Position numbers and translations under genes: made by a program
Notes under the pieces: model-generated
Databases searched by the model: none
The model's input: only the letters and a program-made list of their open reading frames with translations
What the model was told of the DNA's origin: nothing
Shown here: positions 1 through 64,000 of the stretch, piece after piece
Position numbering within the stretch: position 1 is the stretch's first letter
Layout: the number at the start of each line of letters is the position of its first letter
Origin: Thermoplasmata archaeon
GTDB lineage: Archaea > Thermoplasmatota > Thermoplasmata > Thermoplasmatales > GCA-001856825
NCBI GenBank assembly: GCA_049966795.1
Contig: JBMFTY010000002.1
Location: 10,874 to 74,873, forward strand
Reading direction: 5' to 3'
Length of the DNA stretch: 64,000 nucleotides

Positions 1-883
1 CTATGTCCTCGTCTATCCTTCCAACCCTGTCCTCAAGGCGCTCGTAATAGGAGGCTGGCGTCTCGAGGAATTGTATGCCTCTCTCCCTCATCCTCCTCAC
101 GGTTTCAATTATATTGTCAGTGCTAAGGGCTATATGCTGCACTCCCGGTGACTCGTAATAGTCAAGGTACTCCTGGATCTGGGATTTCTTCAACCCAAGC
201 GCCGGTTCGTTTATCGGGAGGATAATCTTCCTTCCGCCGTATTCCACCACCTTGCTCCTGAGAGCAGAATATTCCGTGCTTATATCCCTGTCATCGAAGC
301 TTATCAGCTGCCTGAATCCCAGTCCCCGGACGTAGTAATCGACCCAGGGGTCCATCTTATTTTCCTCCACGTTTCCAACCACATGATCAATTTTCCTCAC
401 GGCGGCCTTTCCTTCCTCGCTTTCCACGCTCACGAATCCCGGGGGGAGCTCTGAATTCCATTCACCGTAATCTACAAGGGTGTGTGAAGTTTCCCCGAAC
501 GTCGGGACTGTGGATTTCTTTACCACTCCATAGTCTCCTTTTTCCGAGCGGACACTGGATGGTGAGGCAACCCCCCTCTCCCTCACGAATGAAACTGTGT
601 CCTCTATGTCATCAACTTTCAGCGCAATGTCCTTGACGCCGTCCCCATGCATTTCAACATGCCTCGATATTTCAGAGTCTCTCGAAAGAAAGCCTGTGAA
701 GACAAAATTCACATCCCCCTGCTTAAGCAGGTATGATATACGATCCCTCACGCCGGTTTCAGGGCCGGAGTAGCCGATGATCCGAAAGCCCATGGCCTTC
801 TGGTGGAAATACGCCCACTGCTTGGCAGAACCAACGTAAAATTCAATGTGGTCGATACCCTCGAAAATATTGCTGGCTGTCAT
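1..883 (-). CDS. hppD: 4-hydroxyphenylpyruvate dioxygenase (3' end cut by window edge)
   Basis: Absent from the ORF track because it runs off the window. My own reverse translation from the ATG at 883-881 gives MTASNIFEGIDHIEFYVGSAKQWAYFHQKAMGFRIIGYSGPETGVRDRISYLLKQ and later YYESPGVQHIALSTDNIIETVRRMRERGIQFLETPASYYERLEDRVGRIDEDI. This is the typical HPPD two-module pattern, including the GVQHIA metal-ligand region. Confidence 0.8.
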   Translation of the reverse strand, partial: MTASNIFEGIDHIEFYVGSAKQWAYFHQKAMGFRIIGYSGPETGVRDRISYLLKQGDVNFVFTGFLSRDSEISRHVEMHGDGVKDIALKVDDIEDTVSFVRERGVASPSSVRSEKGDYGVVKKSTVPTFGETSHTLVDYGEWNSELPPGFVSVESEEGKAAVRKIDHVVGNVEENKMDPWVDYYVRGLGFRQLISFDDRDISTEYSALRSKVVEYGGRKIILPINEPALGLKKSQIQEYLDYYESPGVQHIALSTDNIIETVRRMRERGIQFLETPASYYERLEDRVGRIDEDI

Positions 884-969
884 TGGACATTCAACGAAAA
901 AGAGTATTTTAATTTAGCTTTATATGATTAATGTCACCAAAATATTAGGGAAAAGAAAATTAACGACAG

Positions 970-1224
970 ATGATTGTGAAAAGGATGCTTGATTTTCCTC
1001 AGGGAATAGAGAAGCTCAAAAGACATATGAAGTCCGCATTCGGCATAGAGGAGGTCAGGGTTACCATGGCAAAGCAGGAGAAGGATCAGACGAATGAGAA
1101 GGACGTCTGGAGATACAATGTGGAATTTACGGAGAACGGAAAGGTTGTCAAGGCAATGGTGGAGATAAACGCGGTGACGGGAGACCTCCTGCTATTCCAG
1201 AGAGATTCACAGTGGAGAATTTGA
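970..1224 (+). CDS. small hypothetical protein, PepSY-like C-terminal half
   Basis: 84-aa ORF. The segment WRYNVEFTENGKVVKAMVEINAVTGDLLLF resembles the PepSY-type beta motif. No other recognisable signature. Confidence 0.4.
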   Translation: MIVKRMLDFPQGIEKLKRHMKSAFGIEEVRVTMAKQEKDQTNEKDVWRYNVEFTENGKVVKAMVEINAVTGDLLLFQRDSQWRI

Positions 1225-1324
1225 CCTCTCCTCTAATGAAGGGCTTCGTGTTGTTATTTTAAATGACAAAGGTTATCAGGAGTGATAAAGTAATTTTAAT
1301 ATACTAAATAAAGATACCGAACCC

Positions 1325-1858
1325 ATGGAAACGCAGAAAAACGTTTGGACAATAGACAAGAAGCACAGCACAATTGAATTTTCAGTGAGGCACATGATGG
1401 TCTCCACTGTGAAGGGAAGATTCAGGGAGTACGACGGCAACATAGTTCTTGATCCCGTGAAGCTGGAGGACTCAAGCGCAAGCGTGACAGTGGATGTTGC
1501 ATCGATCTCCACAGAAGAGCCTGACAGGGACAACGACCTCAAATCAGAGAAGTTCTTCGACGTTCAGAAATATCCGAAGATTTCATTTCAGAGCTCTAGG
1601 ATATATAGGGACGGAGATGAAGTTGTCGTGGAAGGAAAGCTCACGATAAGGGACGTGACAAAGGATATTAGGGTTCGCGGGCAACTTGAGGGGCCTGTGA
1701 AGGACCCATACGGGATGACAAGGGTGGGTTATGACGGAGAGGCAACCGTAAACAGGAAGGATTTCGGGCTGAAATGGAATGTTGTGCTAGAAGGAGGGGG
1801 CGTGATGGTTGGGGATGCCGTAAAGATAAATGTCCACTTTGAGCTAATCTCCTCTTGA
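1325..1858 (+). CDS. YceI-family (polyisoprenoid-binding) protein
   Basis: WTIDKKHSTIEFSVRHMMVSTVKGRFREYDG and ISTEEPDRDNDLKSEKFFDVQKYPKISFQS match the YceI lipocalin-like signature. Confidence 0.8.
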   Translation: METQKNVWTIDKKHSTIEFSVRHMMVSTVKGRFREYDGNIVLDPVKLEDSSASVTVDVASISTEEPDRDNDLKSEKFFDVQKYPKISFQSSRIYRDGDEVVVEGKLTIRDVTKDIRVRGQLEGPVKDPYGMTRVGYDGEATVNRKDFGLKWNVVLEGGGVMVGDAVKINVHFELISS

Positions 1859-1860
1859 TT

Positions 1861-2370
1861 TCAGTAGATTGTAACACCTTTTATCTTACTTGATTTTTTT
1901 ATTTCAGGAATGACATCAGGGGGCACAGGGGCGTCTGTAATCACGTAGAGTTTCGGGTCCTTCACGAAGTCAGGATCGTCACCTATGGCCTGCCTGATGC
2001 TTATTCCATGTTTCGCCAGAGCCTCCGAAACCTCATGTATTATGCCTGGCTGCCTTGCATCAAAAGCTTCAATCACGATCTCCCCAAGTCCTATAATCGG
2101 TCCTATCTGGCCAAGGTGAAGGGTTGATCTAAGATTAGAGAACACCCTTGAAAGTTCCTCATCCCCGCTTATGTTATCCACAACGGACTTCACGACCCGA
2201 ACATCCACGTTACAGGCATTGGCTATGGATCTCGGCTCTATCTCAATGTCGTTGCACATGATTTTCCCGTCTCTTACAGAAATGCCATACTCCAGGATCT
2301 TGAAAACAACAATCCTTTGAGAATGAAGCTTCGAGAACCTTTCCTCGATCAGTTCTCTAACGTTTTCCAT
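1861..2370 (-). CDS. ACT-domain putative regulator of amino-acid metabolism (COG2150-like)
   Basis: 169 aa. It has an N-terminal HTH-like part and a C-terminal ACT-like part (GEIVIEAFDARQPGIIHEVSEALAKHGISIRQAI). The architecture is typical of small archaeal ACT regulators. Confidence 0.55.
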   Translation of the reverse strand: MENVRELIEERFSKLHSQRIVVFKILEYGISVRDGKIMCNDIEIEPRSIANACNVDVRVVKSVVDNISGDEELSRVFSNLRSTLHLGQIGPIIGLGEIVIEAFDARQPGIIHEVSEALAKHGISIRQAIGDDPDFVKDPKLYVITDAPVPPDVIPEIKKSSKIKGVTIY

Positions 2371-2505
2371 TGAAATAGTTATCCGTCAGCGCATATTTGT
2401 TTTTCGCTAGTCCTTCCTGTTTGATCGTTCAAGCTGTTGATTTTCCTTCCATAAAAGCCGGCGAAAGGAATAAAACATTGATAAAGAGGATTTCCATGCT
2501 AATTT

Positions 2506-3879
2506 GTGAGCTACATTGAGGAATTGAAGCACATTCTGGGCGATTATCTGATAACAGATCCCGTGGCCAAGCTCCCCTATTTCAAGGATGCCTCATATCT
2601 GCCTGGGGTTGAACCACTTGCCATTGCTATCCCAGAAAACGCAGAGCAGCTACAGGCAGTAATGAGAATTTGTTATGAAAATAGCATACAGGTAACTCCT
2701 AGGGGAGGAGGCACCTCGCTAACGGGCTCTTCGATCCCATCAAAGAATTCCTTGGTGGTGAGCTTTGCAAGGATGAACAAGATTATTGAGATAAACACCG
2801 CTGACAGATACGTCCACGTGGAATCTGGAGTCAGGCTCGACGATCTTAACGCCTATCTTTCCAAGATGAATTTCATTTACCCTCCAGATCCTGGGAGCTC
2901 CATTGCAGCGACGGTCGGGGGTTCATTGTCTACCAATGCAGGCGGGCTCAGGGCAGTGCTCTATGGAGCCACGAAGGAATGGGTCCTCGGCCTCGAAGTG
3001 GTCCTTTCGGACGGTACCCTAATTCAAACAGGAGGAAAGGTCCTGAAGAGGAGCGACGGGTATGATCTGACAGCGCTGATGATAGGAAGCGAGGGGACCC
3101 TGGGTCTCATTACGAAAGCCTTCCTTAAGATCGCAGCGAGGCCGGAGAGGATAGGTAGAATCATATCGTATTACGGGGACATCGAGATGGCATCATCCGC
3201 CATATCCCTTCTGAAATCAAAGGGAATCACGCCTCTAATGGCGGAATTCATGGACAGGATAGCGATGGATTCCATTCAGAAAACAAAGGGTGTGAATTTC
3301 CCAGGGGACGCCCGTTACATGGTGATGGTTGACATCTCCTCGACAAACGAGAGCCTGGAGAGGGTGCTTAGGGAGTCATATGAAATCATCAGGTCAACGG
3401 GTCCAATCTCGATTTACACAACCACAGACGAAGAGGAGATGCAATCTCTATCGAGGATCAGGAAGGGCCTCTATTCAGCAGAACTCAGCGAGAGGAGCAG
3501 CAGGGACGAGATGATCATGACGGGAGACATAGTCGTTCCCTCATCCAGGCTCCCACAGGCCATGAAGGAGCTGGAGGGGAAGAGGAACTCGTTGAAGGTC
3601 TCCCTTTTCGGGCATGTGGGCGACGGAAACATACATGCAAACATTTTCTTCGACGGGGGAAGTTTTGAGGCGGCAAAGAACTACCTTCGCCTGATGGGAG
3701 AAGTTGCGGTGAGGTACGGAGGATCCATTTCCGCTGAGCACGGGATTGGGCTCGAAAAAAAGGAAATGTTTGAGGAGGAACTCAGGGCAAGGGGTTCCCT
3801 CAGAATTCTAGAGATAATGAAGGGTATCAAGAAGGTCATGGACCCGAAGGGAATACTCAACGGGGGGAAGATATTCTGA
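2506..3879 (+). CDS. glcD: FAD-linked oxidase, GlcD / D-lactate dehydrogenase family
   Basis: 457 aa with a GTG start. FAD-binding PCMH-type motifs are present (VTPRGGGTSLTGSSIP, GSEGTLGLITKA), plus the C-terminal GSISAEHGIGLEKK and MDPKGILNGGK typical of GlcD/Dld. Confidence 0.85.
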   Translation: MSYIEELKHILGDYLITDPVAKLPYFKDASYLPGVEPLAIAIPENAEQLQAVMRICYENSIQVTPRGGGTSLTGSSIPSKNSLVVSFARMNKIIEINTADRYVHVESGVRLDDLNAYLSKMNFIYPPDPGSSIAATVGGSLSTNAGGLRAVLYGATKEWVLGLEVVLSDGTLIQTGGKVLKRSDGYDLTALMIGSEGTLGLITKAFLKIAARPERIGRIISYYGDIEMASSAISLLKSKGITPLMAEFMDRIAMDSIQKTKGVNFPGDARYMVMVDISSTNESLERVLRESYEIIRSTGPISIYTTTDEEEMQSLSRIRKGLYSAELSERSSRDEMIMTGDIVVPSSRLPQAMKELEGKRNSLKVSLFGHVGDGNIHANIFFDGGSFEAAKNYLRLMGEVAVRYGGSISAEHGIGLEKKEMFEEELRARGSLRILEIMKGIKKVMDPKGILNGGKIF

Positions 3880-3995
3880 CCGGGATAGAAACACTTGCAG
3901 ATTCTGTTAAGGACTGCATAAACTGCGGTTTCTGTGAGGCTGTCTGTCCAACTTTTCAGGTCACTTTCAATTCCTCCATCGGGGCGAGGGGAAGG

Positions 3996-5093
3996 GTGGA
4001 GATAGCGAAGTACCTTGTCGCCTCACCCACCTCTGAGCTACGGCTAACGATATTCAACTCGTTTTATTCCTGTCTTAACTGCAGCGCATGTCTTTCCGTG
4101 TGTCCAGTGGGCATAAATGCTGGCAGAGTGAGCAGCCTTGCGAGGAAACAGATAGTCAGTAATGGGATGAAAGGAGGGATTGCTGAGGCGATAGTGAGTG
4201 TCACATCCAGGTATGGAAGTCCCCTTGCCATCTCGCCAAACATGGATAGAATTTTGAAAGGGACGAAATCGCTGGAAGACTCGGACACATTGCTCTACAC
4301 AGGACAAATGTACTCACTCGCCGCATGCAGCAGTTCATTCTCCAAGATGGAGAAGATTCTCGGCGCAAAGCTCTCGGACCTAGCTGGAAGATTCATCGCC
4401 ATGTTTCCGGTAACAATGAAACTGATATCAGTGGCAATGAGAGGAAGGGACAGGAAGCTCTACGAGGATAGCGTTCGAGCTATCTCAGCCCTTCTCTCCA
4501 AGAGCGGAGTACCCTTCAAATTCATGGAAAAGGAACCGTACCCCGGAACGTTTCTCCTGGATTTGGGCTACGAGGATGAATTCAGAGAGTATGCATCAGG
4601 AATAGCTTCCGCGTTCAAATCCATGGGAATAAGGAGAATAATAACCGCAGACCCCCACACATACAACCTGCTGAAATATGATTATCCGAAGTACGTGGAT
4701 AACTTCGATTTCGAGATCCTCTTTTACACAGACCTTCTGAAAAGCCAGAATCTCGAGAGAACGGGGGAAACCGTGGTCTTCCATGAGCCCTGCCACATTG
4801 CAAGGGGGAATGAGCCTCTCTCCTCCCCCCTTGCCATCCTGAGAGGAGCATACCGGGTCCTTCTTCCTCAAAGGAGTGGCAGCATGACGGCCTGCTGTGG
4901 AGGACCTGATGAGCTAATGTTTCCGTCCATGGGAGAGAAAATATCCGAGGTTAGATACGAGGAACTCCGCTCGATGGGGGAATACAAGATAGTGACAGCC
5001 TGTCCGGTGTGCCTTTCAAACCTGAGGAAAGATAAAATGGTGACGGACCTTTCTCTTGTTCTGAATGTATCAGGGAGTTCTCGTGGACCTTAG
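3996..5093 (+). CDS. glcF: GlcF-like (Fe-S)-binding subunit with CCG domains; the coding sequence appears to extend upstream to about 3879
   Basis: The second cluster motif CLNCSACLSVCP and the CCG-domain cysteines (HEPCHIARG, TACCGGPD, ACPVCLSNL) lie inside the track ORF. The same frame stays open back to 3774 and encodes the first motif DCINCGFCEAVCPTF at 3912-3956, ahead of the GTG at 3996. See the finding on this junction. Confidence 0.8.
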   Translation: MEIAKYLVASPTSELRLTIFNSFYSCLNCSACLSVCPVGINAGRVSSLARKQIVSNGMKGGIAEAIVSVTSRYGSPLAISPNMDRILKGTKSLEDSDTLLYTGQMYSLAACSSSFSKMEKILGAKLSDLAGRFIAMFPVTMKLISVAMRGRDRKLYEDSVRAISALLSKSGVPFKFMEKEPYPGTFLLDLGYEDEFREYASGIASAFKSMGIRRIITADPHTYNLLKYDYPKYVDNFDFEILFYTDLLKSQNLERTGETVVFHEPCHIARGNEPLSSPLAILRGAYRVLLPQRSGSMTACCGGPDELMFPSMGEKISEVRYEELRSMGEYKIVTACPVCLSNLRKDKMVTDLSLVLNVSGSSRGP

Positions 5094-5165
5094 TACATCA
5101 CGTGACGGGGCCATTTACCTGGAACAGGGTGAAAGTGTTTAATATCGAATTCGCATAGCTACGGG

Positions 5166-5840
5166 ATGGGTCACATCCTTGAATTGTCAATAAAGCAGAC
5201 AGACTGTCCTCATCCGATTCTCACCTCAAAGATTAAGGGCCTGTCGATAATAGTTCTAAACACGATAAGGAACACCGACGGCACGCAAACCAACTTCAGC
5301 ATATTTCACTCTTCTTCCGTTGAAAAGACAAGGGATGCGATCAGGAAGCTGAAGAACTTTCCTAACGTGGAAGTGCAGGAGGTTATAGGCTCCAAGGGGC
5401 AGCTTTTCTCGGCCATATACAAATTCCCGTCAACTTCTGCCTTCCATAGGCTTTCCCTGAAGGGATTCAGGCTCTACCCGATAATTGCCAGGGATGGTAT
5501 AGAGAAGTGGTATTTCTATCTTGAAAAGGAAGATGAGAGGTCGTTCAGCTGGGTTAATGACAGCACGACAACACTCGTGGATGGAAGGAGGCTGTCCGTT
5601 TCGGAATTTTACGACTTCTACGTCCAGCTTTTCTTGGGTATATGGATGGACAGCCAGCACAACAATCTCTCGGAGCTTGACGGCCTGATACTTGAAAACG
5701 CCATAAAGGCGGGGTATTTCAACTGGCCGAGGAGTCTTACGTTATCGGACCTGAGCAAGAAGCTGTCTCTTCCGAAGACAACGCTGGCCTATCACCTGAG
5801 AAAGGTGGAGAAGGTCATGTTCGTGAGGTCCCTTCATTAA
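5166..5840 (+). CDS. HTH_10 (bacterio-opsin activator-like) transcriptional regulator
   Basis: The C-terminus LILENAIKAGYFNWPRSLTLSDLSKKLSLPKTTLAYHLRKVEKVMF is the Bat-type HTH_10 signature (GYF..PR...L.eLa..lgis..t...HLR..E.k). Confidence 0.6.
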   Translation: MGHILELSIKQTDCPHPILTSKIKGLSIIVLNTIRNTDGTQTNFSIFHSSSVEKTRDAIRKLKNFPNVEVQEVIGSKGQLFSAIYKFPSTSAFHRLSLKGFRLYPIIARDGIEKWYFYLEKEDERSFSWVNDSTTTLVDGRRLSVSEFYDFYVQLFLGIWMDSQHNNLSELDGLILENAIKAGYFNWPRSLTLSDLSKKLSLPKTTLAYHLRKVEKVMFVRSLH

Positions 5841-6097
5841 TGATATCCACGTGATCCAAAAATTTTCCATGTTCTAGAAATTACCTAGGGCTGCTTCTCC
5901 CGCAGATGAAAGGGAGCCCACTCAGGTCACGAGGGTGAAAGATTCAGGACGGTGGAATGTCAGGATGACAGAGTTGCAAAGAATAGTGAGCTTTCGCATC
6001 CATCCCCTCAGGCAGGTGTTGCGTGGGAACGAATTGAAGCCGAAATTCAACCACTGATGGGGGTAGAAAAATCGTAATTTCGCAACGCATTCCTTCT

Positions 6098-6126
6098 AAA
6101 AAAGAGAAAAGATTAAAAATAAAAAT
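6098..6126 (-). terminator. oligo-T tracts downstream of the OFOR operon
   Basis: On the minus strand, T5 (6121-6125), T5 (6115-6119) and T6 (6098-6103) follow directly after the TAA stop at 6133-6135. Archaeal intrinsic termination uses T tracts. Confidence 0.5.
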
Positions 6127-6132
6127 AGGGAT

Positions 6133-7128
6133 TTATTTCTCGACCTTCAGGCCAGCGGAGAACGGTACGACTCCTGGAATCTCCCACTCCTCCCACATCT
6201 CGTCTACCTTAGATTGGATATATTCGTAGTCCTCATCTATGAAGTGGGCGAACCTTCCCTGCTTCTCTAGGTACGACCTCACAGGCTCCCTCTTCTTTCC
6301 GCGAAGATCGTACGTGTACACAACCTTCCCCTTGATTATCTCGTAAACGGGGAACAGTCCTGTCTTCACTGCCAGCTCGCCAAGCTCATGGGAATACCTT
6401 GGATGATAGTCCCACCCCTTCGGGCAGGGATCAAGGGTGTGGATCATCGTTGGCCCTCCAATTGCCAGCGCCTTCTTCACTTTGTTCATGTAATCCATCG
6501 GCGGGAAAGTGGCTACCGCGGTCGCAACGTACTTTACGTTCGGATGGCCGACAGCGATCATTGGTGCAAGGTTCTTCTTCCACCTCTTGTGCATTATGCG
6601 GTGAACCTTACCGGTGGGCGAGAATGTGGTCTGCGCCCCGTACGTCGTCAGTCCTGAGGCCTGGATGTCTGTGTTCGCTGCGGATTCATTATCGTAAACG
6701 ATCACCAGAAGGTCATAGTCCGACTGCATCGCACCAGAAAGCCCCCCAAGACCGGCATCTCCAGCGCCAAGGTCGCCCGAGAAGTTTATCACGTTTATTT
6801 TCTCGTCCTTTATCTTTCCCTTCCTCCTGAGGGCTCTGAGCCCGGCAGCCATTCCAACTGCTGAAGCCCCTCCACCTGCAAGCTGCGTGTGCATCCACGG
6901 GATCAACCATGGGGTTGTCATGTAAGATGTGTTAGCCACGTACATGCATCCGGTTGCGCCAGTCACGACAGTCCTTGGCCCTGAAGCCTTTGCGAAGTCC
7001 CTCATCACCAGGGCAGATTCGCAACCCTGGCATGTTCTGTGGCCGGAGGTGTAGTACTCCGGAAGATCTATGCTGTGTACTCCCTTGTAAAGCTTCACAT
7101 CCTTGAATTCCTCAACTTCTTTCACCAT
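6133..7128 (-). CDS. 2-oxoacid:ferredoxin oxidoreductase, beta (TPP-binding) subunit
   Basis: Contains CQGCESALVMR and GDLGAGDAGLGGLSGAM (GDG-type TPP motif). 331 aa, sitting 14 nt downstream of the alpha subunit. Confidence 0.85.
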   Translation of the reverse strand: MVKEVEEFKDVKLYKGVHSIDLPEYYTSGHRTCQGCESALVMRDFAKASGPRTVVTGATGCMYVANTSYMTTPWLIPWMHTQLAGGGASAVGMAAGLRALRRKGKIKDEKINVINFSGDLGAGDAGLGGLSGAMQSDYDLLVIVYDNESAANTDIQASGLTTYGAQTTFSPTGKVHRIMHKRWKKNLAPMIAVGHPNVKYVATAVATFPPMDYMNKVKKALAIGGPTMIHTLDPCPKGWDYHPRYSHELGELAVKTGLFPVYEIIKGKVVYTYDLRGKKREPVRSYLEKQGRFAHFIDEDYEYIQSKVDEMWEEWEIPGVVPFSAGLKVEK

Positions 7129-7142
7129 CTTTTTTCACCTCC

Positions 7143-8354
7143 TTACTCCCTCAGTCCTATCCAGTTAACAAGCGGCGTGTCCTTCCTTTCTGTCATCTCG
7201 AACATCTTCCTTACCTCTGCCTTTGATATCTCCCTTCCTCCTAGTCCAGCAATGAAGTTCACCATTCTTGGCCTGTTCTCCATGTCGTACAGCGCAGACC
7301 TGTAGTCGTGGAACGTCACCGCTGCATCGTTCGGGCCAGCAATGGCAAAGTCCCTGTCTATGATTCCGATGTTGCTGACATCTCTCAACGCCTTCTTAAG
7401 TTCCTCCGTTGGGAAAGGCCTGTACCACCTCATCTTGAGGAACCCGACTTTCTTCCCCTCTTTTCTCATGTCCCTTGTTACGGATCTCGCGACGGTTGCC
7501 ACGCTTCCCATGCCTATGAGCACTGTATCAGCATCCTCCACATCCAGCTCCTCAAAGAACGGGTTTTCGTAGCCTGCATTGAATATCTCGTTGTATTCCT
7601 TGTATGCCTGGTAAATCACGCCGCGAGCCCTCCTTCCTGCCTCGTAGTTCTGCCTTCTTAGCTCCATTACCCAGTCCTCGTTGGCCTGCGGTGCGACAGA
7701 AATAGGGTTGTCAGGATGAAGCACCCTGTCTCCCAGACTGTAGGGGGGAAGGAATTTCTTCACTGCCTCCTTTGTCGGAAGCTTCACGAGATGTTCAGAA
7801 TGCGTGAGGTAGCCGCCGTCCATGGCGATTGCAAACGGCATCCTGATCTTGGGGTCTTCTGCAACTCTGTATCCAATGAGTGTCGTGTCCAGCGCCTCCT
7901 GTGCAGTCGATGCCCAGGCAATGAGCCATCCTACATCCCTGACCATAAGGGCATCATTCTGCTCCACTCCGAAAGCTCCCGGATCATCCAGGGCCCTGTT
8001 GCCCACAAGAGCCACCAGAGGGAGCCTGTCCGTTGCAGTGACCACGATAGCTTCCATCGCGTAAAGCCAGCCGACTCCGCTGCTCCCAACAAAGGACCTT
8101 GCTCCGACCGAAGACGCATGCTTCCCGATCTCGAACTGTGAATGCTCCCCGTCAGCTACGATGTATTCTGCGTCCAGCTGGCCGTCGGCCAGGAACTTCG
8201 AAAGCTTGTCCATCACGCTTGTGTATGGCCGGATAGGATATGCGGCAAAAACATCCACATCCGCCAGTCTGACGGCGTGTGCCACTGCCTCCGTTCCAGA
8301 CATGAGTTCTTCAGACTCGAAAACAGACTTCACATTCTGCGATATCTGGCTCAT
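7143..8354 (-). CDS. 2-oxoacid:ferredoxin oxidoreductase, alpha subunit
   Basis: 403 aa with a PorA/KorA-like N-terminus MSGTEAVAHAVRLADVDVFAAYPIRPYTSVMD and SSGVGWLYAMEAI. Its start overlaps the stop of the upstream subunit by 4 nt. Confidence 0.85.
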   Translation of the reverse strand: MSQISQNVKSVFESEELMSGTEAVAHAVRLADVDVFAAYPIRPYTSVMDKLSKFLADGQLDAEYIVADGEHSQFEIGKHASSVGARSFVGSSGVGWLYAMEAIVVTATDRLPLVALVGNRALDDPGAFGVEQNDALMVRDVGWLIAWASTAQEALDTTLIGYRVAEDPKIRMPFAIAMDGGYLTHSEHLVKLPTKEAVKKFLPPYSLGDRVLHPDNPISVAPQANEDWVMELRRQNYEAGRRARGVIYQAYKEYNEIFNAGYENPFFEELDVEDADTVLIGMGSVATVARSVTRDMRKEGKKVGFLKMRWYRPFPTEELKKALRDVSNIGIIDRDFAIAGPNDAAVTFHDYRSALYDMENRPRMVNFIAGLGGREISKAEVRKMFEMTERKDTPLVNWIGLRE

Positions 8355-9529
8355 TCCTTAGCACCTCCCTTCTTGAATGGGATGGATTTGTCCCTTACGA
8401 TCACCTTCTCTCCCTTGCCCGTTATGAATTCAGGCATCTTCCTAATGTTCTTCTTTTTGCTCTCCACCCACTCCACATACGCCTTTGGGTCCTTCTTGTA
8501 CATTTCGTATGCCGAATCATTGTTGTCAAAATTCATCTCATCCACCATGACGATGCAGTCATCAACTGGACATACCTCAGCGCATCTTCCGCATCCCGTG
8601 CAGTACTCGTAATTAGGATCGTAGTATCCTTCCTTGGTTACGTCGAACACCTCATCAGGACAGTCGTACCAGCATAGCGTACATTTGGTGCACAGGTCAA
8701 ATCTCACAAGTGGTCTCTGAGATTTGCTCGTTCCCCTCTTGAACACAGGATTCCTGTTCAGGCCCCTAGGTCCGATCTTGAACTCCTGTGACGGAGGTAC
8801 TACCTTCAGTCCCTCGCTGAACTCATTCCACTTTGGAAGCTCGGGTTTCTTGTAAGGCCAATCCCTTCCCTCTCCAGGCTTCACGTTGTATATGACAACT
8901 TCATCATACGCCTTCAATGCAGCTTCAGCCTTCTGGTCGCTCTTGTATTTCTCCTTCACATAGGAAACAACGGCATCAATGCTTATCATCTTCGGATCAA
9001 CCCTTGCTATGGCACCGAGGACTCTCACATCCGTCATATCGTCCTTATAGTACCACAGTCCGGAGAAGCTCGCATCTCCTGGAAGCACTGCCAGTTTGTA
9101 CCCGAATGGTTTCTTCTCCAGCTCCTTCACGAGCTCCTGTGGCGTCCTTCTGGATACGAAGAGGATCACTCCGTTTGGCATGACCTTCTCGTTTATCGGC
9201 ATTATTCCGTAGTAGCCCCAGGGCTCCACCCCCTTTGCCAAAGTATCGTCTAGCACAACGACGACGTCCGCCTCATCTATATCCATCTTGGCAGCTGCAG
9301 AAGCCTCCAGATCCTCCTCGCTTATGTTCTCGCCGATGAATGCAAATCTTGCCGCCGGAATTCCGTTTCTCTCCGGATCGTCGCTGTATCTTCCGTTGAA
9401 GAGCGCCGTCTTTCCCTGACGGTGAGCTATGTAAACGACATCAGTCGATATCCGCTTTCCAAGTGTTTTCTGGAAGATGCCTCGATAGTTCACCACGAAC
9501 CTCTTAATGTTATTTTCCGAAGCGATCAT
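8351..9529 (-). CDS. 2-oxoacid:ferredoxin oxidoreductase, divergent gamma-like domain fused to the delta (2x[4Fe-4S]) domain
   Basis: Contains CTKCTLCWYDCP and CTGCGRCAEVCP ferredoxin motifs. The N-terminal half follows the PorG pattern (ERNGIPAARFAFIGENI, ADVVVVLDDTL, VLGAIARV). I chose the start at ATG 9529 (MIASENN), which is preceded by GAGGTGA. The track ORF starts at 9571. Confidence 0.65.
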   Translation of the reverse strand: MIASENNIKRFVVNYRGIFQKTLGKRISTDVVYIAHRQGKTALFNGRYSDDPERNGIPAARFAFIGENISEEDLEASAAAKMDIDEADVVVVLDDTLAKGVEPWGYYGIMPINEKVMPNGVILFVSRRTPQELVKELEKKPFGYKLAVLPGDASFSGLWYYKDDMTDVRVLGAIARVDPKMISIDAVVSYVKEKYKSDQKAEAALKAYDEVVIYNVKPGEGRDWPYKKPELPKWNEFSEGLKVVPPSQEFKIGPRGLNRNPVFKRGTSKSQRPLVRFDLCTKCTLCWYDCPDEVFDVTKEGYYDPNYEYCTGCGRCAEVCPVDDCIVMVDEMNFDNNDSAYEMYKKDPKAYVEWVESKKKNIRKMPEFITGKGEKVIVRDKSIPFKKGGAKE

Positions 9530-9692
9530 TTCAATCACCTCTATAACGATGGTAATGTAATAAACTTTCATTTGAACGAGTTCAATCCGTCTTTTACCTT
9601 TCCCATCGGCACATTCTCAAGGAGAGAACGGCCCCATGATTGCTAATACCCCCCTGAGGAGACAGAAAAATTGAAATAGGGGTAAAACAAAC

Positions 9693-11783
9693 TCAGTTTC
9701 CTCGTTTCTGCATGTTTTCCCCTATGTCTCTGGCGAAGTGGCATCTTGAAGCATGTGAGGGAGATAGGGAAATCAAGGGCGGATCTTCTGTTCTGCATAT
9801 TTCCCTGGCGAATTTGCATCTGGGAGAAAAGCTGCAGCCCCTGACATTCTCAACATCCTCAGTGTTAAATATTCTTTCGCCCAGCACCTCAGATACCCTC
9901 CCCTCGATGCCTATGCTGGCAAGAATCAGTGCCATGGTGTAAGGATGACTGCTTTCATTGATCACCTCGTCCCTCAGTCCGCTCTCAACTATTTTTCCCT
10001 TGTACATCACGTATATTCTATCGCCGATGTACCTGGCGGAACCAATGTCGTGAGTGATGTACAGGATGGAAATCCCCAGCTGGTCCCTCAGTTTCTTCAG
10101 AAGATTCAGTATCCCAGCCCTGAGGGAAACATCAAGCATAGATATCGGCTCGTCTGCTATGAGGACCCTTGGCTCCATGATGAGGGCCCTTGCGATGGAA
10201 ACGCGCTGCCTTTGACCTCCGCTTAGCTGGTGAGGGTATTTCTCCATGTACTCGCTGGCGGGAGTAAGTTCAGCCTCCTCCAGGGCCTTTACCACAAGCC
10301 TCTCCCTCTCCTCCTCCACTAGGTCCTTCCTGTTGATGATAAGTGGCTCCGCAACCACGTCATACACAGAGAATCTGGAATTTATGCTTTGAAACGGATC
10401 TTGGAATATCGTCTGTATGCTCTTCCTTAGCACCCTGATTTTCCTCTTATCTTTAAGGTCGGCACTCTCGCCCATTATTGTTATCGTACCATATGTTGGA
10501 TTTTCTAGAAGGCCTATCATCCTGCTGAGCGTTGTCTTCCCGCTTCCTGTTTCGCCAACGAGTGCAACTATCTCACCTTTTTTAACCTCGAGATTCGCTT
10601 TATTAACCGCGACTATGAGGTTTGACCCCCTGTGCGTTATTTCCCTGATTCCGCTCTGCTTCTGGAATATCTTTGTCAGATCGCTTGTTCTCACAACAAC
10701 TTCGTCACCAACCGGGGGCCTTTTCTGGAGGAGAACACCCGTGGCTTGGGTGTGTTCAACCCCATCAAGAGGATGTAAGCAGGCAACTTCATGCCCTTCG
10801 CTTATCTCCTTGAGTTCGCTTGCTTGAGGCTCCCTGCATTCTTCCGTGCTCCTGTCGCACCTTTCAAGGAATGGGCATCCCTTTATCACCTCTGTAAGCA
10901 TAGGAGGGGCGCCTCTGATTGAAGTTATCTCTAATAATTCTGAGTCAAGCCTTGGTATCGAGTTTGCAAGAAGACGGGTGTAGGGATGTCTTCCACGGGA
11001 TATGCTTCTGCTGGGTATCCTTTCCACTATCTTGCCCGCGTACATCACTGCAACTCTATCCGAAAGCCTTGAAACCAAGGATATATCGTGAGAGATGTTA
11101 ATCAAAGAAATGCCGAACGACTCCCTTAGTTTCAGCAGCTCCTCTATGATCTTATACTGTGTGATCACGTCAAGGGATGTGGTAGGTTCATCCGCAATTA
11201 TTAGCGAAGGCCTGAGCGAAAGTGCCATTGCTATGACAACCCTCTGTTTCATTCCTCCGCTTAGCTGATGTGGGTATACATCGTAAACCCATTCGTCCAG
11301 TCCCATCGCCTTGAGAAGCTCAACGGACCTTTTCTTAGACTCCTGTGGGGAGAGGTTCTCCTTATAGATGAAGATGTCAGATAGTTGCGTTCCCACAGTG
11401 TGAAGGGGGTTCAGAGAATCAAGCGCACCCTGAAACACAACAGATATGCCTTTCCAGCGAACCAACTTCAGCTGATTCTCTATCTTCTTCTCTTTGGCAT
11501 TGTACCTTATTGAGAAGGATACTCCTCTCTCCTTATCCGCTATGACCTGCTCCTTGAATACGATCCTGCCTGAGGTAACCTTGGCATTCTGGGGGAGGAT
11601 GTGTGCGATAGCCATAGCGAGGGTTGATTTGCCGCATCCGCTCTCTCCAACTATCCCTATGGATTCATTCTCTCCCAAGGATAAGGATACGTGAGAGAGG
11701 GCGTATACCCTCCTGTGCCCCAGAGTGTACTCTATCGAAAGGTCTTCCACTGAAAGAACACTCTTCATTGAACTCATATTCAA
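9693..11783 (-). CDS. oligo/dipeptide ABC transporter ATPase, fused OppD-OppF (two ABC domains)
   Basis: Two Walker A sites (GESGCGKST, GETGSGKTT), two LSGG signatures (LSGGMKQR, LSGGQRQR) and two Walker B sites (LIIADEPT, VLIADEPI). Each half ends with the Opp-type Cys-rich tail. Confidence 0.85.
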   Translation of the reverse strand: MNMSSMKSVLSVEDLSIEYTLGHRRVYALSHVSLSLGENESIGIVGESGCGKSTLAMAIAHILPQNAKVTSGRIVFKEQVIADKERGVSFSIRYNAKEKKIENQLKLVRWKGISVVFQGALDSLNPLHTVGTQLSDIFIYKENLSPQESKKRSVELLKAMGLDEWVYDVYPHQLSGGMKQRVVIAMALSLRPSLIIADEPTTSLDVITQYKIIEELLKLRESFGISLINISHDISLVSRLSDRVAVMYAGKIVERIPSRSISRGRHPYTRLLANSIPRLDSELLEITSIRGAPPMLTEVIKGCPFLERCDRSTEECREPQASELKEISEGHEVACLHPLDGVEHTQATGVLLQKRPPVGDEVVVRTSDLTKIFQKQSGIREITHRGSNLIVAVNKANLEVKKGEIVALVGETGSGKTTLSRMIGLLENPTYGTITIMGESADLKDKRKIRVLRKSIQTIFQDPFQSINSRFSVYDVVAEPLIINRKDLVEEERERLVVKALEEAELTPASEYMEKYPHQLSGGQRQRVSIARALIMEPRVLIADEPISMLDVSLRAGILNLLKKLRDQLGISILYITHDIGSARYIGDRIYVMYKGKIVESGLRDEVINESSHPYTMALILASIGIEGRVSEVLGERIFNTEDVENVRGCSFSPRCKFAREICRTEDPPLISLSPSHASRCHFARDIGENMQKRGN

Positions 11784-12670
11784 GACCTCAAGGTAACGTC
11801 AGTGACCTCTCTAAGAGCGTCACCCATCATATTGAATGCAATTACTATTACTGCTATGAAAATTCCAGGGAAAATTGAAATCCACCACTGCCCCGAGACC
11901 ACGAACTGCAGACCTTCAGTTATCATTGCACCAAGCTCCGGCGTAGGGGGCTGTATTCCTACCCCTAGGAAGCTAAGGGATGCAGCAACAGAAATCGCAT
12001 TACCAAGATTGAGAGCGTAGAGTATTATGGTGGGTGTTATTGCAGGAGGAAGGATGTGTCTACGAAGAATGTGCGTGGTTGAAGCACCCTGAGATATCGA
12101 TGCAAGAACATAAAGATCATTCTTGGTTGAAAGCACTGTGCTCCTTGAAACTCTTGCAAATCCAGGTATCGAAACCACGCTTACTGCAACGACTACCGGC
12201 CAGAAGCCATACCCAGTGGCCACAGAAATCGCAATGGCAAGAATTATTGTCGGGAATGCAAGAATTATGTCCATTATCCTCATGACAGTATTATCGGTTA
12301 TTCTGCCCATGTAGCCGGCTACTATGCCCGACAGAACCCCGATCGCATAGCCTATTGTAACGGAGAGGAAGGCTATCTCAAGATCAAGTCTTATTGCGTA
12401 TAGTATCCTGGAGAAGACATCTCTTCCAAATTCGTCAGTTCCCATGATGTGCTGCGGCGAGGGAGGAAGAAGGCGTTGGGTAAGGTTGAGCTGATCCGGG
12501 TTGTAAGGCGCAAATTTCGGGCCTATCAGGGCTATGATCACATACGCGACCAGAATTGCCGTTGCCACTGAGCCTGTTGGATTCGTGATGAAAAGTCGTA
12601 AAGTCTCAAGGACTCTCCTTGCCCTTCTGCTTCCTTGTACTCTTGCGATCCTACCGGAGATATATGACAT
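11780..12670 (-). CDS. oligo/dipeptide ABC transporter permease (OppC/DppC type)
   Basis: 296 aa and multi-TM, with the N-terminal GTDEFGRDVFSRILYA motif typical of DppC/OppC. 4-nt overlap with the ATPase gene. Confidence 0.85.
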   Translation of the reverse strand: MSYISGRIARVQGSRRARRVLETLRLFITNPTGSVATAILVAYVIIALIGPKFAPYNPDQLNLTQRLLPPSPQHIMGTDEFGRDVFSRILYAIRLDLEIAFLSVTIGYAIGVLSGIVAGYMGRITDNTVMRIMDIILAFPTIILAIAISVATGYGFWPVVVAVSVVSIPGFARVSRSTVLSTKNDLYVLASISQGASTTHILRRHILPPAITPTIILYALNLGNAISVAASLSFLGVGIQPPTPELGAMITEGLQFVVSGQWWISIFPGIFIAVIVIAFNMMGDALREVTDVTLRS

Positions 12671-12681
12671 TTTTTCACACC

Positions 12682-13698
12682 TCAGTATCTGACCCTTGGA
12701 TCTACGTATCCGTACAGTATGTCCGCCACAAAATTCACAAGAACATACAGCAGTCCGGAAACGAGAACAACTCCCATCACACTCGGATAATCCAGCTCCT
12801 CAATAGCATTTACAGCATACAGACCAAGCCCCGGCCACGAGAAAACGGATTCAGTTAAAACAACTCCCCCCATCAACCCGCCAGTGAGTATCGCGGCAAC
12901 GGTTATCGTTGGCAGGAGGGCGTTTTTCAGTGCATATTTATTGATCAGTATCCTCCTTGGGAATCCTATGGCGAAGGCAGTTCTCATATAATCCTTGTTC
13001 ACCACGTCAAGCATGCTGGACCTTACCACCCGAGAGAGGGTTGCAATTATGGCAAGGGAGAGACTCACAGCGGGAAGGACTATATGCCACAGGCTGTTCA
13101 TGAAGTCAGGAAAATTCCCCGAGATGAGACTGTCCAGTATCATCATTCCCGTTATTCTGACTGGCGGGGTCATGGTTGGTGACAGTTGACCGAGCGGTGC
13201 GGGGGCGATGTGAAGATAGGAAAAGAATACTAGGATGAACACTATCTCAATCCAGAATACGGGTAGGGATATGCCAAGTAGAGAACCCACCCTTGTGACA
13301 TGGTCAGCGTAAGTGTTTGATCTAAGTGCGGCATAGATTCCAAGGAGGATGCCCAGTGGGAGACCTATTATCATCGTTGCTACCGCTAACTCAAAGCTCA
13401 CGGGGAACCTGCTTCCGATTTCGTAGGCTACCGGATGACCGAGAAGATAGGAGTAACCAAGATTGAGGTGGGCAAGCTGAGCAATGTATATGTAAAACTG
13501 AACGTAAAGAGGCTTATTGAGACCTAGTTCGTTCTCCAGTACTTTGAGTTCGGCCCCGTTCACTTCTGGGCCTATGAGTATTAGAGCAGGATTACCCGGT
13601 ATTATGTGGGAAAGTATGAACGTTATGACTAGGACTCCGAAAACAGTTGGAATTAAAGAAATTGTTCTAAAAATAAAAAAACGAGAGAAATTTTTCAT
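12682..13698 (-). CDS. oligo/dipeptide ABC transporter permease (OppB/DppB type)
   Basis: 338 aa. Typical start FIFRTISLIPTVFGVLVITFILSHIIPGNP and the EAA-like loop VVNKDYMRTAFAIGFPRRILINKYALKNAL. Confidence 0.85.
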   Translation of the reverse strand: MKNFSRFFIFRTISLIPTVFGVLVITFILSHIIPGNPALILIGPEVNGAELKVLENELGLNKPLYVQFYIYIAQLAHLNLGYSYLLGHPVAYEIGSRFPVSFELAVATMIIGLPLGILLGIYAALRSNTYADHVTRVGSLLGISLPVFWIEIVFILVFFSYLHIAPAPLGQLSPTMTPPVRITGMMILDSLISGNFPDFMNSLWHIVLPAVSLSLAIIATLSRVVRSSMLDVVNKDYMRTAFAIGFPRRILINKYALKNALLPTITVAAILTGGLMGGVVLTESVFSWPGLGLYAVNAIEELDYPSVMGVVLVSGLLYVLVNFVADILYGYVDPRVRY

Positions 13699-13702
13699 GC
13701 CT

Positions 13703-15307
13703 TCACGTCATTGACGCCTGGTACACGAATATGTCAAACGTCGGATAGATGTAGAGGTTGTGCACGTTTGATGTTACAGGTATCACGTTCTCAAGGTTGA
13801 AGAGTGGGATCTCCACTGCCTGCTCCGCGAGTATGTTCTGTACCTGCTCATACAGTGCATCCCTCTGGGTCTGATTGTACATCTTTCCTGCCTCGACGAG
13901 GTCCTTGCTCACGGTAGCGTTATTGAAATAGTTGTAGTTTCCGTATATTCCGATATTTGCAGCATTGAAGAGAGGCCTCATTCCGTCGTCAGGTGTTGCG
14001 AGAAGATTCACCCACGCCTCAAAGAACATAGGCCACTGCCCTTTCCCTACTTCCTGATCAAACGTTGAAGACTCAACTGCCTGAAGATTAAGCGTAATGT
14101 TAACCTTGGCAAGTTCCTGCTGGAGTATAGTGGCTATGGCAGAACCTACCGGGTCCCCTGCCGTGTAGTAGAAGGAGGTGGTGAACCCATTCGGGTACCC
14201 TGCTAGATCCAGGTAATGTCTGGCTAGGGTCAGGTTGTAAGTGTAATTCTGGAACGCAGGTATATACGATTCAATGGTCGGGGCAATCACGCTGTGAATG
14301 ACTATTCCATATCCAAACGTTGAATATTCCGTTAGTTGAGTTGTGTTAACAGCATATTCTATCGCTTTCCGCACGTCAACATTGTTGAACGGGGTAACGT
14401 TCTCATCCAGTCCTATATAGTATTCGGATGAGGTCGGTCCGGATTCGATTTTCACAGAAGAATAGTTCTTGAGCGTCGGCATTTGGTCAAGTGGAATGTT
14501 GAGGGCAACATTTATGGCACCGCTTTCCAGAAGCGTCTCCTGCGTTGCTGGACTGGCCACGATTTCATAGTCTATCTGGGTGATGTTAGGCTTTGGACCC
14601 CAGTAATCGGGGTTTGCCACCATCACTATTTCTGACGTTGAGTATGAACTGAGCTCATAGGGGCCAGTTCCCATGGCGTGATCTGACATCCATTGGTTTA
14701 CCTGATCTTTCACAACGCCGCCGTGAGCATTTACATAGTTTGGATCGACGATGGCCGTTACCCACAGCTGGAAGAGGTTTAGAAACCACGGGTACGGCGC
14801 AGAAGGAACGAGAAGGATCTGATACTGGTTCAGGACATGGATCCCGCTGTCATTCAGGAACTGTGCAACGTGGAACGAGGCCCCCTGGCTCATCGTGATA
14901 ACCCTCTCAAGTGAGAATTTCACGTCGGATGCGTTGAAAGGATCACCATTTGCAAAGGTCACGTTGTGCCTCAGGTTGAAGAGAACTGATCCGTTAGGAT
15001 TGACTACCCAGCTTGTCGCAAGTTCAGGTACGGGTGTCAAAGATCCATAAGTCACGCCATTAACAGTCTTTGTTCCGTATCCCAGAAGGGTTTGGTATAT
15101 CTGGTCGTCAAAGAACACAGAGTACGTATCGAAGGCTACTGCAGGATCTATTGAAGCAGGTGTCTGTGAACTGGCTATTATCAGCGTGTGTTCAACCGGT
15201 TTTGCTGTGCTAGGCTTGTGGGTATAATATAAACCCACTTCTACTCCCGCGACAATTATGATGATCACCACAATTGCCACGACCACGGCTAAAATTCTTT
15301 TGTTCAC
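13703..15307 (-). CDS. ABC transporter substrate-binding protein, family 5 (peptide/nickel)
   Basis: 534 aa with a GTG start and an N-terminal membrane anchor (ILAVVVAIVVIIIIVAGV). SBP_bac_5-like length and pattern. First gene of the opp operon. Confidence 0.8.
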   Translation of the reverse strand: MNKRILAVVVAIVVIIIIVAGVEVGLYYTHKPSTAKPVEHTLIIASSQTPASIDPAVAFDTYSVFFDDQIYQTLLGYGTKTVNGVTYGSLTPVPELATSWVVNPNGSVLFNLRHNVTFANGDPFNASDVKFSLERVITMSQGASFHVAQFLNDSGIHVLNQYQILLVPSAPYPWFLNLFQLWVTAIVDPNYVNAHGGVVKDQVNQWMSDHAMGTGPYELSSYSTSEIVMVANPDYWGPKPNITQIDYEIVASPATQETLLESGAINVALNIPLDQMPTLKNYSSVKIESGPTSSEYYIGLDENVTPFNNVDVRKAIEYAVNTTQLTEYSTFGYGIVIHSVIAPTIESYIPAFQNYTYNLTLARHYLDLAGYPNGFTTSFYYTAGDPVGSAIATILQQELAKVNITLNLQAVESSTFDQEVGKGQWPMFFEAWVNLLATPDDGMRPLFNAANIGIYGNYNYFNNATVSKDLVEAGKMYNQTQRDALYEQVQNILAEQAVEIPLFNLENVIPVTSNVHNLYIYPTFDIFVYQASMT

Positions 15308-15342
15308 GCAGGGAGACTTTCCATCGAAGCTTAAACATTCTG

Positions 15343-15360
15343 TTGAACATATTCCAAGAA
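15343..15360. promoter_or_regulatory. 18-mer TTGAACATATTCCAAGAA, copy 1, just upstream of the putative opp TATA box
   Basis: Identical to 17721-17738. It lies 36-53 nt upstream of the opp GTG (15307) and adjoins a TTTAAG TATA-like box (15330-15335 on the minus strand). Confidence 0.45.
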
Positions 15361-15672
15361 TCTTTAAGAATGCTTATATTAAAGCATTTTTGGACAATTC
15401 TTGTCATAGCTGTGGAAAATAGGGGACATTAGATAAAAAGCTCTTTGGAATGCTTAGAGGACAACGAGAATGAGTCTGATAATGACATTCCATTTGCAGA
15501 GACCATGAAGGTTTGTCAAATTCGTCGGACCAAGCCTCTAGTACGCTCAGGAAGAGGATCACATAGACGGGAGGATATGGGAAGTCTCTTTGTGATGCGT
15601 TGCAAAAGTAATTTCTTCCCTACGAGCCTTAGGTTTGTGATGTCCGTAACTAATGCGTGCAGATGAGTGCAG

Positions 15673-15679
15673 AAAAAAA
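15673..15679 (-). terminator. T7 tract downstream of ggt
   Basis: An A7 run on the plus strand, which is T7 on the minus strand, about 25-35 nt after the ggt stop (15705-15707). Confidence 0.5.
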
Positions 15680-15704
15680 GAATGAGGCTTTACTCGTAGT
15701 ATGA

Positions 15705-17276
15705 CTAAAAAGGGGAGGCCGGTATGGCCACCCCATCACCTCTGGGATCAGCCGCTCCGGCAACAACTCCATTTGGAAGAAGAGTAACTATCTGTGCATG
15801 TCCGAATTCCGATGAAAAGCCCTGATTCAAGCACTGCAATTGTTTCATTTTTCCAGAAAGGGAGTTCCGCAGGTCTTCAGATTCACATATTATTCTCGAA
15901 GGCTTATCGTATATGGTATACGGGAAAGCCCATCTGGGGCGGTCAAGAACAGATTGGGGGTCTTCTAACCTGTCAACGAGACTCATAAGCATCTGGATGT
16001 GAATCTGCGGCTGTATATCGCCTCCCATTGTGCCGAAGGATGCCTCGAATCTTCCATCCTTTTCAAGAATTGCAGCGCATAATGTATGAAAGGTTCTCTT
16101 ATTGGGAGAGATGGAGTTGTGATGTCCTTCCTTCAGCGTGAAGTAGCTTCCCCTATTCTGAAGCACAAACCCCATTCCCCTGGGCATTATACCGGAACCG
16201 AAGCCCATGTAGTTGCTCTGGATCATTGAAACGCTATTTCCCTCACGGTCCGCAACGGCGAAGTATGTAGTATCCCCGCCCCCTGTTCCTGTTCGCGATG
16301 CAGAAAAATCTAGCTCCCTTGTCAGCAATTTCCTCGCGAAATTCTTCGTTGTGAAATCAGATGGAAGTGGATGGAAAAGGGGATCGGTTATATGCGCGTC
16401 CCTCTCCCCATACGCAAGAATTCCTAACTTTATCATTTCGCTGTCATCGGGCATCCTTCCCTTCTCCTGGAAAAACTCCTCGATCATGTTAGCCCAGAGT
16501 ATGGCTGTAGCTCCCTGGCTGTTCGGGGCGGTCTCGTAAAAAGTGTGCCCGAAAAATTGCGTGCTTAAGGGTTTTTCGAGGGTTGCGTTGTGTTTCCTCA
16601 AATCTTCCAGGTAGATTGGAACGTCTAGACCTTCAAGTCCCGCCAATATCTTATCGGCCACATATCCGCGATAGAAGGAATCCAGCCCTTCCTCCATGAG
16701 CAGCCTGAGCGTGTTAGCGAGAGCAGGTTGCCTGAATACGGAGCCCGGGGAAGGCGGTTTCGAATCTCGGTAAAATGTGTTCCTCCACTCCTCGAACCCT
16801 GCCAAATATTTCGCGCTGATCTCTACGGATTCCGAGTAGTTATGCGTGACTGGAAAGCCGTCGTTTGCGAGAGTGAAAGCAGGAAGCAGCAGATCCTTCA
16901 ATTCCATGGAGCATCTTTTGTGAATTTCGATCCACCCGCTTACAAGTCCCGGGACGGTGAGTGCACTGTATGGCCCCCTGGGGGGTATGGAATCAAGGCC
17001 CCTCTCCCTGAAGAACTGAATTGAAGCTCCCGAGAAGGCCCTTCCGCTTCCATTAACATCTACAATTGTTCCCCCCTCCGATCTCAGGAGCGCGAACATG
17101 TCTCCGCCTAGACCACAGAGGTTGTTCTGGGTGACGGTCAATACCGCACTGGTTGCAAGGGAGGCATCGAACACATTCCCCCCATTTTCAAGGACCTTTG
17201 CTCCGGCCACAGATGCTAACAGGCTGCTGGATGCAACTACCCCCTTGGTGGAAAACGAATTCGGTCTAGTTCTCAT
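15705..17276 (-). CDS. ggt: gamma-glutamyltranspeptidase
   Basis: 523 aa. The autoprocessing/nucleophile region GGGDTTYFAVADREGNSVSMIQSNY and the C-terminal GAADPRGDG are typical of GGT. Confidence 0.85.
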   Translation of the reverse strand: MRTRPNSFSTKGVVASSSLLASVAGAKVLENGGNVFDASLATSAVLTVTQNNLCGLGGDMFALLRSEGGTIVDVNGSGRAFSGASIQFFRERGLDSIPPRGPYSALTVPGLVSGWIEIHKRCSMELKDLLLPAFTLANDGFPVTHNYSESVEISAKYLAGFEEWRNTFYRDSKPPSPGSVFRQPALANTLRLLMEEGLDSFYRGYVADKILAGLEGLDVPIYLEDLRKHNATLEKPLSTQFFGHTFYETAPNSQGATAILWANMIEEFFQEKGRMPDDSEMIKLGILAYGERDAHITDPLFHPLPSDFTTKNFARKLLTRELDFSASRTGTGGGDTTYFAVADREGNSVSMIQSNYMGFGSGIMPRGMGFVLQNRGSYFTLKEGHHNSISPNKRTFHTLCAAILEKDGRFEASFGTMGGDIQPQIHIQMLMSLVDRLEDPQSVLDRPRWAFPYTIYDKPSRIICESEDLRNSLSGKMKQLQCLNQGFSSEFGHAQIVTLLPNGVVAGAADPRGDGVAIPASPF

Positions 17277-17720
17277 AATACCCGATAGATCATCGTCAAA
17301 ATAAAGTTGGTGTATCGACCTAAAAGATTCGAAGTCAAGGCAAGTTAAAAATCAATTCCGCTCATGCTGAGGCAAAATGAGTGCTATGGCTCTAAAGATG
17401 CCTTAATTCTTATTGCAGCGAAGGCACTCTTTCAACCTGAGCTTTCAATCACGCTCAGGGATCCGTAGCCCTCTCATCGAAACTTTCTAGGGGGAAGCAT
17501 TTACGTGTTTTTTGACTGGTTTTCCCTTCCAAAGGTGTATCCATCGGCATCCATTACCGTCTAACTGCTGATTTAAGGGCAAGAGAGATCAAGCATGCCG
17601 GCATATCTCATTATATTTCTCAAAACCCAACCAAACTGAATGAGGTTTCAAGGCTCAGGAAAATAATTTCTCGAGTTCCAACAAAGGATTCAGATATAAC
17701 TTTTGAAACCTGCTTAATTT

Positions 17721-17738
17721 TTGAACATATTCCAAGAA
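17721..17738. promoter_or_regulatory. 18-mer TTGAACATATTCCAAGAA, copy 2, just upstream of the putative MFS TATA box
   Basis: Identical to 15343-15360. It is followed by ATGTTATTTAATT (TATA-like, 17743-17750) and then the MFS gene. Confidence 0.45.
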
Positions 17739-17782
17739 ATGTTATTTAATTACATCGGGAATTGATCCCCGGAGGATTTTTG

Positions 17783-19099
17783 ATGACCGCTAACGCATCA
17801 TCTACGAGAGAAGAGATAATAAAAAACAGGGGAACAAGGGTTCCCTTATGGCTCATTGTTTTCGGCATGGTAATAGGAATGGTACTGGTGAGTCCCTATG
17901 AGTACTCGTGGTCCTTCTTCACTGGCCCACTAGGGAAGGTGTTCGGGGTTGCAGCCACCTCGTATCCCATAAGCACGACGTTCTCAGTGTACATAGTCAT
18001 CCAAGCACTGACTATGTTTCTCTCCGGCAGGTACCTCGACAAGAGAAGGCACCTTACCCCATATTTCATGGCAATTGCCGGCTTTCTGGCAAGTCTCGGG
18101 TGGATACTGAGTTCCTTCACCTCTAAGTCAACAGGTTTGTTATATCTGTATACGGTGTACGGCATAGGGAGCATCGGCGTGGGGATAGTTTACGGAGTGG
18201 GAATATCCACCGCTCTCAAATGGTTCAGGGGGAAGACTAGGGGGCTAGTGGTAGGCACTATAGATCTCGGGTTTGGAGCAGGTTCGTTCGCAATTTCTCC
18301 GCTTGTCCACAGCCTCATAGTGAACTACAGCTATCATGTATCGTTCCTTTATGTTGGCTTAGTAATGCTGATAATCATACCTTTTGGCCTGCTTGTTAGG
18401 TATCCGCCGCCGAACTACGTGCCTTACGGGAAAACATCTGAACAGGCTGAGGCCGTGAGGAAAAGGGTCAAGAAGAGCGGACTTGAACTTAGCCCGTCTC
18501 AGATGGTCAAAAGATGGCAGTTCTACGCAATATACATAGGCTTCTTCTTCATCGCAGGAGCCGGTCTTGCAATTGTCGGAAAACTTGTATCAATCGGCAG
18601 TGCCCTTGGCTTCACTATATCGGCAGTGATAGCAGTCTATCTGTTCCCTCTGTCAAATGGGCTTGGAAGGCTCGTCTCAGGAATAGTATCTGATTTCCTG
18701 GGAAGAAGGGAGTCGATGCTCCTGTTCTTTGGAATTGCTGGAATTGGGCTTCTTGTGGTAGGATACCTGCACTCTTCAGTGGCCTATGTAGCAACGATAA
18801 TTCTCATAGCCTTTGGATGGGGACCGTTGTTCACCCTTTGGCCTGCAATGGTCGGGGACTATTTCGGCCAGCAGCACTCCGGCGGCAATTACGGAGTAGT
18901 GTACACCTCAAAGGCTGTGGCAGGGCTCTTCGCAGGCTATGGGTTTGCGCTGATATACACATCGCATGGAGTTCATTTCTCACTCATACTCACGGGCATA
19001 ATGTCCCTGATCGCGGCGATTATAGGCTTCTCTATAACCGTCCCTAAATCCGCGCAGAAGCCGGCAGAAGCTAGAGAACAGGCACAGCCGAAAGTCTAA
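17783..19099 (+). CDS. MFS transporter (oxalate/formate antiporter-like family)
   Basis: About 12 TM segments with the MFS loop motif LSGRYLDKRRH. I prefer ATG 17783, which has GGAGGA 7-12 nt upstream. The track ORF starts at TTG 17762. Confidence 0.75.
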   Translation: MTANASSTREEIIKNRGTRVPLWLIVFGMVIGMVLVSPYEYSWSFFTGPLGKVFGVAATSYPISTTFSVYIVIQALTMFLSGRYLDKRRHLTPYFMAIAGFLASLGWILSSFTSKSTGLLYLYTVYGIGSIGVGIVYGVGISTALKWFRGKTRGLVVGTIDLGFGAGSFAISPLVHSLIVNYSYHVSFLYVGLVMLIIIPFGLLVRYPPPNYVPYGKTSEQAEAVRKRVKKSGLELSPSQMVKRWQFYAIYIGFFFIAGAGLAIVGKLVSIGSALGFTISAVIAVYLFPLSNGLGRLVSGIVSDFLGRRESMLLFFGIAGIGLLVVGYLHSSVAYVATIILIAFGWGPLFTLWPAMVGDYFGQQHSGGNYGVVYTSKAVAGLFAGYGFALIYTSHGVHFSLILTGIMSLIAAIIGFSITVPKSAQKPAEAREQAQPKV

Positions 19100-19130
19100 A
19101 TTTTTCAATTTTTTATTTTTATTGTTATTT
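19100..19130 (+). terminator. oligo-T tracts after the MFS gene
   Basis: T5 (19100-19104), T6 (19108-19113) and T5 (19115-19119) follow directly after the TAA at 19097-19099. Confidence 0.5.
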
Positions 19131-19166
19131 TAATTAGCAAGATATATCAATTCTCTATGTGATCTC

Positions 19167-19943
19167 ATGACATCGAAAAGGTTGGAAGGGCTTACAGCAC
19201 TGGTAACCGGGAGTTCGAGGGGCATAGGAAGGGCAATCGTGAAAGAATTTTCCAGGGAGGGCGCTAACGTCGCATTGAATTATTTATCCTCCGAAGAGGA
19301 TGCAATCGGTGCAAAACGTGAATTAGAGCATGTGGAAATCTTCAGGGGGGATGTATCGAAGAGGGAGGATGTGAGGTGGATGGTTGAATCCATCAAGAGC
19401 ACCTTCGGTTCTCTTGACATAGTGGTGAATAACGCAGGGATAATGACAACCATGCAGTTCGAGGAATACGACGAATCGAAATTCAACAGGATGGTGGAAA
19501 TCAACGTCAAAGGCCCGATCTACGTAACCCTAGAATCCCTAGAATACCTGAAGGCCAGCCAACACGCTGCCATTGTGAACATCGCATCGAATGCAGGCAT
19601 CGGTACGGCATTGGACGGTACAACTTATTACGCGATGACGAAGAGCGCTGTAATAATGCTAACGAAGAGGCTGGCGTTTGATCTTCGCTCATACAGGATA
19701 AGAGTGAACGGGATCGCTCCTGGATGGGTTGAAACTGATCTCACTACAAAGGGAAGGGATGAGAATACTATCCGCATCTTGAAGGAGAATTTCATTTCAA
19801 AGACCACAACGGGAATGTATGGGAAGCCTGAGCACATAGCGAAAGCAGCTGTTTTCCTAGCGAGTGAAGAATCAAGGTACATGAACGGCCAGATCCTGGT
19901 CATGGATGGAGGAAGGGTTGACAACCTTTCCCATGGTGTTTAA
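19167..19943 (+). CDS. short-chain dehydrogenase/reductase (FabG-like)
   Basis: TGSSRGIGRAI (TGxxxGIG), NNAG, and the catalytic YYAMTKSAV (YxxxK). Confidence 0.85.
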   Translation: MTSKRLEGLTALVTGSSRGIGRAIVKEFSREGANVALNYLSSEEDAIGAKRELEHVEIFRGDVSKREDVRWMVESIKSTFGSLDIVVNNAGIMTTMQFEEYDESKFNRMVEINVKGPIYVTLESLEYLKASQHAAIVNIASNAGIGTALDGTTYYAMTKSAVIMLTKRLAFDLRSYRIRVNGIAPGWVETDLTTKGRDENTIRILKENFISKTTTGMYGKPEHIAKAAVFLASEESRYMNGQILVMDGGRVDNLSHGV

Positions 19944-20020
19944 TCTGCGATGCAAAGCGATTCAACGATTGACGAATGACAATATCGACAACTTTTTAAA
20001 GGCGTAGCAATAAACTCCCT

Positions 20021-20137
20021 ATGGAAAAGGAGTTCGGAATTTCACAGCTGGAAAATGGAATGTTCCGGTGCAATGGCTGCGGCCGTGTACACCGCACGGA
20101 GATAGAGGCGCAGTTCTGCGGCTGCGGCTACGACTGA
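20021..20137 (+). CDS. 38-aa zinc-ribbon-like small protein (below the ORF-track cutoff)
   Basis: My own translation is MEKEFGISQLENGMFRCNGCGRVHRTEIEAQFCGCGYD, with a CxxC...CxC motif. TTTTTAAA at 19993-20000 sits about 24 nt upstream of the ATG, which is leaderless-promoter spacing. Arg codons are CGN, atypical for this genome, so confidence is limited. Confidence 0.4.
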   Translation: MEKEFGISQLENGMFRCNGCGRVHRTEIEAQFCGCGYD

Positions 20138-20376
20138 ATTTCAACTGTCTGGATGAGGCGTTAGCGAACAAAATCCTCCACCTGATCCCCATGCGGAAGT
20201 TGTGCCAGAATTATCTGCATCAATAGGCCTTCCTCAGTGATGGCCTTTGTGATGAATACACCCCGGTACTGAGCGGCTTGGTGTACTAAGCGGACTCATA
20301 AATTTTTGAAATAAAGAGGCGATCTCAACAAGTTCAAAAAATCCTTTAATATGCGTGTGAAGATGAGTGGGAATAT

Positions 20377-21867
20377 ATGGTGGAAGATCTCCTTGAATCT
20401 GTAGTGAGGGAACTGGAGAACAGGAACTTCGAGAGGGCTGCAGTGATGCTTGAGGAAATAGTGAAAAGAGAGCCGGCAAACGTCAGGGCCCTTGGGAACC
20501 TGGCCAGAGCTTACTACGGAATAGGGAAATTCAGGGATGCTCTCAAGGTTGCAAAGAAGCTTGAACTGCTTTGCCCAACGTGCGAGGAAGGTTACGATCT
20601 GGAGGCCATTTCGGTCAGGCAGCTTTCCGGGAGTCTGGAGGAGGTTATAAATGCATACAAAAAGGGATTCGACGCGAATCCAAAGAGCGCACGACTAGCC
20701 CACAAGCTGGGAAAGGCGTACCACGAGTCTGGCGATTTCGAGAATGCGATATTCTATTATTCCACTGCATTGGACTTGGATTCCACGAACGTGCAGTACC
20801 TCCTGGATAGGGCCATCGCATTCATGAGCTACGGCAAGGAGGAGGACGCATACATTGATCTCAGGAAGATCCTGAATCTCGATCCTGAGAATCCAATAGC
20901 AAGGGAGATATTGAGCGAAAGCGTTGGTACAAGGCTTACCGAGGATGACATAAACAGGGGTCTCACCAAATTCAGGTTCACAAAGGTGAAGGGGGTTAAC
21001 CTTTCGATGGTTGCAGGATTGGAAAATCTCAAGAGGGAACTTGTTGAGAAGATAATATACCCCCTTCAATACAGGGAACTTTCATCGAAATACAAGGTTT
21101 CTGCCGGGGGAGGAATCTTCCTGTATGGCCCCCCAGGCTGCGGTAAAACATTCATCATAAAGGCTCTTGCTGGAGAAACAGGCTTAAATCTTCTGGACGT
21201 GAGAATTCCGGAGGTATTGGATAAATGGTCCGGAAATGCGGAAAGGAACATACATAACCTCTTTGAGCTTGCGAGGAGGAACGCGCCGGCCATAATATTC
21301 ATTGATGAGGTGGACGCCCTCGGGGGGAAGAGGGAGGAATCAGTTTACTCTGGTTCAAGGCTTTCTGTGAACACACTCCTGATGGAAATGGATTCCATAT
21401 CCTCTAGGAACGAAAATGTTCTGATCGTTGGAGCCACGAACGCCCCATGGCTCCTAGACCCCGCTGCAATAAGGAGCGGCAGGTTCAGCAGCTTCATCTA
21501 CGTCCCTCCTCCAGACAGGAAGCTCAGGATGGAGCTGTTCAAGAGGTACCTCCGGGGGAGACCTGTAAGTGAAAATGTGGATTTCGAAAGACTGGCAGAC
21601 CTCACGTCCAGCTATTATTCTTCTTCGGACATAGTTGCAATAACGTATGAGGCTGCGAAGATACCTTGGAGAGAGGCAATAGAAACGGGTGTTGAAAGAA
21701 AGATAGGTCAGCAGGACCTTGAAATTGCGATCTCAAGGATAAAGCCCACGCTGATACAGTGGTTCGAGGATGCGGTGAAGTCAGAGAAGTTGATAAGCTC
21801 CGCCTTCTCCGATCTAGTGAAGGATGTTGAAGAGTACAAAAGGTGGAAGAAATCAGGGAATCGCTGA
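20377..21867 (+). CDS. TPR-repeat / AAA+ ATPase fusion protein
   Basis: The N-terminal ~190 aa carry TPR-like repeats (LGNLARAYYGIGKFRDALKVAKK, LAHKLGKAYHESGDFENAIFYYSTAL). The C-terminal part is a CDC48/Vps4-class AAA module (GPPGCGKT, IIFIDEVDAL, SRH region GATNAPWLLDPAAIRSGRF). Confidence 0.8.
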   Translation: MVEDLLESVVRELENRNFERAAVMLEEIVKREPANVRALGNLARAYYGIGKFRDALKVAKKLELLCPTCEEGYDLEAISVRQLSGSLEEVINAYKKGFDANPKSARLAHKLGKAYHESGDFENAIFYYSTALDLDSTNVQYLLDRAIAFMSYGKEEDAYIDLRKILNLDPENPIAREILSESVGTRLTEDDINRGLTKFRFTKVKGVNLSMVAGLENLKRELVEKIIYPLQYRELSSKYKVSAGGGIFLYGPPGCGKTFIIKALAGETGLNLLDVRIPEVLDKWSGNAERNIHNLFELARRNAPAIIFIDEVDALGGKREESVYSGSRLSVNTLLMEMDSISSRNENVLIVGATNAPWLLDPAAIRSGRFSSFIYVPPPDRKLRMELFKRYLRGRPVSENVDFERLADLTSSYYSSSDIVAITYEAAKIPWREAIETGVERKIGQQDLEIAISRIKPTLIQWFEDAVKSEKLISSAFSDLVKDVEEYKRWKKSGNR

Positions 21868-23196
21868 GGGGAAGAAGTGCATTAGGACAAGGAATGCGAG
21901 AAGGAAGGCCACGGAGAAGTAAATGTGCAGGGATGTGAACTGGGCTGTCAGCATGTCAAGAAGGTTCCTTTTCATGTTCTTTGAGTTCCTGGCTATGTTC
22001 GTGAGCCTCACTGCCCAGGGTATGGTGAGCAACGCCCCAAGTATTGGGAAGAGGGTGTGATCAAGCGCCACAGAAATCACAAAGAGGGGATACGAGGCCC
22101 ATATCAGCACCAAGTAGTATACCAGAGACCCTCTCTCCCCTAGGAGGCTTGAGACAGTGGTCACACCAGCCTCCACATCGTCCTTTATGTCCCTCCAGTT
22201 GTTTCCATGAAGGATAGCAACGATTATCATGCCTAGGGAGAAGGAGATCAACAGGACGGGGAGGCTTATCTTCCCACCCTCAAGAACTAGGGATCCAAGG
22301 AATATTCCAGGACCAAACGCAAGGAATACCGCCAGGTCCCCGAGGGCAATCCTCTTGAGCCCTAGCTTTGGAAGACCGTAAAGGAGGCCAGCTACGAGGC
22401 CTATGATCACGAAAGGAATTATCGCAGGCTTCAAGATTATAAGGTATATTCCAATTCCAAGACCTATAAGAAAGACCAAGGTGGAATATATCAAGAAATT
22501 TGACGTCGGGATGAGTTTGTCTATGAGAACTCTCGCTCCGGCGGAGCCCATGCCGTCCGGCTTATCCGTTTTCAGAGAGAAATCAAAGTAGTCACTGAAT
22601 GCGTTGAATGCTCCATGCACGAGGATCAGGGAAACAACCGCCAGCAGCAACAGGTAAAGGCTGTTCCATAACTGGAACCTTGTCTGGAAGGCGACCAGCG
22701 CCCCGAAGATAATCGAGGTGACGCTCTGCTGGAATGACCATGGCCTGAGCGCTCTCCAGTACCTGAATGTCTTTTTCTCCTTCAATTCCTCAGGTTTGAA
22801 TTGAAATTCAATTTTCTTTGGCTGTGCCCTGAAATCGCTCAGTCTTATCACATCAGGCATCAGTTTCGCCAATAGGACATGGCCTGTTTTCACGAACAAG
22901 GAATCCTCTGGTACCTTGTATAGAAGGGTTCCCCTTTCTCTGTCAAAATCCCTTGGTTCGCCGAGAATGGTAACGCTTCCGGAACCCTGGATGAAGAGGT
23001 CAGGCGTGTTGAAGTCAATCGTGAACACCGCATGCTTGTTTTTCAGGATGTTGTTCAATGTTCTGCTGTTCTTCTCCACGAGGAACACAATCCCTCCTTC
23101 CAGTGCGTAGAATACCTTGGCGGACCACATCTCGTCTCCGTAGGTGGAGATAACCATCGTCCTTCCTTTTCTCAGTAGCCTGATGGCGTCAACCAT
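21853..23196 (-). CDS. fusion protein: PNPOx-like FMN-binding split-barrel domain plus UbiA/MenA-family prenyltransferase
   Basis: Residues 1-~130 (GRTMVISTYGDEMWSAKVFYALEGGIVFLVEKNSRTLNNILKNKHAVFTID...IQGSGSVTILGEP) fit the pyridoxamine-5'-phosphate-oxidase-like pattern. The remainder is a multi-TM UbiA fold with Asp-rich motifs NAFSDYFDFSLKTD and NNWRDIKDDVEAG (MenA-like). Confidence 0.7.
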   Translation of the reverse strand: MVDAIRLLRKGRTMVISTYGDEMWSAKVFYALEGGIVFLVEKNSRTLNNILKNKHAVFTIDFNTPDLFIQGSGSVTILGEPRDFDRERGTLLYKVPEDSLFVKTGHVLLAKLMPDVIRLSDFRAQPKKIEFQFKPEELKEKKTFRYWRALRPWSFQQSVTSIIFGALVAFQTRFQLWNSLYLLLLAVVSLILVHGAFNAFSDYFDFSLKTDKPDGMGSAGARVLIDKLIPTSNFLIYSTLVFLIGLGIGIYLIILKPAIIPFVIIGLVAGLLYGLPKLGLKRIALGDLAVFLAFGPGIFLGSLVLEGGKISLPVLLISFSLGMIIVAILHGNNWRDIKDDVEAGVTTVSSLLGERGSLVYYLVLIWASYPLFVISVALDHTLFPILGALLTIPWAVRLTNIARNSKNMKRNLLDMLTAQFTSLHIYFSVAFLLAFLVLMHFFPSAIP

Positions 23197-23262
23197 TACA
23201 TCCGGGAAGTCCTATGCTTTATAAATAGCTACCCTTAATCTTTTTTCCACGAATGCAGGATT

Positions 23263-23640
23263 TCACCTGAAACCTTCCCTGAATATTTTGTCGTAGACGT
23301 TCTCTTCGCTGCCCTTCTTGGTCTTAACTATGCTCTTTATCTTCTCGTCGTTTATGTGCCAGTAGTGGATCCGCCATGTCTTTCCTTTCATGAGGGTCAC
23401 ATCCTCACTGCTTGTCGAGAGTATGCCGGTCTCCTCCAGTGTGTAGAAAACATCCCTGTCCTGTTGCGAAAGAATGTTGTCCACGAGGGTGTCCTCGAAT
23501 CCAAAGAAGCTTAGCACGTAATCCGCCAGCTCCTCAATCTCCCTCTGATTCATGCCGGACGGTTTGAATATTATCTCAAGGGCTGTTATTAGCTCATCCC
23601 TTTTAATAACCGTCATCTCGATTTCATGGTTCAGCTCCAT
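23263..23640 (-). CDS. hypothetical protein (125 aa), probably co-transcribed with pgi
   Basis: ORF with genome-typical codon usage, 13 nt downstream of the PGI/PMI gene. No motif I recognise. Confidence 0.5.
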   Translation of the reverse strand: MELNHEIEMTVIKRDELITALEIIFKPSGMNQREIEELADYVLSFFGFEDTLVDNILSQQDRDVFYTLEETGILSTSSEDVTLMKGKTWRIHYWHINDEKIKSIVKTKKGSEENVYDKIFREGFR

Positions 23641-23653
23641 TCCATATATATAA

Positions 23654-24589
23654 TTATGTTTCCCCTGCCTTCAGGCTACTTTTAAGATCCTCAATGATCC
23701 CCACGTCCCTTGGATCAACCCCCCGCATCTTGCCAAGAAAATAGGAGATATAATCTCCCTTGTGTATGAGAGTGAATATATTCGACAGGTAAGACTCTCC
23801 CTCCCCCCTCACCTCATTGAGCTTGAGGCCGCAGAGCCTGGATGTGACCTCAATCCTTCTCCTGATCGCCTGGGGGGTAAATTTTGTGATTATGGAGAAG
23901 AAGTGAAACTCCTCCTTCCGGTAAGTGAATCTCAGGGGCATCGTATCGTTGTGATTGAGCTCTGGGAAGTTAGCGCTGTACGCAAGTATCTTTGAGTTCT
24001 CGTTGAATTGAGTTTTCCACCTGTATGAGACCGCTTCTGTGTCCTTTGTACCCAAGATCACGGGAATCTTCTTTCCCTGGAATATTTCGGAGGCTGCATT
24101 CTCTAGGTCCAGAGTGTTTCTGTCTATGTCCTGCAATTCCCTTCTTGTCTCGGATACATCATCTTCGCCCAGAATTCCAAAGCCCCGCAGTAGGGGAATG
24201 GTGAGATAACCCACGGCCGACCTGGGCTGAAGCCCAGATGGAATTAACACAACTTCTCCAACAATCTCGCTCAGCTTGCCGCCGGTCGTTACAGCGGCCA
24301 CAGATGCACCCCTTTTCATCGCCTTCTCCGTGGCAGAAATTGTTTCCTCGGTGTTTCCGGAATAGCTTAGTGAGACAAAGAAGGTAGAAGGGCCAACGAA
24401 ATCCGGGATGTCATAGGAATCGACGAGTATGACGGGTTTCCTGCTGTACATCTGAGCAAATATCCTACCCGCTATCCCGGATCCACCCATGCCGGCGATC
24501 ACCACATTGTGGAAATCCCCTCTAACCTTTATTTCTCCATCGAACCCAAGCTGCTTCGAAAGTGAGAGTATCTCTTCCACGTAATCCAT
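23654..24589 (-). CDS. pgi: bifunctional phosphoglucose/phosphomannose isomerase (archaeal SIS-domain PGI/PMI family)
   Basis: 311 aa. SIS motifs VVIAGMGGSGIAGRI and SYSGNTEETISA. The size and pattern match the PGI/PMI family characterised in Thermoplasma and crenarchaea. Confidence 0.7.
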   Translation of the reverse strand: MDYVEEILSLSKQLGFDGEIKVRGDFHNVVIAGMGGSGIAGRIFAQMYSRKPVILVDSYDIPDFVGPSTFFVSLSYSGNTEETISATEKAMKRGASVAAVTTGGKLSEIVGEVVLIPSGLQPRSAVGYLTIPLLRGFGILGEDDVSETRRELQDIDRNTLDLENAASEIFQGKKIPVILGTKDTEAVSYRWKTQFNENSKILAYSANFPELNHNDTMPLRFTYRKEEFHFFSIITKFTPQAIRRRIEVTSRLCGLKLNEVRGEGESYLSNIFTLIHKGDYISYFLGKMRGVDPRDVGIIEDLKSSLKAGET

Positions 24590-24630
24590 GAATGAAGATG
24601 CCTGCCAACGATATTTATCTTCCCTGTTTC

Positions 24631-25368
24631 CTAGGGGGACATCAGATCATGGACCCCTATACCTTTCTTCTCCATTACCCCCCTCAGCGCCTCAATGGCC
24701 TCCCTCTCGTCCACTGCCATTGAAAGGGTATTCTTGTTGATGAAATTCAGCACGACCCTCTTCAGAAGGTCAGTGCTTCTTATCCCGTGAAGATGTGCAA
24801 TCTCCTTCACCAGCAGATCAGCGTTGTTCAGAGCGTACTTTACCGATGCCCTCACAGCTTCCTCCACGATCCCTCTTGTTTCCCTGATATCCCTCCTGAT
24901 GATTCCGCAGTAAAGGGGAAGGGGGAGATTCTCGGTGATGGAGGCCCAGGAAGAGTAAAGATCAACCTTCGGGTATGGAAAGGGGGACGAGAGGATCGCA
25001 AGTCTCGGTTCCAAAATGGCGGGGTAGCCATCCCCTTCCTTTATCGCTATACCGCTCAGGAATATTCTGGCGTATGACCTAGAGAAGAAATCATCCCTCC
25101 GGACCTGAAGTTCTTTGTAACCTTCCACGGGGCTCACAATGACGGGGCCGGTGAGGTAGGAGAAGATGGCTCCTGCGGAAAGTATCACGTAGCTATCTGA
25201 CCTGGCCAGCGCTACGGGGGCCGGAACGAAAGCCACGTCAGCATCCTCAAGCCCAGACATGGAATCAAGGGGATCGCACCTGAACCTCGGGAACGAGGGA
25301 AATATGTTGCCGCATAGTGCATTAAGCATGAAACGATACTCCGGAATCTCAGGGAATTTGACCTCCAT
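24631..25368 (-). CDS. MqnA/MqnD-family (futalosine-pathway menaquinone biosynthesis) protein
   Basis: VDLYSSWASITENLPLPLYCGIIRRD and the C-terminal ASVKYALNNADLLVKEIA...FINKNTLSMAVDEREAIEAL resemble the VitK2_biosynth (MqnA/MqnD) pattern. I chose the start at ATG 25368 (MEVKFPE), because the track ORF start at 25557 would overlap the divergent acd gene. Confidence 0.5.
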   Translation of the reverse strand: MEVKFPEIPEYRFMLNALCGNIFPSFPRFRCDPLDSMSGLEDADVAFVPAPVALARSDSYVILSAGAIFSYLTGPVIVSPVEGYKELQVRRDDFFSRSYARIFLSGIAIKEGDGYPAILEPRLAILSSPFPYPKVDLYSSWASITENLPLPLYCGIIRRDIRETRGIVEEAVRASVKYALNNADLLVKEIAHLHGIRSTDLLKRVVLNFINKNTLSMAVDEREAIEALRGVMEKKGIGVHDLMSP

Positions 25369-25449
25369 GCATTTCAATATCAGGCACATTTTTATAAGCC
25401 TTCCTGGAGAAAACGTTTTAATAACAAAGGAAACTCTGCACCGAGCTAC
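25369..25449. promoter_or_regulatory. bidirectional promoter region (two TATA-like boxes)
   Basis: TTTTTATAA (25389-25397) lies 21-29 nt from the minus-strand ATG at 25368. TTTTAATAA (25416-25424) lies 26-34 nt from the plus-strand ATG at 25450. Both spacings fit leaderless archaeal transcripts. Confidence 0.45.
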
Positions 25450-26592
25450 ATGGATTTCTCGCTGCCTGATGAGACTGTCGCGATTGTAGAGCTTTCCAGG
25501 GAATTCTGCAAGAAGAACATAGAGCCGATATCGGCGAGGATAGACAGGGAGGGTCACTTTCCGATAGACAAGTTCAGGGAGATGGGCAAGCTTGGACTCC
25601 TTGGCCTCACTGTTCCGGAGGATCTTGGCGGGGCCGGAATGAACTACCTGACTGAGGGTGCGGTGCTTGAGGAGATATCCTATTTTTCAGCTTCGCTTGG
25701 GCTATCATATGGAGCGCACTGCAACCTCGTGACGGACAACATCCTCCGGAACGGAAGTAGGGAGCAGAAGGAAAGGTACATCCCCCAGCTGGTTTCTGGC
25801 TCCAAGATAGGTTCCCTGTGCCTCACCGAGCCGGGGTCCGGTTCTGACGCGCTGGGCGGGATGAAGAGTTCCTACGTGAAGAAGGGTGGGAAATATGTGA
25901 TAAACGGAAGCAAGACATTCATCACGAACGCTCCCATTGCAGACATATTCCTCTTTTATGCCAGGAACGGGAAGGAATATTCTGCCTTCATCCTCGAAAG
26001 GGGCGATGGGGTTGAAACCCCGAAGGAGATAAAGAAGATGGGTATGAGGGGCTCTCCAACCGGCGAGGTGCTGCTTCATGGGGTTGAGGTGGGCGAGGAA
26101 AGGCTCCTCAGGGGTGAGGGGATGGGAAGGGAGATCATCCTGAGCGGGCTCAATGCGGAGAGGGCTGTTCTTGCTTTCGGCTCGATAGGCATAGCGAGGA
26201 GAGCCCTGGACGAGGCGATAGCCTACAGCAACCAGAGGGAGCAGTTCGGAAGGAAAATAGGGGAGTTCGAGCTGATACAGGAGAAGCTGGCTTACATGTT
26301 CACCAGGCTTGAAGCCTCTAGGCTTCTGGCATACAAAGCGGCGATGATGGCAGAGAACAGCAGGTCGGATCCCGCATATCCTGCCGCCTCCATAATGATG
26401 GCCTCGGAAACGGCCACGCAGATTGCGAAGGAGGCCATTCAGATATTCGGGGGATATGGATACACAGAGGATTATCCCTTGGAAAGGTACCTGAGGGACG
26501 CAATCCTCTACGAGATCGGTGCGGGGACAACGGAAATAAGGAAGATAGTGATCGCCAGGTCCCTCTTGAAGAATCCACCCCGCGGAACATGA
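25450..26592 (+). CDS. acyl-CoA dehydrogenase (short/branched-chain type)
   Basis: 380 aa. LTEPGSGSDALGG, FITNAPIADIF and the C-terminal QIFGGYGYTEDYPLERYLRDAILYEIGAGTTEI are classic ACAD signatures. Confidence 0.9.
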   Translation: MDFSLPDETVAIVELSREFCKKNIEPISARIDREGHFPIDKFREMGKLGLLGLTVPEDLGGAGMNYLTEGAVLEEISYFSASLGLSYGAHCNLVTDNILRNGSREQKERYIPQLVSGSKIGSLCLTEPGSGSDALGGMKSSYVKKGGKYVINGSKTFITNAPIADIFLFYARNGKEYSAFILERGDGVETPKEIKKMGMRGSPTGEVLLHGVEVGEERLLRGEGMGREIILSGLNAERAVLAFGSIGIARRALDEAIAYSNQREQFGRKIGEFELIQEKLAYMFTRLEASRLLAYKAAMMAENSRSDPAYPAASIMMASETATQIAKEAIQIFGGYGYTEDYPLERYLRDAILYEIGAGTTEIRKIVIARSLLKNPPRGT

Positions 26593-26635
26593 AATTGGAG
26601 GAAAGGTATCGAAATGGTTTAAGTACAATTAATTC

Positions 26636-27271
26636 ATGATTATGAAGGTGAGAAATATGGGAAATTATACAGCAAAATTACCCGCATACAAGAGCCTGAA
26701 AGGAATAAGCGAGAGAATGCTAGCGGAGCATCTCAAGCTATACAATGGATACGTGGCAAAGAGCAACGAGATCGTGGACAAACTGGCCTCCGGGACTGTT
26801 GACCTATCCAAGAGCGCAGCAACATATTCAGAATTCAGAGCGCTGAAGCTTGAGCAGACGTTCAACGGCAACGGGATGTACCTCCATCAGTACTATTTTG
26901 AGAACCTCTCGGACAATGGCGGCCAGCCGCAGGGCGAAGTGAAGAGTGAGATAGAAAAAAACTTCGGGAGCTTTGAAAAGTGGAAGGAGGAGTTTGTCGC
27001 AACTGGCATGGCTGGAAGGGGTTGGGCCGTTTTGGGTCTCAATCTCGAAGACGGGAAACTTTACAACCTTCTCTACGATGCACACAACATCGGAGGATTC
27101 GTCACTCTCGTGCCTCTCCTGGTCCTTGACGTTTTCGAACATGCCTACTTCATAGACTATGGAACGAGCAGGAAGGACTACATAAACGCCTACATGAGCC
27201 TTGTAAACTGGTCCGTTGTCCAGAAGAGGCTTGAGAAAGCAAAGAAGATGCACAGCATCTGGACATCCTGA
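26636..27271 (+). CDS. sod: Fe/Mn superoxide dismutase family protein (divergent N-terminal motif)
   Basis: C-terminal LVLDVFEHAYFIDYGTSRKDYINAYMSLVNWSVV (D and H ligands), FNGNGMYLHQYYFENL, and an N-terminal LAEHLKLYNGYV in place of the usual H..KHH..YV. Confidence 0.75.
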   Translation: MIMKVRNMGNYTAKLPAYKSLKGISERMLAEHLKLYNGYVAKSNEIVDKLASGTVDLSKSAATYSEFRALKLEQTFNGNGMYLHQYYFENLSDNGGQPQGEVKSEIEKNFGSFEKWKEEFVATGMAGRGWAVLGLNLEDGKLYNLLYDAHNIGGFVTLVPLLVLDVFEHAYFIDYGTSRKDYINAYMSLVNWSVVQKRLEKAKKMHSIWTS

Positions 27272-27283
27272 TTTTGAATGAAA

Positions 27284-27321
27284 GCTCACTGCCCAGTAGG
27301 AGGGGCCAAAGGGCAGTGAGC
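27284..27321 (+). terminator. perfect 11-bp GC-rich hairpin downstream of sod
   Basis: GCTCACTGCCC (27284-27294) pairs with GGGCAGTGAGC (27311-27321) around a 16-nt loop. It starts 13 nt after the sod stop and is followed by TATTTATT. Confidence 0.4.
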
Positions 27322-27473
27322 CAGTATTTATTGAAATTAGATATTTCACTGTTTCGAAAAGGATGAAGGCTCTTTCCCAATTTCCCGTCTCCATAGATTA
27401 AGAGGTGCTTGCAGCCTCACGTATGCCCGAGGGCAAACTTCTACGGAAAGGAATGAGCTATCCTAGGCTTTCT

Positions 27474-28772
27474 CTATCTGCTCCTAGAAATGTTAACATC
27501 AGCTACCTGGACGTACGGAGATTTTGTTGGTAGGGTTTCGTCCCACCACTTGACCTTCCCCGTTTCCCTTGTAATGCCCTCTATGTTTTTGAATAAGTTC
27601 AGAAGGGAATCCGAAATCCTTATGCCGCGCCATGTCTCCCTTATCTCTCCATTTTCAATGTAGAATATGCCGTCCCTCGGTATCGTTGAGAGGATTCCCT
27701 GCCTGTAGTCCTGGAAGCGCGTGTACCAGGTGTTCACGATGAATAGACCCTTCCTTGTGGACGAAATCATGTCGTCAAGTTTCTCGTTTCCAGGCTCAAC
27801 GCTTATCTGCCATGGGGAGGGTGCAATTATTCCGGCGTTTCCTGTGCTCTCCGTCTTGAATCTGGAAGCAGTGGAGAAGTTGTGGAGATAGCTCTTCACA
27901 ACCCCCTTTTCTATGACCGCCGTTTTGTGCGCAGGAGTGCCCTCATCATCGAGTGCCTTCGCGTTGAGCATGGTATCGTCGAGGGGGTCGTCGTACATCG
28001 TGAATAGGCTGCTTCCTATCCTCTCCCCAAGCCTGTCCGCGAACATGGACATTCCAGAATCCACCTGAAAGGCTGAAGCCATGGGTACGGTGTAGGAAAC
28101 GATGGATGCGAAGCACAGCGGTGCAAAAATAACGCTGAACTTCCCTTCCTCTCCTTCTCTGATGTTTTTGATCTTCCTAGAAAGGTCTATCAGGTCGTCT
28201 GCCTGCCTTTGGAGAATGGGGATGTCGTCATCACTTGAACTCATGAACGAGGACTGAACAGGATAATCCTGGTCGTTGAACCCCCTTGCCACGAATTCAA
28301 TGCCGAAGTGCCCCTGAGTTCCGGAGTTAAACGGGGTCACAATCTCTTCCCTGTAATCCTTGGAGTAGAAGACGCCTCCGACCCTCCTAAAGAATGGCTT
28401 CACATCTTGGATGAAGCCGTTTACGAACTCCTGCGGATTGAGGGATCTTAGCCTCTCGTCCCTGCTTCTAACTGTCCTGTAGGTGTTCCTTCTGTCATTA
28501 AGGCTTACGAAGTCCTTGTTGTCCTCTATGCCCTTAAGGGATGAGACGGCTCTTTCCAAAATCGCATCCAGGTCCTTTTCATCCCTCAGGTCAAAAGCAA
28601 ATGTCTTCTTACCCTTTGCAAGAAAGACCGTAATCAATTCCTCGTTCCAGGTGTTCGTGATGTCAATTGAGTTGTTTGAAAACCTGACCTGCGTTACATT
28701 TGAAACAAGCCTTTTAACGGCAGCCTGGTCAACGACTTTCGAAACCTTTTCATATACTCTGTTTACATCCAT
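27474..28772 (-). CDS. pmbA: PmbA/TldE-family metalloprotease subunit (peptidase U62)
   Basis: 432 aa, 6 nt downstream of tldD. C-terminal GLFIVNTWYTRFQDYRQGILSTIPRDGIFYIENGEI fits the TldD/PmbA fold pattern but lacks the HExxxH of TldD. Confidence 0.8.
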   Translation of the reverse strand: MDVNRVYEKVSKVVDQAAVKRLVSNVTQVRFSNNSIDITNTWNEELITVFLAKGKKTFAFDLRDEKDLDAILERAVSSLKGIEDNKDFVSLNDRRNTYRTVRSRDERLRSLNPQEFVNGFIQDVKPFFRRVGGVFYSKDYREEIVTPFNSGTQGHFGIEFVARGFNDQDYPVQSSFMSSSDDDIPILQRQADDLIDLSRKIKNIREGEEGKFSVIFAPLCFASIVSYTVPMASAFQVDSGMSMFADRLGERIGSSLFTMYDDPLDDTMLNAKALDDEGTPAHKTAVIEKGVVKSYLHNFSTASRFKTESTGNAGIIAPSPWQISVEPGNEKLDDMISSTRKGLFIVNTWYTRFQDYRQGILSTIPRDGIFYIENGEIRETWRGIRISDSLLNLFKNIEGITRETGKVKWWDETLPTKSPYVQVADVNISRSR

Positions 28773-28778
28773 CCTCCA

Positions 28779-30170
28779 TCACCTCACGTAAATCCCCCTG
28801 AGCCTTATGTGCGGCCCTCCCATCCACACGTCCACTCCCTGCATCGGATCGCCCTTTCCGCAGGTACCCGCTGAAAACTCGAGATCTTTTCCGACCGCAT
28901 CCACGGACGAATAGAACTTTACCGTTGTGGTCTCTATGACTGGCCTCCTGATCTGTTCCGCGACCTCCCCGTTCCTTATGAGGTAGGCTTCCCTCCCTAC
29001 GTATTTCTCGTTGAACCTTATGTCGTCTATGTTCCACTCAGTGAAACTCCTCATGTATACCCCCTCCTTTACGTCCTCCATCAATTCGTCCAGGCTGTAT
29101 TCTCCGGGCTCGATATATGTTGTGCTCATCCTGACGAGAGGCTCCTTGTCCCATTCAGACGATCTGGAAGCTCCATTGCTCTTCGCACCCATCCTCCCTG
29201 CGCTCTCCCTGTTTTGCAGGAACTCGTTAACAAGCCCTTTCCTGTAGAGGTACCTCTTCCTCGCAGGAACTCCGTCCCTGTCGTATTTGTAAAAACCAAA
29301 GCTGTGATCGATCGTTGGGTCATCCACTAGGTTGACAACGTCCGACCCAACTCTCAGTCCTTTGTCATCCTTCTTGATGAAGGATTCCCCTGCCTGCGCC
29401 ATCTCCCTTCCTAGTATCCTGTCAGCCTCCGATGGATGACCTGCACTCTCATGTGCCACAATACCTGATATTTCAGGCCCAGCAATCAGGTCGTATGTGC
29501 CCGGTGTGATTTTACGGGCTGCAGCAGCCTTCTTAAGCGCCGCAGCCTCCCTCTTTACCCTCCCTGGCAAATCCCAGAAATCTATGGCCTCATACCCGCC
29601 CGAGTATCCGAGTTCAACTGTTCCCTGCTCGAAACTCCCTCCCTCTATGAAGCCAATCATCGCGAAGAATGAAACCTTGGGCAGCCTGTATCTTATAGAC
29701 ATACCGTCGGAATTCTCGTTCAGGCCCTCTTCTATGTTATCATTCAGCACCAGTATGCGCATCTGTATCCCCTCCTCCGTGAGAAGGGAATCAACGTCCT
29801 TCAGAACTGAAACCTTCTCCTCAAGAGCCACATCCTCAATCTTCCTCGCCTCATCCACTTTCCAGGAATCTTGGTACGCCTTCTCGTCAGAGAGCGAATT
29901 CCTTCCGGGGAGCCTGGACCTTTTCACTGCGGCATCTATCTCCTCCTTCAGCACGTTCCAGTCCTGGATATTCGATGATGAAAAGGATATTGAGCTGTTC
30001 ACGATCCTGAAGGCAAGACCGGCATCCCTTGAATATCCTGTGGCAGATATGCTTCCGTTCTTCATCACGACCGTGTTCCTCCTAGATGAGGAGTAGTTAG
30101 CCTCCACATATCTGCCCATCTTGGATGCGTATCCTATGGCCTTTTCTACGAATTCCTCCATCACGATCAC
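28779..30170 (-). CDS. tldD: TldD-family metalloprotease (peptidase U62)
   Basis: 463 aa. Metal site GIVAHESAGHPSEADR (HExxxH) and C-terminal GTCGKGDPMQGVDVWMGGPHIRL, typical of TldD. Confidence 0.85.
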   Translation of the reverse strand: MIVMEEFVEKAIGYASKMGRYVEANYSSSRRNTVVMKNGSISATGYSRDAGLAFRIVNSSISFSSSNIQDWNVLKEEIDAAVKRSRLPGRNSLSDEKAYQDSWKVDEARKIEDVALEEKVSVLKDVDSLLTEEGIQMRILVLNDNIEEGLNENSDGMSIRYRLPKVSFFAMIGFIEGGSFEQGTVELGYSGGYEAIDFWDLPGRVKREAAALKKAAAARKITPGTYDLIAGPEISGIVAHESAGHPSEADRILGREMAQAGESFIKKDDKGLRVGSDVVNLVDDPTIDHSFGFYKYDRDGVPARKRYLYRKGLVNEFLQNRESAGRMGAKSNGASRSSEWDKEPLVRMSTTYIEPGEYSLDELMEDVKEGVYMRSFTEWNIDDIRFNEKYVGREAYLIRNGEVAEQIRRPVIETTTVKFYSSVDAVGKDLEFSAGTCGKGDPMQGVDVWMGGPHIRLRGIYVR

Positions 30171-31267
30171 CTCAGGTCCTTTATTTTCCTGACCATCTTC
30201 TCAAACTGGTCCATAAGCTCCTTTATCGCCCCGTACAGGTTCCAGTCCCAGGATCTGGAGAAGAACGTCTTGGACTCCGTGACCATCTTCCCGCGGACCG
30301 AATACTTGATCTCCTTCCCCTGCTGGTTGTATTCCTCGATGTGAATGTTTATCACCAGGGGCTTCATCCTCTTGAACTTTGCAATGGACCTCGCGGATTT
30401 CTCGATAATCGAATATATCCCCTCGTAAACCTGCGGGTCCTCAAATCTTGCGCCGGAGAGGTTCACGAGTACGGATTCCTCCTTTGAACCCTTGGCTATT
30501 TCGCTCAGGATGTCGCTCTGGCTAACTACACCTTGGGGCCTTCCTCTTTCATCCGCTATGACACAGACGCTATGTCCCCCCTCCACCATCCTCCCTATGC
30601 ATTCTGAAACAGTAGAATCCAGAGTAACGTATAACGGAGGACCCATTGCACTCTTCACCTCTACATTCGCCTCATTCCTGTAGTAATTCCCCTGTCTCAT
30701 CCTCCCCTTTTCCCTCCAGAGGCCTTTGCTCACATCATTTATGTTGACCATTCCGACAAGCTTCCCAGAAACGTCGACCACAGGAACGCTCGTCTCATCT
30801 ATTTCCCTCATCTTTCTGAGGGCTTCAGAAAGAACGTCGTTCTCCGTGACTGTGATAGGATCGCCGGACATTATTTCGGAGGCCTTCTGCGATGATATCT
30901 CCTCAAGCTCTGCGGCCGCCTTAACTATATCGGTTGCGGTCACGATACCTTCAAGCTTTTCTCCTTTCATCACCGGTAGTGCCCTCAGGCCACTGTCGAG
31001 CATCTGTCTTGCCGCCTCGGAGATGGATGCATCGGGTGAAATCGAAGGTGTTCTGGCCATGACAGTCTTCACTTTCGTGGTCACGGGAAGCGATTCCCTC
31101 TTGTAGAGCATGTTGTACTCAATCATTCCGGCGTACTTTCCCTTTGAATCTAGGACAAGAAGGTGATGGAAATTCCTGTCGCTCATCTTGGATATCGCGG
31201 TGGAAATTGTATCATCCACGCTCACAGTAACGAAATCCGTGGTCATGACGTCTCTAACGGAGACCAT
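30167..31267 (-). CDS. 4x CBS-domain protein with a C-terminal HPF/RaiA-like (S30AE-like) domain
   Basis: Four CBS repeats start at [37 protein letters not shown] and [12 protein letters not shown]. Residues 266-366 align by eye to bacterial RaiA/HPF over their full length (NLSG..., [22 protein letters not shown]). Confidence 0.7.
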   Translation of the reverse strand: [366 protein letters not shown]

Positions 31268-31288
31268 GTATGACTATAGATACATAAG

Positions 31289-32698
31289 TTAAGTACTTTT
31301 TTTCCTCCCCGTTATTATATCCGGAATCAGGTCCAATATCTCGGAGGTGAAATAGCTGTACCCCTTTTCCCTGAACGCTTCAAGGCCTGCGGAACCAACA
31401 ATGTAAGAGGCAAGGAACGAGGCGTGGAGAGGATCCACCCCCCTTGCGAGCAGGCCGGCGACAGCACCGGTGAGTATATCCCCCGTTCCCCCCCTCGTCA
31501 TGCTCTGGTGGTGGAACCTCTCGTTTCTCTTTACGGTTTCACCGTCGGTCACGATGTCCACCGACCCCTTCAGAAGTATCACAGCGTTGATCCTCTTTGC
31601 CACCATGAGAACGTTCTCCTCCGTGGGTTCCAGATCAAAGGCTGACCTGAACTCCCCCCTATGTGGAGTAAGGACAGCATTTCCCTTGAAGTCGCCTATG
31701 GATAGTGAGGACATGAGAGCATCCGCATCCACCACTACCTTTCTTCCTTTCGACAGGGAGAATCGAATGATCTTCTCCGCCTCCCTCACTGACTTTTCGT
31801 CCTTGGTTATTCCGGGCCCTACCGCAACTGCTGCCTCCCTCTCCTCAACAGCCTTCATGATGCCGTAATTGAACTCTATCCTGTCAATTCCGGATTGCCT
31901 GAGGATCACGTCAGGGGCATTGCACGCTATGAATTGGTGAATGTCCTTAGGTGCAAATAGGAACACGAGGTCTACGCCCATCCTCTGGGCTGATTTTGCC
32001 ACGTAAACCGGCGCTCCAAAGAACTCAGAACTCCCCCCTATTATCACGGACACCCCGTTCTGCCCCTTGTGGGAATCCCTTTGAGACTGCGGGAAGGCTA
32101 GGATATCCCCAGGCCCAATCATCTCCACGATCTCCCTAGGGAATCCCACGTCGACCACCCTGATCTCGCCGCAGCTCTCCTCGGTCATCCCCTCCTTGAT
32201 GAACTGCATCGTCACGGTGAAATCCGCTCTAACGGAAATTTTTGATGGGAAGCCGGAGGGAACGTCAACAGCCACGACCCTCTTGCCCGAATCGTTTATC
32301 CTCCTGATCGCTGAAAGGTATGGCTCCCTAGGCTCTCCAGAGATGCCAACGCCAAGCATCGCATCTATCACAACGTCCACATCCCCGAAATCCAGCTCCT
32401 TTGCCAGAACTCCCCCGCTGTCAAGGTACTCTTTCTGTTTCTTCCTGCACAGGTCCGTGGATGCAGGGGATACCTGGAAGGCTTTCACGTCCACGCCCTT
32501 AGACTTTAGGATCCTTGACGCAACATATCCGTCTCCTCCGTTGTTCCCGCCGCCGCAGACCGCCAAGACCCTCCCAGGTTTCAGAGAGAGAACTGTTTCC
32601 GCAACCCCCTTTCCCGCATTCTCCATCAGGAGTTCCATATTGACGCCAGATACCTCAGCGTTGATATCCAATATTCTCGAATCGAGGATGCTAAACAT
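31289..32698 (-). CDS. nnr: bifunctional NAD(P)H-hydrate repair enzyme Nnr (epimerase plus ADP-dependent dehydratase)
   Basis: YjeF_N motif VLAVCGGGNNGGDGYVASR and C-terminal kinase-like motif TRGGTGDILTGAVAGLLA. Confidence 0.85.
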   Translation of the reverse strand: MFSILDSRILDINAEVSGVNMELLMENAGKGVAETVLSLKPGRVLAVCGGGNNGGDGYVASRILKSKGVDVKAFQVSPASTDLCRKKQKEYLDSGGVLAKELDFGDVDVVIDAMLGVGISGEPREPYLSAIRRINDSGKRVVAVDVPSGFPSKISVRADFTVTMQFIKEGMTEESCGEIRVVDVGFPREIVEMIGPGDILAFPQSQRDSHKGQNGVSVIIGGSSEFFGAPVYVAKSAQRMGVDLVFLFAPKDIHQFIACNAPDVILRQSGIDRIEFNYGIMKAVEEREAAVAVGPGITKDEKSVREAEKIIRFSLSKGRKVVVDADALMSSLSIGDFKGNAVLTPHRGEFRSAFDLEPTEENVLMVAKRINAVILLKGSVDIVTDGETVKRNERFHHQSMTRGGTGDILTGAVAGLLARGVDPLHASFLASYIVGSAGLEAFREKGYSYFTSEILDLIPDIITGRKKST

Positions 32699-32837
32699 TC
32701 ATCTATGAATGCCTCTCCTTATTTTACGTTTTATAGTGCAGGCCTCAAGGCACTGAAAAGAGTTATATCTTAAGGTGATATCCTATGCTGTGATGAGAAG
32801 AGGGTCAGCTGAGCAGGTGCTGTGATGACCCCTATGA

Positions 32838-33446
32838 GTGCTGATGGTGATAAGGGTGAAAAGTATAGAGGAACTGGCTGAAACTGCGAGGGAACTGAAG
32901 CAGAAGGGAATGACCGACAAGGACATAGCGACGGAGATGCATCTTTCTCTAAACACGGTGATATGGCTCCTGAGCGGGGAATCAAAGGTTGAGAAGGCCC
33001 CGGGTGACGTCAAGATAGGATGGAGGAGCGTAGGTGTTTACGCGAGCAGGATATATAATATCGCTGAAATCATGGCGGACATAATCGAGGAGGAATCACA
33101 GAGGCTTGAGAAGGAAGTGCAGACCGTTGTTGGCATAACTATCAACGGCATCCCGTATGCCACGTTCATATCGGACATACTTGGCACCGAACTTGGTATC
33201 TACAGGGCGATAACGCTCAAGGGAGAGGGTACTTTCTCAAGCAACTATGCTAAGATAGCAGGCAAGAACCTGGTGTTCGTTGACGATGTCATCAGCACAG
33301 GCGAGACAGCTTCCAAGGCGATAAATGCAGCGAGAAAGGAGAAGGGAAACCCCATTCTTGTTGTTGTTCTCACTAACAAGACAACGAAGGACGAGATTGA
33401 GGGGGTCCCCCTCAGGGCTTTGATAAGAGCAAGGCTGGTAAAGTAA
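32838..33446 (+). CDS. orotate phosphoribosyltransferase-like regulator (GfcR/PyrE2-like: N-terminal HTH plus PRTase domain)
   Basis: HTH-like N-terminus KGMTDKDIATEMHLSLNTVIWLL and the PRTase PRPP loop LVFVDDVISTGETASKAI. ATG 32844 is an alternative start. Confidence 0.65.
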   Translation: MLMVIRVKSIEELAETARELKQKGMTDKDIATEMHLSLNTVIWLLSGESKVEKAPGDVKIGWRSVGVYASRIYNIAEIMADIIEEESQRLEKEVQTVVGITINGIPYATFISDILGTELGIYRAITLKGEGTFSSNYAKIAGKNLVFVDDVISTGETASKAINAARKEKGNPILVVVLTNKTTKDEIEGVPLRALIRARLVK

Positions 33447-34987
33447 TGCATTGGGCGGATGTTGTAGCTTCCAAGGTTGAGGGGAAGCAGGTAGTCTCTA
33501 CGGGTATTTCGCCGTCTGGGGAGATACACGTGGGAAACATGAGGGAGGTCCTCACGGGAGAGATTGTGTGCAGGGCCCTTAGGGATGCCGGGAAAGACGT
33601 GGTGTTCTATTATGAGGCGGATGACATGGACCCCCTCAGGAAAGTCCCAAAGGGAATAGACCAATCGTTTTCAAGATACATAGGCCAGCCCCTCTTCAGG
33701 GTTCCTGCCCCCGATGGAAAACATCCAAGCTGGTCGGAGCAGTTCATAGAGCCATTCAGGGAGACGCTGGACATAGTTGGGGTAAAGCTCAACTTCCTCT
33801 ATACTCACGAACTCTATCAGCAAGGTGCTTTCAACGACCTGTTAAGGATATCGTTCGAAAAGAGGGAGCAGATCGCGAGAATACTGTCGGAGGTTTCCGG
33901 GAAGCAGGTCCAGGGAAATTACTATCCTTTTAACATGATATGCGACTCCTGCGGAAGGCTTGACACCACTGAGATCACCTCCTTCTCTTGGCCTATTGCG
34001 GAGTACAAGTGTTCAAGCTGCAACTATTCCGGAAGCAAAGACGTGAGGAATGGAAACGGAAAGCTGCCCTGGAGGGTGGAGTGGCCTGCAAAATGGGCCT
34101 ATCTGCATGTGACCATTGAACCCTTCGGGAAGGATCATGCCGCCGCCGGTGGCTCATACGACACCGGCAAGAGGATCGCAACTGAAATTTTCGGAATCAA
34201 CCCTCCCTATCCGGTGGTCTACGAATGGATACTCCTCAGGAACCAGGGGGCGATGCACTCATCCAAGGGGGTACTCATAAGGTCGATAGACATGGTGAGG
34301 ATGGCCCCGCCGGAGATACTGAGATTTCTCATAGCTAAGAACAATCCAGAGAGGCACATTGAGATGGATGCCGGCAGAGGCCTCATATCCCTGGTCAACG
34401 AATATGACATTTACGAAAGGGTTTACTTCGGCAAGGAGGAGGTTGAGGACAAAGAAAGAAAGAGGGACATGAACAGGGTTTACGAACTCTCCCAGCCAGG
34501 AGAAATACCGAAAGAGATGCCGTTGCAGGTATCGTTTAACCACCTAATAAATCTAGTGCAGTTGAAAGGGACTAACGAGGAAATCATAGAATCCCTGAAG
34601 AAGTCATCCTTTATGATCCCCAGGGATACTAGAAGGCTAGTCGCTAGAATTGAAGCAGTTAGATACTGGCTGGACCATTTTGCTGGTGAGGAGTTCAAGA
34701 TAAAGCTGAATGAGAGGCCACCAGACCTGATATTAAACAATGGGGAAATTGCATTCCTCCGAAACCTTGTGGACAGACTGACAGATGGTCTATCGCCTGA
34801 GGACGTGAACAAGGTTATACACGAGAGCTGTTCCTCGTCCGTGCGGGATAAACAGGGGTGCTTCTCTCTCCTGTACAAGATATTCCTCAACAGGGAAACT
34901 GGCCCAAGGCTTGGCTATCTGTTCACCTCCATGGGAATGGAGAAAGTGAAAGGCTTCCTAGAGAGCTACCTGAATAGGGATCATTGA
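33446..34987 (+). CDS. lysK: lysine--tRNA ligase, class I
   Basis: MHWADVVASKV...TGISPSGEIHVGNMREV (HIGH-like HVGN) and GAMHSSKG (KMSKS-like). 513 aa. The start overlaps the upstream stop (TAATG). Confidence 0.9.
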   Translation: MHWADVVASKVEGKQVVSTGISPSGEIHVGNMREVLTGEIVCRALRDAGKDVVFYYEADDMDPLRKVPKGIDQSFSRYIGQPLFRVPAPDGKHPSWSEQFIEPFRETLDIVGVKLNFLYTHELYQQGAFNDLLRISFEKREQIARILSEVSGKQVQGNYYPFNMICDSCGRLDTTEITSFSWPIAEYKCSSCNYSGSKDVRNGNGKLPWRVEWPAKWAYLHVTIEPFGKDHAAAGGSYDTGKRIATEIFGINPPYPVVYEWILLRNQGAMHSSKGVLIRSIDMVRMAPPEILRFLIAKNNPERHIEMDAGRGLISLVNEYDIYERVYFGKEEVEDKERKRDMNRVYELSQPGEIPKEMPLQVSFNHLINLVQLKGTNEEIIESLKKSSFMIPRDTRRLVARIEAVRYWLDHFAGEEFKIKLNERPPDLILNNGEIAFLRNLVDRLTDGLSPEDVNKVIHESCSSSVRDKQGCFSLLYKIFLNRETGPRLGYLFTSMGMEKVKGFLESYLNRDH

Positions 34988-35406
34988 ATTCTTTCCATCA
35001 CCTTTATGCCCATGACCTTCTCTATCTTCTTCGCGATTTGTCTGTCAGGCTTTATTTCCTCCCTTTCTATTTTGGCAACGATGTTTTTCTTCTCCTGAAG
35101 CTTGGCCGCCAGCTGTTCCTGAGAAAGCCCCATCTCCTCCCTCTTCTTCTTGATGACCTTCCCGTAATCCTCAATGGGTTCCTCCAGGTCCTCCCCTGCC
35201 TCCTGCCTAGGCCTCTCTACTCGGGCAGGACGGGGGACGGGGGGGACATTCATGGGCTGAACGTTGACATTCCTAACCCGGGGCTGTACCTGTCTAGGAA
35301 TCTCTTTCCCATACTTCAAGCAGTCCCCGCATACCCTCATATGGACCCCGTCGATAATAACGTCAAAGAGCCTGTTAGTTTGTTTCCCACAGAGCTCACA
35401 GTTCAT
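34981..35406 (-). CDS. mbf1: archaeal multiprotein-bridging factor 1 (aMBF1): Zn-ribbon plus HTH_3
   Basis: MNCELCGK...VCGDCLKYG zinc ribbon, followed by the Cro/C1-type HTH KKKREEMGLSQEQLAAKLQEKKNIVAKIE. Confidence 0.8.
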   Translation of the reverse strand: MNCELCGKQTNRLFDVIIDGVHMRVCGDCLKYGKEIPRQVQPRVRNVNVQPMNVPPVPRPARVERPRQEAGEDLEEPIEDYGKVIKKKREEMGLSQEQLAAKLQEKKNIVAKIEREEIKPDRQIAKKIEKVMGIKVMERIQ

Positions 35407-35513
35407 GAATATAGAAGAAAAAGATGATAGATAATTTTAATGCATGGAAAGGACCGAAATGGTAATAGCTCCCCAATGGGATTAAGGAAAGAAGAAAGAA
35501 ACGGTACTGAAAA

Positions 35514-35522
35514 GAATATTAA
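35514..35522 (+). promoter_or_regulatory. TATA-like box for tRNA-Pro
   Basis: GAATATTAA is centred about 26 nt upstream of tRNA position 1 (35544). Confidence 0.35.
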
Positions 35523-35543
35523 CCAATTGAAAATTAGGCCGCA

Positions 35544-35616
35544 GGGGCTGTGGGGTAGCTTGGTATCCTACGGGCTTTGGGAGCCTGAGACCCCGGTCCA
35601 AATCCGGGCAGCCCCA
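35544..35616 (+). tRNA. tRNA-Pro (anticodon UGG)
   Basis: Folded by hand. The acceptor stem GGGGCTG/CAGCCCC has 7 perfect bp. The anticodon stem is CGGGC/GCCTG with loop TTTGGGA (anticodon TGG). The T stem is CCCGG/CCGGG. U8, A14, GG and A21 are present, the discriminator is A, there is no encoded CCA and no intron. The T loop reads TCCAAAT, with C at position 55. Confidence 0.85.
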
Positions 35617-35656
35617 TGTAGTTCATGTCCAGATTCGTTCCTTTCCAACATTTCTC

Positions 35657-35908
35657 TCATTTCTTCATTGCCTCGAAAAAAAATTTCTCCAGTATGGAGA
35701 GTGACCTGAATATTCCGGTCCTCTCCATGACTGATCTGATTGCACGCACTATACCGAATTCAAGGGGAGGATCAAAATCAAGTTTCCCCATGTCGGTATC
35801 CTTCATCCTCTCATTCATCACTTCAAATTCGAACATCTCCCTGTCATCATCATTCTTCACGGGGCCGAGATGCCTTATGACCCTTGTCTTCTGTTTTCCA
35901 TTCTCCAT
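35657..35908 (-). pseudogene. possible N-terminal fragment of an IS1634/IS4-type transposase
   Basis: The 83-aa ORF MENGKQKTRVIRHLGPVKNDDDRE...PPLEFGIVRAIRSVMERTGIF resembles the conserved N-terminus of IS1634-like transposases (..GK.rq.vi.hLG.....; ..yG.v.ll..l.e.lGi). No DDE domain follows. Confidence 0.3.
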
Positions 35909-36354
35909 TAACTCTCTGCAATCTGTGCATATTCTCTAACCCCTGAACCATATTTTTTCCAGACAAACCTCAGGCACATCGCATGAGAACAACGAAGCGA
36001 CATTAATGAATCATGCACCATGGTGCATTATACAAAATCAACGAAATACCACGGAAATTACTGGAACAGGTTGAAAATCAATTGTGAAAGTCAAGGTTTA
36101 ACGAAAAACGCTAAAAATGATATCTATTGCTAACAACAGCTTTAATGACACTTTCCATTAAATATCTGCCACCGGACTTAAAACTAATGACACTTCTCCC
36201 AAAGTTGTTACTAACCCAAAGAGATAGATAAGGAGATATCTGTCAAATCTTCCGCTAATAATTTTCCGAGTTTCAGGAGATACATAGCGAAGGCAATCAG
36301 GAGAAGGATTAGATAATATCGATGATCGCCGTTGTGAGGAATGTGTAAAAATCT

Positions 36355-36828
36355 CTACCCACGGCAAGGCGGAAATTCGCTGTCCTTCCAGTTCATCTTT
36401 TTTTTCAAACAGCAGGCATGGTCTTCGCTGAGGATACGTACAAAGCCCCATCTATTCTCGAAAGGTAGAAGCTCCTTTGAATTATCATTAGTTTTCCCGT
36501 TGACGCAGCTTTCCATCGTTCCAGTGAGGTCTTGTCCGTCTTCAACAGCGATGTTAAACCTTATGAGATACGGGTGCATTCTTCGCGGGTCTCCTACGGG
36601 GGCGGTCATGTAATCATAATCTTTCTCAACTATTTCACCCATATAATACCCGTGCGATTTACTGCAGAACAGAACATAGTCTCCTTCTTCAATGATGTTC
36701 TGCTCCCCTGTTTTCAGCTCAGGAAGCACACATTTCCTTGATTTCCTGACTCCAAGGAAATCATATAATAAATGATCAGGGTAAAAGAGGACCATCAGAA
36801 GCCTTTCTCTGCTCATATTATAGTACAA
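36355..36828 (-). CDS. hypothetical protein (157 aa); its 3' end overlaps a -1 frame ORF (36158-36451) at an A_AAA_AAG site
   Basis: ORF in the low-GC islet with AAAAATTATAAAT upstream of the ATG. No family recognised. See the frameshift finding. Confidence 0.45.
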   Translation of the reverse strand: MYYNMSRERLLMVLFYPDHLLYDFLGVRKSRKCVLPELKTGEQNIIEEGDYVLFCSKSHGYYMGEIVEKDYDYMTAPVGDPRRMHPYLIRFNIAVEDGQDLTGTMESCVNGKTNDNSKELLPFENRWGFVRILSEDHACCLKKKMNWKDSEFPPCRG

Positions 36829-37036
36829 CCACCCGGAATTTATAATTTTTTAGGACTATGGCGCTAAAAAGATGGTTGGATCCCCATCGTATCTAAGTTC
36901 TCCAGTCATTTCCCGATTGAAGGGTAATGTGCGCATCCATCAAGGTTGATTCCTGAGGAGAGATAAGAGACTCCTGCACGATATCTCTCAGAAAGGAGCT
37001 CTGCTGTTGACTGGGAAAATTTAGGGCATAATATTT

Positions 37037-37054
37037 AATTAGGTTACCCTAATT
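37037..37054. promoter_or_regulatory. DtxR/IdeR-like palindromic operator AATTAGGttacCCTAATT
   Basis: A perfect 7-bp inverted repeat with a 4-nt spacer. The TTAGGTTAC half matches the left half of the TWAGGTWAGSCTWACCTWA iron-box consensus. It lies between a TATA-like ATAATATTTAA (37029-37039) and the dtxR ATG (37063). Confidence 0.55.
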
Positions 37055-37062
37055 CGGAAACA

Positions 37063-37746
37063 ATGAAGCACAATAGGGAGGACTACATTCTCACGATCTG
37101 GGAACTGATGGAGAGCATGGGGAATGCGACTGAAAAAACGGTTTCTGGAAGACTGGGTGTGGCCCTTCCGTCCGCCTGGGAGGAGATTCACAGACTCGAG
37201 ACGGAAAAACTGATCATCATTGGGAAAAAGGGATTGAGGTTCACTCAGGGCGGTTTCAGGGAAGCAAGGAGGATAGTGATGGCCCACAGGATTACAGAAT
37301 ACTTCGTGTATGCCTATCTGGAGGTGCCGTGGGACGAGGTGCACAACTCCGTCATGGACCTTGAGCACGATTTCAATGAAAATCTCCTTGCCAATCTTTA
37401 CAGGAAGATGGGTTATCCCAAATACTGTCCCCATGGCAATCCGATCAATCCCAATGCCAGAATATACGAGATTGAGGCATCAGAATTAGGAGATGGGAGC
37501 TACTATTTCGTCAGGGCGACTTACGAAGATTACTCCCTCCTTAAGGGCCTCTTTAGGGGGGGCGCCCTACCGGGGAAGAGGGTGAAGGTAGAAAGGCTGG
37601 AGGACGGGATAAGAATTGAAGGCGAGAATGGAGAGGTGTTCATAGGGAAGGATTACGAGAAGGCCATCAGGCTTTCCGACAGGGCCATGCAAAAAGAGAG
37701 AATTTCAATGGAAGGGACGTGGATTCCCCTAGGAAGTGGGATTTGA
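37063..37746 (+). CDS. DtxR/MntR-family metal-dependent transcriptional repressor with a C-terminal FeoA/SH3-like domain
   Basis: REDYILTIWELMESMGNATEKTVSGRLGVALPSAWEEIHRLETEKLI (wHTH), a metal and dimerisation region ARRIVMAHRITEYF...EVHNSVMDLEHDF, and a C-terminal SH3-like LPGKRVKVERLEDG. Confidence 0.85.
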   Translation: MKHNREDYILTIWELMESMGNATEKTVSGRLGVALPSAWEEIHRLETEKLIIIGKKGLRFTQGGFREARRIVMAHRITEYFVYAYLEVPWDEVHNSVMDLEHDFNENLLANLYRKMGYPKYCPHGNPINPNARIYEIEASELGDGSYYFVRATYEDYSLLKGLFRGGALPGKRVKVERLEDGIRIEGENGEVFIGKDYEKAIRLSDRAMQKERISMEGTWIPLGSGI

Positions 37747-37756
37747 GGAGAGCTTG

Positions 37757-38965
37757 ATGAATCCCAGGATCAGGAAGCTGCTGCCCATCCTCGGACCAGG
37801 CTGGGTCGTGATGATGGCCGATCTGGATGCACCCAGCGTAATCACCGCCGTGGAATCAGGCATACAGTTCAAGGCTCACCTGATCGTTCTCCTGATAATT
37901 CTCATCGTACCGCTTTTCCTTGTTCAGGACACCGCCTCAAGGATCGGTGCCGTAACTGGCAAGACCCTTGGGCAGCTGATGACATCAAATTTCGGTCACA
38001 AATGGACCGTGACAGCTGTCTCAGGCTCAGCGATAATCGACTTCGCTGCATACGTTGGTGAGTTTGCGGGAATAGCTGCGGCAGCGGAAGTTCTCGGGAT
38101 CCCTGTTTTTGTCGCAGTTATAGCGGTCATACTCATCCATTCACTGGTTATCATGACAGGCACATACAAGAAAATAGAGGTCCTCCTCGTTGCCCTTGGT
38201 TCCCTCCTCTTCGCGTTCATAATTCTGGACTTCTTCATGAGGCCTTCCATCGTAAACCCAAGCAGCTTCTTTCCAGTGGTACCCGAGAGCTCCTTCTATT
38301 TCCTCGTAGCGGCTAACATAGGTGCCGTGATAATGCCTTGGATGCTGTTCTACCATCAGGCCGCAGACGTTGACAGGGGACTGAAGATATCGGAAATGAA
38401 GAGAGAAAGCAGGGGAACACTCCTCGGGGCTGTGGTCTCAGAGGTGCTGATGATTTCGATAGTTATTTTCTCCTGGAGGCTGTCTGAGCTTGGCCTCAGC
38501 TCGGGGAGCTCCCTTGAAAGCGTCTCCAATGCTCTGGGGAGCATCATCGGGCCTGCTGGGCCTTTCATATTCAGCATCGGTGTTGGTGTCGCCGGCCTCC
38601 TGGCGATGTTCGTGATCTCAATGAGCATGTCGTACACGATATCCGACGCGCTAAAATGGAAGGGGAGCTTCAACGGGAGGATAAGGGAACAGAAGGGTTT
38701 CTACTCCGTATACCTGGTGGAAATCATTCCCGCTGCCATCATAATCCTTACGTATCCTAACCTGGTGGCCATAGTCCTCGATGTGATGGTATTCACCTCA
38801 GTTGCGGTGGCTTTGCCTCTCATGGTGGTCACGAGAATAGCTTCAAATCCTCGAATCATGGGAAAATACAGGATAAGCAAGGTGAGGGAGGTATCCCTCT
38901 ACGTGATTCTTGCGCTCATTGTTTCCATAGGTATGTACTCAATAATCACCTCATTCATAGCCTGA
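37757..38965 (+). CDS. mntH: NRAMP-family divalent metal (Mn2+/Fe2+) transporter
   Basis: LLPILGPGWVVMMADLDAPSVITA (the NRAMP DPGN-like region) and about 11 TM segments. ATG 37757 is preceded by GAGGAG at 37745-37750. The track ORF starts at GTG 37736 and overlaps the dtxR stop. Confidence 0.8.
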   Translation: MNPRIRKLLPILGPGWVVMMADLDAPSVITAVESGIQFKAHLIVLLIILIVPLFLVQDTASRIGAVTGKTLGQLMTSNFGHKWTVTAVSGSAIIDFAAYVGEFAGIAAAAEVLGIPVFVAVIAVILIHSLVIMTGTYKKIEVLLVALGSLLFAFIILDFFMRPSIVNPSSFFPVVPESSFYFLVAANIGAVIMPWMLFYHQAADVDRGLKISEMKRESRGTLLGAVVSEVLMISIVIFSWRLSELGLSSGSSLESVSNALGSIIGPAGPFIFSIGVGVAGLLAMFVISMSMSYTISDALKWKGSFNGRIREQKGFYSVYLVEIIPAAIIILTYPNLVAIVLDVMVFTSVAVALPLMVVTRIASNPRIMGKYRISKVREVSLYVILALIVSIGMYSIITSFIA

Positions 38966-39001
38966 AGAAATATTGTTATCCCAGTACGCGTTTTTATCAG
39001 C

Positions 39002-40348
39002 ATGGTTGTCTCCCCCATCGACTACAGGTACGGTCGAAATGAGGTCAAGGAAATATTCTCCGAAGAGAGGAGGATTCTCTACATGCTACAGGTGGAGGCT
39101 TCGCTTGCCAGGGCAGAGGCTGAGCTGGGAATAATACCAAAGAAGCATGCGGACATAATATCCAAGCACGCCAATCTGGAAGACGTAAGGCTGGAGAGGG
39201 TCAGGGAAATAGAGGGGGAAATAGGGCATGATGTGATGGCCCTCGTGAGGGCGCTGTCGGAAGTGAGCGGGGAAGCTGGGGGTTACGTTCACCTTGGCGC
39301 AACTTCCAACGACATCCTTGATACAGCGACAGCCCTGCAGCTCAAGAGCTTCTACGATTATCTTGAGAGCGATATCAGGAATCTTTCCTCCGCTTTGTAC
39401 GAAAAGGCGAGGCAACACATTAACACGGTGATGATAGGAAGAACTCACGGTCAACACGCCCTTCCAATAACATTTGGTCTCAAGATGGCCGTTTATCTTG
39501 CAGAGATGTTGAGGCATTCAGAAAGGGTGGAGGAATCAAGGAAGAGGGTCATAGTGGGAAAATTCATGGGCGCGGTTGGGACCGGTGCAGCCCTCGGGAA
39601 GGACACATTGCGAGTGCAGGCAAGGCTAATGGAAATTCTAGGTATCAGGGAGGAGGAGGGGCCAACGCAGATAGTGGGGAGGGACAGGTTTGTGGAATAT
39701 GTATCCGTGATAGCGGGAATTGCGACCACGTTGGAGAAGCTTGCCACAGAGATCAGGAACCTTCAGAGGCCTGAGATAGGAGAGGTTCAGGAACCTTTCG
39801 ATGAAAAAAGGCAGGTTGGATCCAGCACCATGGCTCAGAAGATAAATCCCGTGGTCTCAGAAAACGTGGCCTCACTTGCTAGGATCATAAGGGGATTCCT
39901 GATTCCAATGCATGAATCCGCGATCCTCTGGCATGAGAGGGACCTGACTAACAGCGCGGCGGAGAGGTTCATAATACCTTACGTCTCGATCCTGATCGAT
40001 GATATTCTAGCTAAGATGACCGGAGTGATTGAAGGGCTAAAGGTGAATGAGGAAGCGATGCTCAAGAATGTGATGAGCGATGACCTATCTCTCGGGGAGG
40101 CATATCTTATGGCCCTTGTGAAATCGGGATATGGAAGGCAGGAAGCGCACGAGATAGTGAGAAAAGCATCAATGGAGGTCAGAAGGAAGGGAGGGGGGCT
40201 GAAGGAAAGGGTGGAGGAGATCGCCGGCAGCAAAATAAAGGGCATCTCCCCCCTTGATTACACGGGAAACGCTGTCGCCATAACGAAGAGCATACTGGAA
40301 AGGTACGAAAAGCGCTATTCCCGTAGAGGTGCAGGGAAGAAGGGATAG
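39002..40348 (+). CDS. purB: adenylosuccinate lyase
   Basis: SPIDYRYGRNEVKEIFSEE, HLGATSNDILDTA and the fumarate-lyase signature GSSTMAQKINP. Confidence 0.9.
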   Translation: MVVSPIDYRYGRNEVKEIFSEERRILYMLQVEASLARAEAELGIIPKKHADIISKHANLEDVRLERVREIEGEIGHDVMALVRALSEVSGEAGGYVHLGATSNDILDTATALQLKSFYDYLESDIRNLSSALYEKARQHINTVMIGRTHGQHALPITFGLKMAVYLAEMLRHSERVEESRKRVIVGKFMGAVGTGAALGKDTLRVQARLMEILGIREEEGPTQIVGRDRFVEYVSVIAGIATTLEKLATEIRNLQRPEIGEVQEPFDEKRQVGSSTMAQKINPVVSENVASLARIIRGFLIPMHESAILWHERDLTNSAAERFIIPYVSILIDDILAKMTGVIEGLKVNEEAMLKNVMSDDLSLGEAYLMALVKSGYGRQEAHEIVRKASMEVRRKGGGLKERVEEIAGSKIKGISPLDYTGNAVAITKSILERYEKRYSRRGAGKKG

Positions 40349-40377
40349 TTTTTTATTCGCCTGGCACATAAGAAAAC

Positions 40378-40587
40378 GTGGAGTCAGTTGGCAGGTTCTG
40401 CTTTTACAACAGGGACGGGGTATGCTATTTCGTGAGGAATCAGCCGACGAAGTGCAATCTCTGCCCGAATTTTCTCTCCTTCAAGAAGGAGGCCGCGGAA
40501 TTGACTTCATCTCCCCTGCCTGTGAGGTATTTTGATCTCGGAATGACGAAGGGTGGCGGTGACACAATTCAGAGAAGCCTCGTCTAG
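40378..40587 (+). CDS. small Cys-rich hypothetical protein (69 aa)
   Basis: GTG-start ORF MESVGRFCFYNRDGVCYFVRNQPTKCNLCPNF... with AGG/AAG codon usage typical of this genome. TTTTTTATT is centred about 25 nt upstream. It overlaps the convergent protease gene by 4 nt. Confidence 0.3.
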   Translation: MESVGRFCFYNRDGVCYFVRNQPTKCNLCPNFLSFKKEAAELTSSPLPVRYFDLGMTKGGGDTIQRSLV

Positions 40588-42053
40588 ATTCTCGGTATCA
40601 CGATCTCCCATATCAAAAGGAAGAGAACTATCAGGCTTATCGTCGCAACTATAGCGTCCCTCGTTCTCTTGCTCCTCTGTAGAGCGGGGGTATTCAGAAG
40701 GACATACCCTCCGTCCAGCGGAACGATGGGGAGTATGTTCGTGAGTCCGAGGGCGAAATTGAGCCAGAAGAGCCAGTAGAATAGATACTCAAAATTGAGC
40801 ATCACTGGACTTGCGTCAATTGATGTGAGGAGGTAAGAGGGGAGGGGAAGGAGGAAATGGAATGGGAGACCAACGTATTCGAAGAATCCCAGAGGCCCCT
40901 CTGAAAAGGGATTCTTGAGAAGAGCAAGATAAGAAAACTGATCGAAGAGAGCCACACCAAGGACAGCAACCTGCACTCCGATGAACGGATAACTATGGGG
41001 AACGCCGGGATTGGCTATACCCTGGGACTTCAGGTAGCTGTATTCCGACGCCAACGTGATGTTGAAATTCCTGAATCCGGAGCCGTTGAACACCTTCATC
41101 GCAACAACCTGTCCGGCGGCATATGAAGAAAGAACCTGCTGGAGAACGGTCTCATTCTCGATGCTCCTGCTCCCGAGGGACACTATCACGTTTCCGGCCT
41201 TTACTCCTGCCAGGGAGGCCGGGTAGCCGCTGACTGTTCCTACAACGTAGAGCCCATAGAGAACCCTTTCATTAATCAGATGACCTGACCTCAGCAGGGT
41301 AACGTTCACGTATGTACCGGGACTGAAAGACAGGTTCTCTATTTGTCCAGGGTAATTGATGGATATGCCATTGATCGCCTTTATCACGTCTCCGGGATGA
41401 AAGTCAGGTGACACGGAGGTCTGTACAGGCGCTCCTTGAACCCCGGTGAATGTTGAAGCAATCAGCAGTGAGAGGACGATGAAAATGACCGCAAGAACAA
41501 CATTCATTCCTGGACCTGCAGCAAAGATCTTGCCCCTTACCTTTGGCTCAACCTTCTTTGTCTCCTCCTCGTCAGGCTCAACAAACGCTCCAATGGGAAT
41601 TATCAGCCAGAGGAGGCCAGTGCTTCTCACGGTTATGTTGTGCCTCCTAGCCGCTATGCCGTGGGCGCCCTCATGCAGGGCTACGGCCACTATCAGTCCT
41701 ATGATTCCGTAACCTATAGGTATCGTTGGATTAATCCCTGGGAGGGCAAGTGCGTAGGACAGAGGAATAGCGGCGCTCCTTGGAATTGAGAACACTAGGA
41801 TCGCCTCATAAATGAGGAGTATGACCGTGGCTGCGGAAAGTATAGGCATAGCGTAATAGAAGAAGGAGATGAAGTAGTCCCAGAACTTCAGCTTGGAAAC
41901 CTTCTCTATGATCTTTATTCCTGCCTGGGTCCTGATGAGAATGGCCGGACCGTACGGAGAGACATGATTCCTGAAGCTGGTGGTGGTTAGGTAGAAGGCG
42001 AGAATCCAGGCCAATATTAGCAGGAGAACTATGAGAAGCCAGTTCACGGCCAC
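40584..42053 (-). CDS. site-2 protease (M50 family) with PDZ domain(s)
   Basis: HEGAHGIAARRH (HExxH), NILPIVPLDGGYVL (NxxPxxxLDG), and a central PDZ-like region (GDVIKAINGISI, AGVKAGNVIVSLGS). Confidence 0.8.
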   Translation of the reverse strand: MAVNWLLIVLLLILAWILAFYLTTTSFRNHVSPYGPAILIRTQAGIKIIEKVSKLKFWDYFISFFYYAMPILSAATVILLIYEAILVFSIPRSAAIPLSYALALPGINPTIPIGYGIIGLIVAVALHEGAHGIAARRHNITVRSTGLLWLIIPIGAFVEPDEEETKKVEPKVRGKIFAAGPGMNVVLAVIFIVLSLLIASTFTGVQGAPVQTSVSPDFHPGDVIKAINGISINYPGQIENLSFSPGTYVNVTLLRSGHLINERVLYGLYVVGTVSGYPASLAGVKAGNVIVSLGSRSIENETVLQQVLSSYAAGQVVAMKVFNGSGFRNFNITLASEYSYLKSQGIANPGVPHSYPFIGVQVAVLGVALFDQFSYLALLKNPFSEGPLGFFEYVGLPFHFLLPLPSYLLTSIDASPVMLNFEYLFYWLFWLNFALGLTNILPIVPLDGGYVLLNTPALQRSKRTRDAIVATISLIVLFLLIWEIVIPRI

Positions 42054-42120
42054 CCATTGAAAATCCTTTATTAATCATTCCCTCGCTCGTAAGGTTTAAT
42101 CCCAGGGTTTAAAGATTTAT

Positions 42121-42555
42121 ATGATGCCTAATTCATGGAACATGAAGGCAAAAGTCAGGTGGGTTGGAAACCTCACCTTCATAGGTTCTGCCGATTCCAG
42201 GCATTACACAATAATTGACCACGCGGAGAACAAGGAGGAGCAGATGGGCAGTTCCCCGACGGAGCTGCTTTTACAGGCGATGCTGTCATGCACCGCTACA
42301 GACATAGTTAACATTCTGAGAAAGATGAGGGAACCGCTGGAAGGGCTGGAAGTGAGTGCGGAAGGATTCAGGTCAAAAGAATATCCACAGCTTTTCACTG
42401 AGATAACTCTGGAATATGTTGTCAAGGGAAAGGTCAATAGGGAGAGCCTCGAGAAGGCCATCTCACTCAGCCAGGAAAAATACTGCCACATCTCCATCGC
42501 GCTCAAGAGAAGCGGGACGAATGTAAAGGTGAAAAGCAGAATCGAGGATGCGTGA
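42121..42555 (+). CDS. OsmC/Ohr-family peroxiredoxin-like protein
   Basis: SPTELLLQAMLSCTATDIVNILRK and QEKYCHISIALK carry the two conserved OsmC cysteines. Confidence 0.8.
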   Translation: MMPNSWNMKAKVRWVGNLTFIGSADSRHYTIIDHAENKEEQMGSSPTELLLQAMLSCTATDIVNILRKMREPLEGLEVSAEGFRSKEYPQLFTEITLEYVVKGKVNRESLEKAISLSQEKYCHISIALKRSGTNVKVKSRIEDA

Positions 42556-42604
42556 GGAAAGACTAAGATATTTATAAAGAGCCACCTTTTACCTTGGATA
42601 ATAA

Positions 42605-42991
42605 ATGACATGGCAAGATCAAGAGGTAAGGGAACTCAAGGAGAACAAGTACATACTGATAGACGAGGAGCCCTGCAGAATTGTTGAGATCACGACGTCC
42701 AAGCCGGGGAAGCATGGCGAGGCCAAGGCAAGGATAGTCGCGATAGGCATATTCGACAACCAGAAGAGGAGCGTTGTCTATCCAACCAAGCACAAGGTGA
42801 AGGTGCCTATCATAGAGAAGAAGACAGCGCAGATTTTGAGCGTTACACAGAACGAGGCCCTCCTGATGGATATGGAGACATTCGAGCAGTTCAGCGCTCC
42901 TATTCCGGAAGAGTTCAAGGAGAAAGCGAAAAGCGGGGCAGAAGTGGAATACTGGGAATCCATGGGAAAGAGGAAAATAATGAGGATTTGA
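42605..42991 (+). CDS. eif5a: translation initiation/elongation factor aIF5A
   Basis: [21 protein letters not shown] contains the hypusine-site motif (S/T)KxGKHG. 128 aa. Confidence 0.9.
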
Positions 42992-43831
42992 ATGCCTTCT
43001 AGGTTAAAGTTCTGCGATACCACTGAAGATTACTCGGACTCAAGGTATGTGCTTTTCGGGGTGCCCTATGATGCAACGGTATCCTTCAGGTCCGGGGAGA
43101 AACTTGCACCTAATGAGATAAGAAAAGCATCGTACAACATGGAGAGCTATTCCCTTTACAGGGGGGTGGACCTGAAATTTGCTGGGGTTTTTGACGATGG
43201 GGACCTAGATGAGCATCACGACTCCGAGGAAATGCTGGAGGACGTGTTCTCTGAGGTTGACAAGATAGTATCTGACGGGAAATTTCCAATAATGCTTGGC
43301 GGGGAGCACACCATTACTCTCGGCGCAATAAGAAGGATGAAGTGCAGGACTGTTTTCATAGACGCCCATACCGATTTCAGGGATTCGTACCTAGGGAACA
43401 GATACTCGCATGCCTGCGTGGCCAGGAGGGTGAGCGAGGTTGTTGGAAAAGAGAATGTGGTCTCCGTAGGAATAAGGTCCGTTTCCCCAGAGGAAATGGA
43501 ACAGGGAACGCAGAAATTCTTCACAAGCTACGACGTAAGGAAAAACAGCGGGGAGATGATCCGATATCTAAAGAAGTTCAGCGATTCTCCTGTTTATTTG
43601 TCCATAGACTTTGACGGTTTCGATCCCGCCTACGCGCCGGGCGTGGGAACCCCGGAACCGTTCGGTCTTGATCCCTTCATTATGTTGGAAATCATCGAGG
43701 TTATTGGCCACAGGTTGGTTGGGTTGGATTTGACGGAGATCACCCCGGTTTATGACAACGGCAACACCTCGATGCTGGCCGCAAGGATTATCCAGGAGAT
43801 TGTCTCTTATCTTGAGAAGGACAGGAAATGA
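42992..43831 (+). CDS. speB: agmatinase (ureohydrolase family)
   Basis: GGEHTITLG, FIDAHTDFRD and SIDFDGFDPAYAPGVGTPEPFGL are the arginase/agmatinase Mn-binding motifs. The ATG follows the aIF5A TGA directly. Confidence 0.85.
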   Translation: MPSRLKFCDTTEDYSDSRYVLFGVPYDATVSFRSGEKLAPNEIRKASYNMESYSLYRGVDLKFAGVFDDGDLDEHHDSEEMLEDVFSEVDKIVSDGKFPIMLGGEHTITLGAIRRMKCRTVFIDAHTDFRDSYLGNRYSHACVARRVSEVVGKENVVSVGIRSVSPEEMEQGTQKFFTSYDVRKNSGEMIRYLKKFSDSPVYLSIDFDGFDPAYAPGVGTPEPFGLDPFIMLEIIEVIGHRLVGLDLTEITPVYDNGNTSMLAARIIQEIVSYLEKDRK

Positions 43832-44427
43832 ACAATGAAAAATCATACAGGGAGGGCTACAGGGACGGCCTGAGGTATGCGATAATGCTCGCCAGGTCCA
43901 TGGGGATAAGGGAGGAATATATCAGGAAACTCGAAAGCGAGTATGCTGGAGGAGAAGTTGGAAATGCCTTGAAGTTGGAGTACGGGGAAACGTACATCAT
44001 ATACGAGAGAAGCAACGTCAAGGGCCTTGAAATTGTATCGGAGGTGGCCACGCAGGGACACCCTGTCCTGATCATCAGCAGGGATTCAAAGAGCAACATG
44101 GATGGGCTGAAGAATGTGAAAATCGCGCTCGTCACCTATGAGGAAAAGAAAGGGGGTTTCAATCCAAACCAGCTCAGCCAGCTGCAAGAATTCGTAATCA
44201 ACAATCTTGAGGACAGGTCCGTCCTGTACATCGACTGCATAGATTACTTATTCTCCACGTCCCCTTCCCCGCAGAACGTGATCAGATTTCTCACCGTTCT
44301 GAAGGACAGGGTTATCGGGAGATCAGGAATACTGATACTCTCCATAAACAAAGATGCCATCGGGAAGACGGAACTTTCAATGGTAGAGAAGGAATTCAGG
44401 AACACCCTCAAGGTTAAGACGAAGTGA
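43828..44427 (+). CDS. DUF835-family protein (RecA/KaiC-like fold without a Walker A motif)
   Basis: GETYIIYERSNVKGLEIVSEVATQGHPVLIISRDS ... VLYIDCIDYLFSTSPSPQNVIRFLTVLKDRV ... ILILSINKDAI follows the DUF835 pattern. 4-nt ATGA overlap with agmatinase. Confidence 0.6.
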   Translation: MNNEKSYREGYRDGLRYAIMLARSMGIREEYIRKLESEYAGGEVGNALKLEYGETYIIYERSNVKGLEIVSEVATQGHPVLIISRDSKSNMDGLKNVKIALVTYEEKKGGFNPNQLSQLQEFVINNLEDRSVLYIDCIDYLFSTSPSPQNVIRFLTVLKDRVIGRSGILILSINKDAIGKTELSMVEKEFRNTLKVKTK

Positions 44428-44926
44428 GTTCCACCATGTCAATTCTTGAAGGCGTGGGTATCTTGTGAGACGCTTTGCGAAGCGCCAGTTTAGCTTTCTC
44501 AACACCTTCCCTGTTCACCCTCACAATTATGACGCTTGCTCCTCTTTTAACCCTTGCAGCAGTGCCGACAGGCCTTCCAAATGCCATGCTCATGCCGCTG
44601 GATATTCTGTCAGCCCCTGCGCCAGTAGCCATCTTGTGCTCTCTGATCACGTGATGCGGATAGGGCCTCACTCTCATGAAATAACCCTTCTCCCCGAAAT
44701 CCTTAAGAAGCTGCCTGTTGGAGGATACCCTAGCAGCCTCAAGGGCAGTGTGCCTTATCTGGCAACTTTCCTCAGCAACCAGCCTGAGTTCAACCTGGAA
44801 ATTTCCGTTTACATTACCAGCTACAAACTGCTGTATCCTCGGCGAGGGAACTCCGCCCATGTACTCCCTTTTCGTATAGGCAGGACCCGTGATCCTCGTG
44901 TACATCCTTGCTGGTTTCCTTACCAT
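44414..44926 (-). CDS. rpl10e: 50S ribosomal protein L10e (uL16)
   Basis: MVRKPARMYTRITGPAYTKREYMGGVPSPRI and RVRPYPHHVIREHKMATGAGADR are the classic L10e sequence. Confidence 0.9.
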   Translation of the reverse strand: MVRKPARMYTRITGPAYTKREYMGGVPSPRIQQFVAGNVNGNFQVELRLVAEESCQIRHTALEAARVSSNRQLLKDFGEKGYFMRVRPYPHHVIREHKMATGAGADRISSGMSMAFGRPVGTAARVKRGASVIIVRVNREGVEKAKLALRKASHKIPTPSRIDMVELTSS

Positions 44927-45019
44927 CTGAACAACCTAGTCCGAGAATGTCTGGACGTATAAAACATTTCTCGATGCTCCCGCGAAAGGTTAATTATTCG
45001 TATTCTATAATTACGCAGA

Positions 45020-45973
45020 ATGGACGAATTATGGATTGAGAAGTACAGGCCGAAGAAGCTGGAGGAGATAGTTGGGCAGAAACAGGTAGTGGAGAGGCTG
45101 AAGAGTTATGTTTCGCAGAAGAACCTCCCCCACCTCCTCTTCGCAGGCCCACCCGGTACAGGCAAAACCACCGCCGCTATTGTCCTGGCAAGGGAGCTTT
45201 ACGGAGATAATTGGAAGGAGAACTTCCTCGAACTGAATGCATCGGATGACAGGGGAATCAAGATGGTGAGGGAGACTGTGAAGGAATACTCGAGGATAAT
45301 GCCTTCTAACGAACTGGGTTTCAAGATACTTTTCCTGGATGAGGCGGATTATATGACCGACGAAGCTCAGGCAGCCCTCAGGCGGACTATGGAGAATTTC
45401 ACGAAGACCACGAGATTCATCATTTCCTGCAACTACTCCTCTAAGATAATTGAGCCAATTCAATCCAGAACTGCAATATTCAGGTTCAAGGCGATTCCCA
45501 ACCAGGATATGATCGAAGCTCTCTCCTCGATACTGAAGAAGGAGGGTAAGGAATATGAGAGGAAGGCGCTTGAGGCTATAGCGGAGATGTCCTATGGGGA
45601 TATGAGAAAGGCGATCAACATCCTCCAGGTCGCTGCGACCTATTCACAGAAAGTCACCGTGAATTCCATATACGAGGCAACCGGCCTCGTGAGGAAGGAA
45701 TGGGCCGCAGAAGTCATATCCCTCGCTCTGAAGGGAGACGTTTCGAAGGCCAAGAGCATGCTGGAGGATGCCGTGATAAGGCAGGGGATATCGGGTCAGG
45801 ATGTTGTAGAGCAATTCCACAGGGTAATCTTCGAAATGCCAATCGATGACTCCCTGAAGGCAGATATGCTCTTCGTTCTTGGGGACATAGACTTCAGGAT
45901 TTCAGAGGGAGCTAGGGAAATCATACAACTGGAGAGTTTCCTGGGATATCTGTACAACAAAGGGTCCAAGTGA
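45020..45973 (+). CDS. rfcS: replication factor C, small subunit
   Basis: WIEKYRPKKLEEIVGQ, GPPGTGKTT, ILFLDEADYMT (DEAD-type Walker B) and SCNYSSKIIEPIQSRTAIFRF (SRC motif). No intein. Confidence 0.9.
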   Translation: MDELWIEKYRPKKLEEIVGQKQVVERLKSYVSQKNLPHLLFAGPPGTGKTTAAIVLARELYGDNWKENFLELNASDDRGIKMVRETVKEYSRIMPSNELGFKILFLDEADYMTDEAQAALRRTMENFTKTTRFIISCNYSSKIIEPIQSRTAIFRFKAIPNQDMIEALSSILKKEGKEYERKALEAIAEMSYGDMRKAINILQVAATYSQKVTVNSIYEATGLVRKEWAAEVISLALKGDVSKAKSMLEDAVIRQGISGQDVVEQFHRVIFEMPIDDSLKADMLFVLGDIDFRISEGAREIIQLESFLGYLYNKGSK

Positions 45974-45981
45974 TCCAGTGA

Positions 45982-46482
45982 ATGGCTACTAATGGGTCTA
46001 TCTATGAACGGGAGCTCAAATATATCCTCTCGGGGAATGAGGAGAAGCTGAATGAGCTGTCCTGGATAGGGGAGGACCTAAAGAGAAGGATAGTCAAGAG
46101 GCCTTTCATGGTGGTAAGAGCTGCAGGGAGCCACGGGTTTGACCTCATAATCATCAGGTCGGATATAAGCGTGCCAATAGAGATAAAGAGTTCAAAAGAA
46201 AAGGTGCTGAACTTTTCTGCCTCCTCAAGCAGGTCGCAGCAGCAGGCTGAGAGCTACTTATCCCTGATGTCCCGTACCGGTGTGATGCCCCTGTACGCTT
46301 TCAGGAGAAAGTCCGTAGGCGGGGATCCGTGGAGATTCTTCACCTTCAAATATTCCTTCGAAGGGAGATACAGACAGTTCTCCGAGATACTCCCGAAAAT
46401 GGAGGTCACGAGGAACGGCACTTTCGTTCTGAAGTGGGATAACGGTCTGCCCCTTACTTCCCTTCTAGAATACTTGTTCTAG
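45982..46482 (+). CDS. hjc: Holliday junction resolvase Hjc-family nuclease (extended C-terminus)
   Basis: GSIYERELKYIL, AGSHGFDLIIIR and PIEIKSS reproduce the Hjc catalytic E...D...E.K arrangement. Confidence 0.65.
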   Translation: MATNGSIYERELKYILSGNEEKLNELSWIGEDLKRRIVKRPFMVVRAAGSHGFDLIIIRSDISVPIEIKSSKEKVLNFSASSSRSQQQAESYLSLMSRTGVMPLYAFRRKSVGGDPWRFFTFKYSFEGRYRQFSEILPKMEVTRNGTFVLKWDNGLPLTSLLEYLF

Positions 46483-46873
46483 GGATGACCGCCGCAACCT
46501 GCTCCTTGTCCCGCTGCACGCCCCTAGGAAAATCCACCCCTCTCTCTATCTTCTTGTATTCCACTGAGATGGGAGAAAGTTTGTCAAGAATGTACTCGAA
46601 CGCGGCCTCCGCATTCTCAGTTGGACCGCAGGTGAATATATCAAGAGCAACGAATCCATATTCAGGCCACGTATGAAAACTTAAATGGGATTCCGCCAGC
46701 AGTATAACACCGCTTGCTCCATCTGGTGAAAACTGGTGATAATACGACCTTATCTTGGTTAGACCGCCGCTTTTAACGGCAGACTCCATTATTTCTTTGA
46801 CAAGGCTTACCTTCGAGATCTTGGAAGGAGAGACCCCTTTCAAGTCAGCAACCAGATGAATCCCTATGGACAC
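46454..46873 (-). CDS. speH: S-adenosylmethionine decarboxylase proenzyme (SpeH type)
   Basis: GVILLAESHLSFHTWPEYGFVALDIFTCG contains the ES self-cleavage site and the HTWPE motif. GTG start. Confidence 0.8.
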   Translation of the reverse strand: MSIGIHLVADLKGVSPSKISKVSLVKEIMESAVKSGGLTKIRSYYHQFSPDGASGVILLAESHLSFHTWPEYGFVALDIFTCGPTENAEAAFEYILDKLSPISVEYKKIERGVDFPRGVQRDKEQVAAVIPRTSILEGK

Positions 46874-47246
46874 TCCGATATCACCGGTGGTATGAAATGC
46901 TACTCATATTTAAATTTTGATTAAAAGAGCCATGTCAAATCTTCAAAAAAAAGGCAGGAAATCGAACAATATTTATTATTCTCTAAATTAATAACCGGAC
47001 TATTCAAAATCCACTCGGTATTTTGATTGTCAGGTCATGGAGAAATTATCGCATGTTGTGTGAAAAATTGTCATGATTTGGAATTTTTTTTAATCATCTA
47101 TTTCCCCTATGATTTTCATTTATCTTCTCTGGCTATTCGTGGAATCTATGTGACAGCTTTCATTTCCGGCGTTGTCAGGAAAAGGTTAATAAGGTGGATG
47201 GCCTATTGGAATGAGCTTAAGGCTCTAGACAAAGGATTGGTAGAAT

Positions 47247-47672
47247 ATGGAAGAATTTACGAAAGTGAAGGACCTCAACTCAGGGTCCAAGAGGGTAACA
47301 GTTTTGGCAAAGGTTTTGAGTGTTGGAGAACCGAAAGAAATACAGACCAGATATGGAGAGCAGAAGAGAGTGACAGAAGCAGTGCTCGCAGACGAAACAG
47401 GAAAAGTGACGATGTCCCTATGGGAGGATCAGGCAAAGCAGATTGAGAACGGCTCTAGCATCGTGGTCGAGAACGGATACGTAAGCTTCGTACGTGGCCA
47501 CATGAGGCTGAATGTGGGAAAATACGGATCCATAAAGAAAGCAGAATCGGAAGTCGAAGAAGTGAACGATTCTGTCGACATGAGCGAGAAGGAGTTTCCC
47601 CCAGAGGAAACAGGAAGAAGGCCAAGAAGGAACTTCAGCAGCGGTAACAGGAATTTCAGAAGCAGATTCTGA
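47247..47672 (+). CDS. ssb: single-OB-fold ssDNA-binding protein (crenarchaeal-type SSB) with a basic/acidic tail
   Basis: VTVLAKVLSVGEPKEIQTRYGEQKRVTEAVLADETGKVTMSLWEDQA parallels the Sulfolobus SSB OB fold as I recall it. Flexible RG/RR-rich C-terminal tail. Confidence 0.7.
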   Translation: MEEFTKVKDLNSGSKRVTVLAKVLSVGEPKEIQTRYGEQKRVTEAVLADETGKVTMSLWEDQAKQIENGSSIVVENGYVSFVRGHMRLNVGKYGSIKKAESEVEEVNDSVDMSEKEFPPEETGRRPRRNFSSGNRNFRSRF

Positions 47673-47676
47673 GGGG

Positions 47677-48378
47677 TTATTTTTCTATTAGCCCCACACA
47701 TAATTCTTTATTCTCTATTTTGATTATTACTTCATCTAAATCGAGATCATTAGCGTACATTAGATCATAGGCCTTTTTTAGCGATGCAAATTCACATATC
47801 TTGCACGGAATTCCCCCCTGAAGAGTTATACTCCTTTCCCTGTAATAGAAGGACTTTAATTCAAAATCAATGCAGTTATTCCCAAATTTCTGCAGAGTAA
47901 GGTTGTTAGTTGCAATTTTTACCCTTCTGTCCAACTTCAGGGCAATTTCTTCAGGGAGTCCCGAGTACTCGTGCTTGAATGTCCTGATGTGGCATGATTT
48001 GCAAAGCGTTACCAGGTTCTTGGTTGAATCAGATCCACCTGCTATCCTCGGAATGATGTGATGGACCTCCACCTGAATCCTAACTTTTGGAAAGCCGCCA
48101 CTTTCATCATTTACTACCGGGGACCTGCCGCATATCCTGCACCTGTATCCATCTCTCTCGAGAACTATTTCCTTAGCTACATTCCACGGAATATCGCTCT
48201 TCTCGGTACTTCCGCTGATGTCAAAATCGTATATCCTTCCGTAGTGAGAATACTTCCTGTTGATCTTCTCCAGCGTAACACTGTCAACGCTATTCATTTC
48301 CCTCGAAGCTATGGAATCCTGAAAAATAACCTTTTCACAGGGAGCCAGGAATTGAGGTGATGTTTCCAGCGATCCCAA
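47677..48378 (-). CDS. HNH endonuclease domain protein with uncharacterised flanking domains
   Basis: DGYRCRICGRSP...VEVHHIIPRIAGGSDSTKNLVTLCKSCH is a canonical HNH motif with two CxxC pairs. The gene is visibly AT-richer than its neighbours. TTG start in the track, with an alternative ATG at 48297. Confidence 0.7.
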   Translation of the reverse strand: MGSLETSPQFLAPCEKVIFQDSIASREMNSVDSVTLEKINRKYSHYGRIYDFDISGSTEKSDIPWNVAKEIVLERDGYRCRICGRSPVVNDESGGFPKVRIQVEVHHIIPRIAGGSDSTKNLVTLCKSCHIRTFKHEYSGLPEEIALKLDRRVKIATNNLTLQKFGNNCIDFELKSFYYRERSITLQGGIPCKICEFASLKKAYDLMYANDLDLDEVIIKIENKELCVGLIEK

Positions 48379-48432
48379 CCCTTCTTATTTAGATAGATTT
48401 AATAATATGCGCATATACAGCCAGGATAAAGG

Positions 48433-49074
48433 TTGGCAGTGACACTAGGTGGAATAATCTCCTACTTTTTAAGCGAGTCGATACGGATTATGAGCTTACT
48501 CGGCCCTATGGGTGTTTTCTTCCTGATGGTGTTTGAGGGAGTAGGTCTGCCTTTCCCATCTGAGGTCATAATGGTCTTTGCAGGATTCCTGGCAGGCAGA
48601 AGTGCACCCATGTTTGCGCTGTATGCTATCGCGGGATCAGTTGGGGGCTTCGTGGGAAATGTGATCCTTTATTACATATCCTATTTCGGAGGGAGACCTA
48701 TAATTCTCTATATAGGCAGGTACCTTGGCCTGAAGGAGGAGCATCTTGAGCGCACCGAGAGATGGTTTGATTCGAAAGGAGAATGGACCGTTTTCTTCGG
48801 TAGATTTGTCCCTGGTTTCAGGTCTTACATGAGTATACCTGCGGGCATTGCAAAGATGAACATCTCGAAATTCTCGCTGTTTACTTTTTCAGGCTCGCTT
48901 ATCTGGTCCACGGCCCTTGAAACCGGTGGTTACTTCCTCGGGAAATCGTGGGAGAAGCTCCTTCCCATCCTCACCGAAATTGGAGTCGTGCTTCTTGTTG
49001 CCTTCGTGGCCGCAATTGGGATTTACATTTTCTTCGCAATAAGAAAAAGAAGGATCTTGGGAAAGGGAGAATGA
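48433..49074 (+). CDS. DedA-family membrane protein
   Basis: FFLMVFEGVGLPFPSEVIMVFAGFLAG and FGRFVPGFRSYMSIPAGIAKM are DedA/SNARE-associated signatures. Confidence 0.8.
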   Translation: MAVTLGGIISYFLSESIRIMSLLGPMGVFFLMVFEGVGLPFPSEVIMVFAGFLAGRSAPMFALYAIAGSVGGFVGNVILYYISYFGGRPIILYIGRYLGLKEEHLERTERWFDSKGEWTVFFGRFVPGFRSYMSIPAGIAKMNISKFSLFTFSGSLIWSTALETGGYFLGKSWEKLLPILTEIGVVLLVAFVAAIGIYIFFAIRKRRILGKGE

Positions 49075-49078
49075 CTTT

Positions 49079-49705
49079 CTAGGGCAACACGAAGAAATAG
49101 ATGAAGAAGTAGGCCACAAGCACTGCCGCTATTCCGAACGTTACCCCCCAGGTCCTCTTGTTCCAGGCGAAAACCTTGCTTCCGTCAAGCGGGGGTATCG
49201 GGATGAGATTGAAGAAAGCAAGCCATATGTTGATGTACGTAAGATAGAAAACTGCAACGAAGAGAATGTAGCTTAGGTGAACGAAAAGCAACACCGGCAG
49301 AAGGGCTACGCCTATCACGAGGTTTGTGGAGGGGCCTGCAACCGCTATTTTTCCTTCCCTTATGGGATTCCTGTAGCTTGCGAAATAGACTGCTCCAGGA
49401 AGAGCGAAAAGGAATCCGAGGAGTCCAGTGACTATCGTCAACAGGAGACCCAATGGCCACATCCTGAATTCGGACCAGGCGCCGTAATGAATGGCTGTAA
49501 ATTTATGGCTCATCTCATGTAAAAGGAATGCAGTAATGGTCATCAGAAAGGAGATGCCGAATGCATCAAGTAACGGAATCCTGAACTGGGACCTGGATAT
49601 TATGAAGAACAAAGCAACGGAGAGAGTGACCACTGAAATCAGGATATCCACTATTTCCTTCCTGGAAAAATTGCTGCGCCTGTAGGTTACCGTGTAAACG
49701 GCCAT
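49079..49705 (-). CDS. M50-family (site-2 protease-like) membrane metalloprotease, small form
   Basis: LLHEMSHKFTA (HExxH) and FNLIPIPPLDGSKV (NxxPxxxLDG). 208 aa and multi-TM. Confidence 0.7.
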   Translation of the reverse strand: MAVYTVTYRRSNFSRKEIVDILISVVTLSVALFFIISRSQFRIPLLDAFGISFLMTITAFLLHEMSHKFTAIHYGAWSEFRMWPLGLLLTIVTGLLGFLFALPGAVYFASYRNPIREGKIAVAGPSTNLVIGVALLPVLLFVHLSYILFVAVFYLTYINIWLAFFNLIPIPPLDGSKVFAWNKRTWGVTFGIAAVLVAYFFIYFFVLP

Positions 49706-50040
49706 TTTATTCCATAAGTGAATCGTGTTATATAATAATACGTCCCTTAATGCTCGCTGATCTCTTCAAGATCGCAGCTCCAAGACCCCAGGAAGAGAAT
49801 TGCTAAAGGTCAAAGAGGATACAGGGGCAGCATCAAATCCCATGAATTTCCACGGAGAATCCGTAAGGAAGGGAATCAGATGAAACCACTAAAGCCGCGG
49901 AGTAATGGAGAATGAATTTCCAAGTATTTCCGGCAGGGCAATAGGAGATGCTTAACTGTCCAAGCCTTTCACATCGCTGATATTTGTGATAAGATCCCCC
50001 TTCTAGAAAAGTATATAGCGAATAATCCATAATAGAAAGG

Positions 50041-50919
50041 ATGCAGAAGGGATCTCTACCAAGCAGACTCATCACTGTTTTCGCTGCAGGTCTTGTGCTC
50101 ATATTCCTAGTATTCATTCTGATCAGGGTTGTGTCTGTAATACCTATTGGTTACGAGAAATACACGAGCATCATAGAGGCAATTATCTCCGGTCTGATAC
50201 TTTATGTAATTCTCCGCATAATCGTGAGGATAGTCGGATCCGTTCTAGACAGGAGCATGGGAAAGAGGTACTCCAGACCCTTCATATTCCTGATTTCAGT
50301 CGTTGGGTATTTCATAATCCTACTTGCCGTGCTTGCCATAATGGGCGTCGATCTTAGTTCCGTCATACTTGGGAGTGCCTTCGGCGGTGCGATAATTGGT
50401 CTAGCTGCACAGCAGACCCTTTCCAATTTCTTCAGCGGTATACTGCTCATATGGTCCCGCCCATTCCTGCCTGGGGATCACATAGAATTCCATTCCTGGC
50501 AATATTCCTTTGCATTCCCCTCTTATCCCCCGAAATATCTCTCCAGGGATGAATTTAGGTTGAGGATATCAGGAAGAGTGGAAAACATATCCCTCAATTT
50601 CACGACGATAATAGAGGACGACGGGTCGATATCGAAGATCCCGAATAGCATCATGACGCAGGGGATGGTCACAGTAAATCCGGAGAGAAGAAGAATTCAG
50701 ATCAGGATTGAACTTCCGAAGTCAAAGGACTTCGAAGCATTTAAGGAGAACCTCGGGAAGATTATTTCCGAGTTCGCGGGCATTGAGGGTTACATGGCAT
50801 ATATTGAGGAGATTGCGAAGGATTCATACCTCGTGAAGATAGTGATTACGGGAAAGGGCGAGAGGATCGAAGAAACCAGGGGGAAGATCATGGAGAAGCT
50901 TCTACCACTGACCAGATGA
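50041..50919 (+). CDS. small-conductance mechanosensitive channel (MscS family)
   Basis: GAIIGLAAQQTLSNFFSGILLIWSRPFLPGDHIEF is the MscS TM3/beta-domain junction signature. Confidence 0.8.
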   Translation: MQKGSLPSRLITVFAAGLVLIFLVFILIRVVSVIPIGYEKYTSIIEAIISGLILYVILRIIVRIVGSVLDRSMGKRYSRPFIFLISVVGYFIILLAVLAIMGVDLSSVILGSAFGGAIIGLAAQQTLSNFFSGILLIWSRPFLPGDHIEFHSWQYSFAFPSYPPKYLSRDEFRLRISGRVENISLNFTTIIEDDGSISKIPNSIMTQGMVTVNPERRRIQIRIELPKSKDFEAFKENLGKIISEFAGIEGYMAYIEEIAKDSYLVKIVITGKGERIEETRGKIMEKLLPLTR

Positions 50920-51067
50920 TTTGAATCAAAACGCTATGTGAATCAGCCCGGTACCCTCTTATCAACCCCTTCTGCCGGAATTTCCAGTCCTCTAGTTTGA
51001 AAGGATGGAAGAATCACTCGAATCGGGTGAAATGAACATTGGAAGATCAACAGGAACGCTTTCCAAG

Positions 51068-52693
51068 TTATGGATGTGCCTCATCCATCCAGTCCAGGCA
51101 GGTGGAATGCGCGAGAAAATCGAAATCTGGGGGGAACTCCTTTGCAAAATGCCTGTAAAAGAAAACATCAGAAGCCTTCAGCATCCCTTCGTTCCCCTGA
51201 GTCTCCCCTATCGTCATCATATAGAGGAGGGAAAGCGTGTAGGCGAATGAATTCAGAATATCCTTTGCGAAGAATTCAGCGTTCTCACTTCCAATCAACT
51301 TGGAAAACGCTGATTTTAGGGAAGAATAAGCGGTCTTTGCCATTTCTTCCCTCTGAGGTCCGACGTTTTCTATCAAGCTCTCAGCCAGCTTGAACAAATC
51401 AGCATCCGTATGCTTTTTCAGCAGGAGTTCAAGGAAGTCCAGGGCCTGGATGTTGCTGGTTCCCTCCCACAGGGATGTGACTATAGAATCCCTGTGAAAC
51501 TTCTCAACAGGAAACTCTTCAAGAAATCCCTTGCCACCGAAAATTTCCATGGAATACCTTGTAACGAAATCAGATGACCAGGAGCACATATTCTTCGCCA
51601 TGTGCGTGAGGGCCCTGGCAACATGGTATGAAGTGTCGTAAGGAGGGCGGAGGCCTGATGCTCTGTTGAAGGCATCCGCAGCAACCAGAGACAGCACAAG
51701 GGACGCCTCGGTTTCCGCCTCCATCTCAACGAGGTCCCTTCGCATGAGGGGATGCTCATACAGCGTTTTTCCGAACGCCATCCTCCTTTTTGAATAGAGA
51801 TATGCCTCCCAGAGGGCCTTCCTCGCGATGCCCACCGCAGAGATGGCATCATTTATCCTCGAAATTTCAAGTATCTCAAGCGCAACGTATACCCCTTCCC
51901 CTCTCTTGCCTAGGAGATAGGCTTCAGACCCGTTAAGTACGACCTCCCCTGTCGGGACGAGAATGGTTCCAAGCTTCTCCTTAACGCGCCTTATCTCGTA
52001 GTTCCTCGTTCCGTCCTTCCTCAATGCTGGAACGAAGAAGGCAGATATCCCCTTCGCTCCGGCTTTGTCACCTTCTATCCTGGCTGTTACGATCGCCCCG
52101 TCGGCTAACCCGGCATTGCTCGCGAAATACTTGTTTTCCCCGCTCAGCCTGTATCTTTCCCCATCTTTTACCGCAATGGTCTTATTCGCACCAAGATCAC
52201 TCCCACCCTGTATCTCCGTGTAGTACGTTGCCCCGAGCCAGCCATTGTCCACATAGGATCTCAGGTATCCAGCTGTTAGATCATCCCCATATTTTATAAG
52301 GCCGTAAACGGTTTGAGCCGTGAGGGTGAGGGTGCAAAACAAACCGGCATCCGATATTAAATAACCTGAGACGAAGTGGTACATCAGCTTACCGGGAGAA
52401 ACGTTTCTCACCACACCATAGTCAAGAAGCTTCTTTATGATGGATGAATGAGTCCTCGAAATCCAGATGCCATCGACCCTGTCATCGAGGACTCCCCACA
52501 TAACGAACTGTGGGTTCCCGAAGTGATCCAGGAACATCGAGTCTTCAATCATCTCCTCCCCCACGTATTTTCCAATTTCTTCAATCTTTCCCGTGTCTTT
52601 GTAATTCAGGAATCTCAGGATTGAGGTGAGGGGAGCATCTTGGAAATAATTCACCCCCTTGCTTAGGAAAATGCTGGAAAAGGAAAAATTCAT
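51068..52693 (-). CDS. acyl-CoA dehydrogenase family protein (long, AidB-like form)
   Basis: 541 aa. YTEIQGGSDLGAN, FFVPALRKDGTRNYEIRRVKEKLG and EIFGGKGFLEEFPVEKFHRDSIVTSLWEGTSNIQ match ACAD middle and C-terminal domains. Confidence 0.8.
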   Translation of the reverse strand: MNFSFSSIFLSKGVNYFQDAPLTSILRFLNYKDTGKIEEIGKYVGEEMIEDSMFLDHFGNPQFVMWGVLDDRVDGIWISRTHSSIIKKLLDYGVVRNVSPGKLMYHFVSGYLISDAGLFCTLTLTAQTVYGLIKYGDDLTAGYLRSYVDNGWLGATYYTEIQGGSDLGANKTIAVKDGERYRLSGENKYFASNAGLADGAIVTARIEGDKAGAKGISAFFVPALRKDGTRNYEIRRVKEKLGTILVPTGEVVLNGSEAYLLGKRGEGVYVALEILEISRINDAISAVGIARKALWEAYLYSKRRMAFGKTLYEHPLMRRDLVEMEAETEASLVLSLVAADAFNRASGLRPPYDTSYHVARALTHMAKNMCSWSSDFVTRYSMEIFGGKGFLEEFPVEKFHRDSIVTSLWEGTSNIQALDFLELLLKKHTDADLFKLAESLIENVGPQREEMAKTAYSSLKSAFSKLIGSENAEFFAKDILNSFAYTLSLLYMMTIGETQGNEGMLKASDVFFYRHFAKEFPPDFDFLAHSTCLDWMDEAHP

Positions 52694-52881
52694 GAATTAA
52701 AAACACGCACCTTTATTTATTAGTTGCTCTCCTTGCACTCTCGGTGGGGTAAGGAATCGCGAATAGCGAAGCATTGCCGGGACTCATCACATTCATCGCC
52801 ACTGAAATTCAGAAGGAAGCGAATCTTTCATCACACAAAATTAATATCAAAAGTTTGTTATGAGCGGCAGGTGAAGGGAAC

Positions 52882-53541
52882 ATGGTAAAACTGACGTGGT
52901 TTGGACATGCTGCTTGGCAGATCGAGTTCAGCGAAGCGGTTGTTATTATTGATCCCTTTCTCAGGAATAACCCCAAGTCGCCGGTGAAGCCGGAAGATCT
53001 GGGCAGGGTTGATTTCGTCATAGTGACGCACAATCATGACGATCACCTTGGGGATGCGTTTGAGATAGTGAAGCAGAAGAAGGCAAAGCTAATCTCAATC
53101 TTTGAAAACGCAGCGCCTGCGTATGGTCAGGGGATTCCAGAGGAAGATATAATTGGGATGAACATCGGCAGCCAGGTGGACCTGGGAAAGATCAAAGTTG
53201 CCCTGGTTCAGGCCGTTCACACTGGAAACTGCGCAGGTGCAGTGGTGACCGCTGACGGCATCACTATTTACCATGCAGGGGATACGGGCCTCTTTGGTGA
53301 CATGAAGCTGATAGGCCAGCTTTACAGGCCTAAGGTCTCCCTGCTTCCAACGGGAGGCTTCTACACCATGGGACCGAAGGAAGCAGCCATGGCTGCGCGA
53401 ATGCTGGGCTCAGAGATAGTGTTTCCCATGCACTACGGAACATTTCCCGCAATAAACACGGATCCAAGGGAGCTAAAGGATGCGCTTGGCTCGGAGGTCC
53501 TTGTTCCGATCCTGAAGCCTGGTGAGTCATTCATAGTTTGA
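52882..53541 (+). CDS. UPF0173-type metal-dependent hydrolase (MBL fold)
   Basis: MVKLTWFGHAAWQIE...IIDPFL...FVIVTHNHDDHLGDA (HxHxDH motif). 219 aa. Confidence 0.8.
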   Translation: MVKLTWFGHAAWQIEFSEAVVIIDPFLRNNPKSPVKPEDLGRVDFVIVTHNHDDHLGDAFEIVKQKKAKLISIFENAAPAYGQGIPEEDIIGMNIGSQVDLGKIKVALVQAVHTGNCAGAVVTADGITIYHAGDTGLFGDMKLIGQLYRPKVSLLPTGGFYTMGPKEAAMAARMLGSEIVFPMHYGTFPAINTDPRELKDALGSEVLVPILKPGESFIV

Positions 53542-53578
53542 AGGGAAAGACTAAATTTGACGACGATCTAAACATTTC

Positions 53579-54508
53579 GTGCAAAGAGGGTACTATCTGG
53601 GCTTCGATGTTGGCGGTACCAAGATAACTGCAGTTCTAGCGTCTGAAAATGGAAGAATAAGGAAGAAGATAGAGGCAAAGACAAGGAAGTTCAGAGGATC
53701 CGCGGAACTGATAGAGCAGGTACGTTCGATATCATCGGAGTTCGAAGGATTTGAAAATGTTGGTGTGATATTCCCCGCGCCGATCTCACCAGAGGGCATC
53801 ACCCTTTACGCGCCAAATCTCTTCGGATGGAGAGGGGTCAACTTGAAGAGGAAGCTGGAGGAAGCCCTAGGGATGGATGTTTACATAGAGAACGACACCA
53901 CTGCACAGGCAATATCAGTCAAGGTATTTGACAAAGGGTCCAGATTCAGGAACTTCGTATACCTTGCAATCGGAACCGGAATAGGGGGAGGGATATTCGT
54001 TAACGACGAGGTCTACAGGGGAAGCAACGGATACGCTGGCGAGCTCGGCCACTCTGTGGTTCTTGCGAACGGTCCAATGTGCGGTTGCGGAAGGAGGGGA
54101 TGCCTGGAGGCCCTCGCTTCGGGACCTGCGATCACAAGGAGAGCAATGGAGAACTCGAAGGAGATGAACTCATCCCCATTCCTATCAAGCATTCCTCTGG
54201 ATAGGCTCACGGCGGAGGATATATTCAGCGGCAGGAAGCTGGGGGATCCGTTCTGCACGCTGCTAGTGGATGAAACGCTGTACTACCTTTCCGTGGCCGT
54301 GGCAAATTACATAAACATCTTCGACCCTGAGGCGATATTCATAGGAGGGGGCCTCATTAGGAACGATCCCTCCCTTGTAAAGGAGCTAAAGGAATCTGTG
54401 GACAGGGAACTTGGGAACTACTACAGAAATGTCCCGATATTCTTGGTTTCTGAGAGAACGGTGCAGCTTGCGCCGGTTGCGCTGGCGATATACGAACGCT
54501 CAAAATAA
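53579..54508 (+). CDS. ROK-family sugar kinase (glucokinase-like)
   Basis: LGFDVGGTKITAV, GYAGELGH and the zinc motif CGCGRRGCLEA. GTG start. Confidence 0.8.
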   Translation: MQRGYYLGFDVGGTKITAVLASENGRIRKKIEAKTRKFRGSAELIEQVRSISSEFEGFENVGVIFPAPISPEGITLYAPNLFGWRGVNLKRKLEEALGMDVYIENDTTAQAISVKVFDKGSRFRNFVYLAIGTGIGGGIFVNDEVYRGSNGYAGELGHSVVLANGPMCGCGRRGCLEALASGPAITRRAMENSKEMNSSPFLSSIPLDRLTAEDIFSGRKLGDPFCTLLVDETLYYLSVAVANYINIFDPEAIFIGGGLIRNDPSLVKELKESVDRELGNYYRNVPIFLVSERTVQLAPVALAIYERSK

Positions 54509-54553
54509 CCTGGATCGGGGAAACATTTTTACCGGGTTTTCACTCGTTCATCC

Positions 54554-55723
54554 ATGACGAAGATAAAGAGCTTTGAGGCGATAGAGCTCGGGGAAGAGGG
54601 TGAAAAATCCAGTCCCTGGAGTTCCACTATCCTAATATTGAAACTGGAGACGGAGGACGGGGAGGTGGGTTATGGCGAAGCTCCGACCACCCTGATGACC
54701 AGGCCCGTTTACGAGCAGATGCGGGAGGTAGGCAGGGTATTTGCTGGGAGGGAGGTTGAGGAGGTCAGGAAGAACTATCTTGAATTTTACAAAAGGTCAT
54801 TCTACCTGCCCGTGTCGATGGAATCGACATCCGCGCTGAGTGCTTTTGAAATAGCATCATGGGATATAATAGGGAAGATGTACGGTGCGCCTGTTTACCA
54901 GCTAATAGGAGGAAAGGTCAGGGGGAGGGTGAAAGCTTACGCTAACGGCTGGTATGACGGCTGCGTCACTCCTGAGGATTTCTTGAAAAAAGGGAAGGGA
55001 GTTGAAAAGGAGGGTTTCGCGGCGGTGAAGTTTGACCCGTTTGGCCCCAATTTCGATACACTGACAAGGGAAGGAGCCAATAAGGCAAAAGAGATTGTTC
55101 TCTCCCTCAAGGAGAACACTAAACTTGAACTCCTGATAGAATGCCACGGAAGGTTCAACGCCAATGCCGCAATCCTTGCCGCGGAATACCTCGAAGACTT
55201 GGATCCATTCTTCATTGAGGAACCAGTTCACCCAGACCAGATCTCAGGCCTCAGGAGGCTGAGGGAGAGGAGCAACGTGAGGATTGCCCTGGGGGAAAGG
55301 GTGCTGAACAAAAACCTCTTCCTTCCGTATCTGGAATCAGATCTCGTGGACGTGATTCAGCCAGACATCACGAATGTCGGAGGCATAATGGAAGCCCTGG
55401 AATCCTCAATCCTCGCCGGTGCGTATGGGGTTGAGGTGGCCTTCCACAACGCTTTCGGACCGATTCAGACTGCTGCCACCCTCAATCTGGATTACGCGAT
55501 TAGGAATTTCCTCATACAGGAAAGCTTCGAGAATTTCTGGCCAGATTGGAAAAAAAGGCTACTGAGGTCAGGCTACAGGCTGGAAAACGGCTTCTTCACA
55601 CTCTCTGGAAAACCTGGACTAGGGATAGAGGTTGACGAGAGAATCTTGGAGGAGTACAGGACGGACGAGATGGAGGGGTCGAGCGATGAACCACCCTGGG
55701 TGGTAAAGGGCACATTCAGGTGA
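54554..55723 (+). CDS. enolase-superfamily D-gluconate/galactonate dehydratase
   Basis: GEVGYGEAPTT, YANGWYDGCVTPEDF, KFDPFGP, ECHGRFNAN, FIEEPV, IALGER and IQPDITNVGG reproduce the pattern of the archaeal gluconate dehydratases of the non-phosphorylative ED pathway. Confidence 0.75.
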   Translation: MTKIKSFEAIELGEEGEKSSPWSSTILILKLETEDGEVGYGEAPTTLMTRPVYEQMREVGRVFAGREVEEVRKNYLEFYKRSFYLPVSMESTSALSAFEIASWDIIGKMYGAPVYQLIGGKVRGRVKAYANGWYDGCVTPEDFLKKGKGVEKEGFAAVKFDPFGPNFDTLTREGANKAKEIVLSLKENTKLELLIECHGRFNANAAILAAEYLEDLDPFFIEEPVHPDQISGLRRLRERSNVRIALGERVLNKNLFLPYLESDLVDVIQPDITNVGGIMEALESSILAGAYGVEVAFHNAFGPIQTAATLNLDYAIRNFLIQESFENFWPDWKKRLLRSGYRLENGFFTLSGKPGLGIEVDERILEEYRTDEMEGSSDEPPWVVKGTFR

Positions 55724-55732
55724 GGTGTTACC

Positions 55733-56350
55733 TTGAAGATTCATGATCTTTCTCTTCAATACGAGGACGGGATGCCCTATTTCGAGGGGGATCCAAAACC
55801 GGAGATAAGGCAATTCAGGACAATAGCGAAGGATGGATACAATCTGAAGGAGATGCACATCGGCACGCACACGGGAACGCACATAGACGCACCCTCTCAC
55901 TTCATCGAGGGAGGGGAGGGGGTTGACGAACTTGGTCTGGAAAGGCTTTCAGGCCTCGCCACCTGCATCAGATATGACCAAAAGGAGGGGATAGAGCTTC
56001 CGGAGCAGAAGTTCAAAATAATCCTGCTTTACACAGGCTACAACGAAAGGTGGGGTGAGCACAGGGTATTCAGGGATTACAGTTTCATAAATGCGAAGGA
56101 TGCAGAAGAAATAAGGAGGTACGGGGCGAAGATCGTGGGCATCGATTCCCCATCCGTTGAGGCTCCCGGCTCCAAAAATTTTGAGGCTCACAGGATACTC
56201 CTTGGCAATTCCATAGTTATAGCCGAAAATCTTAACTCAAGGACCCTTTCAGGCATCATTGGGAAGGTCGTTTTCGTGATGATATTCCCGCTTCTGGTGA
56301 AGGGCGGGGATGGCGCCCCTTCCAGAATCGTGGCGCTGGAGGGGTTGTAA
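55733..56350 (+). CDS. cyclase-family metal hydrolase (kynurenine formamidase-like, PF04199 type)
   Basis: HIGTHTGTHIDAPSHF is the HxGTHxDxPxH signature. TTG start preceded by AGGTGAGGTG. The stop overlaps the next ATG (TAATG). Confidence 0.75.
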   Translation: MKIHDLSLQYEDGMPYFEGDPKPEIRQFRTIAKDGYNLKEMHIGTHTGTHIDAPSHFIEGGEGVDELGLERLSGLATCIRYDQKEGIELPEQKFKIILLYTGYNERWGEHRVFRDYSFINAKDAEEIRRYGAKIVGIDSPSVEAPGSKNFEAHRILLGNSIVIAENLNSRTLSGIIGKVVFVMIFPLLVKGGDGAPSRIVALEGL

Positions 56351-57417
56351 TGAGGGCATTGGTCACGGTCCCCCCAGCAGGAGGCATAAGGCTCGTCGAC
56401 CTTCCCCGCGAGAGGGGGGAGGGAATTCTCGTGAAAACTCAGTTCACCGGCATCTGCGGCACGGACAAGGAGCTGGTTCTCGGGAAACTTAGATTTGCAA
56501 GGCCCCAGGAAGGAAACACTCTGGTGCTCGGGCATGAGGCGGTTGGCAAGGTGATAGACCCGGGGACCTCCTCCATTCTAAAGAGGGGGGATGTGGTTGT
56601 ACCCATGGTGAGGAGGCCTGGAGGTTGCAGGATGTGCAAAATGGGAAGGCAGGATTACTGCGAGGACGGAGATTTCGTGGAAGCAGGTATAAGGGGGAAG
56701 AACGGCTTCATGAGGGACGAGTTCCTCGAAGATGAGAATTTCCTCATAAGGGTGGAGGAAGGCTCGATGGAGAGGCTGGCCGTGCTGACTGAGCCGCTGA
56801 AGAATGCGATGAAGATCAGGGAGGTATTCAGGTTCATGGCATCTAGGATCCCGTGGAACTGCGATGATTCAACGTTGCGGTGCAAGAATTTGTATGTGTT
56901 TGGAACAGGTACGGAGGGCCTTCTCATCTCCACGGTATTCAGGAACATGGGGATGAATGTAATTGCGGTAAACAGGCACCCTTTGGATGAGAATGTGGCG
57001 TCCTTCCTGGATCACAATGGCATAGGGTTCCTCGATACCTCCAAAGAAACCTTGGAAAGCAGGGTTAGGATCGAGAGGATGGATGCTGCAATAGATGCCG
57101 TGGGTGCCATGGACATCCTGAAGGGCATAAGCGACAACATCAACAACAACGGCATCGTGATTCTATTCGGAACAAACGGTCAGATGCCATCCTCGCTGTA
57201 CGATGTCCTGGAAGGCATAGTGGATAAGAACGTAATAATGGCAGGCAGCGTTGACGGGGCAAGGATACATTACCACGAGGCTGTGGAGTTCATAGAACGC
57301 TACGGGAAGGAAACGTCTCTTGAACGGATGATCACCGGTGTATATGAACCCGAGGAAACGGGAATTTTCACGGAAAAGGAGAAAGGGGAGATAAAAAAAG
57401 TAATAAAGTGGTCGTGA
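56350..57417 (+). CDS. gdh: glucose 1-dehydrogenase (Zn-dependent MDR, Thermoplasma type)
   Basis: GICGTDKELV, LVLGHEA, VVPMVRRPGGCRMCKMGRQDYC, EAGIRGKNGFMRDEF, LAVLTEPLKNAMK, NNNGIVILFGTNG and the C-terminal GEIKKVIKW track the T. acidophilum glucose dehydrogenase sequence as I recall it. Confidence 0.85.
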   Translation: MRALVTVPPAGGIRLVDLPRERGEGILVKTQFTGICGTDKELVLGKLRFARPQEGNTLVLGHEAVGKVIDPGTSSILKRGDVVVPMVRRPGGCRMCKMGRQDYCEDGDFVEAGIRGKNGFMRDEFLEDENFLIRVEEGSMERLAVLTEPLKNAMKIREVFRFMASRIPWNCDDSTLRCKNLYVFGTGTEGLLISTVFRNMGMNVIAVNRHPLDENVASFLDHNGIGFLDTSKETLESRVRIERMDAAIDAVGAMDILKGISDNINNNGIVILFGTNGQMPSSLYDVLEGIVDKNVIMAGSVDGARIHYHEAVEFIERYGKETSLERMITGVYEPEETGIFTEKEKGEIKKVIKWS

Positions 57418-57439
57418 TAATGGGCAAGGGAGCTAAAGC

Positions 57440-58609
57440 TTGAAAAGTGGACTTAGGAACATTTATGTTTACACATTTCTCTACTCCTTCCTCCTGCTGA
57501 ACCCCATCTGGGTACTCTACCTTATGGGGCTGGGATTCAACCTGTTCCTGGTAACGCTGCTGGACGTGGTGTTTTACCTGACGATTGTCCTTGTGAGCAT
57601 ACCAACCGGAAGAATCGCGGACAGGATCGGGAGGAAAGCTGCCTTGCTTGCATCGTCCATTCTCACCGGACTGGGGATAGTATTCTTTGGCCTGTTCACT
57701 TCCTTCCTTGGTATAACGGCAAGCTACATCCTTTGGGGTGTCGGAGCTGCGATAAACTCGAGCGCTCTTGAGAGCCTCACCTACGAATACTCCAAGTCCC
57801 ATGGTCTCAGGTACCTGGAGATCATAGGAATGGCCAATTTCCTTTCCGCCGTTTCCATCGCAATGGCCTCCCTGATAGGGGGCTACATGGGGGAATACCT
57901 GGGGCTGAAGATCGTTATTTTTGCCACCGGCGGCTTCGTCATCGCCTCCTCAGCGTATACCCTCATGTTCAAGGAGAAACCGAGGACTAAGAGCAACGGA
58001 AATGTCCCCCTGAAGCTTCGCCAGTACGTTTCAGACAGGAGGATTCTCTCCCTCATACTGATAAGGGTGGCCCTCGTTCTGAACTTCAACATGATGGTGA
58101 TATTCAAGCAGCCGTACTACAAGGAGCTTGGGATTTCCACCGGGATCATAGGACTCATATTCTTCGTGGATGTGCTTCTCAGGGGTTTTTCCTCGCTGTA
58201 TACCCAGCGTTTCTCCTTCATAGCGAGGAACAGGTTCGCATCGATGCTCTTCTTCACGTCCCTGACATTCTTCACGATCTACATACCGGGCCTTATTCAG
58301 AACTACGTTTCAATATTCTTCCTCATACTTAACTCGGTGATATATGGCTTCTATTCAAATATATTGAGCGAAGAGGTCAATATTTTAGTTCCAACTGAGG
58401 TCAGGGCCACAGTCCTCTCCGTCATATTTCTCGTCAGCTCGCTTCTGACTGCGCTGGCTGAACCGTTCCTCGGGGCATCGGCAACGATCATAGGGCTGAA
58501 GAAGACATTCATCATCTTCTCAGTGGTCTTCATGTTCATCTCAACTCTCGCAATCCTCATTCATGCCAAGGGGAAGGATGTGAGGGAGATCGGAAGCGTT
58601 CACCTGTGA
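57440..58609 (+). CDS. MFS transporter
   Basis: About 12 TM segments and the MFS loop motif PTGRIADRIGRK. It follows the sugar-oxidation genes on the same strand. Confidence 0.75.
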   Translation: MKSGLRNIYVYTFLYSFLLLNPIWVLYLMGLGFNLFLVTLLDVVFYLTIVLVSIPTGRIADRIGRKAALLASSILTGLGIVFFGLFTSFLGITASYILWGVGAAINSSALESLTYEYSKSHGLRYLEIIGMANFLSAVSIAMASLIGGYMGEYLGLKIVIFATGGFVIASSAYTLMFKEKPRTKSNGNVPLKLRQYVSDRRILSLILIRVALVLNFNMMVIFKQPYYKELGISTGIIGLIFFVDVLLRGFSSLYTQRFSFIARNRFASMLFFTSLTFFTIYIPGLIQNYVSIFFLILNSVIYGFYSNILSEEVNILVPTEVRATVLSVIFLVSSLLTALAEPFLGASATIIGLKKTFIIFSVVFMFISTLAILIHAKGKDVREIGSVHL

Positions 58610-59136
58610 ACTGCGATGAATCCCAGGGCCTTCCTTTCAAGCGCCTCTATGAGGTCTTCCGGGAGAGGATAAGAAAAAACCGTGATTGCAAACTCCTTGT
58701 CCATGAAACGGGAAAGGGAATTCACGGCCCTCAGGAAAAGCCTCTTCGCATTCCCCTCTTTCCCCATCTGGTAATGAACCATTGAGACGCAGAGAAGCAC
58801 GAGGCCATGGAAGAAAATGCTCTCCTCCCCATCCGTTCCGCGCCAGAACCTCTCGAAGAATTCGTGCCCAAGCCAGTATTTCTCCTCCCTCATGAGGGCG
58901 AAGCCATCTGAAAGGCTTCCGAAATTCAAAGCCTGACCGCTGTCCCCGGAAGGGAGAACGCACGTCTCAATGCATCCCAGATTTGATGATAAGTCGAAAC
59001 CTTCCTCCAGTCTCGCGAACTTGAGATCCAGCTCAATGAATTGCGAACCCCTCCTCACGATTGCCCCTTTTCTTCTCATTGCATCTTCCCTTGAATCCCG
59101 CAGGAAGAAGATGAACCTGAATCTCTCCCTCTCCAC
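58600..59136 (-). CDS. DUF309-domain protein
   Basis: YWLGHEFFERFW...FFHGLVLLCVSMVHYQMGKEGNAKRL matches the DUF309 pattern (W.aHE..E..W ... GLIq.A....H...GN..GA). Confidence 0.5.
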   Translation of the reverse strand: MERERFRFIFFLRDSREDAMRRKGAIVRRGSQFIELDLKFARLEEGFDLSSNLGCIETCVLPSGDSGQALNFGSLSDGFALMREEKYWLGHEFFERFWRGTDGEESIFFHGLVLLCVSMVHYQMGKEGNAKRLFLRAVNSLSRFMDKEFAITVFSYPLPEDLIEALERKALGFIAVHR

Positions 59137-59187
59137 GGGTCACAATTGAAAATGAAACAATAAATTTATCCAGTTCTCCCTCCAAGA

Positions 59188-59703
59188 TCAGGAACTATGA
59201 GATTCAACTGAGGACATCATCTCCTCCATCGCCTTCTGCTTTGGACCGAACCTCCTGAATCTCATGAACTTGTCCTCCTCGAGTTCCTTGTAATGCTCGA
59301 AGAAGTGCCTTATTATCCTTTTCAGGTATTCAGGTACATCCTCTATGTCCCTTATCGTGGATGAATTGGGATCAACCTTGTCCACGGGAACTGCCAGTAT
59401 CTTGTTGTCCTCCCCTTCCTCGTCCTGCATCTCCGCTATCCCGATGGGTCTGCACTTCACCATGATTCCGGGAAGTATCGGGGAGGAGGAGATGATGATC
59501 ACGTCAAGGGGGTCCCCATCCCTGGCCCTGGTTCCGACGATCATCCCGTAGTTTGCGGGATAGTTCATGGGGGTGAACAAGATCCTATCAAGGACGATTG
59601 AACCAAGTTGTTCATGGTACTCGTACTTGTTCCTACTCCCTTCAGATATCTCTACAAGGGCGTAGAACGTCTCCGGAAAATCCTCCGTGACTACGGATTT
59701 CAT
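59188..59703 (-). CDS. ppa: inorganic pyrophosphatase (family I)
   Basis: VEISEGSRNKYEY, NYGMIVGTRARDGDPLDVIIIS, MQDEEGEDNKILAVP and HFFEHYKELE. I chose the start at ATG 59703 (MKSVV) by analogy with PPases of about 175 aa. The track ORF starts at 59751. Confidence 0.9.
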   Translation of the reverse strand: MKSVVTEDFPETFYALVEISEGSRNKYEYHEQLGSIVLDRILFTPMNYPANYGMIVGTRARDGDPLDVIIISSSPILPGIMVKCRPIGIAEMQDEEGEDNKILAVPVDKVDPNSSTIRDIEDVPEYLKRIIRHFFEHYKELEEDKFMRFRRFGPKQKAMEEMMSSVESHSS

Positions 59704-59898
59704 GGGGGGCAATATGGATTTGATAAATAAGCATGAGGTCATATCCTCCATATCGGATCAAGGGACCTTCAATTTCAGGAGGAAACTCTTGGTAATGGGA
59801 TTCTCGGGAATCCACGATGGGAAATTCCTAGTCTGGGCAAGGGAATTTCAGCTTTCTAAATACAAAATTTATTTAACTGATGAAAAGGTTGTTAATGC

Positions 59899-61503
59899 AT
59901 GCCCGTCAAAGCCGTTCTCATTAGACCATCCAACAGGACGGGAAGCGGGTATCTCACTAAATGGGGCTTCCTTCCCGCACCCCTTGGCCTCCTTTCGCTG
60001 GCTGGAGAGATCCTCAGGGTGGAAGGTTCAAAAGTGAAAATCATCGATATGGAGGGGGACAACCTCTCACTTGAAGATACTGTGAAAGAGGCGCTGGAGT
60101 TCAATCCTGACATCGTCGGGATAACGCTCCACGCGACGGCTGCCCACAACAACGCAGGTTTCATTGCTAGAAAGATAAAGGAGGAGAAGCCTGATGTTGT
60201 GACCGTTGCGGGCGGCCATCATGCAACCTTCCTACCGAAGGAGATCATAAGGGCAGGTTTTGACATTTCAGTTCTGGGAGAGGGAGATGAAACGATGTAC
60301 GAGATAGCATCCGCGGTGTCCGAGGCTCGAGAGTTCAGCGGGATAAAGGGCATCGTATACCGGGATGGGGAAAAGATAATAAGGAATCCACCCAGGTCGC
60401 TCATAGGTGATCTGGATTCCCTGCCAATGCCACCGATGTGGCTTCTCGATCCGGAGAAGTACACATTCAAGGTGTTCGGAAAGGAGGACAGGGTGATGTG
60501 CATCGAAACGTCGAGGGGGTGTCCATACGCCTGCGACTTCTGCTCAGTTACCCCAACATGGGGGAACAAGTGGAGAAACAAGTCCAATTCGAGGATACTC
60601 GAGGAGATGAGGATGGCGCTGAGCTATGGATACAACTGGATATTCTTCACGGACGACATATTCGTGGTATACCCGAACGTGAAGCAGAGAAGGAACCTTT
60701 TCAATTCCATCATGGAGGAAGATATCAGGACAAGATGGATAGTGCAGATGAGAGCGGACGTCACGAGCAAAAATCCTGACCTCATTGAACTTGGGGCAAA
60801 AGCGGGGATGAAAATATCGTTTCTCGGGGTGGAATCGGGCAGCGAAGAGGTTCTCAAGAAGATGCACAAGGGGGAGTTCACGTCGCAGTCCGAGGAGGCA
60901 GTGAAAATACTCTCAAGGAACGGCATAATAGTTCTCATAGGCATGATGATAGGTGCCCCATACGAGCGCATAAGGGACGTGGTCACATCGATCAGGTTCT
61001 CAAGGAGACTCGCGAGGTCAGGTGCGGACGCAATACAGTTCTCCATCTACACACCCCTCCCCGGGACAAGGGTGTTCGACGATGCCATAAGGAAAAGGAG
61101 CATCTTCACGTTGGACTGGGACAGGTACGACGTGGTGACGCCTGTCATGAAAACGAAGGTGGGGCCTGTGATAGACCAGATTGCCCAGCTCTATGCCACG
61201 TACTCCTTCTACCTCTACAAATACTTCAGGGGCAAAATCCTGAGGATAAGGACGGAGGATGACAAGAAGAAGCTTCTCGACAACGCGCTGGATTTCATAA
61301 TGAAGATGATGCCATCATACATCAGGGACGTGATTCACTTCCCCAAGTTCCTGCTTGAGACGCACAGGAAATATAGAGAGGGGAGGAACCTCAACGGAGT
61401 GGATGAGAGGGAGATAGAGGAGCTGATGGAAACTTCAAACAGGGTGGTCTACGACCTCATGGGCAGCAAGAATCCCTACTTCATGATAAAGGAAGCAAAA
61501 TGA
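59899..61503 (+). CDS. B12-binding-domain radical SAM protein
   Basis: N-terminal cobalamin-binding-like Rossmann region (IVGITLHATAAHNNA...VTVAGGHHATF) and the radical SAM cluster motif ETSRGCPYACDFCSV (CxxxCxxC). 534 aa. Confidence 0.85.
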   Translation: MPVKAVLIRPSNRTGSGYLTKWGFLPAPLGLLSLAGEILRVEGSKVKIIDMEGDNLSLEDTVKEALEFNPDIVGITLHATAAHNNAGFIARKIKEEKPDVVTVAGGHHATFLPKEIIRAGFDISVLGEGDETMYEIASAVSEAREFSGIKGIVYRDGEKIIRNPPRSLIGDLDSLPMPPMWLLDPEKYTFKVFGKEDRVMCIETSRGCPYACDFCSVTPTWGNKWRNKSNSRILEEMRMALSYGYNWIFFTDDIFVVYPNVKQRRNLFNSIMEEDIRTRWIVQMRADVTSKNPDLIELGAKAGMKISFLGVESGSEEVLKKMHKGEFTSQSEEAVKILSRNGIIVLIGMMIGAPYERIRDVVTSIRFSRRLARSGADAIQFSIYTPLPGTRVFDDAIRKRSIFTLDWDRYDVVTPVMKTKVGPVIDQIAQLYATYSFYLYKYFRGKILRIRTEDDKKKLLDNALDFIMKMMPSYIRDVIHFPKFLLETHRKYREGRNLNGVDEREIEELMETSNRVVYDLMGSKNPYFMIKEAK

Positions 61504-61526
61504 AAACGTGAGGAACATCTGAGGGT

Positions 61527-62717
61527 TCAAACTTCCTGCCTTAAGAAATTTATGAAGACATCCGCATCGCCGAACACGTTTGATAGCTTTGCATATTCAT
61601 TGGGCTGATGCTCCGTCTCATCCAATGTTCCCCAGACAATCGTGTCCAACCCTTTCTCCCTGAAGAAAGCGCCACAGGTACCACCTCCTATTCCCACCTT
61701 CCTCACGCTTATTCCTTTAACGCTCCGCACGCTCTCGGCGAACTTATTCACGAATTCCTCCCCCTGTGGGGTGTTCCTGGTGGGATTTGCCTTGTTCTCT
61801 ATTTCCATGAGAACCTTCACACCATGCTCCTTGGAAAATTTGTCCCCTATTCTCGCTACTTCAGAATAAACGTCATCAAGACTGTATGAGGGGAGAATCC
61901 TCATGTCGAAGTAAAAGCTCTCCTTTCCAGGAACGATGTTTATTGAGCTTGTCCCCGGTTCAACCTTAGTTGGTTCAAATGTGGAAAGCGGCTCCAGGAA
62001 CTCCTCGTCCCTCGCGCTGAATTTCTCGTGGAGCTCCCTGTCAATGACAGCCTCCAGAAGGCTTGCCATTCTGTGTGCATTCACCCCTGCGCTTGGAGTC
62101 GAAGCGTGGCACTGTTTGCCTATAACCGTAATCTTCAACCACATCAGCCCCTTTTCGGCAATCTCGATGCTCTCCCCGGTCGGGGTGCCGAAGTCAGGGA
62201 CGATGAATTTATCCCTCTTGGAAAATTTCCTTTTCTCCAGAACATATTGAATACCGTACTTGCTGCCCGCCTCCTCGTCCGAAACCAGAATCACGCCGAT
62301 ATTGTTCCTGATTTCCTCAGGATGATCGATGAAATGCTTAAACGCTATCAGCGAAGAAATTATCCCCTGGCCGTTGTCGCACGTCCCCCTTCCGTATATC
62401 CTATCCCCCTCGATGGTCGCCTTGAAGGGGGGAAAGTTCCAGAGTGAGGGGTCCCCCTCACTCACCGTATCCATGTGCCCCACGAACCATACCGTTGTCT
62501 TCTTCCCTTTGTCAAGGAGGAAGAGGAAATTTGGTCTTTTGATTCCATCAGATTGGGCGACGTATTCTTCAAACTTTATCTCCTTGCTCCATCGCAGTAT
62601 CTCATTCTTCAGAAATTCCCCCCTCTCCCCCTCGCCCTTTCCGCCCCCAGAAGGATTCACGGCGGAAATGGCAATCATCTTAGAATAGAGATCGAGGAAA
62701 AACGCTCTATCTGTCAT
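61527..62717 (-). CDS. M20-family metallopeptidase (ArgE/DapE/LysK-like deacylase)
   Basis: VWFVGHMDTV, GRGTCDNGQG and ILVSDEEAGSKYG are M20 metal-ligand motifs. I chose the start at ATG 62717 (MTDRAFF), with TTTAAA 22-27 nt upstream. The track start is 62738. Confidence 0.8.
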   Translation of the reverse strand: MTDRAFFLDLYSKMIAISAVNPSGGGKGEGERGEFLKNEILRWSKEIKFEEYVAQSDGIKRPNFLFLLDKGKKTTVWFVGHMDTVSEGDPSLWNFPPFKATIEGDRIYGRGTCDNGQGIISSLIAFKHFIDHPEEIRNNIGVILVSDEEAGSKYGIQYVLEKRKFSKRDKFIVPDFGTPTGESIEIAEKGLMWLKITVIGKQCHASTPSAGVNAHRMASLLEAVIDRELHEKFSARDEEFLEPLSTFEPTKVEPGTSSINIVPGKESFYFDMRILPSYSLDDVYSEVARIGDKFSKEHGVKVLMEIENKANPTRNTPQGEEFVNKFAESVRSVKGISVRKVGIGGGTCGAFFREKGLDTIVWGTLDETEHQPNEYAKLSNVFGDADVFINFLRQEV

Positions 62718-62796
62718 GACGGATAATTCCCAGCACATTTAAAGCTGTTCCCCAGTGGATCGGAAAAATGTTAAGGAACCCCGCATTCATATCACC

Positions 62797-63513
62797 GTGG
62801 GAAGGATATTCATAGGATGCTCGGGTTGGTTCTATACGCACTGGTCTGGGACTTTCTACCCTCAGGGAATGCCCACGAAGAACTGGTTCAGGTACTACGC
62901 ATCCTTGTTTGACACGGTTGAGTTGAACTCGACGTTCTATTCCTTTCCGAACAGCAAGAGAGCTGCAGCCTGGTACCGCTCCTCTCCAAAGGATTTTAGG
63001 TACAGCGTGAAGATGAACAGAATGGTAACCCACGTCAAAAGGCTGGGGAATGTGGATGATGATGTTTCGAGGTTCAAAGAGGCGATATCTCCCCTGAGGG
63101 AGAAGCTCGCCTGCATTCTGGTCCAGCTCCCACCATCCTTCAGGTTCACAAAGGAAAATCTTGACAGGGTTTTCGGCGTGGTGGAAGGGGAGAGAAGGGT
63201 GTTTGTTGAATTCAGGCACTCCAGCTGGTATTCGCAGGAGGCCTTGGATGTGCTAAGGAGGAAGGGGATAAGGGCTGTCACGGTCAGCATGAAGGGCCTG
63301 CCTTTCATTCTTCCTGATTATGGAGATGTGTATGTGAGGATGCACGGGGATGTCAATGGATATGCAACTGACTACTCCGATGAAAGATTGAAGGAACTTG
63401 GAAAAAGACTTGTGGGGAGACATGAAGACGCATACATCTACTTCAACAACGATTATCACGGCTTCGCTCCCAAGAACGCGCTTTTTCTGAAGGGTGTTGT
63501 TGAGGGGAAGTGA
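62797..63513 (+). CDS. DUF72 (UPF0759) family protein
   Basis: GRIFIGCSGWFYTHWSGTFYP, FDTVELNSTFYSFP, LVQLPPSF and IYFNND are DUF72 signatures. I prefer GTG 62797 because family members start just before I.iG.sGW. The track ORF starts at 62755. Confidence 0.8.
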   Translation: MGRIFIGCSGWFYTHWSGTFYPQGMPTKNWFRYYASLFDTVELNSTFYSFPNSKRAAAWYRSSPKDFRYSVKMNRMVTHVKRLGNVDDDVSRFKEAISPLREKLACILVQLPPSFRFTKENLDRVFGVVEGERRVFVEFRHSSWYSQEALDVLRRKGIRAVTVSMKGLPFILPDYGDVYVRMHGDVNGYATDYSDERLKELGKRLVGRHEDAYIYFNNDYHGFAPKNALFLKGVVEGK

Positions 63514-63560
63514 AACCAGGAGAGACAATACACTAAAGTAATTGCCATACCTGTAACATC

Positions 63561-64000
63561 ATGGCATTGAAGGTTGGCGAAAAGGCTCCTGATTTTTACG
63601 CGGTCACCGACGAGGGAAATACCATATCTCTGGAAGAGAAACTGAAGGAGGGACCGGTGGTGCTATATTTCTACCCGAAGGACGAAACGCCCGGCTGCGT
63701 GGCGGAAGCCTGTGCGTTCAGAGACAACTGGGAGGAGATAAGGAAATTGGGGGCGACGGTTCTTGGGGTCAGCTCAGATCCCGTTGATTCTCACAGGAGG
63801 TTTAAGGAGAACAGGAAGTTGCAGTTCACGCTCCTCTCAGATCCGGATAAGGAGATAAGAAGGAAGTATGGTGCAACCGGAACATTGCTCCCTCCAAGGA
63901 TAACCTATATCATAGATAAGAACGGGGTTATAAGGGAGGTATACAACTCCCAGTTAAACGCAGCAACACACGCTCAGGTCGCGCTAAAAGCCCTTCATTC
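63561..64000 (+). CDS. bcp: peroxiredoxin, Bcp type (3' end cut by window edge)
   Basis: Absent from the ORF track because it runs off the window. My own translation is MALKVGEKAPDFYAVTDEGNTISLEEKLKEGPVVLYFYPKDETPGCVAEACAFRD...VLGVSSDPVDSHRRFKE, containing the PxxxTxxC peroxidatic motif. Confidence 0.85.
   Translation, partial: MALKVGEKAPDFYAVTDEGNTISLEEKLKEGPVVLYFYPKDETPGCVAEACAFRDNWEEIRKLGATVLGVSSDPVDSHRRFKENRKLQFTLLSDPDKEIRRKYGATGTLLPPRITYIIDKNGVIREVYNSQLNAATHAQVALKALH

Follow-up and report, generated by a model that had tools for sequence, protein, structure and literature searches.

Genes at the locus

The window analyzed here, a 64,000-nucleotide stretch of a Thermoplasmata archaeon genome, carries on its reverse strand a gene of the hibA/AHA type (30167..31267; ATG start, 366 residues plus stop), recognized from its open reading frame and from full-length homology to HibA of Pyrococcus abyssi (Pa-HibA, chain 9sr9_H). 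Its product matches exactly MGC8644817.1, from a Thermoplasmata archaeon MAG, whose label at NCBI is just 'CBS domain-containing protein'; some relatives are labeled 'predicted transcriptional regulator' at JGI. On the same strand, 21 nt upstream, ends nnr (31289..32698), encoding a bifunctional NAD(P)H-hydrate repair enzyme (YjeF_N and Carb_kinase by Pfam). Downstream lie tldD (28779..30170, reverse strand), the catalytic metalloprotease subunit, with the first, second and third PmbA_TldD domains of Pfam and an HExxxH motif (HESAGH, residue 240), and, 6 nt after it and preceded by GGAGG, the gene for the partner subunit, pmbA/tldE (27474..28772, reverse strand; Pfam), whose sequence lacks an HExxxH motif. 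Rfam and tRNA scans found a tRNA-Pro alone.

The original prediction, made from the DNA sequence before the present analysis, gave the same spacings for nnr and for tldD-pmbA. It also placed a 4-nt overlap between hibA and tldD (30167-30170), which does not hold up well, as it needs a doubtful GTG start at 30170. The tldD homologues align only from an ATG at 30161 (residue 4), and this codon is preceded by a Shine-Dalgarno-like GAGGTGA at 30173-30167. The ATG at 30161 is thus the likely true start of tldD, and a 5-nt spacer between the two genes is the likelier arrangement.

Domain architecture of the 366-residue protein

The N-terminal part (residues 1-258; 30494..31267, reverse strand) is a CBS tetrad made of two Bateman modules, acidic overall (pI 5.2). 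Pfam recognizes CBS in four stretches (E=3.5e-52), in agreement with the four modules originally proposed, and no second CBS-tetrad protein was found among all window ORFs scanned. The ribose motif G-h-h-x-x-x-D is retained in CBS2 (G107), CBS3 (G172) and CBS4 (G246); the last two read GMVNIND (172) and GVVSQSD (246) and stand opposite GLVTLHD and GILTVKD in the alignment with Pa-HibA. In the family alignments D252 never varies and D178 hardly ever. Structurally, the best Foldseek matches of the AlphaFold2 (AF2) model are SriA (9znf_4, E=8e-23, TMt 0.85), Dri (9e7f_3) and AMPK gamma, and the CBS tetrad MJ1225 is matched as well. The full-length model returned CBS-tetrad structures alone, with no HibA entry, and the C-terminal domain was therefore modeled separately.

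Between CBS3 and CBS4 lies a basic loop of 18 residues (approximately residues 185-202; 30662..30715, reverse strand; pI 10.3), conserved in the clade according to the family alignment. Its pLDDT is low (53-65), as expected of a flexible loop. Aligned to residues 190-207 of Pa-HibA, it is the predicted counterpart of the 'PTC loop' of that protein and of 'loop 3' of the Haloferax volcanii factor AHA, and is 3 residues shorter than the Pa-HibA loop.

The C-terminal domain (residues 265-366, 102 residues; 30170..30475, reverse strand) is basic (pI 9.6) and resembles the HPF/RaiA family. It follows the 258-residue tetrad and consists of β1 (267-272), α1 (278-296), β2 (303-316), β3 (319-330), β4 (334-341) and α2 (344-365), with nothing after α2. 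Taken alone, it matches PF02482 (Ribosomal_S30AE) with E=1.1e-4, covering positions 12-85 of the 88 in the profile, and TIGR00741 (yfiA) with E=1.7e-4. Against PF02482 the domain scores 23.3 bits and the full protein 19.9 bits, so that the gathering cut-off of 23.7 is narrowly missed, by 0.4 bit in the case of the domain. At family level, 14 of 18 C-terminal domains match this profile at E<=0.01 (best E=1.9e-8), and precomputed PF02482 matches are present on relatives at 36-40% identity. A profile of the C-terminal domain, run against PDB sequences, retrieves Pa-HibA and 9l96_a first, then almost exclusively bacterial HPF/RaiA/YfiA chains, and 18 of its 22 matches are HibA-type or HPF/RaiA-type chains. 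The AF2 model of the domain (pLDDT 93.6) has the β-α-β-β-β-α topology (DSSP E-H-E-E-E-H), and with it the top 38 Foldseek matches in the PDB are all HPF, RaiA, pY or PSRP1 (TM 0.62-0.79, E down to 1.2e-7). Sequence, profile and structure matches together therefore place the HPF/RaiA resemblance far above chance, and the RaiA/HPF reading of the original prediction is borne out by profile and fold alike.

The insertions specific to archaeal HPF domains can also be recognized: residues 283-SAL-285 of Pa-HibA align with GARFEDPQ, and 324-KFRGVHL-330 with NQQGKEIK, which is 1 residue shorter; the β2 and β3 strands are long.

Assignment to the HibA/AHA family

The 366-residue protein and Pa-HibA (9sr9_H) are collinear throughout (residues 2-359 versus 4-368, E=1.3e-26), with a profile E of 5.8e-66 and a BLASTP E of 3e-29 at 23% identity. 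A second solved CBS-HPF chain, 9l96_a (406 residues), gives a full-length profile match (E=5.2e-48); a literature search found no publication behind PDB 9l96. With the domain architecture, the fold and the full-length homology to members solved on ribosomes as the basis in hand, the protein is very probably a HibA/AHA-type ribosome hibernation factor of its Thermoplasmata host. Points that speak against this are the low identity to Pa-HibA (23%), the shorter CBS3-CBS4 loop, the missing C-terminal tail and the PF02482 score just below the cut-off. The original prediction, a fusion of a CBS tetrad with an HPF/RaiA-like domain acting as an archaeal hibernation factor, thus describes an existing family. 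What does not survive is its status as a novel candidate, since the HibA and AHA papers already describe this architecture: the family was published in 2025-2026, the discovery of the CBS4-HPF fusion having been made by two independent groups, and the protein is an ordinary member of it. The CBS-containing factors in crenarchaea mentioned alongside correspond to Dri of Pyrobaculum (9e7f/9e6q).

HibA of P. abyssi (Q9UYR4; PDB 9sr9-9srf/9t7h) and of Thermococcus barophilus (F0LKU5) was described by Madru et al. (Nat Commun 2026, PMC13324472; preprint October 2025), and AHA of H. volcanii (HVO_2384) by Souza et al. (bioRxiv 2026, PMC12934967). Pa-HibA and AHA were solved on 70S ribosomes, with the HPF domain in the 30S subunit's mRNA/tRNA channel and the CBS module seated on the 50S subunit; the family binds AMP, ADP and ATP, inhibits translation and preserves 70S ribosomes (Pa-HibA, T. 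barophilus, H. volcanii), and knockouts are slow to recover after stationary phase (PMC13324472, PMC12934967). The family is present in about 47% of archaeal genomes (PMC13324472, PMC12934967), and 3,160 AHA homologues in 17 phyla attest to a wide archaeal distribution (PMC12934967). In Pa-HibA, ATP and AMP bind at CBS3 and CBS4 (PMC13324472), and AHA holds two AMP at the CBS3/CBS4 junction (PMC12934967). The states of Pa-HibA on the ribosome are largely unchanged by AMP or ATP, ATP adding one weakly populated state (PMC13324472); direct control of ribosome binding by energy charge is thus unproven even for Pa-HibA.

By homology, the HPF/RaiA-like domain of the Thermoplasmata protein would occupy the 30S mRNA/tRNA channel while its CBS tetrad would dock on the 50S subunit, from where the basic CBS3-CBS4 loop could reach the peptidyl-transferase center. 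Because a single protein would grip both subunits, it would hold idle 70S ribosomes together in starvation or stress, silencing and protecting them, and regrowth afterwards would be faster. Where CBS3 meets CBS4, the tetrad is likely to bind adenine nucleotides, a prediction favored by the alignment of the CBS3 and CBS4 motifs with those of Pa-HibA, where ATP and AMP bind. For the source organism, we infer ribosome binding, nucleotide binding and whatever control energy state may exert.

Database labels suggest something else, namely a generic CBS protein, either a small-molecule sensor unrelated to ribosomes or a transcription regulator resembling the CBS-tetrad protein HhpR, whose likeness to HPF/RaiA would be convergent or due to chance, and the sub-threshold PF02482 score of the single sequence could be read the same way. 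This view is already contradicted by the profile, Foldseek and family PF02482 results: most of the family matches PF02482, the structural matches of the domain are exclusively HPF/RaiA, and the homology to the solved, ribosome-bound HibA extends over the full length, whereas HhpR-type CM-3 proteins lack an HPF domain altogether. We regard it as scarcely credible.

The gene neighborhood raises a different question, since CBS modules often regulate fused or partner enzymes. The protein could be a CBS-tetrad regulator partnered mainly with the co-encoded TldD/TldE (PmbA) rather than with the ribosome, its HPF-like fold serving as an adaptor and adenylate gating the protease; the tight hibA-tldD-pmbA cluster, kept while its flanks vary, would be explained in this way. 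However, operon neighbors are not required to interact physically, and the whole protein, HPF domain and CBS3-CBS4 loop included, is collinear with ribosome-bound HibA. The HPF domain has also remained basic, as rRNA binding would need. Moreover, because homologues in other lineages occur without linkage to tldD, the protease is not an obligate partner of the family. A protease regulator is accordingly very unlikely, and a ribosome hibernation factor remains the preferred assignment.

Conservation of the hibA-tldD-pmbA cluster

Genomic neighborhood analysis shows that the cluster is tight (gaps of -4 to 21 nt) and retained across Thermoplasmatota at HibA identities as low as 31%, between outer flanks that vary; the hibA-tldD linkage is missing from homologues in some other lineages. 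Loci L001-4, L008 and L010 have nnr upstream of hibA, whereas L005-7, L014 and L017 lack it there; nnr is linked only in closer relatives (>=44% HibA identity). In the 5.2-kb same-strand maintenance unit originally proposed (27474-32698), the role of nnr was therefore overstated. Metagenome loci were retrieved with a 10-sequence alignment, which gave about 77 generic CBS proteins out of 80, L017-L019 being informative. When the protein collection was searched with a profile, matches extended as far as Nanohaloarchaea, with none from Thermococcales or Haloferax.

The linkage is absent from the HibA and AHA papers (PMC13324472, PMC12934967), and the literature on TldD and ribosome hibernation yielded two incidental co-mentions only. 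It is conceivable, if rather unlikely, that in one branch of Thermoplasmatota hibA has become locked in an operon with tldD and tldE (pmbA) such that ribosome hibernation is functionally coupled to the protease. In that case, TldD/E might act as cells leave dormancy, removing HibA or clearing peptides derived from ribosomes; alternatively, HibA and TldD/E might be co-induced as a single starvation module. The conserved cluster is a possible lead to the removal or co-regulation of HibA and to the role of archaeal TldD/E.

Comparison with known systems

The CBS4-HPF fusion is important in that it reveals the HPF hibernation module to be common to Bacteria and Archaea and links ribosome silencing to an AMPK-gamma-like adenylate-binding module. 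AMPK gamma itself contains a CBS tetrad that folds alike (Foldseek E ~1e-18, TMt ~0.69), and its adenylate sites are equivalent to those filled in AHA (PMC12934967). It is, however, a kinase regulatory subunit without a ribosome-binding domain, so that the likeness is limited to the CBS module.

Dri of Pyrobaculum calidifontis (9e6q/9e7f), SriA-D of Methanosarcina acetivorans (9znf/9zng/9zni) and ARC-A/P of Methanolobus are CBS-tetrad proteins that bind and silence archaeal ribosomes and are tied to nucleotides and energy state, ARC being released by ATP. SriA and Dri are the nearest structural relatives of the N-terminal tetrad, and the likeness is confined to that module. Unlike the 366-residue protein, the Dri, Sri and ARC proteins have one or two CBS tetrads and no HPF/RaiA domain, and either block the 30S subunit with the CBS modules themselves or form heteromers. 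Their phyletic distribution and that of HibA/AHA are largely mutually exclusive (PMC12934967).

With bacterial and plastid HPF, RaiA (YfiA, protein Y) and pY-PSRP1, the C-terminal domain shares its fold, as seen in the 38 solved structures above, and a weak but collinear sequence likeness (12-20% identity); the decoding-channel site on the 30S subunit is equivalent between these factors and the solved archaeal relatives. Here, by contrast, the domain is fused to a CBS tetrad and neither stands alone nor carries the C-terminal dimerization domain of long HPF, and its β1-α1 loop and β2-β3 hairpin are extended. No 100S dimer mechanism is seen in the solved archaeal relatives, unlike bacterial HPF.

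The closest correspondence is with HibA and AHA. By its published description, AHA shares the two-module architecture and the proposed steric-occlusion mechanism. Pa-HibA shares, in the same order, four CBS modules with a predicted counterpart of the long loop between CBS3 and CBS4, then a short linker and the HPF/RaiA domain of β-α-β-β-β-α topology, together with both archaeal-specific HPF insertions and the ribose motifs of CBS3 and CBS4. The Thermoplasmata protein differs in its host, in the operon-like clustering of its gene with tldD and pmbA, which goes unmentioned in PMC13324472, and in its length (366 versus 392 residues): most of the tail past helix α2 is absent, and the ~17-20 missing C-terminal residues are those that in Pa-HibA reach as far as the mRNA exit channel's entrance. 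The MAG protein thereby gains a fuller annotation than 'CBS domain-containing protein', as a short-tailed Thermoplasmata variant of what is very probably its own family, HibA/AHA.

Domain architecture and homology

The hibA ORF (30167..31267, (-) strand, ATG start) encodes a 366-aa protein identical to NCBI MGC8644817.1, labelled 'MAG: CBS domain-containing protein [Thermoplasmata archaeon]'. This protein is an uncharacterised Thermoplasmata orthologue of the published HibA/AHA family of ribosome hibernation factors, which has been characterised structurally and genetically. In a PDB sequence search, its residues 2-359 align with residues 4-368 of 9sr9 chain H (E=1.3e-26), the HibA of Pyrococcus abyssi (Pa-HibA) on the 70S ribosome; the family profile retrieves the same chain (E=5.8e-66), as does pairwise BLASTP (23% identity, E=3e-29). 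Full-length homology to a ribosome-bound factor thus supports the original prediction of a CBS tetrad joined to an HPF/RaiA-type hibernation domain.

The N-terminal module contains four CBS stretches (Pfam, E=3.5e-52), and its nearest structures are SriA (9znf_4, E=8e-23), Dri (9e7f_3), AMPK gamma and MJ1225. It is acidic (pI 5.2) and carries G-h-h-x-x-x-D ribose-binding motifs in CBS3 (G172..D178) and CBS4 (G246..D252) that align with those of Pa-HibA; in the family alignments D252 is invariant and D178 nearly so. A basic loop of pI 10.3 ([18 protein letters not shown]) lies between CBS3 and CBS4. The clade conserves it, and its low pLDDT within the full-length AlphaFold2 model (84.8 for the whole) is as expected of a flexible loop.

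The HPF/RaiA likeness of the last ~100 residues, originally noted by eye, reflects a genuine though weak sequence signal: they match PF02482 (Ribosomal_S30AE, HPF/RaiA family) with E=1.1e-4 over profile positions 12-85 of 88, and NCBIfam TIGR00741 (HPF/YfiA) with E=1.7e-4. Taken singly, the domain scores 23.3 bits, 0.4 bit short of the 23.7-bit PF02482 gathering cut-off, but 14 of 18 family C-terminal domains match the profile at E<=0.01 (best 1.9e-8). Relatives with 36-40% identity already carry precomputed PF02482 and CBS matches. From 49 collected homologues, 35 were aligned (alignment A1) and their C-terminal domains excised (alignment A2). Searched against PDB sequences, the A2 profile retrieves Pa-HibA (9sr9_H) along with 9l96_a, another CBS-HPF chain. 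The hits that follow are nearly all bacterial HPF/RaiA/YfiA/protein Y chains, singly marginal (E 0.02-0.7) yet all collinear.

Structural modeling agrees with the proposed fold. The AlphaFold2 elements following the CBS tetrad (strand 267-272, helix 278-296, strands 303-316, 319-330 and 334-341, helix 344-365) are predicted in the b-a-b-b-b-a order of the HPF topology. Modeled alone, the domain reaches pLDDT 93.6, and its top 38 Foldseek matches in the PDB are all HPF/RaiA/YfiA/pY/PSRP1/MPY structures (TM 0.62-0.79, E down to 1.2e-7), beyond which TM drops below 0.5. With a pI of 9.6, the domain is basic. What the analysis shows for the window protein itself is its architecture, its predicted fold and its homology.

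A conserved hibA-tldD-pmbA cluster

Downstream of hibA lie tldD (28779-30170), whose product has the HExxxH motif HESAGH, and a gene for a 432-aa PmbA/TldE without HExxxH. The 4-nt hibA/tldD overlap proposed originally requires a GTG start at 30170. In every homologue the alignment starts no earlier than the ATG at 30161, and an SD-like GAGGTGA precedes this ATG, overlapping the hibA stop codon (junction 30159-30173, (-) strand), which makes a 5-nt spacer the likelier arrangement. With either tldD start the three genes show operon-like packing. GGAGG lies a few nucleotides ahead of the pmbA ATG (junction 28770-28790, (-) strand), and no SD-like motif was seen in the 21-nt AT-rich spacer between nnr and hibA.

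Genomic neighborhood analysis reveals that the triad recurs, with gaps of -4 to 21 nt, at homologous loci whose HibA identity to the window protein is 61-82% (L001-L004), 55% (L010/L011), 44% (L008), 40% (L005-L007), 37% (L017) and 31% (L014). The named organisms are Thermoplasmata or Thermoplasmatota, and outer flanks vary. Conservation of the triad across Thermoplasmatota extends to HibA identities as low as 31%; it is absent at L012, L018 and the Nanohaloarchaea loci. Of the 5.2-kb unit first proposed, these three genes form a conserved core, whereas nnr is a shallower fourth member, since it lies upstream of hibA only in relatives with at least 44% HibA identity.

Neither family paper (HibA, PMC13324472; AHA, PMC12934967) mentions tldD or any operon, and a search of the literature library found no paper tying TldD to hibernation. 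The CBS4-HPF family is already known; the tldD-pmbA linkage is the only possibly new point, and this lineage-conserved link to TldD/E offers a modest lead whose functional meaning is speculative.

Other genomic contexts

At L012 (4487-5410, (-) strand) and L018 (5629-6639, (-) strand), where HibA identity is 33-35%, a convergent histone-deacetylase (HDAC)-family gene directly follows hibA; at L012, a LonB protease gene lies upstream in divergent orientation. In all three Nanohaloarchaea loci (L013 1014-1514, L015 4488-4988, L016 4498-4998), the hibA homologue has a 166-aa NYN-domain gene (predicted RNase) just upstream on the same strand, separated from it by 2-12 nt. L019 (3619-5574) encodes a 359-aa CBS-tetrad protein (28% identity) without a PF02482 match; the gene just before it codes for a DRG-like GTPase (MMR_HSR1 and TGS domains, '50S ribosome-binding GTPase' family).

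A superoxide dismutase gene lies just past pmbA on the opposite strand (26636-27271, (+) strand). The same slot is occupied by an Fe/Mn-SOD at L001, L004 and L008 and, at L010, by a Ni-SOD (10128-10652) that is not homologous and is accompanied by its maturation peptidase; at Nanohaloarchaea L015 and L016, an Fe-SOD is found 4-5 kb from hibA. On the nnr side, the gene for a PRTase whose N-terminal region is HTH-like (32838-33446) shares 1 nt with that of a class I (archaeal-type) lysyl-tRNA synthetase (33446-34987), a pair kept beside nnr in L001, L004 and L008. Farther out are tRNA-Pro(TGG) (35544-35616) and aIF5A (42605-42991). An arginase/agmatinase-family gene (42992-43831) directly adjoins aIF5A, with no nucleotide between them. 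The gene for ribosomal protein uL16/L10e is at 44414-44926 (-); in Pa-HibA complexes a loop of uL16 hangs over the PTC loop of HibA, but the presence of this gene 13 kb from hibA is probably coincidental.

Comparison with the HibA/AHA family

About 47% of archaeal genomes encode a member of the HibA family, several hundred Thermoplasmatota genomes being among those surveyed (Madru et al., PMC13324472). AHA of Haloferax volcanii, independently described with the same architecture and two AMP bound, has homologues in 17 phyla, 3,160 in all (Souza et al., bioRxiv 2026, PMC12934967). JGI automatic names for several homologues (P0055, P0060, P0061, P0078, P0084, P0090) are 'CBS domain-containing protein/ribosome-associated translation inhibitor RaiA' or 'ribosomal subunit interface protein'; the NCBI labels go no further than 'CBS domain-containing' or 'HPP family'.

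[quoted passage not shown] HibA inhibits in vitro translation, and a Thermococcus barophilus hibA deletion strain has a lag phase twice as long and about 60% less 70S in stationary phase (PMC13324472). The family mechanism is the most likely one for the window protein, for which we infer ribosome and nucleotide binding: the HPF domain would occlude the decoding channel and the CBS module the 50S tRNA sites, together clamping and protecting an inactive 70S. The isolated Pa-HibA CBS module binds AMP, ADP and ATP at the CBS3/CBS4 interface (Kd 12, 65 and 113 uM), yet AMP and ATP leave its ribosome-bound states largely unchanged (PMC13324472); ATP-triggered release is reported for the CBS-only ARC complex. 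The original idea that energy charge is coupled directly to ribosome silencing is unproven even for the type member.

Two differences set the window protein apart from Pa-HibA: the low identity, and a C terminus that stops at helix a2, short of the roughly 17-20 residues that in Pa-HibA run on to the mRNA exit channel entrance. A tail of ~10 residues is kept in relatives at about 40% identity (alignment A1). The CBS3-CBS4 loop of the window protein is three residues shorter. The window protein shares with Pa-HibA the CBS tetrad, the HPF fold and the CBS3-CBS4 loop, and has aligned counterparts of both archaeal-specific HPF insertions, whose extent is taken from the deletion mutant of Pa-HibA.
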